Assembly: GCA_951406725.2 (NCBI GenBank)
Contig: OX597828.1
Coordinates: 22,444,001-22,508,000, forward strand
From: Octopus vulgaris
Lineage: Eukaryota
Length of the DNA: 64,000 bases
Direction of reading: 5' to 3'
Of the stretch, positions 1-64,000 are shown piece by piece (positions within the stretch are counted from its first letter, which is position 1; the number at the start of each line of letters is the position of its first letter). Under the pieces are notes generated by a model that did no database searches, had not been told where the DNA came from, and was given only the letters and a program-made list of their open reading frames with translations. The translations under genes were made by a program, and so were the position numbers.

Positions 1-88
1 CAACCTTGCCCGGACTTGTGTCTAGGAGGGTAACTTTCTAGGTGCAATCCCATGGTCATTCATGACCGAAGGGGGTCTTTACCCTTTT
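1..88 (+). mobile_element. 3' tail of a SINE-like repeat, cut by the window edge
   Basis: GC-richer repeat-like tail ending ...gaccgaagggggtctttaccc; recalled as an octopus SINE tail, not verified. Confidence 0.4.
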
Positions 89-89
89 A

Positions 90-310
90 GTTCCTTTTGA
101 AATGCATCTACTTCCTTCTTATGCAGATTTCATAATTTTTGTGGCACGGCATTGAAGAGCTGTCGGCCTTTGCACTCAAAATCTATTGCAGTACCTGGTC
201 CTGAATTAAGAGTGGGTGGTACTTCTGTTACAATACAATGACGGCCAATTCTGGCATTTGCTTAACCCTCAATGTGGAAGTTAGGTACTAGACCTTCTAG
301 GATTTTCTGC
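90..310 (-). pseudogene. Degenerate 3' fragment of a CR1/L2-like LINE ORF2
   Basis: Minus strand reads KILEGLVPNF...IGRHCIV...RTRYCN...LFNAVP...VDAF with stops and frameshifts; resembles the C-terminus at 32597-33107. Confidence 0.5.
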
Positions 311-927
311 AAAGAAGATGCCAAATAGGATGGAGGCAAATACATATGGGGTCTACATCTAGCATGTCCACTTAGTGATCATCCGTCTTATATTTATCTA
401 TATATGCAGAAACACGCTTGTTGCTTGTGATATCATTCGACTCCATCACAAGTGCATAATATGTCTTTAATGGGAGCTTTTATAGCTACAATCTTGAACC
501 AGCTACACGTGCAGAATTGTTTTTAGAGGACAACGCTCATAGACATGGCCATTGTCTCACAACTGTTTCGTCTGACCTTTGAAAGTGCTTGCTTTTAACA
601 CAGTAGAGTATTCTCAGTGCCTTTCTCATCTAGCAGGCAACGTAAGGAGGGGGGACCTCGTAGCCGACACTCGATCGTGAACCAGGTAATATAGAGCTAT
701 ATGCTACCAGAAGAAGCGACACATTCCTGAATGACGCGCGCGCTCACACACACAGTAACACAAAACAATGAATATACACGGCGTTCAGTTGATTATGGTT
801 TTAGACAACATATTCCACTCTCAGATTCACGCACTTATTGCAACTGTCCTCCAGTTTTTCTAGGCGTTGTAAAAGAACTCGGAAGGCCGGGCCTCCAATC
901 TTAAATATGCGTCTGTTTATATATAAA

Positions 928-1015
<88 letters not shown>

Positions 1016-1048
1016 TATTTATATATATGTATATACATGCTCACACAC

Positions 1049-1080
<32 letters not shown>

Positions 1081-1149
1081 GTACATATATATGTATATAT
1101 ATATATATGTGTGTGTATATGTTTGTGTGTGTGTATATATACATATATA

Positions 1150-1340
1150 TTCGCCATGATAGATCGCTAGCCAATACACATTCCTTATTTTCTCTCCTTG
1201 TTTCTTTCAGTGATCTTTTGTGGAAGAGCGTAGGCTCGAAACGTTTAAAACAGTTTCCCTTCCTGAGCGTTGAAGTAATACATCTGTTTGTTGCCTACAC
1301 CACCTGTTTCCGTCTTCTGTTTAATTTGTGAATTATCCCT
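1150..1340 (+). mobile_element. Solo PLE terminal repeat (pLTR) carrying a degenerate hammerhead at 1214-1250
   Basis: Homologous to the 3' end of the PLE at 17970-18179 (tcgccatg...gaagagcgtaggctcgaaacgtt...ctgagcg...taataca); flanked by TA-rich microsatellite. Confidence 0.8.
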
Positions 1341-1358
1341 ATATATACATTCATACAT

Positions 1359-1428
<70 letters not shown>

Positions 1429-1447
1429 TCACACGTACTCACATACG

Positions 1448-1480
<33 letters not shown>

Positions 1481-1484
<4 letters not shown>

Positions 1485-1800
1485 ATAGAGGGCATTATTA
1501 CACATAAATGCCTCACACTAAGAGGGACTAAGTCATTACTACCAAAATTATACTAATCATACCCAAATGCAGTTTTTCAAAGCAAGACATTTAAATAGTA
1601 TAATTTTGGTAGTAATGACTTAGTCCCTCTTAGTGTGAGGCATTTATGTGTAATAATGCCCTCTATACAATATAGATATAATTAATTTGTTCAAAAGAAA
1701 AAAATTATTTTCGAATTCTTTTCTTTTATGAGGTTTTCACGCTAACTACCCGATAATTTCTTGTTAAGATTCCTTATTAAGAGGTTATCCTTAATTGTTA

Positions 1801-1803
<3 letters not shown>
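1481..1803. repeat. Short element with a perfect 75-bp inverted repeat (1481-1555 / 1596-1670) plus unique tail, inside (TA)n
   Basis: Arms are reverse complements by direct comparison; (TA)n on both sides. Confidence 0.85.
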
Positions 1804-1860
<57 letters not shown>

Positions 1861-2736
1861 CTATAGCTTATAGCAGGTGTTGCATTGCTTAGGCTTTGGT
1901 AACTTAGCATTTAACCAAATAGACAATGATAGCAAGACAATAATAAGAAACTATAGGGCAATGAACTTGAATTTATCCATTAAACCCTTCTATGCAGCGT
2001 CCTAGGCAGGCTGCAGAAGATATAGCCTTGTAGCTTTCATTGGGCAGACATCGATTTGCTAGTCATGATATTACAATATGCATCTACAACATGCAATGCT
2101 ATATATAAATATTAAAGAAATATAAAACTCTTCTAAATACCGATCAGAAATTGTACGTTACATAACTTTACGTCAATTTATAAAAAATATACAAAAGCAT
2201 AATCTCCAATCTTTAGATTTATTATTGATATGGAATAAAATATACTGAAAGCCTCCAGATCGATATTTCACAATACATTTAAATACATTAATTTAAAATT
2301 TAACATACATTAACAGAAGAACCATGAATTTGTTTTCTAACACACATGTACGTATAATAGTGAATACGGTGAGAAGAGATGAATTTTCATTATATAATCT
2401 TGGAAATGATTACGTTGAAGTCATGTTTACTTCGCAAATTTAATACAAAAGATGAAAAACTTTGTCAGACGTGTAATAAAATAGCACTTCATTTCGTAGT
2501 TTTATTCGTAACTGATTCTGTAAGAAAACATATACATGTGTGTGTGTGTGTGTGTGTGCGTGCGTTTGTGTGTGTGATGTTTTGCAGGTTTAATAAAACA
2601 ATCACATTACTCTACCTTCGGTATTCGAGTACTATACTCTTGACCTTGTTTCGCATTTATGTGCTTACTCGTGTGTAAATATATACATAATAAGTGCGTA
2701 TGTATGTGTGTATTTTTGTGTGTGTAGATATATATC

Positions 2737-2841
<105 letters not shown>

Positions 2842-2952
2842 ATATATATGTATATATATATACATATACATACATATATATACATATATATATACATATA
2901 CACATATATATATATACATATATATATACATATACATACATATATATATATA

Positions 2953-2996
<44 letters not shown>

Positions 2997-3001
2997 CATA
3001 C

Positions 3002-3056
<55 letters not shown>

Positions 3057-3636
3057 ATGTCACTATAATTTATAACCATTCGAAAGAACGTTAAATAATT
3101 CCAGTTTCGCAGTAGGTCCGAAGAACATACAAAGATATAAATAATAGCATCTGGATTATTGGTTTGAAAAACCTTTTCGATTGAAGTTGAAGGCTACTTT
3201 TCACACACACAGCTACACACAGGCACAAATACAAACATACGCCGCGCACGCACACACGTACACAAACGCATACACACACATAAATTACCATCTCTCCATC
3301 TATATCTTTCTATATACATGTGTGTGTGTTTTTGTGAGTGTGTGTCCGCGCGTCTGTGTGTGTAGAGTAATCTCTTGACTATCGTGGATGTTACGTTCCA
3401 AAACTCCCCGCGATAAGTGAAAATTCCGCGAAGTAGAAACAGTTCTGTAATATATATGTTTCTTGATTATCTTTATAATTTGTATATATTTAACGTAAGG
3501 TGTACTAGCCATCTGAATGTTACTGATGCTTTTAGCCCCAGGCGATCAACGTCACCAGATGGACTTTAGACACAATCTCAGTGCCCTTGTGTTATTTGCA
3601 AAGGGAGGTCATCTTCCCTCGAAAACCAAAGTGCTA

Positions 3637-3681
3637 CATACGGACTATAGTTTCAAGGTAATTGCCTCTCGTCAACGCATG
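3637..3681 (-). ncRNA. Type I hammerhead ribozyme, second copy
   Basis: Reverse complement matches 4110-4154. Confidence 0.85.
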
Positions 3682-4109
3682 GTAAACACCGGTTTTCGAT
3701 GAAGGAGACCCCTTGCAAATAATATTTAACGTTTTTCACAGCAACCACTGTCACTGATTTAGAAAAACTGTCTGAAAGCAATAATAAATCTCTGAACGAG
3801 ATATAAACAGTAACCACTCGACAACGTAAGGTGTACTAGCCATCTGAATGTGGCTAGCCACTGGGGGTGGGGTGTTACTGATGCTTTTAGCCCCAGGCGA
3901 TCAACGTCACCAGATGGACTTTAGACACAATCTCAGTGCCCTTGTGTTATTTGCAAAGGGAGGTCATCCACCCTCGAAAAGCTAAGTGCTACATACGGAC
4001 TATAGTTTCAAGGTAATTGCCTCTCGTTCTAAATCAGTGACAGTGGTTGCTATGAAAAACGTTAAATATTATTTGCAAGGGGTCTCCTTCATCGAAAACC
4101 GGTGTTTAC

Positions 4110-4154
4110 CATGCGTTGACGAGAGGCAATTACCTTGAAACTATAGTCCGTATG
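4110..4154 (+). ncRNA. Type I hammerhead ribozyme (U3 core variant)
   Basis: catgcg-TTGACGA-gagg(caatta)cctt-GAAA-c(tata)-GTC-cgtatg; stems I and II pair; stem III is the palindrome actatagt. Confidence 0.85.
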
Positions 4155-5134
4155 TAGCACTTAGGTTTTCGAGGGAGGATGACCTCCCTTTGCAAATAAC
4201 ACAAGGGCACTGAGATTGTGTCTAAAGTCCATCTGGTGACGTTGATCGCCTGGGGCTAAAAGCATCAGTAACACCCCACCCCCAGTGGCTAGCCACATTC
4301 AGATGGCTAGTACACCTTACGTTGTCGAGCGGTTACTGTTTATATCTCGTTCAGAGATTTATTATTGCTTGTATATATTTTTTTAATTATAAATGCAAAA
4401 CAACAGCAAGGAGGAATCGACCAAAGCTTGCATAATAAACCGCGATAGGTGAACCGCGATATGGAGTGGAATTACTGTTTATATGTATACATATATATTG
4501 AAATGCTTTGTACTATATATAAAGATAACATAAAATAAATAGATAGTTTTAATTTCTAACATGCACCTGGACATCACAATTTGCAGTCAAGATGACATCG
4601 AGAAATACAGAAAATATTTTAGTGGCTAATTTTTTCTTATAACAAGTATAATATAACCATTGTGTTATTCATCTGATGTAGTGAGCAAAATTATATTGAG
4701 GAACAGAATGCTTCATATGTCCTCATAAAATAACGTAGAAATAGTAATTTATTATGTATTTAAAATAATATGCAATTATTGGCTATTCTTTATCTGAGGA
4801 CGATGGCCTCAATACTGCGGTCTTCTAAAATATCTCGTTAGTTAAATTCTTTCATGTATATAGAAATGAAGCCATAAAATTGTGGTATAGAATATTGCTC
4901 AATGGGAATGTACTGAACATCTATGTGTGTATGTATGCATGTATGTATGTGTGTGTATGTGTGTATGCGTGTATGTATGTTTATATGTATGCGTGTATGT
5001 ATGTATGTATGTATGTATGTATGTATGTATGTGTGTATTTATTATGTATGTATATGTATGCGTGTATGTATGAATGTATGTATGCGTGTATGTATGAATG
5101 TAGGTCTGTATGTATGTATGTATCTATCTAACTA

Positions 5135-5209
<75 letters not shown>

Positions 5210-5243
5210 CTATCTGCCTAATTATCTGTCTGTCTGTCTGTCG

Positions 5244-5280
<37 letters not shown>

Positions 5281-5306
5281 CCTACCTACCCATCTACTTA
5301 TCTGCC

Positions 5307-5808
5307 TGAGACAAGCACTTTCCTGTCTGGTGAATCTCTCGTCAACTTCTTCAAGTATCACTTGAGAGTGGAAGGTGAGAGTAGAAAGGGAAGGTTTTGT
5401 CCAGCGAATGTTTCAAAAAAAGATGGGTGAATGCAGCAAGATGGCACGTGTGATTGACGAAGCCATCTTGAGCATAATCCTATGAACCCCCCAAAAAAAG
5501 AAAGGGAAAAAGTGAGTCACTTACTGTAATGTGCATTTTTACCATGACATTATTGCCTGAGGTTACCGCGGTCTTCTTTTCCGTAGACTTTTCTGTCTAT
5601 GGATAAACCTAATCTGTTTCCCCTTCTTACACTATGACATTACTGTAATACACGATCCCTATTGATCGGTTATTTTTTAACGATCCCTTTTGATTGAATT
5701 TCTACACCACCACCCCTTACCTTTTTTCTTTTCTTTCTCTTCCCCCCAAAATGGTCTACTTTGTATTTTGTCCCCACTGTGTTCAGCCCTGTGTGGCCAA
5801 TAAAGAAA
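5307..5808 (+). mobile_element. 3' end of an L1/Tx1-like LINE (ORF2 C-terminus and 3' UTR)
   Basis: FLSGESLVNFFKYHL then, frameshifted, KVRVER...KRWVNAARMARV; UTR ends aataaagaaa before (CT)n. Confidence 0.55.
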
Positions 5809-5809
5809 C

Positions 5810-5854
<45 letters not shown>

Positions 5855-6161
5855 TCTCCCTATCGAACTACGTACCTACCTACTTACCTGCCTACGTATC
5901 TACGTATCTGCCTGCCTAACTACCTACCTACCTACCTGTCTACCTACCTACCTATCTGCCTATCTATCTATTCATCTATTTATCTAACTATCTATCTACT
6001 TACCTACCTACCTACCTACCTACCTACCTACCTACCTACCTACCTACCTACCTACCTACTTACATACCTACCTACCTACCTACCTACCTACCTACCTACC
6101 TAATACATACATACATACATACATACATACATACATACATACATACATACATACATACATA

Positions 6162-6545
6162 CGAGGGGCGTTCAATAAGTAATGCCTCTAACCCACTTGC
6201 ATTTGTTTGATCTAGCTGAAAGTTTGCATGTGCAATTATTTATATCTCTATAGATTAAGTGAAAAATTACAGTTCTGAACTAATTGTAGTTTCTGATTTA
6301 CAGGTGTTTGAACTGAGTCAAGTGTGAAATGGAGCCTATTCAGTGTCGAGCAGTGATCCGGTTTTTGTATTTGAAAGGACGCACACCACGGGAGACTTTT
6401 GATGAAATGAATGTAACTTATGGTGATGATGCCCCATCATATGACCTTGTAAAACGCTGGCATCGTGAATTCAAACATGGTCGGAACTCTGTCGAAACAG
6501 CTCCCAGATCTGGTCGTCCCCCTTCTGCCATTGATGAGGCATATG
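6162..6545 (+). mobile_element. 5' part of a mariner transposon (TIR and transposase HTH domain, ORF from 6329)
   Basis: TA-cgaggggcgttcaataagt TIR; MEPIQCRAVIRFLYLKG...YGDDAPSYDLVKRWHREFKHGRNSVETAPRSGRP is a Mos1/SETMAR-type HTH. Confidence 0.85.
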
Positions 6546-6663
6546 ATGCCAGGAGCATTCTGCACACACACACGCACTCACATACACAGATACATACACA
6601 CGCACACATATGTCTGAGTGTGTAGATATATACATATATATATGTATATATATGTATGTATAT

Positions 6664-7028
6664 AACTAAAAATAAGTGTGTCTGGGAGACACCACTATGC
6701 CGAAATGGCAATCAAATCCCTGACTCTAAAAACCACCTTAAATGTTCATATCGCACCATGAAATAAGACAGAGAGATAAAATAGACTATTCAGTAATATC
6801 TTTTTGCTAGTCTATTTTGTCCCTCTGTCTTATCTCATGGTGCGATATGAACATTTAAGGTCGTTTTTAGAGTCAGTGATTTGACTGCTATTTCGGCATG
6901 GTGGTGTCTCCCAGACACCCTTATTTTTAGTTGCAAAAAATTATTACCTTTGCATGGTATTTATTCCCATGCTGGCCATTTGATAATATCGATATTTAAA
7001 TATCGATATTATCCTTATTTATAACTTT
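6664..7028. repeat. Element with a 125-bp imperfect inverted repeat (6664-6788 / 6808-6932) plus tail, in TA-rich microsatellite
   Basis: Direct comparison; tail shares the tatcaatggccagcat motif (reverse orientation) with the element at 8064. Confidence 0.8.
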
Positions 7029-7135
7029 ATATATGTATACATATGCGTATATATGCATACACACACTTACATACATACATGCATACATATAAACACATAT
7101 ATTATACATATATGTATTTTTTATTTTATTTTTAT

Positions 7136-7522
7136 TTTACTTGTTTCAGTCATTTGACTGCGGCCATGCTGGAGCACCGCCTTTAATCGAGCAACTCGGC
7201 CCCGGGACCTATTCTTTTGTAAGCCCAGTACTTATTCTATCGGTCTGTTTTGCCGAACCGCTAAGTGACGGGGACGTAAACACACCAGCATCGGTTGTCA
7301 AGCAATGCTAGGGGGACAAGCACAGACACACATATACATATATATATATATACATATATACGACAGGCTTCTTTCAGTTTCCGTCTACCAAATCCACTCA
7401 CAAGGCATTGGTCGGCCCGGGGCTATAGCAGAAGACACTTGCCAAAGATGCCACGCAGTGGGACTGAACCCGGAACCATGTGGTTGGTTAGCAAGCTACT
7501 TACCACACAGCCACTCCTGCGC
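7136..7522 (-). mobile_element. Full-length tRNA-derived SINE, family A
   Basis: Head ggagtggctgtgtggtaag...ggttcagtccc; ggatttggtagacggaaactgaaagaagc body; internal (TA)/(TG) tract; several copies in the window. Confidence 0.85.
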
Positions 7523-7923
7523 CTATGTATGTACATATATATATGTGTGTATGTATGTATGTATCTATCTAAATGTGTGTGTATGTGTGTGTGTGTATGT
7601 GTATGAGGTCTCACAAACCTCCAGCTTTGTTTTCGATCGGTTTCCTTGTATGTCTTCACTGTCCTGTATTTGTTCCTCACAATGACCTTCTAGAAATCCT
7701 AAATATTATTTTAGAATTTATGGGAGTAACTATCTTTGAAGACTCATATCGTCGTCAAATGCTCGAAATGGGGAGAAGATAGAAAGCCGAACACTGATAA
7801 AGGCTCCTTTCTTTGTGTTTACTTGTCCGGTTTTCCACTTTTCTCTCGTTGTTTACGTATTTCATGTTTTTGCACAGTTGGTGACGTCCTGTACCAATAT
7901 ATGCATATATATTATTTATTATC

Positions 7924-7956
<33 letters not shown>

Positions 7957-7995
7957 ATGTATATGCATATGTCATTGGATGTGTATGTGATGTGG

Positions 7996-8026
<31 letters not shown>

Positions 8027-8063
8027 TGTGTATATATATATATATATATATACATTTAACGTA

Positions 8064-8285
8064 GGATAAAATTATTTTCGAAAAAAAATGTTATCAATGG
8101 CCAGCATATTTATCGCTGAGGAGGGGAAAATTCTTATGAATTAACTCTGAAATTGGGAGCAATACGGTAATAACGGAATTTTTTAGACATTTTTTTCGGC
8201 TTAAATTATAATGGTTATTGAAACTTTTGTCTATTTTCGACATATCTGGCATTAGAATTTTTCTTTTGCCCTTATTTTATAAGTT
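8064..8285 (+). mobile_element. Short HHR-bearing element between (TA)n tracts
   Basis: Contains the hammerhead at 8110-8170. Confidence 0.6.
8110..8170 (+). ncRNA. Type I hammerhead ribozyme, canonical core
   Basis: ttatcg-CTGAGGA-gggg.aattc(ttat)gaatt.ctct-GAAA-ttg(ggag)ca-ATA-cggtaa. Confidence 0.85.
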
Positions 8286-8304
8286 ATATATATATATATA
8301 TATG

Positions 8305-9101
8305 TATAAGTGGTACCTAAAGATTCTTAGATTTGCTCTGTAGCGCTCCCACATATGAGTGCATACAGTTGTACGCTCAGTGAGAACTAGCAGTGACTTT
8401 TATGAAGCCGTGTGTTGAGTGACATTGTTGTGTTTATTTCGCATGTTGCAAAATGTATGATTGTGAGATCACGTGTATGCTGTAACCTGTGATCTTTTTC
8501 CTCCGCAGGCAGATGGAACAAGGAACCCATGTGAAATTTTGCGTCAAACATGGGATGTCTTCTACAGAGATATTTAGCGTGCTTTGGAATGCTTGCGGTG
8601 GCGAGACAATGAGGCGTACGCCATAGTTCGCGTGGAACTGGCGCTGAAAAGGCAGAAGAACGTCCCTGCAAGACGAGAAGCGATCTGGAAAAAATGTTTG
8701 GGGCTTCAACCCCGGAAATATGAGGAAGAATCATCAGCTTGTTCAGAGGATCATCAGAGGTCAATGAACGATGTTGCTGATATCATATGGGACCACGCAG
8801 GCAACACTACCCCCTAGATTTTTTTCGACAACAATGCACCTTGTCTCCTTACTAGTGACGTTCTCACAAAAACAAAGATGGTATTGCCACCGCACTCAGC
8901 CTGTTCACCAGATTAGACACTTCCATCTCTTCCCCTACATGAAAATGAAGCTCACAGGACAGCGTTTTAGTACCGTTGTTGAGATAGAAAATGAATCGCA
9001 GGAGGTCCAGCTTCCAAACTGAATTCCAAATTTTGCAGAGACGTTGGGCAACATGGCTGTTACAAAGAAGATGGTGTTAAAACTCTTTAATACCACCTAG
9101 T
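8305..9101 (+). mobile_element. Degenerate, internally deleted mariner transposon
   Basis: MEQGTHVKFCVKHG, DNA(P), FHLFPYMKMKLTGQRFSTVVEIENES remnants; imperfect TIRs gtggtacc / taccacctagta. Confidence 0.7.
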
Positions 9102-9344
9102 ATGTCTGGGTATATATAATATATACATACATACATACATACATATATATATATGTAACGTGGATTATCTATGTAGCTTAAAGTTTCAACGAGATGAAAT
9201 GCAAAATACCACTACTGGATTATCGATCGTGTTTATATTTTCATACACACGAAACTGAAATAACATATGACAGCAGGAGTAATGTCGATGTGTTACTCAG
9301 GAATAAAACTGCAAATTTATTGTGACTGTGAATTCACTCAAAAG

Positions 9345-9394
<50 letters not shown>

Positions 9395-9408
9395 TACATA
9401 TATATATG

Positions 9409-9476
<68 letters not shown>

Positions 9477-9599
9477 ATATATGCATATATATATATTTAA
9501 ATATATATGAATATATATATACGTATATATATATGTATATGTATATATATACATATACATACATATATATATATATGTATATATACATATACATGCATA

Positions 9600-9651
<52 letters not shown>

Positions 9652-10043
9652 TATATATATATATACTCGTATATAAATACAGACATATTTGTGCGTAACG
9701 GGCTTTTGTTTTTCAATAAGGTTTAGGAAAAAATAAGAGCAGGTAGTCAATGTATATCAGTCATTTGGGCATAAAAACTTTAAATGTCGTTATAATATCG
9801 TATCTATCTACAGATTCGCCGATTGACCTGTTAGAATATACAGTTGAAGTAAAGACTTCTGCAATATATTTCACAATTGTTGAATGTCAAATGTGGCTGC
9901 AAGCAAGATGAACTCCCGAAAACTGATATCATACAAACAAGCTCACACACAGACAGAGATCCATCTATTTGCCTGCATGTGTGTGTGTGTGTGTGTATTT
10001 GTATGTATGTAAGTATGTATGTATGAATGTTCGTGTTTGTGTG

Positions 10044-10089
<46 letters not shown>

Positions 10090-10120
10090 CATAAATATGC
10101 ATATGTATATCTTATATATA

Positions 10121-10183
<63 letters not shown>

Positions 10184-10893
10184 GTATGTGTAGATGTATG
10201 TAATGCAAAGAAATATTTGTGGCCTGTGCCTACAAGTTTTGTAATGGATATATATATATATATATACATATGTTATAAACAGATATATAGACATAGACAT
10301 ATCGTTGCATATAAATATATATTATATTTTTACATAGACAGACAGAAACACACACACACACACATACACACACACAAACACACACACTGACACATAGACT
10401 AAACAGTGTAACATAGGTTTCAGAATATATGTATACATACATACATACATACATATATACATATATATATGTATATATGCATATATATATACATACATAT
10501 ATATATGTATGTATGTATACATACGTGTACGTGTGTGTGTATGTATGTGTATATATGTGTGTATGTGTGTGTGTATGTATGTATGCATATATATATGTGT
10601 CTGTACGTGTGTGTTTATGTGTATGTGTGAATGCATATATTTGTGAGTGAGTGTGTTTGGATTCAAGAGTGTATATGCGTGCGCTATCAACATTTGATAT
10701 ATTCCATAGTCTGGACGCTGTAGTCTACCGGAAACTTATTAGTTTTCCTTCGATATTTACAACATTTAGATCGTGAAGGTGAGTTTTATTTTTATTTAAT
10801 AATTCTAGAGGCAAGCTGGACGTAAATTAACCTTATCATACTAAAATATCAGTGTTTCCAGATTCTGCGGTATGATATTTCTCCATGAATATG

Positions 10894-10937
<44 letters not shown>

Positions 10938-10947
10938 TATATGTATG

Positions 10948-10984
<37 letters not shown>

Positions 10985-11596
10985 TTATATATGTATGTAT
11001 ATATATATATATATATATATAAGCACACACACACATACATATACATATACATACGTGTGTGTTTCATAGATATATATACATATCTATTTGTCTATCTATC
11101 AACACACACACACACACATATATATATGTATGTATGTATCTATGTGTATGTATATATATGTGTATATATATATATATGTATGTGTGTGTACATATATATG
11201 TACATATTTATATGTGTACATATACATACAAACATAAATACATACGTACATACATACATATATACACATATGTGGTGTTTCCGTGTTAGAATCCTAATAT
11301 GTCTACGCTGTTAATATTGGGGAAAATCAGTATCTCAGTTTGCAAAAGTTTTAATAAGACCACAATGGAGTTTATGCATTCGGATTTGACGTAGATTTAT
11401 TTCATTTGATGCTATTAGAAAGGTAGATGGGTATTGTGAAAATATAATTAGCTCTATTTCGGTGTCTCTCTGTCTACATATGACATCGTGGAAATATAAA
11501 GAATATGCTATAAGATTTAGTTATAAAGTACACTCCCTTAAAATGGTGTTCAACTGTTGCCTATCTCTATCAACGTAAGATATAAAACTTGCTTAT

Positions 11597-11715
11597 GGAG
11601 TGCAGGGATAGCTGTGTGCAAGATGTTTTCTTCCCAAACACGCGTCTCAAGTTCAATCCCAAGACGTGGCAGTTTGGGCAATTGTTTTATACTAGAGACA
11701 TATGGTGACCAAAAC
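11597..11715 (+). mobile_element. Degenerate SINE family A head
   Basis: gctgtgtgcaag...gttcaatccc...ttgggcaattgtttt. Confidence 0.55.
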
Positions 11716-11718
11716 CTA

Positions 11719-11751
<33 letters not shown>

Positions 11752-11833
11752 CATGACCGCAACAACCGCTTGATAAATTAGTACAAAGGTGCCATTCATA
11801 TGGTACACATACATATGCATATGATATATAGTA

Positions 11834-11870
<37 letters not shown>

Positions 11871-12049
11871 TATATATATACATACATATATACACCTATA
11901 TCATTCAAAACTTACATACTTCCTGAAATCCGCCAACAGTACACATGATTTTTTTTTCATAACTCTAATGCAGTTGAGCACTATATACAACAATTTCCAT
12001 ATATTATTATTATTTTTATATGTAAACACGTAAACACACACATATATAG

Positions 12050-12087
<38 letters not shown>

Positions 12088-12272
12088 ATCCTTACAAAAC
12101 AATAATTTCGAGCTTGACCTATTTCAGTCAAACCCTAACCTCGGACCCCGACTGGGAGGAAGTAGAGGTTAGCAGCACATGCCTATAAATAACAACACCC
12201 CACCTCCTACAGAACATAAAGTAGCAAAAACATTACTTGAATCAGTTCATTTTGAAGATGATCGCATGAACG

Positions 12273-12360
12273 GAACCTGATGAATCTGCGCCGACAATAT
12301 TGCAAGGTTGCTTTCATTTCCAACAGAGCATAGTCGATGTAGCAGAAACACGTGTAGGTC
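12273..12360 (+). ncRNA. Type I hammerhead with long stem II, slightly decayed
   Basis: gaac-CTGATGA-at.ctgcgccgac...gtcgatgtag.ca-GAAA-c(acgt)-GTA-ggtc; palindromic stem III; TATAAATA about 90 bp upstream. Confidence 0.7.
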
Positions 12361-13547
12361 ATTAAAATATGCTGTATATAACGATAAAATGGTATTAATG
12401 ATAATAATGAAGCGGCTTGCAAGATAAAATATTCAAACAAAATGTTATATGGTATTTAGAATACTACTTGCTCTAAACGGAGCTATCGTGAAATAGAGAT
12501 TGAAAACGATGTTAATATTGACCAGAGAAAGAAATGTTTCTATTTACGAGGTTCCTGTCTTTATTCTTACTGAAAAGGTCTTTATAATCTATGTTACAGA
12601 ATGCTGTGAGCTTGAAGTATGACTTCATCAGACTAGTCAATGATTGCATACCTTTAGCATTAGGCACATATTCCCCATAAATTCTGACTATTGCATAACT
12701 CTTAGCTTCTTGAAACAAATGTCGAGATTTTGCATTGCAAAACTTCCCCTATATATTTTCTTTATATTTATTAACTATATTTCGCACTCCATGAAAATTA
12801 TATACAAGAAGCCTAAATCAGTTAATCTACCTCACAGCCTCCATACAATCTACAATCCGATATCACTTTATAACCGCTCTTGATATCGTGGGCCAAGCCT
12901 TGGATGAAAAAGTCAAAATTTAAATTCCCATTCATTAGAGCATTACTCTAAACTAAGCTTATGTAACTCTCACCAACATACTGTAATGCTTACGTTAAGT
13001 TATTGAGTTTTCCTTCTCGTTATTTCGCTGAATACCTCAACTATTCATACGCATACACACATATTATCTCACACAGAAATACTCACAGATACATGCCTTA
13101 TTACTCTGTAAATGTATAGTGGTAACTACTTCTAACTCCACCACAATTAGGTCTTATGAGACAGACATGGAATTAAATCATGAATACAACACAAACGTCG
13201 ATATCATCCAGAGTAAATGCTCTAATTTGATGACATTGAGAAGATTTCATTGACCAAAAGGTCGTTGAACAGACGTCAACACGTATCAGCTCCATTGAAC
13301 TAAAATGGCGGATAATGTTGTCGATAATTCCCTAACTGCATGTATTACGTGCGCAAAAATGCTGCACATAAAATCTCATATACATAAGAATAAATATTAA
13401 ATACAAGCACAATGGCAAACATATTCGCACGTATATTCACATACGCACACACATGTACGGATGACGTCCACATAAAAGATACACATAATAGTACATATAC
13501 ATACCTGCAAACATGCTTACATATATACACATATATGTATATATACA

Positions 13548-13607
<60 letters not shown>

Positions 13608-13626
13608 CATAAATTTACATACATAC

Positions 13627-13676
<50 letters not shown>

Positions 13677-13925
13677 TAATATATAGTATAATCACATACT
13701 CATGTATTCGGTGAACAAACACGGTACAGAAATTGGTATACATATATGTTGATATTAAATGATATTAATACATACATATACAAGCATGGATTATATCCGC
13801 ACATATGCTATGCACGCCAATATATTAATACATATATCAATATAAAATGCATCCACACCTCCACACTTACACACACACGTCTACGCATTGCTTCCCAATA
13901 CATTCTACATGTATATATATTTATA

Positions 13926-13966
<41 letters not shown>

Positions 13967-13968
13967 AC

Positions 13969-14018
<50 letters not shown>

Positions 14019-14389
14019 TTATGTATATGCGTGAGTGCACGCGTGCTCGTGTGAGTACACATCTATATGCATGTATGTATGTATATATATATATTGAATA
14101 TAAACGTGGATCCACATATACATCCACAATCGTACACAGAAACGAACGAACACGCCGCAATCTTGTGAGTTATTTGATTGTTTTGTTATCTTACTCATTT
14201 ACTGGTTTCAGTCTTTGGGCAAAGGCCATGCTATAGCACATCCTGCAAGAGTATGTTATAGTTTTTTTCGGTTATATACACCCAGGTTAAACATTCTATT
14301 AATTGATTGGTTTTGGTCGTTGAATTTACGTAATGCAAAGCAACATAAGGCACTGAATATTGAACGAGAGAGAATGAGAGTAAAATATA

Positions 14390-14960
14390 GAATATACTGA
14401 GAGGAAGGTGTGAAGAAAAGAAAGAGAGGGAAGTGAAGAGAGTAGAAGAAACAGAGAATAAGTATTGGAGAGATGAATTAGGAGACGGAAGAGATGAGAA
14501 AGTAAGCTGATGGTGGAGAAAGCGATAGTATCTGAAACAGGGATGAGGCAAGACAGGAAACGCAGAGTGAAGGAGAGAGGAAAAGGGTGACCAAAAGATA
14601 AGATGGAGGAGAGAAATGGTGGAGGGAACAGTGAAAAGAAAGTGAAAGTGAAGTTGAGAAAGCGGGAAAAATGGAAGGAGGAGGTGAAAGCTCAAGGTAG
14701 CGGGACAGAAACGGAGGACAAGAGAAAGAGAAAGAAGGGTCTGTGATTAGTGGGGACAAACAAGGATTAGGTAAAATTGAGTGAGTAGGAGGACGAGAGA
14801 CTGGGGGATGTAAAGAAGAGAAAGCAAAATAGACACAAGTAGAAGGTGAAGGACAGGGAAACATTGAGAGGGAATGCATTTATTGAGTTGGATAGAGATT
14901 TGGATAAGGAGATGGAGATGTTAAGGTAGAAATCTACGCAGGAAATTCGTTCAGCAATCA
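14390..14960 (-). pseudogene. Possible old PLE fragment (purine-skewed 3' region and short RT-like remnant)
   Basis: SCVDFYLNISISLSKSLSNSI resembles SVSFLDISVSILHSTLTTSI of the PLE RT; same strand skew as 18650-18960. Confidence 0.3.
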
Positions 14961-15455
14961 AGGATTCCTTGATTCGATCTCATCTCACAGCACCATCACT
15001 ATTCTTCATAGTCAGCAATCAACTTGTTCAGTGTAAAGCAAGTCAATGCCGAAGACAGCACTGCCTAGTTGAGTGGAATAACAAATACACTAAGGGTTCA
15101 AATTGTCCAAGGAATTCTCAACCAGATGCACTATTATTCAGGGATGGACTGTGGCTTTAAATGAAAGGGCAACCCATTTCACATACACTGACAATCACCA
15201 TGTTAATGATGTAACGCACGGAAAGAATTATACATATATGTATGTGTGTGTGTCTGTGTGTGTGTGTATGTGTTAATCTGTATATATATATCACGTCATG
15301 TCACGTCACGTGACCGACCAGGTTATCAGATGTTGCTACACATCGCTGGTCACAAAGCGCTTCGCATTGTTTTATCCTTCAAATGATGCCACCCCGCTAG
15401 CTAAGCGAGCAGGTCATATACATATATTTATATATGTGTGTGTGTATATGTATAT

Positions 15456-15913
15456 AAAATACACTATAAATTTAAACACATTAAAATGTTTCCCTCATAG
15501 GAACCCTTTACGCTTGAAAGAACAGCTAAATTCCAAACCACTAATTAGGGATAAATTCTCGAAAGTAAAAACATTTACCATCTCTTTCCTGGACCATGGT
15601 TTCTGACTTATTTTAGTAAATAAAATAATTTACCAGGCGAAGTCTTCTTCAACAGGTCGCCAAGATTAAATATATAACCAACGAGGCCAATAGAGCATGT
15701 GCCTCTTGCTTATACATTTTAATCTTTTTCAAATCCACCGCGCAAGCGCAGTCGTTTTTGTCGGTAGTAAATTCTTCGAACGAATGCACCAGATATCATT
15801 ATACGTAATTAATAATATCTGTGTAATAAAGATTTTAGAAAATTTTACTACCAGCGACCTAGCGTATAGGAAAATTAGTCAATAGACTATATATTATTCA
15901 TATAACATACAGT

Positions 15914-15977
<64 letters not shown>

Positions 15978-16079
15978 CAGTGTACATTTAAACACATTAA
16001 GAGGTTTCCATCATAGGAAACCTTTACGCTAGAAAGAACAGCTAAAGTTCAAACCACTAGTTAGGGATAAATACTCGAA
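15456..16079 (+). repeat. ~110-bp diverged direct repeat (15456-15563 and 15972-16079)
   Basis: aaaataca...tttaaacacattaa...cctttacgct.gaaagaacagctaaa...ttagggataaat.ctcgaa occurs twice. Confidence 0.75.
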
Positions 16080-16081
16080 GG

Positions 16082-16109
<28 letters not shown>

Positions 16110-16123
<14 letters not shown>

Positions 16124-16621
16124 AGCATTTTGTCTGTCTGTGTGTCTGTCAGGTTGTACCCTCACCCTGACCACGGCTTTCAACCGATTCTGTTGAAACT
16201 TGACACACACATAGCCCAATGTCATAATTCAAAACTAACGCAGCGAAAATTTTGAAAAGTTCCCCCAGTTCTGAAAAAAATTAATAAATTCGACATGGGG
16301 TCGAGAATCTAAGCTTTTTATTTGCAACACATTTTCTGTTGTAGTTTTCGCAACTTGCAATCGATTTTGACCAAACTCATGGTGAAGCTTAATGTTACCC
16401 TAAGAAACTTAATTCTGACGTTAGTTTTTCATGCAATACCTTACCATCAGAAAAAATCGATAAAATCATGCCATTTTTTGAAATCGCGTTCAAATTCAAG
16501 ATGACATATTTTCGACAATATCTTTCACAAATTGGCAGGAATTTTTTTAAAATTCACAGCGAGCATCATCTCTGCTCCAGGGGCTCTTACATACCCGGGC
16601 AATGCCGGGCTATGCTGCTAG
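16110..16621 (+). mobile_element. Non-autonomous Helitron
   Basis: 3' hairpin cccgggcaatgccggg then CTAG; 5' part shared with the copy at 57073. Confidence 0.75.
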
Positions 16622-17180
16622 TGTATATATATATATATATATAAGCTAATACACACACACATTCGCTCACGGATCACGTCGTGCCTGATCAAGTATCCTC
16701 ACATAGAAAAGCTATCCATCCGTAAATATGGAACATTCTTTTTTTCGCAGAAAGCTGTATCCGGGATTACATTTTCCACTATGTCTCCGAAGTAAAGAAG
16801 GCAAGAAGATTAAAATGACTCTGAAGACGACACATGAAATCAAATATATATTTACAATATTCACAAGGTCTACATTCATGTAGACTTAGTGACTAGAAGA
16901 TGAATACGTCTGTGAATATGCTGGGATATTTCTATGTGGATGTATGTACAAGACATCATCTAGAACATTCGTGTGTAAGGAATTTTCCAAGCATCCAACA
17001 ATACATACAAGGACACACCTACACTCACTAACGCACAGATACATACAACTGTGTGTATGGGTGTTGTTTTTGTGTGTGCATGTGTGTATATATATCTACA
17101 TATCTACAAAACGTATATAAATCTATTTATAAGGCTACATATGAGCATATATATAAATATATGTATATATACATAATTAA

Positions 17181-17244
<64 letters not shown>

Positions 17245-17329
17245 GTATATAAATACATGTATGAATATACGTGCAGACATTAAAGTATACACAAACATAG
17301 ATATAAAGATACATACATATATGTATATA

Positions 17330-17387
<58 letters not shown>

Positions 17388-17626
17388 TATAAACCGATAA
17401 AAATATATCCGTGCGTAAGAATATTTATAGATAGATCTGTGTATATATGTATATATCTATATGAATATATATAACGTATTCATACTTTATAAATAGGAAG
17501 GTGTGTTTGTGTGAGTGTGTGTGCGTGAGTGTATAAACACAAATCTATATATTCGTATCTGTATTTTTCAATATCTCTGTATGTCTTTATATTTCTCTCT
17601 CTACATCTATAGCTACGCACACATAC

Positions 17627-17657
<31 letters not shown>

Positions 17658-18067
17658 CGTGTATGTGTATATATGCATATATACACACACACACTCACAT
17701 AGATAATATACAATTGTAAATATGACTTACGGTACGTATTGTAGCTTTAATCCATTAATGGTCTTACACTCAAGTCTCTGATTTCTCTAAGTGGAAAATC
17801 CGAAAGTCTTCGGGCATGCGAGAATATAAGTAATATAAAGGCTGGAAACAGAAAATCGCCGATGTTAATCATACACACAAAGAATCACAGGTGCAAATAT
17901 ACACCTACACATCCGCTTCCACACCTGTAAATAAATATATTCAAATATATATATATATATATATATATAACGGGAAGCTTTATGAAAATAAACAAAAGAC
18001 GAAGGCAGGTGGAAAACAAACGAACAATTGTATTAGTATGGCGCTCAGGAAATATAAATAAAACAAG

Positions 18068-18105
18068 TCTTTAACGTTTCGAGCCTACGCTCTTCAACAG
18101 AAAGA
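18068..18105 (-). ncRNA. Minimal type I hammerhead in the PLE terminal repeat, variant core CUGUUGA
   Basis: tcttt-CTGTTGA-a-gagc(gtag)gctc-GAAA-c-GTT-aaaga. Confidence 0.75.
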
Positions 18106-18338
18106 TACACAGAGAGAGAAAAACACAGAAAGAAGGAGAGAAAAAAAATGCGTGCAGTAGCTAACGAATCAACATGGCGATCTGATTTCGGCCAGAGGTC
18201 AAAGATCAAACATGAGACGCGAGAGCGAAATAAGGGGAGATAATAGGGTTGATAATTGGGTTGAGGGACCAGCTAAAAGTGCGTGGGAGGGGTCTGGATG
18301 TGTGTATGTATAGGGTTGGTGTATGTATTAGTATGTAT

Positions 18339-18369
<31 letters not shown>

Positions 18370-18642
18370 AGAGTATTAGTGCGTAAGATTGGTCTGGACG
18401 TGCGTATGTATGGGGTTGGTGGATGTATTAGTATGTATTAGTATGTATTAGTACGTATTGGTATGTATAGGTGTGTGTGTGTGTGTGAGAGAGAGTATAA
18501 GTGCGTATGCGGAGTCTGGACGTGTGTATGTATAGGGTTGGTGTAAGTATTAGTATGTACTAGTATGTATTAGTACGTATTAGTATGTATTAGTTGGTGT
18601 GTGTATTAGTATGGCACATCATATGTGATGTGATGTGTAAAG

Positions 18643-20667
18643 TCATGTGGTGTAGTGAGGAGAAGAGGGGAGGGGGAGAAGAGGGGGAGAGAAGGGGAGG
18701 GGAAGAAGAGGGGGAGGAGAAGGGGGAGAGGAGAGGATGGGGGAGAAGGAAGGGGATGAGGGGGATGAAGGAGGAAAGAGGGAGAGGGGGAGAGAGAAGG
18801 GGAGAGAGGGAGTGAGGGAGCAGAGGGAAGGGGAAGAGGGAGGGAGAAAGAGGGAAGAAGGGAAGGGGAGTAGGGGTGAAAGGATGAAGGACTGAAGAAG
18901 TAGGGGTCGGGTGGAGAAAGGATAGGTGAGGAGGGGGGAGAGGGGGTTAGATGAGGAGGGGGGAGAGTTGAGACCAAATGGCGTATAAGAGCGAAGAGAG
19001 AAGATTAATTCCTGTTCACGGCGCAAACGGGAATCCGGATGGCCTCTGTGTAAGGACAAACCGAACACAGATAGGTGTTGCAAGGAGTGACCGGTGGAGC
19101 GGAAATGGCGTGAGACCGGTGTGTCGTTCGCAAGGTGGATGTCACGAAGGTGTTCCGCGAACCGGTCAGCCAAGCGGCGTCCCGTTTGTCCGATGTACAA
19201 GGAATTGCAGAGAGAGCAAGAGATGCAATAGATAATATTGCTGGAGGTGCAGGTGAAGGAGTGGATGATGGGATAGGGTCGATGGTGGGTGCTAGTGAGG
19301 CGGGTGGTGTTGGAGAGGTAAGGGCAAGTGCGGCAACGTGGGCGGGAGCAGGGGAACGAGCCGGGTTGGGAGGTAGGGTCAGGGAAGGAGCTATGGACCA
19401 AAAGGTCTCGAATGTTGTGGGCTCGTTTGAAAGAGGGGAGGGGTCGGTTAGGGAAGAGGTGTGAAGTGGACGGGTCGGACTGGAGATGACGGAAAGCTCG
19501 AAGAATGGTGCGTTGGAGACGTAGGGTCGTGGGGTGGTAAGTGAGGGGAAAAGGGAGGCGGGAGACTACAGGGCGGGTTCGGGGAGAGAGAGCAGATACA
19601 CGGTCCACGGACCGTGCTCTGGCAAGGGCGGTGTGGATAGTGGTGAGGGGGTATCCACGTAGGGTGAAGTGGTGAGCCATACGTTGAGACTGAGTCTCAA
19701 AGTCATGGTCGTCACTACAGAGCCTACGTAGACGGAGGAATTGGGAATAGGGGATGGAAAGCTTGGTGTGTTCTGGGTGGGAGGAAGAGAAGTTGAGGTA
19801 TGAGTGTGAGTCTGTGTGTTTGTAGTGAATGGAGGTGGTAAGAGTGGAGTGAAGAATGCTAACCGAAATGTCGAGGAAGGAGACAGAGGTGTTGGAGATA
19901 GTGGAAGTGAAGTGGAGGGCTGGATGGAAAGATTGGACGAAAGAGAGGAAGGAATCTAGATGTTCGCGGGAGAGTGAGGTGGCACCGATAATGTCGTCAA
20001 TATAACGACCATATAGTTCAGGAGTGGGACCAGTGAAATTAGAGAATATTTGGGCCTCAACATAGCCAACGAACAGGTTCGCATAGTTGGGGCCCATTCG
20101 CGTTCCCATGGCCACTCCCGAGACCTGATGGTAGAACTCGCCCGCGAACGAGAAGCAGTTCAGAGTAAGGACAAGTTCGGCCAGACGAATGAGTGTGGAG
20201 GTGTCAGGTACAGGGTTAGAGCGGAGGTCAAGAAAGTGTCGAAGGGCCTGCAGTCCTTCGTGGTGAGGGATAACAGTATAGAGGCTTTGGATGTCCATAG
20301 TAAAAAGGATTTTGGAGGAGCCGGGAGGAAAGGAGAAAGAGTTGAAAAGCCGGAGAGCATGGTTGGTATCGTGGATGTGGGAGGGAAGAGATGCCACTAG
20401 GGGGGCAAGGACACGGTCGAGGTATTTAGAGATGAGCTCCGTGGGGCAGTTACAGGCGGAGACGATGGGGCGGCCAGGGTTGTTGGGTTTGTGGATTTTG
20501 GGGAGGAAGTAAATGGTGGGGGTACGTGGGGTTCGCACAATTAGGTTGGATGCGGTGCGGGGGAGACGGGAGGACGAGATGAGGTCTTGGACAGTAGAGG
20601 ATACCGTCTGTTGGTAGCTACGTGTGGGGTTAGAGGGCAGAGGGGAATAGAAGGAGGTGTCATTGAG
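18643..20667 (-). CDS. PLE reverse transcriptase - Cys linker - GIY-YIG endonuclease (no start codon, 5' truncated)
   Basis: YFLPKIHK..GRPIVS, MDIQSLYT, QVSGVAMGTRMGP, RYIDD, SFLD, CSRPRCRTC, IIYCISC...LYIGQTGRRLADRFAEH, GLN; frame stays open 43 codons upstream of the called ORF start (LNDTSFY...). Confidence 0.95.
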   Translation of the reverse strand, partial: LNDTSFYSPLPSNPTRSYQQTVSSTVQDLISSSRLPRTASNLIVRTPRTPTIYFLPKIHKPNNPGRPIVSACNCPTELISKYLDRVLAPLVASLPSHIHDTNHALRLFNSFSFPPGSSKILFTMDIQSLYTVIPHHEGLQALRHFLDLRSNPVPDTSTLIRLAELVLTLNCFSFAGEFYHQVSGVAMGTRMGPNYANLFVGYVEAQIFSNFTGPTPELYGRYIDDIIGATSLSREHLDSFLSFVQSFHPALHFTSTISNTSVSFLDISVSILHSTLTTSIHYKHTDSHSYLNFSSSHPEHTKLSIPYSQFLRLRRLCSDDHDFETQSQRMAHHFTLRGYPLTTIHTALARARSVDRVSALSPRTRPVVSRLPFPLTYHPTTLRLQRTILRAFRHLQSDPSTSHLFPNRPLPSFKRAHNIRDLLVHSSFPDPTSQPGSFPCSRPRCRTCPYLSNTTRLTSTHHRPYPIIHSFTCTSSNIIYCISCSLCNSLYIGQTGRRLADRFAEHLRDIHLANDTPVSRHFRSTGHSLQHLSVFGLSLHRGHPDSRLRREQELIFSLRSYTPFGLNSPPSSSNPLSPLLTYPFSTRPLLLQSFILSPLLPFPSSLFLPPSSPSLCSLTPSLPFSLPLSLFPPSSPSSPSFSPILSSPPSPPPLLPLPFSPPLLPLPSSPHYTT

Positions 20668-20777
20668 TTATATATATATATATGAATATGTGTACGTATA
20701 TATAGTGTATATTAAATTATTTACTATATATAGAAAACATTCTATATAAATAGTTAGAGCTACTAACTTATATATCG

Positions 20778-21150
20778 GTTGCAGGCGTCAGTGCTTTGTG
20801 AGAAGTCTTCTTGCAAACAGCAACGTCCCGGTTTCAGTCCCACGTTGGGCAAGTGTCTCTCCAGTAGCTTCGAGATGACGGAATTTGTAGACGGCATGCG
20901 AAAGAAGACGATTTTTGTGTATGTATATGTGTGTGTGTATGTATGTATGTGTGTATGTGTGTATGTGTGTATGCGTGTGTGCGTCACGGTGTGTGTATCA
21001 AAAAGCGTGAGTATGTAAGTATTTATCACTATGTGGCTTTCCATTTGTACGTCTCCATCTCTTGTCGGGTTGTAATGATTCGTGGACGCCTCCCGCACCC
21101 GTTACTTAGCTGCTGACGAAAAATAAAAATGACAGAATAAATAACGGACT
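20778..21150 (+). mobile_element. Degenerate SINE family A
   Basis: ttcagtcccacgttgggcaagtgtc...gaatttgtagacgg. Confidence 0.55.
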
Positions 21151-21321
21151 GAAAAGGGTACTCGCTTGCATTCATTCAACGCGATACCCGCACTCCAATT
21201 TTTGCTACACGCGTGTTATATAAATTTTATACAATTTATGCAACATTGATTACATGTGTATATTTACATATGTAATATCTTCATATCTATCTATCTATCT
21301 ATCAATCTATCTATCTATATA

Positions 21322-21600
21322 CTAGCAGTATCGCCCGGCGTTGCTCGGGTTTGTAAGGGAAATAACTATATAAGAATTTTTAGAGAGTTACTTCCCTTAT
21401 ATAATAGCAAAAATGCATTAAAATGAAAAAAAATGATGGTAAATCATCGTAGACGCGCGCTAATACCCAGAAGGGCTCGATATGAATCACGACTATAAGA
21501 TGCCCGCTTTTTGTTAAACTGCACCGCAAAATATGGGAGTAGTTAGGAATCTAAATCGTAGGAGACAGACACCACACAACTTTTCTTTTATATATATAGA
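21322..21600 (-). mobile_element. Non-autonomous Helitron
   Basis: 5' TC and 3' hairpin cccgagcaacgccggg + CTAG on the minus strand. Confidence 0.8.
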
Positions 21601-21880
21601 TATATATACATATACACACACACATAAATGTATATGTGTGTGTATTTGTGTGTTTTATATGTGGACGTGTGTGTGCATGCTTGTGTGTATGTGTGCCTGT
21701 GTGTGCATGTGTAGCTGTGTGTGTGTGTGGTGTACAAGTAATTAACCTGAATGGTGTATTTTGTGTAAGTATATAAATATGATGTCGTTTGCACAATATC
21801 GTGAAATCAATTCCGCGTTTCAGCATCGTATACACACGCGTACACACACACAAACACACACACACACACACACTCTCTCC

Positions 21881-21951
<71 letters not shown>

Positions 21952-22566
21952 GCATATGTATATATATGTATATTTATTTATATAGTTATGCATGTACGTA
22001 CATACGTGTCTGAGTGTATGTGTGCGTGTACGAATATCGGTGAGCCTGTAAATTAAACGTAGGCATCATGACCATAACTATATTCTTATCTATATATATG
22101 CTATGTCAGCTTTAATATAACTACCATATATGTGTGTTTGCGTTTGTGTGTATGTGTGTGTGTGTGTGTGAGTGTGCGTGTGTGTTCGATGCGTTTGAAG
22201 AATCTAAGAGATTTATGATTTCTGGATTCAAAATGGAATCCCAGATTCAATGGATTACAAAAGAAATATAGTGAATATATCCAAACCATTATTATTGTAA
22301 CCGGTTGTCTGGCGTAACTTGATGCATAAATATCAATTTTGCATATACATCCATGCATACATACATAAAAGCATACATGCATACATGCATAAATACATTT
22401 ACGTATATATATATATATATAAACATACAAATATACATGTAAATATATATATATTTATATATGTATATATACACATATATATATATAAGTACATATATGT
22501 ACATGCATATACATGTACACACATACAAGCATACATGCATGCAAATATACATGCATACATGTATAT

Positions 22567-22635
<69 letters not shown>

Positions 22636-22851
22636 TTGCATACCCACAAACATGCATTAACATTTGGACATAGTTAAATTACTCTCAAACGGATCACAGA
22701 TGTACATTTTAGTTTGGTTTACTTGACATTATGTTCAGCCTAAGATGAGAAATATTTAAATGCGAAATCTCTTCCTTGACTCAAGCATTTCATATATAAA
22801 GAGTGGAAAAAAGGAAAGGGGGTACAGTGAACTTGCTGTGAGGACTGGAAT

Positions 22852-22887
22852 ATCCAACGTTTCGGATTTAATCCTTCGCCAGGAGTC
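22852..22887 (-). ncRNA. Decayed minimal hammerhead in a probable pLTR remnant (~22790-22930)
   Basis: gactc-CTGGCGA-a-ggat(taa)atcc-GAAA-c-GTT-ggat; core A-to-G change and weak stem I. Confidence 0.6.
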
Positions 22888-23854
22888 AGAGGAAAAGGAA
22901 AGAAAAGGAGAAAAAAGAGTTTACATCCTCTCAGATTATCATACCCATTTCATAAATATATAATAGTCTGGTAATTCTGTGTTTTTCGTCGAATCTCGAT
23001 CACAGTAGCTCACTTCACTTTGTCTGTCTCTCTCTCTCTCCCTCTTTTTCTCCCCTCCTCTCTCCGAATAAATGAAACTGTATATTTACGAATCATTCTT
23101 GTTTATGTTGATCAAGAACACATTTATTGATGATGTATTCACATGCATTCTCATATGCACACGTACTAGCAGGCCTTCACATATTAATTGCTTGTAACAA
23201 TCATATAGTACCAAGCATTTTCGCAATCATAATATGCAACCAATTATGCTAAAATTAATACTGTGTCCTATATTTTTGTGTTAGCAGTGCGATTCAATCA
23301 CTTTTAATATATCTCTACAAATATTATATAAAATTTAGAACCAGGACCGGAAGATACGACTTTTAATATACTGATATAATGGGTTGTTTATGTATCCACA
23401 AACGATTACGAAGATGCATAGTCATATGCATCTGCATATCGGAATGTATAAAAGCATTTTCAAACATGAGTTTCAAAGCCGTATTACTATCTTTAGATGC
23501 GAAGATAAACAACGAATTAAAATAATTTCAAGCCTCATATGGCAATGATAAAAATAATAATTGCTGCCGTAACGTTACCTTGTAAGCTTGAGCTCGCAAA
23601 TTGTCTTGAATTTTCGCTGGTTTATCTAAAAATGAAAACTGCGACATCAAGTCGCTGAGTACGAAATCAAAATGTTACATATAATTACAATGAGCAGCAA
23701 TAGATTTATAGTCATTCTCCGAAAGATCATTAGTAAAATCCTCTGCAGATTAAAATGGAAAAGAAAAAACGAAGAGCCCAGAGCCCAAAGTATTTGTGAG
23801 ATCCTGCTGCCTGCATATAACATCAATCTCCCTCTGCGCCCGTGCTCAATGGCG

Positions 23855-23985
23855 TTTATTTTATTGACCAAAGAATGGAAGGCAAAAGTCGACCTCAATG
23901 GCATTAAAAGTCAGAGCGTAAAGACGGACGAAATGCCGCTAAGTATTTCGTTCGAAATGTTAACGATCCTGACGGCTCGCCGCCG
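23855..23985 (-). mobile_element. Degenerate Nin/Deu-domain SINE (family B)
   Basis: ggcaaaagtcgacctc...gacgaaatgccgctaagtatttcg. Confidence 0.65.
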
Positions 23986-24456
23986 TAATATTTGCTAGTT
24001 AATGAGTGTTTAACTGTGTAAATGCGTATAAACATATATACATACCCATAAACACACACGCATGTGCACACACGCACAAATGCATTCATACGAACACACA
24101 CACACACTCACGTGCACACAGACACACTAGACACATACAAAACACTATAGACACGCACAAACACACACACATAGGTGTTAAGCGCATAGGCGGGCATCCC
24201 CAGTGGTGTTTAATATGATTGTTTATCCTAGCGAGTGTGGATATGCAGGATTAAATAATGATGGCTTCCACTTGATATCGAATATAACATATGAGCCTGT
24301 ACCATACTTTTCGCCTACTGATATAGTCGCCAGTTTGTATGTGGCTGTTACAGAGAGTGAGAAAGGGAGAGAATGGGTAGAGAGAGAAAGACAGGCAGAG
24401 AAGAGACAGATAGATAGATTACTATATACATACATACATATATATATATATATATG

Positions 24457-24520
<64 letters not shown>

Positions 24521-24551
24521 TGTATGTATGAATGTATGTATATATAAGCAT

Positions 24552-24709
24552 AGGTGCAGGAGCGGCTGTGTAGTAAGTAACTTTCTTATGAACCACATGG
24601 CTCTGGATGCAGTCCTACTGCGTGGCACCTTGGGCAAGTGTCTCCTTCTATAGCCTCAGGCCGACCAGAACATTGTGAGTGAATTTGGTAGACGGAAATT
24701 GAAAGAAAA

Positions 24710-24715
<6 letters not shown>
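24552..24715 (+). mobile_element. SINE family A, 5' half
   Basis: Homology to 7136-7522. Confidence 0.8.
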
Positions 24716-24762
<47 letters not shown>

Positions 24763-24767
<5 letters not shown>

Positions 24768-24910
24768 AACCAAAGATGAACAAAGAGAAAACACAACAAC
24801 GCGAGGACGTGGAACAAGTATAGTGTTATTGGACGCTCAGGAAAGAAGGAAAGAAGGAGAATTTAACGTTTCAAGCGGAGCTCTTCGTCACAAACATAGA
24901 AAAAAGAAAG
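24763..24910 (-). mobile_element. pLTR remnant related to the Neptune terminal repeat, with hammerhead at 24862-24894
   Basis: ttt-GTGACGA-a-gagc(tcc)gctt-GAAA-c-GTT-aaa followed by ttcctgagcg. Confidence 0.7.
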
Positions 24911-24911
24911 G

Positions 24912-25240
24912 TAAACACAAGAGAAATTACCTTTATCAGGTAATTTTATACGCTAGAAGAAGCAGTCAAAACGATCAAAATCACATTTAAAAGCAATTTC
25001 GAAGGGAATGGAAAATTGGCCGTTTTCACTGCTTCTTTTAGCGTGTAAAATTACCTGTTAAAGGTAAATTTTCTTGTGTTTAAATGTACACTATTTTATA
25101 TTGAGAATATGTTGTCCATTGACTTTTTACACATGCTAGGCCACTGGTGGTGAAATTTCTACAAATATTCGCTACCCAATATATTTTAAGTGAAGTGAAC
25201 CTACTATTTTCTTATACGTGTCCCTACACTATTCATGTAT
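24912..25240. repeat. Element with a ~67-bp imperfect inverted repeat (24912-24978 / 25016-25082) plus tail
   Basis: Direct comparison. Confidence 0.7.
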
Positions 25241-25260
25241 TTTATATGTGAATATATATG

Positions 25261-25492
25261 AAGGCGTGTCTCTTAGTGGTTAGGTTATTCGGCTTGCAAT
25301 CGTAAGGTTGTGAGTTCGATTCCAGGCAGCGTGATGTTGTGTCCTTGAGCAAGACGTTTTATTTCTCTTTTCTCCAGTCCACTCAGCAAATAAATTTTTA
25401 AAAAATACACGAGTAGCACCTGTAATTCCACGAGCAGGATGCTACGTCGAACGGATAAACTAGAACACCCATCGTCGAAAGCGACGGAGTGC
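25261..25492 (+). mobile_element. tRNA-derived SINE
   Basis: A box cttagtggttagg, B box gagttcgattcc, gtgtccttgagcaag. Confidence 0.7.
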
Positions 25493-26034
25493 TAGTCGTC
25501 TATAGATCGATTTTGCTATGAATAGATATATTGGATCTTATCCTTAATATTAAATATCTGTTGAATTAGAAAATATTAATATGCAATTATTATAGATTTT
25601 CTATTCGTTCTATCTGAAATCATTAGAAAGCCTTCATTATTACAATGGAATCTTTACTGTATTCCATAAATATCCGTAAATGTTTAGATCACAATGCGGA
25701 CAATATATTTTGGCTTATCGGATATTCAAATTCCTATGTAACTATATCAAAACCGGGAACGATAAACAAATACTTGGGGTATTAAATAAGGCAGCAATCT
25801 TCTACTGTGCTGATAAAAAGATTTAGCTGAAGAACGCATTAAAGGAATATTTCTTCGGTATCACATTTGTGATATGACGTTATCTTCCAGTATCTTTCTT
25901 GTAGGTCACCGAGAAATTTCTAAAATCTTGGATATATCACAATGTTGTAATCCCCTCAGTCTGTGTGATCATGTCTCCCTGTGTCCCTTTTAGACTCACT
26001 TTATTCTTTGTTTAGTTATATATATATATATATA

Positions 26035-26457
26035 TTGTTGTTGTTGGCATCCTTTTGTCTCGGGAGACAATGAAGTTTCCATAAACTAATCCAGTCTGGT
26101 TTTTACATTTCATGTCCTCTCCAGTTTCCTCTCCTGTCTTGCGCAGGCCTGGGCTACATGTAAGAAAATCCTGGGTAACTCAATGCTCTCTCGACCTTGC
26201 TGACGTAGATATCAAGGAGTACAGAGCATTACGTTTGGCACCAGCTTGGTTGCAGGAGCTGCCGGAAGAGTGTCGAGTAGAACACTTAACCGACTACGGG
26301 GCTCCAATCCGGATTTCTTTGAATGTTGTTTTCTTTCCGTAACCCTGGATAGGGGCCCATACCGGGTACTGTCAGCCGGAACCAGCTGAGCCTCGGACTC
26401 GTGTCAGGCAGGGTCGTCACTCCCTGAAGTAGTAAAGAAAATCGCTACCCACTACCT
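26035..26457 (+). mobile_element. RTE-clade 5' UTR-like non-autonomous element
   Basis: gtttggcaccagcttggttgcaggagctgccgg...ctccaatccggattt, recalled as an RTE/BovB-type 5' region. Confidence 0.45.
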
Positions 26458-26482
26458 AAATATATATATATATATATATATA

Positions 26483-26673
26483 TGGTAAGAATTTACAAAA
26501 AACAAAACACGAAGACAGGTGTGTAAACAACAAAGAGATGTATTAGTTTAACGCTCGGGATATGAGAAAGTCTTCTGCGTTTTGAGCCTACGCTCTTCGA
26601 CAGAAAAGGAACACAGAAATAAACAGGGAGAGAAAAAAGAAAAAGGTTTAGTAGCTAACGATCTATCATGGCG
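26483..26673 (-). mobile_element. Solo PLE terminal repeat with inactivated hammerhead (26571-26607)
   Basis: Homologous to 17970-18179; core CTGTCGA, GAAA changed to AAAA. Confidence 0.8.
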
Positions 26674-26683
26674 AATGCCGGAC

Positions 26684-26880
26684 ATTTTAGTTGTTTCACT
26701 CATTTGACTGCAGCCGTGCTGGAGCACCACCTTAGAGGGCTTTAGTCTAAGAAATCCACCCCAGTGCCTTATTCTAAGTAAATCTAGTACTTGATGCATT
26801 TTCCCCTTTGACAAACTACTAGTTCACGTAGGAATAAACACATCAGCATCGGTTCTCAAGTTATGGCGGGGAGACAAAAT
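26684..26880 (-). mobile_element. SINE family A, 3' half
   Basis: Homology to 7136-7320. Confidence 0.7.
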
Positions 26881-26944
26881 GTACGTATATATACGTGTAT
26901 ACATATATATTCACAGACACGCACAACCCACACACACAAACACA

Positions 26945-26999
<55 letters not shown>

Positions 27000-27008
<9 letters not shown>

Positions 27009-28692
27009 AAACTGAGAATGTGTGTTTGTCTGTCTGTCTTTCTGTGTGTTTCCCTAAAACTTGAGAACTGCACAACCAATTTCATTCAAATTTTATACAT
27101 GCCTTACTTAGAGTCCGGGAAGTGTCATCGGCAAAAAATTTTTTAACTTTTTGCCTAGGGCGAGCCCACAGCAATATCATATCTTCTCCACTACGATTCC
27201 CTAAAACTTGAGAACTACACAACCAATCTCATTTAAATTTTACACATGCCTTACTTAGGGCCCAGGTAGTCTTGCCTAGAGCGAGCCCATAGCAATATCA
27301 TATCTTCTCTACTATTTCAGTATTACGTGTTAAAAGTGAAACAAAAACATTTCTCTATTTTATGTCAGATGCTTTCACTTTAACAACAAAAATAATAATA
27401 ACAATTGAATTATATGTAGTAAGTAATAATTAAAATCAAACTAAAGTATAATATAATCGTAACATAACAAAAGTAAAAATAGCAATTGGTATAAAATTGC
27501 ATCAATGACTTGAATTTGAATAAGTGGTTTCACATGAATGGGAATAAATTAAAAATAAAATTAGCGTGCAGAAATGGAATAGTCCAGATGGGGTGTGCAA
27601 TACCCTTTACCACGGCTTTTACATTAGATTATCTGCTAATTAGCTAGCATTAAGTATCTATATGAAGTTTGGCTGTATGTAATATCTGTTTTCTCGAACA
27701 GCCGCTCCTGTTGGTTTATTTCTTATACATAAAGGACTTCAACTGCTTACTGCTTTCTGACTCATCGTAAGGTTTGTTGTTATTATTATTACTGTTTAAC
27801 TATTGTTATCACGTTTGTTGGTTCCTCGTAAAGGAAACATTGTTGTGCTGCATTTGTTAAATAATTGTAAACTGTAAACCCCCCCCCCCCTCTGGGAGAA
27901 GGAGCTTTGGTTATTGCTTAAAAATTGAATTGTGTCCCTGTTTGGGGAAATTGATGATATATTCACCGTTTACACGGAAGCATTTTTGTTAGAATGCCTT
28001 CGATAGAAGAAAGTCCAGAAATGAATTTCGCTGCAGCCGTCGGCGGGCGCGAACTCATTGAAATTGAAATGGAAGAAATGCGGATAGATCACCGACAAAG
28101 AAGGTGAATCTAGGATAACACCACCAAACGAAATAAAAAATTAAATTAAAGAAAAGACTATTGTCTATAAAGTATACAATATAGAGAAGTAAAAAAGATT
28201 TGAACACCTGGAGGAAAGTACCATCGAAAAGTGTCTTGGTGCGACCATGAAAGATATCTAACCAGAGGCGGTAAATTCGCCACAATAGAAGCAAGGTTCG
28301 AGTCAACGGAGCGTGCAAGGGAGTACTCGAATGGAACCTTGCAAAGTGGAAATATTTTATTTTTACCTTTATATCGGGGACGTAGGACGTCCCGGATAAA
28401 AATTGAAAATGCCCCCACCCCAGAAGTAGAGGTAGGCTGGATTGTAGCAACACTTCTATACAAGAGGGAGGACAAGATCCAATTGATCGAAATTGCAAGA
28501 CACGGGCCTACAATTCCAGTGTGTTATATATTTTGAGTATTGTTATCACTAGCGATATCAAGATATAACTTTGTATTTTGTATTTTATGTGTACATGTAT
28601 ATATATAGACGTACATGTAATATGTACACATATATATACACATATATACATGCACTAGCACTAGACCCGGCAACGACGGGTCATAATGCTAG
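27000..28692 (+). mobile_element. Probable long non-autonomous Helitron with an internal tandem duplication near the 5' end
   Basis: 5' tatataaaactgagaatgtgtgtttgtctgtc; 3' hairpin gacccggcaacgacgggtc followed by CTAG. Confidence 0.55.
27994..28505 (+). pseudogene. Disrupted L1/Tx1-like ORF1 N-terminal fragment
   Basis: MPSIEESPEMNFAAAVGG...KTIVYKVYNIEK...RGGKFATIEARFES...FLPLYRGRRTSRIKIENAP with stops and frameshifts. Confidence 0.45.
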
Positions 28693-28726
28693 TATATATA
28701 TATATATATATATATGGCGTTATAAC

Positions 28727-28960
28727 TACCTATTTCTTTATTACCCACAAGGGGCTAAACACAGAGAGGACAAACAAGGACATACATAGATATTAAGTCG
28801 ATTACATCGACCCCAGTGCGTAACTGGTACTTAATTTATCGACCCCGAAAGGATGAAAGGCAAAGTCGACCTCGGCGGAATTTGAACTCACAACGTAACG
28901 CAGACGAAATACCACTAAGCATTTCGCCCGGCGTGCTAACGTTTCTGCCAGCTCGCCGCC
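28727..28960 (-). mobile_element. Nin/Deu-domain tRNA-SINE (family B)
   Basis: Reverse complement of the copy at 43900-44128. Confidence 0.85.
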
Positions 28961-29693
28961 TTTGTCTAATGATTCATGGGGCGTATGTTGAGCAAAAATC
29001 AAAGTGTTCGGGTTAGGTTGCTTGGTTAAGAGACACTGCAACCTGATACATGCTAGAAGAGAATAGATAACTTACTACCAAACTAAAGCGTCATATAGAG
29101 TTCTTCTGTCTGATATTTTCTAGAATATAGTTATACTATTCGAGAAATCTGAAAATCCGCACCAAAATTTTGAACCATAAATTCGAAATTATATTCGTTT
29201 TCAGGCGAGGAACAAAGCCTCTTAGAATATTCCACTTGTACTCTGTGTAACCATATTGACACCAAGAAACGCTCACATAGAATCCTAAATGTACACTGAT
29301 TCTGATAGCGTTCCCTTGATATTTGCCACGGCTGTAGCGATTTTTTTATGACTAAAAAATTACTTCAAACCTGACATTCACTGACGGTTTAATAGCTGCT
29401 CCATCTTGACAAACCGACAAGAAAACTGATTATTTGTATATTAACGGATCAAGACTAACGATTGGAATTGAACATGCCAGTTCTCTCTTTTTTTTTGTCA
29501 ATATCTGGACAGTTTAATTTCATTCATAATGTCAGCAGTGAATCGTAAGTAACAAGGAATAAAAGGCTCGGTCAGTTCTCAGAGTGTTTGTATGTGTGTG
29601 TGTGTATGTGCACGCGCTTGTGTAAGTGTATATGTGCATATAAATGTATGCGTGTATATGTATATAAGTGATACTTTTGGTGCTTTTCATAAA

Positions 29694-29729
<36 letters not shown>

Positions 29730-29769
29730 TGATATATGCATACAATGAGAGCCTGATATATGCATACAC

Positions 29770-30025
29770 TTGCGATTCGTAGGCCATGTCTTCCGATTTC
29801 CATCGTTGCTGCACGTGAAATCCGCCATTCTGTATAAGCCAACGGATGGCAAGAGAAAATAAGGGAGACCAAAATCAACCTGTCGCCGCACCTTCATCGA
29901 TGACCTCAAAACCATAGACCTTTCACGGGACAAAGCTGAAATCACCGCGGCCGACCGACCACACAGGAGAAGCCTTGTGGCCCGGTGCGCCACACAGCGG
30001 AGGAGGATGTAAGACTAAAACTAAG
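29770..30025 (+). pseudogene. 3' end of an RTE/RTEX LINE
   Basis: LRFVGHVFR...DGKRK*GRPKSTCRRTFIDDL...AADRPHRRSLVARCA; short taag-type tail. Confidence 0.75.
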
Positions 30026-30052
30026 CATATATATACACGTATGTATACATTC

Positions 30053-30097
<45 letters not shown>

Positions 30098-30100
<3 letters not shown>

Positions 30101-30486
30101 TTATATATAAAAGTGAATTTGTGTGAGTGTCTGTCTCCTACGATTTAGATTCCTAACTACTCCCACATTTTGCGGTGCAGTTTAACCAAAACCGGGCATC
30201 TTATAGTCGTGATTCATATCGAGCCCTTCTGGGTATTAGCGCACGTCTACGATTTTAAAAATAATTTGCCATCATTTTTTTCCATTTTAATGCATTTTTT
30301 CGCTATTATATAAGGGAAGTAACTCTCTAAAAATGTCTACGATGTGTCAACGATTTTTAAAAAAATTACCATCATTTTTTTTCCATTTTTAATGCATTGT
30401 TTCGCTATTTTTTGGCTATAACTCTCTAAAAATGCTTTATAGTTATTTCCCTTACAAACCCGAGCAACGCCGGGCGATACTGCTAG
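30098..30486 (+). mobile_element. Non-autonomous Helitron
   Basis: TC start, 3' hairpin + CTAG, A^T insertion in (TA)n. Confidence 0.85.
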
Positions 30487-30732
30487 TATATATATATATA
30501 TGGTTGTTATATAAAGTATGAAACAGAAACAACACACTCCAAAAGATTAAATGTGTATTTTATGTTATACATTACATGGATATTTGACATCAAAATTTTC
30601 CCAATGTGGCTTCATTGAGTGACGTGAATTCTCCCCAACCATATAACATACAGATGTTATTCGCTGAAACATAGATTGTTAACCTTTCATTCAAAGGTCA
30701 AACTCCTTAAATACAGTTATAAATATAATATA

Positions 30733-31795
30733 CAGGCTGGAGCAGAGAGAACGGATGTGTTTGAAATGGCTATCAGGCCAAAGGGGTACTCAGGTATTAT
30801 TCGGACAGTGGTGTCTTAGCAATATTTTTCAGATGAAACTATGGCTCTATGGAGGAGAGATCATCGCGTGTTTGCCTACGAGAGTTACGTGATGAGTTAC
30901 TAATCTGTCTCAGCAGTTCAGCGTGAGTTTCGCCGCTACTTTAACATTCACCGAGATCAAGCTGTTCCCACCTGTAACACAATAAACACAATCTTAGGTT
31001 GGATGAATGCACTAAGTACACGAAGTACATTATTGGCAGGTCAGATAGAAGCAATTTTTGAGACAACCGCATTTTGTTAATGAGTAACGAAGCTCAATTT
31101 CATCTCAATGGAATGGTGAATCAACAGAATTGTCGCTGAGCGCTTGAAGATCCGAGAGAACTGCACGAAAGACCACGGCACAGCCAAAAGTGTTGGTCTG
31201 GTCTGCTTTTGCAAAAGCTGCCGTCATTGGTCCTTACTATTTGAAGATAAAAATGGAAATGCTGTTACTGTGAAACTCAAGCGTTTCATCGAGATGATAA
31301 ACATCCTTTTGCTTGAATTACGACGAAAACATATGCCTATTTGCCGTGTGTAGTTTCAACAGAATGGGGCTACGACCCACGCAGCAAGAGCATCAATGGA
31401 TATTCTTCGCTCTCTCTTCGGTGACCGTCTCATTTCAAGGTTTGTTGACATTCATTGGACCCTCGCTCCCATGATTTGTCTGTGTGATTATTCCTTGTAT
31501 AGAAACCTCAAGGCTTGTGTGAATGCGCAGAAACCTCGTACTATGGACGATTTGAAGGAAGGTATTCGCGTAGAAGTTAGATCAAATCGACAGACCAAAG
31601 CTGGAGAGTGGAGACCAACTTCCAAGAACGCCTTCAGAAGTGCATCTATCAAAACGGACACCACATGATGGTTATTTTTTTTCCACACTTGCTAATTCAA
31701 TACAAACACATTGATGTCAATAAAGTTTGTTTGAAGCTAAAGTTAATGATTTTCTAAAGTTTTTCAAAAATGTCCGTCCGCTCTGCTCCACCCTG
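30733..31795 (+). mobile_element. Degenerate Tc1/mariner transposon (rosa/DD41D-like)
   Basis: TA flanks; TIRs caggctggagcagag / ctctgctccaccctg; VQREFRRYFNI, MSNEAQFHLNGMVNQQNCR, FQQNGATTH, FGDRLISR, CDYSLY..LK. Confidence 0.85.
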
Positions 31796-31995
31796 TACTA
31801 TGTAAACAAAAGGACACACTTGTGGTTTTCATTTTCTACAGCTGTTTCGGTAGCATTTAATTGAGAATCCACCATCTTCACCAACTGTGAAAAGAAAGCA
31901 TGGTTATCCAGCATGTTCACCTAGGATGATAAAGATAAGACATCTGACCTCGGTGTAGAAAGATATAAACTGACGCTATACATGTACGCGTATGC

Positions 31996-32026
<31 letters not shown>

Positions 32027-32034
32027 TATATGTG

Positions 32035-32066
<32 letters not shown>

Positions 32067-32074
32067 TATATATA

Positions 32075-32434
32075 CTAGCAGTATCGCCCGGCGTTGCTCA
32101 GGTTTGTAAGGGAAATAACTATAAAGCATTTTTAGAGAGTTATAGCCAAAAAATGGAAAAAATGATGGTAAATTTTTTTTGAGAGTAAAAAAAGGTGGAG
32201 TTGCGTCCCCTAGACGGTTTGTGTTTCTGATTCTCGACCCCATGTCGAATTTATCGATTTTTTTCAGAACTGGGGTAACTTTTCAAAATTTTCGCTGCGT
32301 TAGTTTTGAATTATGACATTGGGCTATGTGTGTGTCAAGTTTCATCAGAATCGGTTGAAAGCCGTGGTCAGGGTGAGGGTACAAGCAAACAGACACACAG
32401 AAACACGCACAGACAAACTGCCGTTTATATATAG

Positions 32435-32435
<1 letters not shown>
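32075..32435 (-). mobile_element. Non-autonomous Helitron
   Basis: Near-identical to 57073-57467 in reverse orientation. Confidence 0.85.
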
Positions 32436-32474
<39 letters not shown>

Positions 32475-32503
32475 ATATATGTATATATATATATATATAT
32501 ATA

Positions 32504-33107
32504 AACTTAGATAAACTTAGATATGTTTCGACCAAAGATTGGTCCAGGCCATGTCTAACTTAATAGCACCACCTGATAGGATTATTCGAATCCTGTTTAA
32601 GTCAAGTTTTGTTCAAGTAGTGAGTTCTTTTTGGGTGAGTTGTATCCAATTATGGGTGGCCTGTCTGGTATTCTTTCAAGGAATCTATCCAGACTCCGTT
32701 TAAAGTTGATGGGATCCTTTTCCTCTTTGATCTCCCTCGGGACAATGTTAAATAGGGCAGGGCCTGTTGAGGAAAAGAAATTATGCTGCAGTGTACATGT
32801 ACGTTGTGATCTTGAATTGGGCAGGGGACGTATGGCCCGTGGTCCCAGTCTTGGATGAACCTTGAAGCTAATGTTAAGGTCGTTTGGGCAAAGTTGGCGG
32901 TATATTCTCCACATCGTACAAATGATGTACCGCTCACGGCGACGCTGGAGGGAGTAAAGTTTCAAGGCTTTAAGGCGATTCCAATAATCGAGAGCAGCCA
33001 TGCCTTCGATTCGTTTAGTGAGTGCCCTCTGGGGTGACTCAATTCTGGAGATGTTTTGTCTTGTATGGGGAGACCACAGTGGGCAGCAGTATTCAAGGTG
33101 TGGCCGT
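32504..33107 (-). mobile_element. 5'-truncated CR1/L2-clade LINE (ORF2 C-terminus 32597-33107 open, short 3' UTR)
   Basis: [14 protein letters not shown]...[10 protein letters not shown]...[20 protein letters not shown]...GPALFN...FKRSLDRFL. Confidence 0.9.
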
Positions 33108-33148
33108 ATGTATATATATATATATATATGTATATATAGGTGTGGCCG

Positions 33149-33228
<80 letters not shown>

Positions 33229-33911
33229 AATATGACTGGGTGCGTGCGAGTGTATGTATAGTGTATACTTGTGAGAAATTATAAACTAATATATACGTTT
33301 ACATATACGGGTGTGTGTGTTTAAGCGCTCACTCAGCGGATGACGTCAGTCTCTATAATCCGATTCCGATGTCTGAGCTCTTATCTCAATATCCATCATG
33401 GATGTCCTTAGAATAACTATACATTCTCTCTGCTGCTTTTTTACACGGGCTCACAGACATAAACTAAATAAGATAGCAGCTTGAGAACTTTGAGAGATTT
33501 GACCACATAGCTCTGAGAATATCCGTTTACTTATTTATTTTATGTTTACAAAATCAATAGCTTTATATATATATATATATTTCACTTTGTCATCATGTGA
33601 GATGACGAATAGGTCATGTAGTTTTACATTGCCTTTGATACGGGCTTAAGATTTCACTTAATGTTGGTGGAGTTATCCTTATAGTATCATCTAAGAATGC
33701 ATCAATAATATGCTAGTGAAACAGCTGTAATAAAGCCTGCTTCTGCCGTTCCTGCATAATTTCGTCACACCTGGAAACAACACTGGGTTGTATTTACGGT
33801 TTATATATTATATATCAAACACATACACTTACACACATATACGCGAACACACAGAAACACACATATATATATGTGTGTGTGTGTGATATAAATATATATA
33901 TATATATATAT

Positions 33912-34420
33912 TGCCATGAGCAAAAATTTACGAGTGGTTTACATGCTTTAAAAATGGTCGCTGTTTGCTTGCTGAACACCCTCGTTCGGAGTGAACACCG
34001 ACCTTTAGAATCAATGAAAATATCACGAATTTTTATTAACTGATTGTGGAGGATCGTCGCCTAATACTTGACGGACTTGTTGATGTGACGGGTATGTTTT
34101 GGAGCTCCTGCAGACGAACTCTGAGCGCAGAAAAGAGATGCAGCAACATTTGTGGCTCACTCGCACACGGAAAATCGAAAGCAGTCATAACGGAAGTCGT
34201 CTCTTGAACTGAAAGAACAATTGGAAGTTGAACCGGACCATTTCCGAAGTTAATGACTGGTGACGAAAGCTGGTACTACGGATTTGAAGATGTGGAAGAG
34301 GTGAATAAATAACGACAGAGGCGTTAAAAGACATCCTTTCGCAAATGTTCCAAGGTTGCTTAAAATAGTAGGAAACGGTTCTGGACCGATCAGTTGGAGA
34401 ATACTCTGAAGGCAATAGAA
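33912..34420 (+). pseudogene. Mariner transposase fragment
   Basis: KIYEWFTCFKNG, DRRL, TGDESW remnants. Confidence 0.65.
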
Positions 34421-34458
34421 GTGAGTGGATTTGGTAGACGGAAACTGAGAGAAGCCAG

Positions 34459-34494
<36 letters not shown>

Positions 34495-34499
<5 letters not shown>

Positions 34500-35770
34500 T
34501 ATTAGAGACAAAACCACTATTTTGCAAAACAAACAAGGAAAGACTTAATCAATACATAAAATTTTAATAAATAGTCAAAAAAACCGCCACTACAATTGTT
34601 TCTTGTCTTGATCGACAATCTTCAGGTGGACTTCCAATCTAAAATATCAATATTTTAAAATATAAAAATAATAATTTTAAAATAATTAAAGTATGAATGA
34701 AAAAATATAAATATATAATTCATATATAACCTATATATAATCCATATATAATCAATATATAAACAATATATAAACTAAAATAAACCTATCAACAATTAAA
34801 TATAAAATATAAAATATAAAATATAAAATATAAAACAAAACAAAAAAATAATAATAATATAATAATAAACTATATATACACCCATACACATATACCTAAT
34901 TATATATAACCATATCTAACTACATACACTAAATCACACACCTATATATATATCCCTATACATACACATAAAAACGTCTAGGCAACTATAAATAAATAAA
35001 ATAGCTAAATACTTCAACACAATACTTATTCATACTCCCACACACACACACATACAACCCACATTCACGCTCTAGAAAACGGACATCACTTAAAATTATG
35101 AACGGAGAAATGGAATAAATGGAATTAAAAATTATATTCACTTGGTAAAACGAACACTACTTAAAAATTATGAATGAAACAATGCAATAAAACAACAGAC
35201 ATCGCAAATAGACACAAATTACTACGAATTCCTTAACAAACCTACCATGATAAACCAAAACTCATAAAAACATAATGATAAAATCTCCCTTTACTAAACT
35301 CTATAACATACCTATATAGCAATCCCCCTAACCTAAACATTCACACACAAATACACACACATAAACCACACACCCACGACATATACAAATACCCACACCA
35401 CTTACACATACCTATACATACATATAAACCTCAACATATACTCCAAAAACCCACTCAACCCCACACAGACAAATAAACACAAAAATTATGAATGGATTCT
35501 TTTATAAAACTACCATGATAAGCTAAAACTCACAAAACATAAATGATAAAACCTCCCTTTACTAAACACTATAACATACTTATATAGCAATCCCTTTAAC
35601 CTATACATTCACACACAAATACACACACGTAAACCACACACCCATAACAAATACAAACACCCACCCCACTCACACACACCCACAAGTACATATAAGCCTC
35701 AACATATACACCAAACAAAATTACTTTACCAAGGAACTTAACATATGTATAAAAAATATATAACCGCTCT
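34495..35770 (-). mobile_element. Non-coding strand-skewed element with a hammerhead and an internal ~205-bp duplication (35242-35445 / 35510-35712)
   Basis: Bounded by (TA)n; HHR near the inferred 3' end; probable PLE 3' UTR/pLTR. Confidence 0.6.
34587..34629 (-). ncRNA. Type I hammerhead ribozyme, canonical core
   Basis: ccac-CTGAAGA-ttgtc(gatcaa)gacaa-GAAA-c(aatt)-GTA-gtgg. Confidence 0.9.
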
Positions 35771-35786
35771 GAACATATATATATAT

Positions 35787-35880
35787 AGGCTCGAAGCGTA
35801 AAATAATTTTTCTGTTCCTGAGCGTTATACTAATACATCTGGTTGTTTTCTACACCACCTGTCTTCGTAAACTTTCCCTA
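35787..35880 (+). mobile_element. 3' fragment of the Neptune pLTR family
   Basis: ggctcgaagcgt...ttcctgagcgttatactaatacatctg...caccacctgtcttcg. Confidence 0.7.
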
Positions 35881-35959
35881 TACATATATATATATATGCG
35901 ATGGGGTCTTTATATATATATATATATATATAGGTATATATGTGTGTATACATATATTT

Positions 35960-36125
35960 GAGCATGCGTCTGTGTTTGTCCCCTCTCCCACTATCGCTTG
36001 ACAACCGATGTTGGTGTGTTCACGTACCCACAACTTGGCGCTTCGGCAAAACCGACCGATAGAATAAGTTCTAGGATCGATTTTTTCGACTAAGGGCTGT
36101 GCTCCTGCTTGGCCGCAGTCAAAAG
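35960..36125 (+). mobile_element. SINE family A, 3' half
   Basis: gcttgacaaccgatgttggtgtgtt...gaccgatagaataag. Confidence 0.7.
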
Positions 36126-36439
36126 TAAAAAACTGACAGAAGGTAGAACTAAGTGAATAAAATAATAATGTTACAAAATTCAGGTTTCATTTGGGTATCC
36201 CCTCGAATAATATAATCTTAATCCCCAAAATAGTATCAAGCACTCTCTGCCAGATAAGCTATCAACAGAGAATCCGAACTTGGATTAGCAGACCGAAACT
36301 TCGAAGTCATTGTCAATACGCTACTTGTAAAATAATAATACATTTATATTCTACAAATGTATGGAGTACCCTTTCAGATTAATGTCAAATTGATTTTATT
36401 ATAACTGAACATAAAACAAGCATTAATGCCTGTGTGAGA

Positions 36440-36495
<56 letters not shown>

Positions 36496-36520
36496 GCATA
36501 CATATCCGTATATATGTATA

Positions 36521-36906
36521 CAGTATCTCACAAAAGTATGTACACCCCTAAAACTTTTCAAAGGAAATCAGGTGAAATTTAAACTGAATAAAATATATTA
36601 TACATGCAAATATTATACAAATTTTGAACACACATCAATGAACAAACTGAAAGCAAGGGCGGTCACATTAAATATTGAATATAGAAAATAATCTTTTAGG
36701 GTGTACATATTTTTGTATGTTTGAAAATTAATATTTCATTTATATCTTTGAAAATGGTTATTGTTTGTGTTCCAAACTTGTATAATGTTTGCATGTATAA
36801 TATATTTTATTTAGTATAAATTTCGTATCATTTCATTCAATATTACTATAGTAATGGCAATTTTGCTGAAAATTTTTAGAGTCCTAAATACCTCTGTGAG
36901 ATACTC
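36521..36906. mobile_element. Tc1-type MITE
   Basis: TA flanks; TIRs cagtatctcacaaaagt / acctctgtgagatactc. Confidence 0.7.
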
Positions 36907-37757
36907 TATATATCACCATTGTCCAATTTTCTGCTTCTACATTTAATGGCGTACTGTATTCTTTACTCATTATATTATAATTTTCTGCCATTACTCTGTG
37001 CAGGTCAGGAGGCAATAATAATACAATCTAAGTTTCACAACGCATCAACAAATAGTGCATAAATTATAATTTAGTTACACTAAACGACAAAATGGTGTTT
37101 GGATACTTGGTATTTCGAAATCATCTGACCTACGTGAACAGAAGTTTGTGAAAATCGTTACGAAATTAAAACACCTGCGCCCTTCTCTATGTATGTGTTT
37201 TTAGATATTTTATTTATCATATTAATGAGAATAAATCTCTTGAATAAATCTCTCATAACTTGTGACATATACTGCCTGTATAATGGAATTTAAATGTGAC
37301 ATCGATGAGATTTGAACTAAAGACGTAATGCATTATACGCATATATATCTCTGTGTGTGCGGGAGATGTATTTATAAATAAAAGGCCGAAGGAATTCAGG
37401 AGAGTCGACAGCCGTCGAATATATTCAAGAGTAGATCGTGGTCACCAGTGGAAGTGAAGACAAACATCAAGGACAGGAAATCTCTGAAATAATTCTGTTC
37501 AACAAGGCCGAACTATTTTGAACAGGAAAGAAAATTCTGACATCAGGTTTCCAGTTGGAGATGAAATCGTACTTTGAAAGTCTTGGAGACCTTTAAAGGG
37601 CATGATTAGTGATTACAGCTCCTCGATAATGAAAAGAGAAAACAAAGATTATTTCTGATAATAAATATATTAACTCTAAAGATAATAATATGCAGATTGT
37701 TCGAATCGTGCTTTGTGCAATGCAGTACAGAAATCTGGGAACATGTAGTTGTATCTG

Positions 37758-37825
<68 letters not shown>

Positions 37826-38530
37826 CAAATACACGCACACACATCACACACACACACACACACAAACATATATGTATATACACACATATATAAATAGGAA
37901 TGTAGAAACGTATGTGTTGGCATATATGTACATAGATACAGACATACATATAAACACACATATATACACACACGCACTCACACACACACACATACATACA
38001 TATATATATATATTAATATATATATATATATATATCCATGTGTAGATGTACCCGTGTGTATATATGTACACAGATGCATATATATATATATATGCATATG
38101 CATGTATATATATATGTATATTTATGTTCGTAGATTTTTAATAAGTTATGCGTGTACGTGTGCATAGCTGTGTGGTTGGTCTATCAGTTATAATTTAAAT
38201 AGTGCATGTAATCAAAGATATACGCCTTAATTACCATTCAGATAACATTCGGTAGAAACTGAACTGAAATTATAGGTGTTTGAAGTGAAAGTATCGGTCA
38301 TAGTTTCTTGTTTAACGTTAAGGTTTTTAACAGGTCACGTCTCATCTGGGATGGGCAAAACCAGCGATTGTGAATAAGAGTGGTGGTATCAGTGCTAATA
38401 TCAAGAGTTATTTTTTCTGCTTTACTGTTATTAACCAATATTTCGCTTTCACGTTTTAATTATTCATGCACACAGATATATACATACATAGGCAAATACG
38501 TACGTAGGCATGTATTATATATGAATTCGC

Positions 38531-38649
<119 letters not shown>

Positions 38650-38669
38650 CTCTATCTATCTCTCTCTCT

Positions 38670-38737
<68 letters not shown>

Positions 38738-39194
38738 CATGTATATATGTGTGTGTGTTTGTGTGAAAATAGTTAAGTCTATATATATATTGTACATCTA
38801 TCTGTGAACCTATATATATATATGTAGGTATGTACGTATGTATGTATGATGTATGTATATATATGTATATATAAATCTTCTATATATATATGTACATACA
38901 TACACACACATACATATATATATATATACATATATACATACATACATACATATAAATATCTCTATATATATATATAGATATATATATATACATATATATA
39001 CACGCATACGCATGCAATACTTTATATTTTGTAATAAACATGCCTCAAATATTCGAAAATATGCGTGAAAGATATTAATACGCATGTTCAATAGTGTGCA
39101 TATCACTAAGCAAACATATTGAGATAAGCTTACTCATAAAAGCACAGACACACACACACACGCACTCTTTCTTTCTGTTTTTCTTTTTTTTCTT

Positions 39195-39236
<42 letters not shown>

Positions 39237-39344
39237 ACCCCACTTTTACTTTTTCTGCGTAATATATCTAAATAAACGTTAACGTACTTACATGTGTGTG
39301 TATATGTATGTCTGCATATATATATATATATATATATAAATATA

Positions 39345-39375
<31 letters not shown>

Positions 39376-39435
39376 ATATAAACTTATACACATTTAGATG
39401 TATATATACATACATAAATATATATATATATATAC

Positions 39436-39473
<38 letters not shown>

Positions 39474-39498
39474 TATATACATACATACATATATATAC

Positions 39499-39570
<72 letters not shown>

Positions 39571-40093
39571 TCATATATTCTGACGTGCATATTTTCGTTC
39601 AGTTGCTATAAGTCTTTGAATTACTCAAAATACAAGAGGGCGTTTCGGTGTAAATTTGGGTTAATATCAACAGCAACGATCTGGTTATCATCTAATTATT
39701 TAATTACATGCTAGTAATTTAATTCTCCTTTTGTAGTTAAACGAGAGCTAAAAATCTAATAAAATCAGTATAATTGCAAGTGTAACTTTAATTGAAAATT
39801 AATATTGTTGAAAGTATGATATGTTGTTATAACTGGTCTCTCACCTCAACTAAATAAATCTTTTCTGATATTTAATCTTACCGAGCGTTACATTATCTGA
39901 ATGCGTGGAATGTTAGGCATAAAGTATATTATTGTGGTATTAAGTTCTGTTTCATTGTGAATTAACTTTCCGAATTCAAATCCCACTTTAGTATACTTTG
40001 CAAGATGGCTTTCCTCTCTCGGTAAAATGAGGAACTTTGGCCAAAAAAATGACCGTCAGGAAATACAACAGTACACACAGACAGACAGGGACA

Positions 40094-40134
<41 letters not shown>

Positions 40135-40354
40135 ACACTCACACAAAAACACACATATGTATATATGTATTCCACCGAGGTGAACTAGTCTTCCATCCTT
40201 TCGGATTTGATAAAATAAATAACCATTTGAGTACTGGAGTCGCTGAAGTGGGATAATTTTGTACCCTGAACTTGCTGGCATTAGAGCGAATATTTAACAT
40301 GCTTTATTATGGTTTATAATGATAACTTTCTTACTTCAATATTGCGGCTTAAGT

Positions 40355-41135
40355 GCCACACCGGGCGAAATGATTTACGGTATTTCGTCTGCCGTTACGT
40401 TCTGAGTTCAAATTCCGCCGAGGTCGACTTTGTATTTCATCCTTTCGAGGTCGATTAAAGAAGTACCAGTTACGCACTGAGGTCGATATGATCGACTTAA
40501 TCCGTTTGTCTGTCCTTGTTTGTGCTCTCTGTGTTTAGCCCCTTGTGGGTAGTAAAGAAATAGGTATTTCGTCTGTCTTTACGTTCTGAGCTCAAATTCC
40601 GCCGAGGTCGATTTTATTTTTCATCCTTTCGGGGTCAATAAATTAAGTACCAGTTGCGTACTTGTGTCGATCTAATCGATTGGACCCTCCCCAAAATTTT
40701 CGGGCGTTGTGCCTAGAGTAGGAAAGAATATTGGTGCTTAGGTGCCGTGAGCTGGCAGAATCGTGAGCACGCCGGGCGTAAAGCGTAGCCGTATTTGTCT
40801 GTCTTTACGGTCTGAGTTCAAATTCCGCCAAGGTCGACTTTGCCTTTCATCCTTTCGAAGTCGATTAAATAAGTACCAGTTACGCACTGGGGTCGATATA
40901 ATCGACTTAATCCGTTTGTCTATCCTTGTTTGTCCTCTCTGTGTTTAGCCCCTTGTGGGTAGTAAAGAAATACGTATTTCGTCCGTCTTTGCGTTCTGAG
41001 TTCAAATTCCGCCGAGGTCGAATTTGCTTTTCATCCTTTCGGGGTCGATAAATTAAAAATCAGTTGCGTACTGGAGTCGATCTAATCGAGTATCCCCCTC
41101 CCCAAAATTTCGGGCGTTGTGCCTAGAGGAGAGAA
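40355..41135 (+). mobile_element. Array of two dimeric family B SINEs
   Basis: Four copies of gttctgagttcaaattccgccgaggtcga...catcctttcg. Confidence 0.85.
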
Positions 41136-41655
41136 TAATATTGGTGTTTAAGTGCATAGATCTTTATCTTATTATTATTTGAAAAATTTCAACCGGCTTC
41201 GATTTAGTTCCGTTATGAAAGTTGTCTAATACATAACAAAGAAGTCTATTTTAGCGATTTTGAGTTTGTCTTCCATTGTGTTCTGCAGTTACTGTTGCAA
41301 AAAACGTAACAGCCTCCCAAACGTTCTTGATAATGTCTCCGAGTTAAAATATCTCAAACGCAAGCCGTGAACAAATTATTTTACAAATGCGATTAATATA
41401 TATAACTATTGTAAGAAGAAACAAGAACGCGTTAAACTGGCAGAATCGTTTAAACATGAGATGGAATAACACTTTTAATGTTCTGCCTATTTCAATCACA
41501 GTACTGCAGTCCGGCTGGAGCACTGTTTTGACCGGTTCAGTTGCAGAAATCGATGTCAGTATTCATAACTGAAAATAGGAAACCACCGTAAATTAAGGTA
41601 CGTTTGTTTTGGTGCACATTTCATTGGGTTTACAAGAAGAATGATGTGCTTAGAT

Positions 41656-42300
41656 CTGTGGTTCTCAACCATACTTTGTCCATGGACCGCTTTGATTTCA
41701 ATTTTACTCAAGGAGGGATGACCACGTAAGCATTAGATGTTTAAAAATTCCAATTATATTTTTGTGGCTGTGTGGTAAGAAGCTTGCTTCCCAACCACAT
41801 GGTTCCAGGTTCAGTCACACTGTGTAGCACCTTGGGCAAGTGTTTTCTACTATAGCCTCGTGCCAACCAAGGAATTGTAAGTGGATTTGGTAGACGGAAA
41901 CTGTGAGAATCCCGTCGTATATATATATATATGTATATGTATGTATGTATTTGCGTGTGTGTGTGTGTATGCTTGTGTTTGTCTCCCTGCTATCGTTTCT
42001 CACCCGATGCTGGTGTGTTTATGTCCCCCTAACATAGCGGTTCGGCAAATAAGACCGATAGAATAAGTAGTAGGCTTACAAAGAATAAGTCCTTGGGACC
42101 ATTTCTTTAACTAACACCCTTTCAGGCGGTGCTCTAGCATGACCTCAGTAAAATGACTGAAACAAATAAAAGAATAAAATAATAAATAATGTTAAGAATT
42201 GTATTAAAAAATACCTAAACGATTTGTGTATTGTAGAAAGTTAAATTTTTTGCATATAATTTTAACAAAATAACTGTTTTGCCTCAGTTGAGAAGTAATG
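41656..42300. mobile_element. hAT/Charlie-like MITE split by a SINE
   Basis: Ends ctgtggttctcaacc / gttgagaagtaatg; similar to 43169-43551. Confidence 0.45.
41764..42180 (+). mobile_element. Full-length SINE family A
   Basis: Homology to 7136-7522. Confidence 0.85.
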
Positions 42301-43168
42301 TAGATAGTCACGCGCATGGAGATAGAGTCAGGTAATAAAGGCTTGTACCCAACACACAAGATATCTATTTATTGGAGACTGGTTTGGGTGATAGGCATGT
42401 ATTTGATTCCACTATGATGAACGACTGGCAATGTGTACCGCAGATCCGGTCTGAAATCCAGAATTGTAATGGAATTTCTCTGGGAGGTGTAGCGGTTCAT
42501 TCACTCACAACTGGTTGGAGGTTTACGTAATAAAAGTTAGAATGTTGAGAAAACAACTAAAGGAATATCATGAATGCATTTGTAAAATTTACAAAAAAGA
42601 AAATGACCTTCTAAAGGTATTAGATCAGCTTATCTTTGAATTGGAATCATTAGCTCTTATTTGAATTTCTAGAAAAAATTCTAGCGTGGCATATGGTTCT
42701 GTAAAAAGTTTTACCAATAATCATTGATGTAAGTATATTCTTGAAAACGTCAATTTGTGGCTTTCACAAGAATGCAGAATGCTAAAAACGAAGTCAGGAT
42801 TTCTGTTTGATATTACTCAGTTAAATGTTGACGGTTAAAAAAAGATGGATTTAGATTTGGTAACAGTATGTCTGCAATAGTTTGAAACGGCGAAATAGCT
42901 TCGCCTCCCATGAAATATTTCCATATTTTCTTTTAAATAATTTGTGATATTTTGATCATAACCAAAGGTATGCTTATGAAAAATTTATAAATATTTTGTC
43001 TTAGGAAAAAATCCTGGAGTATGCTCGTATCGTAATAATGTAGGCAGACACAGACAGACACACACACGCACACATACTCACACAAGATCGTACACTTACA
43101 CATGTAAATATATGTGTATCTAGAAACATATATATTTTAAGATTTCTCTTTGACATAAGCAATATTGA

Positions 43169-43551
43169 CAGTGGTTAAAAATCAGTATACTTATACTTCA
43201 GAGAAGGGACTGTCAAACATTTTTTTACCTAACGACCCCTTTGATTATTATTTCATTCTGGTGGACCCTCATAATCATTCGATAGTTAAAATTAGTTTTA
43301 TAGTTAATTCTTTGAAAATACCAATTTTGTTTCTCACACATTAACTTGTGTAAGTTGAACTACATAAAACGTCAGAGAAAGAAACCTGGCTGTTTCTTGC
43401 AATACATACCAATACATACACCTAAGGCGAAATATTTTAGGGATCCTTAAAATACTGTTGTGGATGCCCAATACACTATTTTATTCTGTGGCCCACTCAA
43501 AATTGTATATGGACTCTCAGAGGACATATGGACCCCGGTTGAGAAACACTG
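43169..43551. mobile_element. hAT/Charlie-like MITE
   Basis: 3' end ggaccccggttgagaaacactg; 5' cagtggtt; repeated tggaccc subterminal motifs. Confidence 0.5.
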
Positions 43552-43801
43552 CTTCAGATTAAGCGTCTTGTAAATAAGAAACAGAATATGAATTATGAAT
43601 GACAAAACCACAGGATTCATCTATTCACTTTCACTGTCTTACAACCGTTTCTGCTATAAGAAGCATTGCGCTGCGTGAATCAATGAGCGCGATGTGGTGT
43701 ATTTTGCTATAACATTGTGAATGAACTAGACAGGCAGAAACTGAAGGAAGCCTTTGTTTTATATATATATATTTATATATATATATATATATATATATAC
43801 A

Positions 43802-43863
<62 letters not shown>

Positions 43864-43899
43864 CATGCATATGTACATGCATATATATATATATATATA

Positions 43900-44124
43900 G
43901 GCGGCGAGCTGGCAGAAACGTTAGCACGCCGGGCGAAATGCGTAGCCGTATTTCGTCTGCCGTTACGTTCTGAGTTCAAATTCCGCCGAGGTCGACTTTG
44001 CCTTTCATCCTTTCGGGGTCGATAAATTAAGTACCAGTTACGCACTGGGGTCGATGTAATCGACTTAATCCGTTTGTCTGTCCTTGTTTATCCCCTCTGT
44101 GTTTAGCCCTTGTGGGTAGTAAAG

Positions 44125-44128
<4 letters not shown>
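43900..44128 (+). mobile_element. Nin/Deu-domain tRNA-SINE (family B), young copy in (TA)n
   Basis: ggcggcgagctggcagaa head, B box gagttcaaattcc, gaggtcgactttgcctttcatcctttcggggtcgataaa domain. Confidence 0.9.
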
Positions 44129-44162
<34 letters not shown>

Positions 44163-44339
44163 TTACCCATACAGCAATAACTATATATCACTCCGCCCAC
44201 ACATTTTTTTTTTTTTCTATTTTGCCCATACATGTATACCTTATATACATACACGCCTACATAACAGCCTACTAACAGCACTGTATATATAAACTATATG
44301 TGTGTGTCTGTGCGTGTTCGTGTGTGTGTATATAAACAC

Positions 44340-44396
<57 letters not shown>

Positions 44397-44661
44397 GGTA
44401 AATGGATACAGGTATGGACAGGTAGATATACAGATAGATAGGTATATAGGTAATATGGACAGATGACACGAACACACAAACACATATACATACATACAAA
44501 TAAAGACTGAAACAAAAGACCATATACAAACGTACATATCACACAAGGACACATATGAAGAGATAGCCATACATAACAGATGCATGTATTTAGCCCCAGA
44601 AACCCATACACAGACACACTCAAACGTGAAAACACAAAGAGACAGAGGTACACACACACAT

Positions 44662-44727
<66 letters not shown>

Positions 44728-44922
44728 GCACACATACAAACACACATACATGAACACAAACGCAAACACAGAATCATGATTGATAATTTTAATTTTAACT
44801 TCAGTAGGAGATAATTAAGGAAGCACATTTTACACCCTGCTGGTGTACTGGTTATATCCTTTAAAGCATTATTTCGTGATGTGCAAATAGATGCCACGAG
44901 TTTACCTTCAGATATATTCTTA

Positions 44923-45226
44923 GTGGAGGCGCAATGGCCCAGTGGTTAGGGCAGCGGACTCACGGTCGGAGGATCGGGTTTTCGATTCCCAGACCGGGCG
45001 TTGTGTGTGTTTATTGAGCAAAAACACCTAAAAGCTCCACGAATCTCCGGCAGGGGATGGTGGCCATCCCTGTTGTACTCTTTCGCCACAACTTTCTCTC
45101 ACTCCCTCTTCCTGTTTCTTGAGTAACGCTGCAATGGACTGGCCTCCCGTCCAGCTGGGGGGAACACATACGCCACAGAAACCGGGAAACCGGGCCCATG
45201 AGCCTAGCTACGCTTGAAAAGGGTGA
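44923..45226 (+). mobile_element. tRNA-derived SINE with Meta-like domain
   Basis: tggcccagtggttagg A box, ttcgattccc B box, ctgcaatggactggcctcccgtccag...gaaaccggg. Confidence 0.8.
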
Positions 45227-45819
45227 CGAATACTCTTAGTGCATAACTACTCGCTTATAATCTACCATATTTCCTAAATTTACTTCCCATAATTCTTGCT
45301 ATATTTCCTCTTTCTGCTAACATCTATCGCTCTTTATAAAACCAAATACTCATTATGACACTATATGTGATGTGAATCCATAACTAATACATTCTCCTTA
45401 ATGAAGGAGACAGTGTGTAAAATTTGCATAGGCATATCCTTTATTTTTATGAATTACTCTCTTTTTGTTTTGTGAGGTAAGGCAGGTTTGATCGATTTAC
45501 CTACATGATAAGTATTGGCATCGATGTAATCAAACAACACTCAAAAATATTGACAGTGTGCCTAAATTAGAAACCTATATTTTTACACATTTAATAGTAA
45601 ATTATAACTTCTCTTAGTGCAGATTATGGAATCGAAAGATTGCCCGTTACATGAGCAATTACGAAAATGCCGACTGTACAAATCTGTGGAGAATAAAACA
45701 TCTAAGAAATTCACAGAAAATATTCATACGCAAAAATATAAAATAGATATTAACGAACAAGCCAATCAATATATATGTATTATAAGTCAATGCATATATA
45801 TGATATATTCAATTCTTCG

Positions 45820-46089
45820 AGATTTACTTATGTAGTCTGCCCAGCAGACTATAATATTACAATAAAGGATTTTGTCAAATAATAAAGCAGAGAAAAAAGA
45901 GCTTGTGATAGCTTTAAGATAATTGCAAACATAGACAAAAGGAACGTTTGTGGTAATTATAGGAGTGTTGGAAACGTCGATGCGAGATGCAAAGAAGATA
46001 ATCGAAGAATTGTCAGATAAACTTTCCATGTGTGAAGTACACGAGACGGCGTTTCTGGGAAGTGGCCGTAATCTGAAAATGGATGAATA
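45820..46089 (+). pseudogene. Possible R4/Dong-like restriction-like endonuclease C-terminal remnant
   Basis: PADYNITIKDFVK...FVVIIGVLET...EVHETAFLGSGRNLK resembles the RLE tail P.D.N...KE..K...IGALG...QK.A.LGTA.ILR. Confidence 0.45.
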
Positions 46090-46497
46090 AATAAAATAAG
46101 TAAATAGATAGGAATAAAATACACGGATACAATAAGAAATAACGATACAAGAGAATATGAATAGGTTGTCAATACAGCGATAGGTTTATATCCACAAATG
46201 TATTCTACCTCAGGTGACATTGTTATAACAACAGCAATAACAAAACCGTTAATGTAGATGGTGGTGATGGTACAGTACTACAACTACTACTACTACTGGT
46301 GCTGCTGCTGGTGCCGCTGCTGCTACTACTGCTATTACTACTATTTCTGTTACAACTGTTCATAATAAAAATATCAGCAACAAGAATAACGGAAGTTGCT
46401 TTCATTTTTCAATATTATTTCTTATTTTTTTACAGAAACTTCACCAAAAAGATAATAATATATTACGTAATATTAATAATAATAATGATAATGATAT

Positions 46498-46910
46498 CCA
46501 GTACCAGGCAGTGGCTCTCATGGCTTCTGATCTTAACTGATTGGAAATGTTATCATGTACATTGTTTTGTGTTGGTATAAAAGATGGGCTACAGTAAATA
46601 TTCTGCTCAGTACCATAGATTCACTTGTCAGTTGTTTGACCTTAACCAGTTGAGCATGTCTCTTAGTGGTTGATGATATGTGAATCTCTTATCACGAGCA
46701 GAAGTAGAGATAGAGCATCATAGCCATGTGTTGAGAGGAATTCTTTAGGTTTGGATAATTCACCTCGGACCCCACCTGCAAGGTCATACACTGTTTATGT
46801 TGATATGAGATCACCATGTCGCGCACATGTGGTTGTGATGCATGTACCTAGTATACCCTTATCAGACTGGTAGTCATGATACGTATACTGGGCTTCATAT
46901 ATTTTATCCG
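46498..46910 (+). repeat. Interspersed repeat family C (inverted copies at 48862-49097 and 52570-53020)
   Basis: Shared gtagtcatgat, gagatc, tgaccttaaccagttgagcatgtc segments; adjoins (AAT)n tracts. Confidence 0.65.
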
Positions 46911-47328
46911 AGCCTTTCAAATGTAAAGCACTTGGTTTTGGGAAAGTCTTTAACAAAAGTCTCATTAGTACCCGTAAAGCTTTGTGAAAAATAACTGGTT
47001 GGGATTAAAAGAATAATGTTTTACGAAATTCCTAAATCCATAGGGATTTGTGAATCTCATAAAATAACTGATACCAACAACTCAAAGCACGTAGCATGCC
47101 TGTCAAAAGCAGACTGTATCGTTATATACTTATTTTCCACCTATTAGTAATGAAGTAAAGTTTGACGAGAAAAGACGAAGAGCATTTCATGTCATACCAG
47201 AGTCAAGCCCAGTGGCTGGAAATGCTCAGTTTAGATAAATCAGACCATGGTAACACACCACATCAACCCGGGCTTGTCAAAATGGCAAATAAACATTTTA
47301 CGCCTGCTGCATCCTTTACAGCAACAGT

Positions 47329-47410
<82 letters not shown>

Positions 47411-47486
47411 GCTACTACTACTACTACCACTACTATAAATAATAATAATAATACTGATAATAATAAATAAATAGATAAATAAATAG

Positions 47487-47735
47487 ATGCGCGCTTTTAA
47501 AGCCTAGCCAGGCTCATGGGCCCGCATGCCCGGTTTCAATGGCGTATGTGTTCCCCAGCTGGACGGGACGCCAGTCCATTGCAGCGTCACTCATTTTTGT
47601 CAGCTGAGTGGACTGGAGCAACGTGAAATGAAGTGTTTTGCTCAAGAACACAACGCGTCACCCGGTCTAGGAAACGAAACCACAATCTTACGATCATGGT
47701 GCTGACACCATAGCATTTCAGCCACGCGCCTCCAC
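47487..47735 (-). mobile_element. tRNA-derived SINE with Meta-like domain
   Basis: Homologous 3' part to 44923-45226. Confidence 0.8.
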
Positions 47736-47883
47736 ACTATTACTACTATTACTACTACTACTAATACTACTACTGCTACTACTACTACCAATAACAATTA
47801 TAAAATTAAAAGCATTAATTAAAGTGGTAAGTTGCTTTTCCTGTCTGTTTGGTAGAACATAAATATATTTTATATTGATATAA

Positions 47884-48780
47884 GACGGTGAGCTGGCAAA
47901 GACGTTAGCACGCTGGGCGAAATGCGTAGCCGTATTTCGTCTGCCGTTACGTTCTGAGTTCAAATTCCGCCGAGGTCGACTTTGCTTTCATTCTTTCGAA
48001 GTCGATAAATAAGTACCAGTTACTCACTGGCGTCGATGTAATTGACTTAATCCGTTTGTCTGTCCTTCTTTTGTCCTCTCTGTGTTTAGCCCCTTGTGGG
48101 TAGTAAAGAAATAGGTATTTCGTCTCGCGTTACGTTCTGAGTCCAAATTCTGCGGAGGTCGAATTTGCTTTTCATCTTTTCGAGGACGATTAAATAAGTA
48201 CCAGTTACGCACTGGAGTCGATATAATCGACTTAATCCCTTTGTCTGTCCTTGTTTGTCGCCTCTATGTTTAGCCTCCTGTGGGCAATAAAGAAAGAGGA
48301 AATAAATATATTTTATATTGATATTATCATCAAGGTAACGGTGGTAAGCTGGTGGAATAGTTAGCACGTCCGGCGAAATGCTTAGCAGTATATTGTCTGC
48401 TGCTATGTTCTGAGTTCAAATTCCGTCGAGGTTGACTTTGTCTTTTCTCCTTTCGGGGATGATGAAATAAGTACCAGTTACGTATTGGGGGTCAATGTAG
48501 TCGACTTAATCCCATCCCTAAAGCTGCCTTTGTGGGGAAAATTTGAAATAATTATTATCATGATGGTAGCGAGTTGGTAGAAACGTTAGCAGACCGTATA
48601 AAATGGTTGTGGTCATTTCATACGTCTTCACATTTTGAGTTCAAATACAGCCGAAGCCGGTTTTGATTTCCATCCTCTCGATCACGCTAAACTAAGTACA
48701 AACTGAGCACCAAATTCGAATGTTTTCGACTAGCCTCCTTCCTAACAAAATTTCAGACCCAGTGCTTTTAGTAGAACGGA
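47884..48780 (+). mobile_element. Cluster of family B SINE units of different ages
   Basis: At least four gagttcaaattccg-type units. Confidence 0.8.
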
Positions 48781-48790
48781 TTGTTATGAA

Positions 48791-48856
<66 letters not shown>

Positions 48857-49124
48857 CATTGTATCAGAGAGCAGTGCTTGCCATCAAAGTGACACTGGGG
48901 TAAAATATAGGAAGCTCCGTATACACATCATGACTACCCATCTGATAAGGGCACACCAGGCACTTACATCACAACCATATGTGCCCGATTTAGGGATCTC
49001 ATATCAATATACACATATTAAAGTTGGGGCCCTGTAAGAATTTTCTTCAGGTCGAGTAAACCCATCCCACTCAAAACGTCCCTCAATAATGGCTGTTTAT
49101 TCTTCTTCTTATTATTATTATTGA

Positions 49125-49184
<60 letters not shown>

Positions 49185-50734
49185 GATATTTTAAAAGGAT
49201 TGACGTAACACTTCACACAAAGAACGAGACAATACGAAGAGCGCGACGCGATTGCAATAGATATTTTATAGGTTGAACGATATTTCGACAGCAAGCCTGT
49301 ATTTGTCGAGTTCAAAATAAAATAAAAAGTGATAAAAATTCAAATCTAAAATATGAAAGACAGCTACCGGTAATTTTCATGTAACAGCGAAATTTTGGTG
49401 CCAGTTAATCACTCTAGGAATTCTGTCACATATTGTACTTTGTTTGCTAAAATTATGCGTGAAAGTTCGACTTTCCTTGTTAATTTTCGCTGTTTCATTT
49501 GCAATTTCCTTTAATCGTGATTCACTGTAACCGCGTTTGATATAACGGTGTACAAAAGCATTTTCAGGATTACGGTAATCCCCTGTGTCAGTACAAATCC
49601 GTTTTATCTTCTAGAATTGGGATTTCGGATTTGACCGAATTATATGATGTGCATGATCAGAGGAGAGGTAAAAGTGGGATGACGTGGGCTTGCAAAATAT
49701 CTCTGTTGCTATTCTGCCTCCGGAAAACTTAACCTTTGTGTCCAAAAATTCAACGTTAGTTTTTCGAAAAATAGACGTAAGTTTTATGTTAGACTTAGTT
49801 TTTGGAATAACATTTTTTAGCATAATGTTCACAGGAATGCAAAAAGTCAATTAAACTATCATGTGACCCTTCCCAGAGAATAAAAGACGTCATGAATGAA
49901 CCGTAACCAGAGTATTGGTTCACGACTATGTAAGGATTTGAATGTCAGCATTTCTTCATGTAGACATTAGCAAATTTTACTGCCATAGGGGTAACCATGG
50001 TGCAACCCTTCGTCTAGTGGTATGAATCTGACCAGGTCAGATTCATACGCCAGGGCAAAAAGGCCAAAATCATATTCGCCAGTCTGGTGGTAAAATCTTT
50101 GTCTAAAGTTCATTGTTACTTTGTAACACAAACCTTAATTATCTACAGAGAAAATTTGATGGAATACTTTTGTTTGACCGATTTTCGAAGGCAGTCACAC
50201 TTCTATCCCTTGCACGCTTCTACCCCTTCAACGTGGTCGATATTAGAATATAAAGAAGAAACTTCCATGGTTACTAAAACAGAGTTTTCGATATGGCTTC
50301 GGTATTAAAAAAGTTGATCTTTGACACAAAATCAAAAGAATCCCGAATATAGGAACTATATATATTTCTGCGGCAGGGAGTAGAAAGCCACCCAACCATT
50401 CTGAAAATCTTGGCTGTACAATATTCATATCCGCTGCAAATTGGGTGCATTAGAAGAAATTTTTCGAACGTTTTGTGTATTTTTGGTAGACCATAAAATA
50501 AAGGTGCTCTTCTTCCTGACCGTAAAATCCTCGATTCGGCCGTATCAATAAAATTGTTTTCCTCCATTTCCAGAATTATTTTGTCAAGCTTGGGTTTGGA
50601 TCAACAGGTAATTCTTGCTATGAAGTGTTGTCACTTAAAAGTCCTTCACAAGCCGAAATATACTCACTTTTGTACATAATTGCGATCGTACCTCTCTTAT
50701 CCGCCATTTTAATAACAATAAAATCGTTTATTAT

Positions 50735-51011
50735 TTACATTAGCAGAATATTTGTCCTCATGTTTTTTGTTGTTAATACAACGTTTCGGCTGATACCCTC
50801 CAGCCTTCATCAGGGGTCTTGGGGAAATTTCGAACCTGATTTCTCATTCCTATGGTATTTTTCTATATTATTATTATTATTATTATCATTATTCTTATTA
50901 TTATTATAATTATTCAGGTCACTGTCTGGAATCGAACTCAGAATGTTGGGGTTAGTAGCCCGCGATCTTAACCACTACACCAAATGTCCACGGGCATATG
51001 GCGTAGTAGTT
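50735..51011 (-). mobile_element. tRNA-headed element with (AAT)n linker and hammerhead, nested in the old PLE
   Basis: tRNA-like head 50917-50989 (tggtgtagtggtt A box, gagttcgattcc B box); HHR at 50776-50817. Confidence 0.75.
50776..50817 (-). ncRNA. Minimal type I hammerhead, intact core, decayed stem I
   Basis: CTGATGA-a-ggctg(gagggtat)cagcc-GAAA-c-GTT. Confidence 0.75.
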
Positions 51012-52346
51012 CACTAGACGTCGTTGTTAACTAGACGTCGGAGTGCGTATCGCTGGGAATTTGTGAGGTTATTCCAGCACTTCTTTCGACTTGTTTTAAG
51101 GCTTTCCATAATGCCTGTCTGACAAGATTCAAGAAATTCCAATAGTACTTGTGAACATAAATCCCGAACTTTATCTGAATACCAATTGAGATTCTTTTCA
51201 GTCCACTTATGCCAGATTCGATCATCATCATTTTTATTTTCAGTAAGCATAGTGTTTTCTGACTCCTCGTTACTAGTCTTTTCAAAAAAAAAAATTCCTT
51301 CAGCTAGTGACGGCAGACAAACTGAAATAACCCTTGAGCTAGGTTATTCTTGTCGAAATTCTTAGTGATTGGGCAGAAACTCATTCCAACCTCCAAGACT
51401 GAGAAATCGTCGATTGAAAGTTGTAGTTAAGATAAATTTACGACCGCCTCATTCTCTAGCATGATGGATTTTCTTGGGCGAGTAGTTTTTAGAGTAGATA
51501 CCTTTTGGACTTTACTCGAAATTTTCACTTAAAACATGACTACCTATTGTGTAATAAAATTTGTTCTGAATGTTCTTGTGAGAAGTCATAATGATTAGTC
51601 CTATTTTTAGGAGTAATCCATTTCTGGGTGGGTGATAGAAAGTGAGTGACTTCTGTGATTTCCGTAGGTATTTGAAAAACCTTTACTTTATTGTTTTCAA
51701 GGCAAAATCTTAAATGTGCTCGCATTCTTGATTGATCAAATAAAAACTTCTCTGGAGTATTTCCAATTACCAGGTCAGATTCATACGCCAGGGCAAAAAG
51801 GCCAAATTCATATTCGCCAGCTTGGGGATTAGTAATATGAACTTGTTGAACTGTAGAATTATGTGTGTCTGTGGTGAGTACAGCATTGTTATTTGTGTTA
51901 TTAGTACCTATGCTGCAGTCAAGTTCAAACTGTCATAAATATGAACATCTCCGAAAAGAATTGGTCGACATAACAAAATGAGGAGAAACAGGTTTTCGGG
52001 TAACATCACGTCCTGGAGGAATGAATAAAAGTGACTGGAGAATTTCATCAAATTTACACAAAACTGCTTGATTAAATATTTTTCTTCTTTTTCGTTTTCT
52101 TCTTTTCCCTTTTCTTCTTTCTTTCCTTTTCTTCTCTCATATTTTCTGACTTTTTTCTTTTCGGCAGTTGTAAAACTGAAACTTAAAGAGCGATGATGCC
52201 ATTCCATGAATGTGGATGCTGGTTGCTCTCGTTCATATTTTAGTTTTGAATTTTCATAATTTTGAATTTTTATCGCCTTTTACTTTGAACACAACAAAGA
52301 CAGGCTTGCTGCCGAAATATCGTTCTACTACTACTACTACTACTAC

Positions 52347-52395
<49 letters not shown>

Positions 52396-52467
52396 GTTGT
52401 TGTTGTTGTTGTTGTTGTTCTTGTTGTTGTTGATGGTGTTATTATTATTAGTAGTAGTAGTAGTAAT

Positions 52468-52525
<58 letters not shown>

Positions 52526-53040
52526 CCATTTTTGTTATTGTTACTAGTATTATTATTATTATTATCATTACGGAATATCACACACGCTTGGGTACAAATA
52601 TACGAAGACCAAAACACTCACCATGACTACCCGTCTGTTAAGTATACAACAAGCGCATGCGTCAGAACCATGCGATTTGATGATATCATATCAAGATAAA
52701 CAGCGCGTGTTTATTTAGTATTTTCTTCAGATCGCGTAGCCCATCCTGCTGAAAAGGTCTATAAATAAGAGTTGTTTAAGAATGACTAACGAAATAGCCA
52801 TGTTTCCATGTATTAATTATCGAAACTCCAAATAATCCCTCTCATTACATGGCTACGCTACTGCCACACTTCCCCCGCACATATCGTCAGCTACCAAGGG
52901 ACATCTTCAACTGGTTAAAGTCAAGCATCTGACAAGCAAATCTGTGGTATTTAGCATAATATTTGCTGTAGTCCATCTTTTGCACCAAGACAAAATGGTA
53001 ACACTTCCAGCCAGTTACATTAGATGTCCTTTTCATCATG

Positions 53041-53079
<39 letters not shown>

Positions 53080-53116
53080 GTTGTTGTTGTTGTTATTATT
53101 ATTTATAATCATGATA

Positions 53117-53170
<54 letters not shown>

Positions 53171-53207
53171 GTTGTTGTTGTTGTTGTTATTATTTATAAT
53201 CATGATA

Positions 53208-53239
<32 letters not shown>

Positions 53240-54384
53240 CATTTTGTTGTTGCTGTTATTAAGGAATAATAATTAAAATTCGCCTTATAGTTGTAGGGTG
53301 ATATATTTTCCAAGGGGACAACTGCAACTATTGTAATTAGATTCCACTCTATTAAGAAATCTGTTGAATAAATTCATAGATACAAGGGACGAACTATAAA
53401 TCATACTCGCTATTTGTAAAGGCTTTACCATGCTTCCAAGAAATATTATCCAGTTGGAAATGTTGCTAAACAGTATTCATGAATTCAGTTAAATGATTTT
53501 TGGAACTAGAGAAAATGTCTTAACTCACAATAAAAGAGGCTAATTAAACTAATGCTTAAAATATTAAATTAATGCAGACGTGGAAACCAGAAAATTGGTC
53601 CAGTGGCACCCTTACAAATGATTTCGTGTAGATAAAAGTGATAAGATAACACACTCAAAAATGTAAGAGAAAATTAGTGAATAAAAAGATATTATAGAAG
53701 TGTCAGACTAATTTAAAATAACTGAAAGGTAGTGAGAAAATAAAATAAAAGATAATAATACAAAATGAGAAGAAATCCATGAAATAATAAAACAAAACAG
53801 AACAAATAAAAGAAAAGAAAACCACTGATGCTGTCAAAAGATAGTAGATAGACTATTTGAAAAAATATAATGGTAACACATTGTTTCCTTTAGAATCACG
53901 TCTCTGAAATAATTTGATTGACTTTTAGAAAGAAAAAGATGATCACAGTTCATAGAGTACAAATTGTCTCCATTGGTATTTAATTCTGACAGAGGAACAA
54001 CGCTTCACATATTGGTCTTGTCCTTCATTTTTCACAGTTTACCTGTATCAAAAAGGTATTATGTCATCTTAGTTGCTTGATTGGTGTTATGAAAAACCAA
54101 TATAATATTATATGTGGTAATTTTAAAATATTAATTATAATATTAAGTTTGAGTAAGCTCCAAACGAGATCTCGGGATGAACGCATGAAAATCCGTCGTT
54201 AAATACCGTAAGTTGGTTAATATAAATAACCTGTACTTTCGCTCCTGTAATGTTTAAATTTCGATAGAAATCCCCGCTCGCAACACCCCAAAATGTGAGC
54301 TAAAAGCTCAAAATAAAACTCGCTAAATCTTCTGCAAATGTACAATCGGGAAAATTTGGGCCAAAAATACACAACAGAAGTTCG

Positions 54385-54860
54385 TTTGTGTTCTCAAGTC
54401 GTGTTCAACTTCTGACGATCCTACGGGTATATGTTGTCTCCCTCTTTCCTACAAATTCCTAAATTATATCCTAATTTGTTTCCGTCACACGATCTGTCTT
54501 CCTGTTGCATGTCCCATCCTTCCCTTTTAAGCCTTCAATTCTTCCTCTCACACATCTTAATTTGTTTCCATGTTCTCCTTCTTCGCAACGGGATCAAAAA
54601 CTTTTAATCTCTGACATTCAAGGATTTCAAAACATTCTCATAAGCCACATGACAGTGTATCAATCTCCCTGTTTCTCTTTTTGTCCAGAATATTCTTAAT
54701 TTTTCTCCAGCACCATTTTTTGAATGCATCAATTTTCCATCTACGCTGTCTTGTTAATTGTCCAGCTTCCACATCCGCACAAAGTCAATGGATATTGATT
54801 TTTACAATTATTTCTCCTTTGTCATTTGCGACACTCTTTTATCTTTCATGATTTTTCTCT
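54385..54860 (-). pseudogene. RTE/BovB-like LINE 3' fragment
   Basis: CGCGSWTI...IDAFKKWCWRK-like remnant; tail gttgaacacgacttgag. Confidence 0.6.
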
Positions 54861-55404
54861 AATCGCGAATGACGGAACAAAGATGGAAAAATAAGAAGGA
54901 ATAAAATGAAAGACACCAAACGAAACATCTTCAAAGACATCATCCTACATGAATAAAGGGAAATTTAAAGATATAATCGAAACTCTTAGTAACTGGTAAT
55001 ATTCTGGAGTTGATAAAGTCCTTAATTACTGACAGAAATACGTAACAAGTAAACATGGGACTATTACCAAGACAACAACATTTAATGAATTATTTTCGGA
55101 ATGAAAATTAACTAGAAAAAATAATGAATGAATAAGTAAGAAGAAGAATTAGAGTGTTTATATTCACGAAGAATGATCTACCTCGTCAGTCAACGGGTTT
55201 GGAATAGCGGCCACGCCTCTCTAACATATTATTAAAACATGATGGACGATATGCTGGATAATGTAGGCAAGTATAATGCGTGGTTGATTGTTTTCCGGAG
55301 AGACTATGATGTATTTGACCATCGGTCGACCGCATCAAGCCTAAGCAACAAGAACAGCAGCTAAAAATCTTCAAAAAAATGTTTTTTAAAAAACAACGAT
55401 TGTA

Positions 55405-55980
55405 ATAATGTTGGTTTCAAATTTTGACACGAGACCAGCAATTTCCGGGGAAATGATAACTTGTTTGCGTCGACCCTCCAGTATCCAACTGGTACTTATT
55501 TCGTCGAAACTGAAGAATGAAAGGCAAAGTCGACCTCGGCGGAATTTGAACTCAGAACGTAGCGGCAGACGAAATACCTATTTCTTTACTACCCACAAAG
55601 GGCTAAACACAGAGAGGACAAACAAGGACAGACAAACGGATTAAGTCGATTATATCGACTCCGGTGAGTAACTGGTACTTATTTACATCGACCCCAGTGC
55701 GTAACTGGTACTTATTTAATCGATCACGAAAGGATGAAAGGCAAAGTCGACCTCGGTGGAATTTGAACTTAGAACGTAGCGGCAGACGAAATACCTATTT
55801 CTTTACTACCCACAAGGGGCTAAACACAGAGAGGACAAACAAGGTATTTCGTCTGTCTTTACGTTCTGAATTCAAATTCCGTCGGGGTCGATAAATTAAG
55901 TACCAGTTGCGTACTAGTGTCGATGTAATCGACTGGCCCTCTCCCCACAAAATGTTTTCGGCGTTTTACATAGAAAAGAT
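55405..55980. mobile_element. Family B SINE cluster: minus-strand units joined to a plus-strand unit at ~55843
   Basis: Direct comparison with 43900-44128. Confidence 0.8.
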
Positions 55981-56132
55981 TCAGGGTAATACAGAAAAAC
56001 TGCCGGGTCCTGCCCCAGCATGCCTCAGCTCAGTGAATGTACCAGTCACAAGATAAATGATAAAGGATCTTATTATCCATCAAGATATTATTTAGAAGTA
56101 AATAAAATAATATTTATTAACGTGAAAATATT

Positions 56133-56500
56133 TTGTGGTAAGACTCTTGCTTCCCAAACTCATGATTCCAGGTTCTGTTCCACTGCACGTGGGCAAGTGT
56201 TTTCTACAATAGCCCTCGGGTCGACTAAGGCCTTGTGAGTTGATTTGCTGGACAGAAACTGAAACAAGCCCGTCGTATCTAGATGTATATATGCATGCGT
56301 GTGTGAGTTTTTGTCTGTATTTGTCCCCCCACCATTGCTTGACAACCGGCGCTGGTGTCTTTGTGTACCCGTAACTTTGCAGTTTAGCAAAAGAGACTGA
56401 TAGAATAAGTACTGGCCTTAAAAAAAAAATTCCGGGGGTTGATTCATTCGACTAAAAATTCAAGGCTGCGCACCAGTATGGCCTCAGTCTGACACAAAAT
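56133..56500 (+). mobile_element. SINE family A
   Basis: Homology to 41764-42180. Confidence 0.75.
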
Positions 56501-57072
56501 ATAAATTAAAAGATTCGTTCTCGTTGATAATATAATATTGGTTGCTATTTCTAATAGCATTTGCAGCCACGTAGAGGCTACATGGATAATTATGCTATTT
56601 TCCAGAAAGGATATTGACATACCTGACGCATTTTTCATTCTGAATTGTGTTGCTGTTGTTGCTGTTACTGCTGCTTAAAACTTTGCTGTACCCCCTCCAG
56701 ACACTACTGCTGCTGATGTAGATGTTGCAGTCTTAATTATTGCTCTTGTAAGATAACGCTAGGCATCAGATGTTATCACAAATGGCCAAAGTATGTGGTA
56801 ATTTCTAAGTAGGTATTGTACTTTAGGTTTCACTGTCTAAGCATTACTCTAAAGATATTAATTTTCATCAATGAAGATGTGAACAGCAAGAATAAAATAC
56901 AAATGAAATAGTAATAAATAGATAAAATAGTACAAAACACTACTATCAAACCAACAGACATGCACAATCATCTATATATATTCAGTACGAAATATAGTAT
57001 TCGCTGATGTAGCATCCTTAGTCGCCACATGAAAAGTAACAGGACAAAACAACAGGGAATCAGCAACAGAAA

Positions 57073-57467
57073 TCTCTCTATATATAAACGGCAGTTTGTC
57101 TGTGCGTGTTTCTGTGTGTCTGTTTGCTTGTACCCTCACCCTGACCACGGCTTTCAACCGATTCTGATGAAACTTGACACACACATAGCCCAATGTCATA
57201 ATTCAAAACTAACGCAGCGAAAATTTTGAAAAGTTCCCCCAGTTCTGAAAAAAATCGATAAATTCGACATGGGGTCGACAATCAGAAACACAAACCGCAA
57301 ACTGTCTAGGGGACGCAACTCCACCTTTTTTAACTAAAAAAACAATTTACCATCATTTTCTTCCATTTTTTTGCTATTTTTTTGGCTATTATTTGGCTAT
57401 AACTCTCTAAAAATGCTTTATAGTTATTTCCCTTACAAACCTGAGCAACGCCGGGCGATACTGCTAG
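57073..57467 (+). mobile_element. Non-autonomous Helitron
   Basis: TC start, 3' hairpin + CTAG, inserted between A and T. Confidence 0.85.
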
Positions 57468-57774
57468 TATTCTGATAAGAATAAAAATACTTATTTAAAA
57501 ACACAATAGACATCGGACCGTATTATGTTAATATTTTCTGTCAGTATATTAATTTACTTATCACTAACTTCATTACTCTATCCCTCATTATTAGAGTTTG
57601 AGCTGACAATTCTTTGATGTCGCCCACGGTTCGATTCCATTGCGAGAAATAGTAGGCATCTATCTTCTAACATAGTGTCGAAGCAACTGATCTTTAGTAA
57701 ATACAAGGTACCACAGAATGCACAGACAATCAGACATTTGCATGCATAAACACACCCACATACATACACAGACA

Positions 57775-57820
<46 letters not shown>

Positions 57821-57823
<3 letters not shown>

Positions 57824-58278
57824 AAGAATGGAGTTGAACGATGAATTAACAAAATTCTTTTATTTTCGACATATGTTCGAAGGCTGCATATTCCTAATTG
57901 CGAAGGAATAAGGAGTATATTATGCCGCTTTCTCATCAGGAAAAGCAAGGAACTTATGTCAACATCAAGATGCACAAAAAACTTTTAGATGATGTTGACA
58001 TAAGTTCCTTGCTTTTCCTGATGAGAAAGCGGCATAATATACTCCTTATTCCTTCGCAATTAGGAATATGCAGCCTTCGAAACATATGTCGAAAATAAAG
58101 GAATTTTGTTAATTCATCGTTCAACTCCATTCTTTCATATATTTATATTTAAAAAAAAACATACAAATTTCGACACGAAAGCACGTAACTTCAAGCGTGT
58201 CTTCTCTGATGTGAATTTGCTACCCAGGTATCGGTTAACCGAATTATCCATAACAAGATAATTCATTCAACTACTCAA
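57821..58278. mobile_element. HHR-bearing element with a 145-bp inverted repeat (57823-57967 / 57990-58135) plus tail, in (TA)n
   Basis: Arms nearly identical; each contains the hammerhead. Confidence 0.85.
58013..58095 (+). ncRNA. Type I hammerhead ribozyme, canonical core, long stem II
   Basis: ttttc-CTGATGA-gaaagcggcata...tatgcagccttc-GAAA-c(atat)-GTC-gaaaa. Confidence 0.9.
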
Positions 58279-58944
58279 ATATATATATATATATATATAC
58301 ACACATCCATATATTCTTATATACGAATAAATATATATTCATATATCATGGTACCTCAGTATTTACCAGACTGTCAGATGAGTTTATGTATCGCTGGTCA
58401 CAATGCACTTTGTATTGTTTTAGCTTCTGAATGCTGCCACCTTGCAGATAGATGCGCAAGCCATCTCTCAGTTTATCTGAGTTTTAAATCAGTGGCTGTA
58501 TTGTATACTTTTCTGTTGTTCATCTCTTGATACCTTTGCATTGGTTGTGACGTATTTATTTAAGGTCTGTTTGGGAGATAGGAGAATTCGGATTGAAGAA
58601 TCTATTCACTGTATGAACATTGCTCTTTATGCAAGAGCAACTTCCTCCTTGTATGATTTGCGTAATATGATGGTTTATATTCCGGTGGTGGAAACAGAGT
58701 TTATTGCTGTATCTAGTCTAATATATGCTACATCCATGGTTGGCAGAAGCAGTTGTCTACGGATTTCAGATTGCCTTTATGTTGGCTAATATTGTACCTC
58801 TAATTCACTGTAGTTTGCACTTCGTGTGCACACATCTTAGAGCTATTAGTCAACTGATGCTGTGAAAAATAGTATTGCCTAGGAACTGAGTAGCCATGGC
58901 CTAGGTGGCACAACCTCATGCACGGGTGTGATGGCGAAGCCTGC

Positions 58945-59168
58945 TTTACTGTTTAATCACAACTTTCTCTCCCTCTTTCTTCCTGTGTCTGTTGGACCTG
59001 TATTTCGAAGGGCCAGTCTTGTCACACTCTGTGTCACGCTGAATCTCCCCGAGAACTATATTGAGGGTACATATGTCTGTGGACTGCTCAGCCACTTGCA
59101 CATTAATTTCACGAGCATGCTGTTCCGTTGGATCAACTGGAACCCTCGTCATCGTAACTGACGGAGTG
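58945..59168 (+). mobile_element. SINE body and 3' tail
   Basis: cacaactttctctc shared with ~45087; tail ggaaccctcgtc...gacggagtg shared with ~25460. Confidence 0.6.
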
Positions 59169-59321
59169 ATAAGAGTATAGCTGGAGCGATAACAGTTGCG
59201 ATTAGCCTGACGTACTTTCGTTTATGTGTCTACAAATGTGTGTATGTGTGTGTGTGTGTGTATCTACATCTATGTGCATAACTGTACACATGCATAGTTT
59301 AATGATATTGTATACAGTAAC

Positions 59322-59900
59322 GCGGTGAACTGGCAGAATCGTTACCTCGCTGGACGAAATGCTTAGCGGTATTTCGTCTGCCGCTATGTTCTGATTTCAA
59401 ATTCCGCCGAGGTCCACTTTGCCTTTCATCCTTTCGGGGTCGATTAATAAAGTACCAGTTACGCACTCGGGTCGATGTAATCGACTTAAACCGTTTGTCT
59501 GTCCTTGTTTGTCCCATCTGTGTTTAGCCCCTAGTGGGTAGTAAAAAATAGGTATTTAATCTGCCGCTACGTTCTGAGTTCAAATTCCGCCATGCTCGAA
59601 TTTGCCTTTCATCCTTTCGGGGTTGATTAAATAAGTACCAGTTACGCACTGAGGTCGATATAATCGACGTAATCCGTTTGTCTGTCCTTATTTGGCCTAT
59701 CTGTGTGTAGCCCCCTTGTGGGTAGTAAAGAAATAGGTATTTCCTCTGTTTTTATGTTCCGAGTTCAAATTCCGCCGACGTCAACTTTGCCTGTCACACT
59801 TTCGAGGTAGATAAATTAAGTACCAGTTGCGTACTTGGGTGGATCTAATCGACTGGGAACCTCCCAAAGAATTTCGGGCTTTGTCCCTAGAGCAGAAAAG
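59322..59900 (+). mobile_element. Trimeric family B SINE
   Basis: One head followed by three ~185-bp units. Confidence 0.85.
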
Positions 59901-60448
59901 AATGGTTATGTACACAGTACAAACAAGCCTTGCTTAATATTTTTACCACAAATTTCTTATGAATAACTTTTAAAAACATCCTTCCCCACCTCCTTGACTT
60001 ATTATTACTTACTATGATATATTTCTGCCTGCGACTTCAGTAGCCCCTACTTTGAATTCCTTTCTTCAATACCAAGATATTTTCTCTCCCTGTTAGTACT
60101 TTCCATTTCCAGACAGCCCCATACAACATTCCTTACTACATTCTTTCATTTCTTTCTTTTATGCTCCAGTTTTTGTTCTAATTTTTACTCACAATCCTCC
60201 GCGCACCACACTCCCATCTCATAATATATCGTAATAGCCATCATCATCATCGCGTGAATGTAATATAAACACTCAGTATTTTAAAAGAATTTAAAAGAAA
60301 ACATAACAAAAATTCTAGTCTCGGCACTTGTCTTTTCTTTAGGTTTAGTGCTTCGACGGTTCTGTAAATCCTTTTTAGATAAACCTTCAGTAAGATGCCA
60401 TGTCTAAAGAAATGAGGCTGTTGCTTAGCTGTTAACTTCTCTAGCAGA

Positions 60449-61986
<1,538 letters not shown>

Positions 61987-62613
61987 TCCGAAAGCTTGAG
62001 CCAGGCTACCAAAACTCTGAGGAATGCCGTCACTTGTTGCTTGAGAAAAATAACAGCTAATCAACAGCTTCATTTCCTTAGACACTACATTTAACTGAAG
62101 GTTCATCCGAAAAAGATTTAGAAAACGGTCCAAGTATTAAACCTAAAGAAAGGACAAGCGTCGAGTCTAAAATGTATTGTAATGACAAATCTGAAATCCA
62201 TTTTATATATAACAAAAGCATTTTCAAATCTAGGCAGGACAAGCGTTTTGGGACCTGGGCAATGATTTGAACTCAAAAAGTAAGAAATACCGCATTACAT
62301 TGTGTCCTACGCTCTAACGAAACTGCCATCTCACTGCCATATATTGAAGGCGACCTCAGTTTTGGGTGCAAGGTTTGAGATTTTGAGAAAAAACGGTGAG
62401 GCGATACCATTTACTTACTCTTCGACTGGTACCTTATTTTATTAAACCCGTTACACGAGAGGTTCACTATGTTATCGGCCCCGAATGGGAAGGAAGGGAT
62501 GATGACAGCTGACCAAATTGAACGCAGTACCTAGATGACCGAAAGAAATACTACGAACATATCTTCCAGACACTGATGACTGTGCAAACTCACCGCCGTA
62601 TACCAATAGCAAA

Positions 62614-62666
62614 AATGATGATGATGATAACGATGGTGTTGATGATGATGATGATGATGATGGTGT

Positions 62667-62744
<78 letters not shown>

Positions 62745-62840
62745 CGACGACGACGACGGTGATGATGATGAGGAGGAGGATGGTGAAAATGATGATGACG
62801 AAGATGATGGCTATGATAGTGATGATGATGATGATGATGA
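62614..62840. repeat. (ATG)n microsatellite
   Basis: Direct reading. Confidence 0.95.
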
Positions 62841-62914
62841 ATATTTCTTTTTTTTTCATAAATTCAGAAAAAGGTTCTCTCACATTCATTTCACGCACGC
62901 ACATGCAAACACAA

Positions 62915-63018
<104 letters not shown>

Positions 63019-63842
63019 TAAAATCATGTCTGCTTTAATGTAAATATATTTCATACAACTATCTGATGTACCTATAAGTTATTTTCATTTGCAAAAAATA
63101 AATATATATATATATAAAATAAACATAGTTGAATGTTTACAGATATATTTTTTATATTTATATATTTATATACCAATACATATTCTTTATATATGTGTAT
63201 TTGAATGTGTTTCTCATGAAAGATTTTTTATAAATACTTTGCATACGCTAATATTACATAAATCCGGTTCCCGTAATTGAGCAGAGCTGAATGCTTAAAT
63301 TAATGTAGGCTTCGGAAGAGAAAAAAAAAATGACTAAACCATGTAACCGACATTTTAATACGTTTAAAATATGAACACTGTCTGAAATATACTGGAAGTT
63401 AAAACATCAATTAGCGAGTTATTTCCTAATCTGTTTTATGTTTGTACAAGTCATGTTTAGAAACATTCTTATCGCCGCTTCATGTATTTACTTTAGAAAC
63501 TAGAACGTTACAAATGTATATTAATGAAAAACATTAATGGGATGTGCCGATAGGCAACCATTATACGAGTCCTCTGGTCTGTAGTTCGTATAAAGTTTCC
63601 GTCCAAAGAACTTTATCTATGTACAAGTAAGTATAAAAATAAATGAGTCACGTTAGATGAAAATAGACGCTGTTTTGTATTAGTGGTGATGATGTTTCGA
63701 CCCAAGTTATGTTGGTGGGGAAGATATCTCGTCAATGGCTTTCATACTGCAACGCTCTGTCATTTTGTAGGTAGCGTGCAACGAAGCCCGTTTCAACTAA
63801 TACGCCAAAAAGCATTCGTTTTAGTGGTACCAAGGCCTTTAA

Positions 63843-64000
63843 GGCGGCGAGCTGGAAGAAACGTTAGCACGCCGGGCGACGTGCGTAGCCGTATTTCGTC
63901 AACGTTATGAGTTCAAATTCCACCGAGGTCGACTTTGCCTTTTATCCTTTCAGGGTCGATTAAATAAGTACCAGTTACGCACTGTGGTCGATATAATCGA
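63843..64000 (+). mobile_element. Family B SINE, cut by the window edge
   Basis: Homology to 43900. Confidence 0.85.

Follow-up and report, generated by a model that had tools for sequence, protein, structure and literature searches.

Animal non-LTR retrozymes are small hammerhead repeats whose circular RNAs are abundant in mussel, coral, and axolotl, and Penelope elements have been proposed as their drivers (PMC7229834). Li, Clavereau and Pollet, in a 2026 report that links retrozymes to pLTRs by phylogeny, argue that animal retrozymes are non-autonomous Penelope derivatives (10.64898/2026.07.22.740005), which makes the choice between a retrozyme and a derivative of a Penelope pLTR a false one. 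The published hypothesis of Penelope-driven retrozymes rests on co-occurrence and pLTR phylogeny. Insertions of Penelope-like elements are described as partial tandems with an inverted, 5′-truncated arm, a 30- to 40-bp tail at one end, and duplications of 8 to 10 bp (PMC8557442, PMC3846280). For a lizard Penelope element assayed in vitro, the tail lies between two internal reverse transcription start sites, both strands are cleaved in AT-rich DNA and use the two start sites alike, and ribozyme cleavage is dispensable (PMC11167929).

Here we analyze a 64,000-nt stretch of the Octopus vulgaris genome (the window) that carries a short hammerhead repeat, together with the other copies of this repeat in the genome. 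Like the animal non-LTR retrozymes described (PMC7229834; 10.64898/2026.07.22.740005), which are non-coding tandem repeats of 170 to 400 nt with a GC content below 50%, a type I hammerhead, a highly paired monomer, a target duplication of more than 4 bp, and Penelope-like elements in the same genome, the octopus unit measures 355 nt with a GC content of 0.44, and its duplication is 12 bp long at the locus in the window and 10 to 15 bp in the family. Reported retrozyme units are 350 to 390 bp long in mussel and 330 or 350 nt in axolotl (PMC7229834). Unlike these animal retrozymes as described, the octopus copies are short, consist of two arms with two fixed end points, and have a C3U core; in addition, no related pLTR was found in 62 Penelope-like loci, compared to 24 of 57 families in Xenopus (10.64898/2026.07.22.740005). 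We found no account of a two-ended footprint in the main texts that we searched: that of PMC7229834 does not contain the word "inverted", and in the main text of Li et al. (10.64898/2026.07.22.740005) "tail" is absent and "inverted" appears only in the title of a reference. Among the titles listed, none concerns a cephalopod retrozyme, although supplements may hold cephalopod or inverted examples. The initial annotation had called the repeat retrozyme-like, and the copies that we examined agree with this, being non-coding hammerhead repeats with the sequence properties of retrozymes and without a Penelope ORF. We therefore classify the family as an animal non-LTR retrozyme and a non-autonomous Penelope derivative, a known kind of element, with cleavage and circles as predictions.

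The insertion at 3492–4368 and its hammerhead

The insert at 3492–4368 is 877 bp long, has no ORF, and is flanked by a 12-bp target-site duplication (3480–3491 and 4369–4380) whose 12-mer occurs at these two places and nowhere else in the window on either strand. No frame of 100 amino acids overlaps the insert, and when the unit is treated as circular, its longest ATG ORF encodes 45 amino acids. The insert interrupts a repeat with a left half at 3363–3491 and a right half at 4381–4478 (86 to 91% identity with the best 39 other matches of 1001 first-look candidates), which we take to be a MITE with a TA target, as its observed terminal inverted repeats suggest. In 13 of 14 paralogues of this repeat the two halves are joined over a single site resembling the 12-mer, and the target duplication is therefore real. 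The initial annotation had proposed the duplication on both sides, the split MITE, and the lack of a meaningful ORF, and all three hold.

Numbering unit positions from the ribozyme cut site, arm A (3492–4027, minus strand; 536 nt, 1.5 units) has its 3′ end at unit position 175, which we call site A (window position 3492), and its 5′ end at unit position 326. Arm B (4028–4370, plus strand; 343 nt) starts at unit position 234 and ends around 220 to 222, site B; its final 2 nt, up to 4370, fit the target duplication as well. The head-to-tail copies annotated at 3492–3822 (331 nt) and 3823–4027 (partial) are both present in arm A. The unit had been put at about 355 bp, and the true period is indeed 355 nt: the outermost copy is 24 nt short, a deletion marked by a 3-nt repeat at 3518–3520 (minus strand). 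One natural monomer, from cut site to cut site, spans 3643–3997 (minus strand). The inverted copy is 99% identical and, as annotated, begins at a different point of the unit. In ribozyme sense the two arms are head-to-head, which corrects the earlier description, and arm mapping places the junction of their 5′ ends at 4027/4028 with a 1-nt overlap. The segment between sites A and B, defined by mapping the ends of the family, is a 47-nt "tail" (4324–4370, plus strand). The units at this locus differ from the family majority by six substitutions and the deletion (∼0.7%), compared to a divergence of 4.3% between insertions, and the insertion is therefore young within the family, as the annotation had suggested, and younger than the MITE.

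The type I hammerhead of arm B lies at 4110–4154 (plus strand). Helix I has 6 bp (4110–4115 with 4149–4154) and is followed by the C3U variant core UUGACGA (4116–4122), a 4-bp helix II (4123–4126 with 4133–4136), GAAA (4137–4140), and a palindromic helix III (4141–4146); the core spans 4116–4148, and cleavage is predicted after 4148, at the end of GUC. Arm A carries one complete motif (3637–3681, minus strand; core 3675–3643, predicted cut between 3643 and 3642) and a second one (3992–4027, minus strand) that, in the alignment, is cut off by the arm junction inside the UUGACGA box. With a helix I of about 6 bp, a helix II of 4 bp, and a short palindromic helix III, the motif matches the canonical type I layout of metazoans, a form that acts as a dimer, and differs from the Penelope minimal motif, in which helix II has 7 to 8 bp (PMC4209133). 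Searching the 64,000-nt window against Rfam at gathering scores gave no match; the basis of the hammerhead call is thus the motif, its fold, and covariation.

The long outer helix that had been annotated as extending helix I (4069–4199, plus strand; 4069–4082 pairs with 4186–4199, and 4092–4100 with 4164–4172) is borne out by the fold and by compensatory pairs. The 151 nt at 4055–4205 fold as described at −57 kcal/mol (z = −6.85, equaled by none of 200 shuffles), the whole of arm B gives a z score of −4.70, and the 355-nt monomer folded as a circle gives −3.9 (25 shuffles). In the minimum-energy folds of the 151 nt and of the whole arm, the hammerhead core and helix III are left open. An alignment of 14 natural monomers, which represent only four lineages, has double changes at 26 of the 73 predicted pairs, and many of these lie in the outer helix. 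The helix III segment varies among the four families with its self-complementarity kept; its intermolecular duplex is worth −7 to −11 kcal/mol, and closing it within one copy costs 1.9 kcal/mol. Li et al. (10.64898/2026.07.22.740005) call "active" two consecutive units with complete hammerheads and report that eight of nine predicted Xenopus retrozymes lacked cleavage in vitro. Such a pair is absent from the locus, where arm A has one full and one truncated motif and arm B has one, and in other copies of the family six distinct cut-to-cut monomers carry both complete hammerheads. Pol III A and B boxes were not found at zero mismatches in four monomers.

Outer ends of the arms across the family

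Exact probes taken from the unit gave 223, 416, and 291 matches in the genome, and a DNA search with the unit gave 3300 first-look candidates; the 355-nt family comprises several hundred copies. From 150 loci we retained 64 distinct insertions. Entries whose end coordinates were alike had been merged, a step that possibly fused a few separate insertions. Among the 100 arm 3′ ends of these insertions, 44 fall at unit positions 168 to 178 (site A) and 41 at 216 to 225 (site B), so that 85 of 100 lie in windows covering 5.9% of the unit (binomial P = 4 × 10⁻⁸⁸). The initial annotation had expected a genome-wide search to reveal variable permutation points; this was not borne out, since the outer ends cluster at the two sites ∼175 and 220 nt past the cut. 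The 5′ ends of the arms, on the other hand, are not distinguishable from a uniform distribution (Kolmogorov-Smirnov P = 0.08).

Thirty-six of the 64 insertions are two-armed, and in all 36 the arms are head-to-head, with their 5′ ends joined by short overlaps. One arm ends at A and the other at B in 24 of the 27 two-armed insertions that could be classified (P = 2.5 × 10⁻⁵; two are B+B and one is A+A); the first query favored B ends, and loci found by the pattern only, which were checked separately, were A+B in nine of nine cases. The locus in the window has the typical A+B form and is an ordinary member of a family of hundreds. B arms run past site A, with 1 of 24 stopping within positions 170 to 185 and 21 of 24 extending more than 20 nt beyond. 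A duplication of at least 10 bp flanks 23 of 24 A+B insertions. Counting only nonsimple duplications of 10 to 15 bp, they are found in 16 of 36 two-armed copies compared to 1 of 1260 controls with mismatched flanks; only 6 of 28 one-armed copies have any. The flanks of the insertions are 88% AT, compared to 65% for the window.

A degenerate pattern of the core matched the genome 952 times, and a reversed control gave no match. The matches fall into at least four families with units of 353 to 360 nt that are 59 to 82% identical, the 355-nt family and three sisters. In the three sister families the unit length and both end sites are kept, and most targets are (AT)n. Arrays reach about three units in the 355-nt family, most arms of which have fewer than two, and 5.6 units in a sister family (L188).

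Copies spaced 1.4 to 13 kb apart were considered as candidate full elements and rejected, as they are segmental duplications. Segmental or inverted duplication of host DNA has multiplied copies at L004 and L012 (G000:C2:152.13 and 152.39 Mb), L094–L095, L093, and L096–L097, and among these duplicated regions is a large inverted repeat centered on a two-armed insertion. An all-versus-all comparison of the flanks of 47 loci found six matches in four locus pairs beside arm ends, which we read as duplicates or host repeats, putatively so for the pair L036/L041.

One two-armed insertion has been amplified by another repeat. This 400-bp non-autonomous repeat (L222:1230–1635, L230, L235, L208, L216, L221, L231, and L233) carries a tiny retrozyme piece, an inverted B arm of ∼22 nt and an A arm of ∼65 nt, between an 11-bp duplication. 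A motif that matches the genome 11,283 times has this repeat at 8 of its first 30 loci. From its 5′ TC, its 3′ hairpin and CTAG, and its target between A and T, which are Helitron hallmarks, we take it to be Helitron-like. The copy in the window (30099–30486) is without the retrozyme piece and has an internal 101-bp repeat of its own. Short frames elsewhere in the window, at 6317–6625 (plus strand), 31354–31668 (plus strand), and 32597–33298 (minus strand), resemble what are presumably pieces of mariner-type transposases and of a LINE reverse transcriptase.

Template RNA and candidate Penelope-type machinery

The initial annotation had proposed a circular or multimeric RNA as the template, and the arms agree with a template that has a joined cut site: of 100 arms, 72 run across a cut site, and of 163 arm 5′ ends, 1 maps no more than 3 nt from it, where 3.2 would be expected. 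Since arms read through the cut site and 5′ ends do not collect there, cleaved linear monomers were not the template, which is likely to have been a circle or an uncleaved multimer. In a sister family, 5′ ends at first seemed to accumulate at the cut site, but this effect came from the boundary of the reference sequence and disappeared with a repeated reference. As to which of the two templates was usual, a covalent circle and an uncleaved multimer seem to us about evenly balanced. In 53 of 60 cases a common variant is the same in every unit of an insertion, and both arms share rare variants at four loci in the 355-nt family and at one and three loci in two sister families. Within insertions of the 355-nt family, partial sharing patterns number 7 compared to 10 that are fully shared. 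In only 9 of 24 cases is the divergence within an insertion lower than its divergence from the nearest other one. Variant sharing is not decisive because the same sharing would be seen between two RNAs of a single source, and we rejected it as proof of rolling-circle copying; L030 can be explained by a one-period local duplication. At L030:1424–2531, L018, and L188, rare variants are partly shared within an arm, which fits such a duplication or mixed templates. Part of the unit is contained in 20 of 24 rows of sequencing contigs from eight studies, with no RNA run among those listed; these contigs are uninformative on expression. Of four runs compared, X1 and X15 each have a contig that links the end of arm B to its start through the 12 missing letters; these contigs fit genomic tandems as well as circles and are uninformative on ends or strand.

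The inverted 5′-truncated arm, the two fixed 3′ ends with a short tail, and the AT-rich or (TA)n targets are all found in Penelope insertions, and, judged from sequence, the two fixed ends with the intervening segment are the Penelope "tail" footprint. As described for insertions of EN+ Penelope elements (Poseidon PAc, PMC11167929; Pen2a_Av, PMC3846280; PMC8557442), the octopus copies are partial tandems with an inverted 5′-truncated arm and an optional tail at one end, two internal starts lie downstream of the hammerhead, targets are AT rich or (TA)n, and the duplication falls in a range of 8 to 15 bp. Unlike these elements, the octopus unit has no reverse transcriptase or endonuclease frame, closes on itself, and has a canonical instead of a minimal hammerhead; its tail measures 41 to 48 nt compared to 30 to 40 in EN+ Penelope, and its A+B pairing is strict. 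Non-autonomous Chlamys elements such as MRC1, described in PMC8557442, are likewise Penelope derivatives, with pLTRs and multicopy head-to-tail insertions, but they belong to a green-algal clade, have 3′ ends that generally resemble those of an autonomous family, and for the most part lack hammerheads, whereas ours is an animal family with a hammerhead and with no partner found in 62 Penelope-like loci.

The initial annotation had set its reading against ordinary pLTRs with fixed ends attached to a Penelope ORF. The fixed ends proved to be there, whereas the attachment did not: with a probe from one clade and mostly 1.5-kb flanks, we found no Penelope ORF joined to any of the 64 insertions. 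Two Penelope pieces near insertions are separate, and the one at L090 terminates in a ribozyme-like end of its own. When Penelope-like loci were searched with a profile of the four families, matches were found at 0 of 30 GIY-YIG loci, at 0 of 20 from a second Penelope-like family, and at 1 of 12 with intact elements. We therefore consider the element non-autonomous, as no joined Penelope frame was found in the 64 insertions and no homologous pLTR in the 62 loci. The single match, a retrozyme copy beside an intact element (L309:1733–2047), was considered as a chimera and rejected, being a separate, older insertion 0.5 kb away; it is an old, diverged member of the retrozyme superfamily and possibly represents a fifth family.

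A candidate for the driver is a young coding Penelope-like family (L303–L314) with many open or intact 781-residue frames containing reverse transcriptase and GIY-YIG domains. Its copies have two ends ∼36 nt apart in (AT)n targets, with the tail present in 5 of 16. An upstream frame begins immediately behind the tail. Its repeat has a different hammerhead, a UUGAUAA variant, and no homology to the 355-nt unit. The tails of the two share a stem-loop and TTATTAT, a weak, post hoc likeness with shuffle P values of 0.017 to 0.046 in three related families and 0.8 in the fourth.

The window itself holds other Penelope-like sequences. At 18643–20667 (minus strand) an open 674-residue frame matches Pfam RVT_1 (E = 6 × 10⁻⁸), with a weak GIY-YIG match below the cutoff; this 5′-truncated element belongs to a different Penelope-like family, ends in (AT)n, and has a hammerhead-like motif near 18097 (minus strand). 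Fragments at 50274–51343 (minus strand) resemble an older Penelope-like family (150 scored matches, mostly 45 to 70% identity), with a hammerhead-like motif at 50813 (minus strand) between two pieces of the frame.

Proposed mechanism, alternative explanations, and significance

We consider it probable that the ORF-less 355-nt hammerhead repeat is mobilized in trans by a Penelope-like reverse transcriptase with a GIY-YIG endonuclease, which leaves two head-to-head arms. The hammerhead would cut multimeric transcripts, probably acting as a dimer that pairs through the palindromic helix III, and the products may be ligated into a rod-like circle. The endonuclease would make a 12- to 13-nt staggered cut in AT-rich DNA, one 3′-OH would prime at site A and the other at site B, both inside the RNA, and both cDNAs would run for a variable length through the cut-site junction before their far ends are joined by microhomology, producing the inverted arms and the duplication. 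More tentatively, a dimer of the Penelope-type reverse transcriptase may hold a small circular ribozyme RNA, prime both strands of a single staggered cut at the two structurally fixed sites 45 nt apart, always one site per strand, and then roll around the circle. Against mobilization in trans as a whole we count that no autonomous partner was found in the loci searched, that the tail likeness is weak, that Rfam gave no match, that the core is C3U and open in the folds, that most predicted Xenopus retrozymes did not cleave in vitro, that variant sharing does not single out a circle, that the four monomers have no Pol III boxes, and that in the lizard assay each strand used both start sites, with A+B pairing being the rule here.

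One step of this explanation has an alternative with the same element and enzymes that is quite possible, if short of probable: the template would be a multimeric transcript that comes from a source array and stays linear and uncleaved, or else several RNAs linked through template jumps, with no circle and with the hammerhead as a passenger. The in vitro lizard element dispenses with ribozyme cleavage (PMC11167929), most arms of the 355-nt family are shorter than two units, and the partial sharing or one-period duplication at L030, L018, and L188 indicates that multiunit arms can arise or grow without a circle. Against this, fixed 3′ ends combined with random 5′ truncation should shorten the arrays with each generation, yet arms reach 5.6 units; variants agree between units and between arms in the numbers given above; the rod that joins both ends of the monomer covaries across the four families; and the retrozymes of mussel, coral, and axolotl are abundant circles (PMC7229834).

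Two further readings concern the nature of the element. That the copies are 5′-truncated pLTR ends of an unsampled autonomous Penelope-like element would account for a footprint identical to that of Penelope insertions, and our flanks, mostly of 1.5 kb, and protein probe from one clade sampled part of the genome's Penelope diversity; we nevertheless regard it as unlikely, since in every multiunit arm the unit runs past site B into itself and not into an ORF, no Penelope frame is joined to any of the 64 insertions and the two Penelope pieces nearby are separate, and the hammerhead has canonical 6-bp and 4-bp helices and not the long helix II of the Penelope minimal motifs (PMC4209133). Mobilization by a LINE through classical twin priming, or a foldback or satellite rearrangement of the DNA, is largely refuted and seems to us very improbable. 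LINE frames are common in this genome, and an inverted arm with a 10- to 15-bp duplication would fit LINE twin priming too, but the unit has no poly(A) or simple-repeat tail of its own, its internal primer site is fixed and not variable, and B arms do not stop at site A as they would in classical twin priming. Satellite growth or foldback repair, for its part, is a poor fit with dispersed copies that have individual duplications and two fixed ends.

If the reading of a reverse transcriptase dimer that primes both strands on a circle is correct, the A+B rule across four families that are 59 to 82% identical would be direct genomic evidence for the movement of animal retrozymes and would reflect a coordinated two-site step of Penelope integration that the in vitro system does not resolve. 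To the hypothesis that Penelope elements mobilize retrozymes, the octopus copies add a footprint of two fixed starts, one per strand, and a 10- to 15-bp duplication, and the family offers a 355-nt substrate with predicted start positions on which Penelope-type proteins may be tested in vitro.
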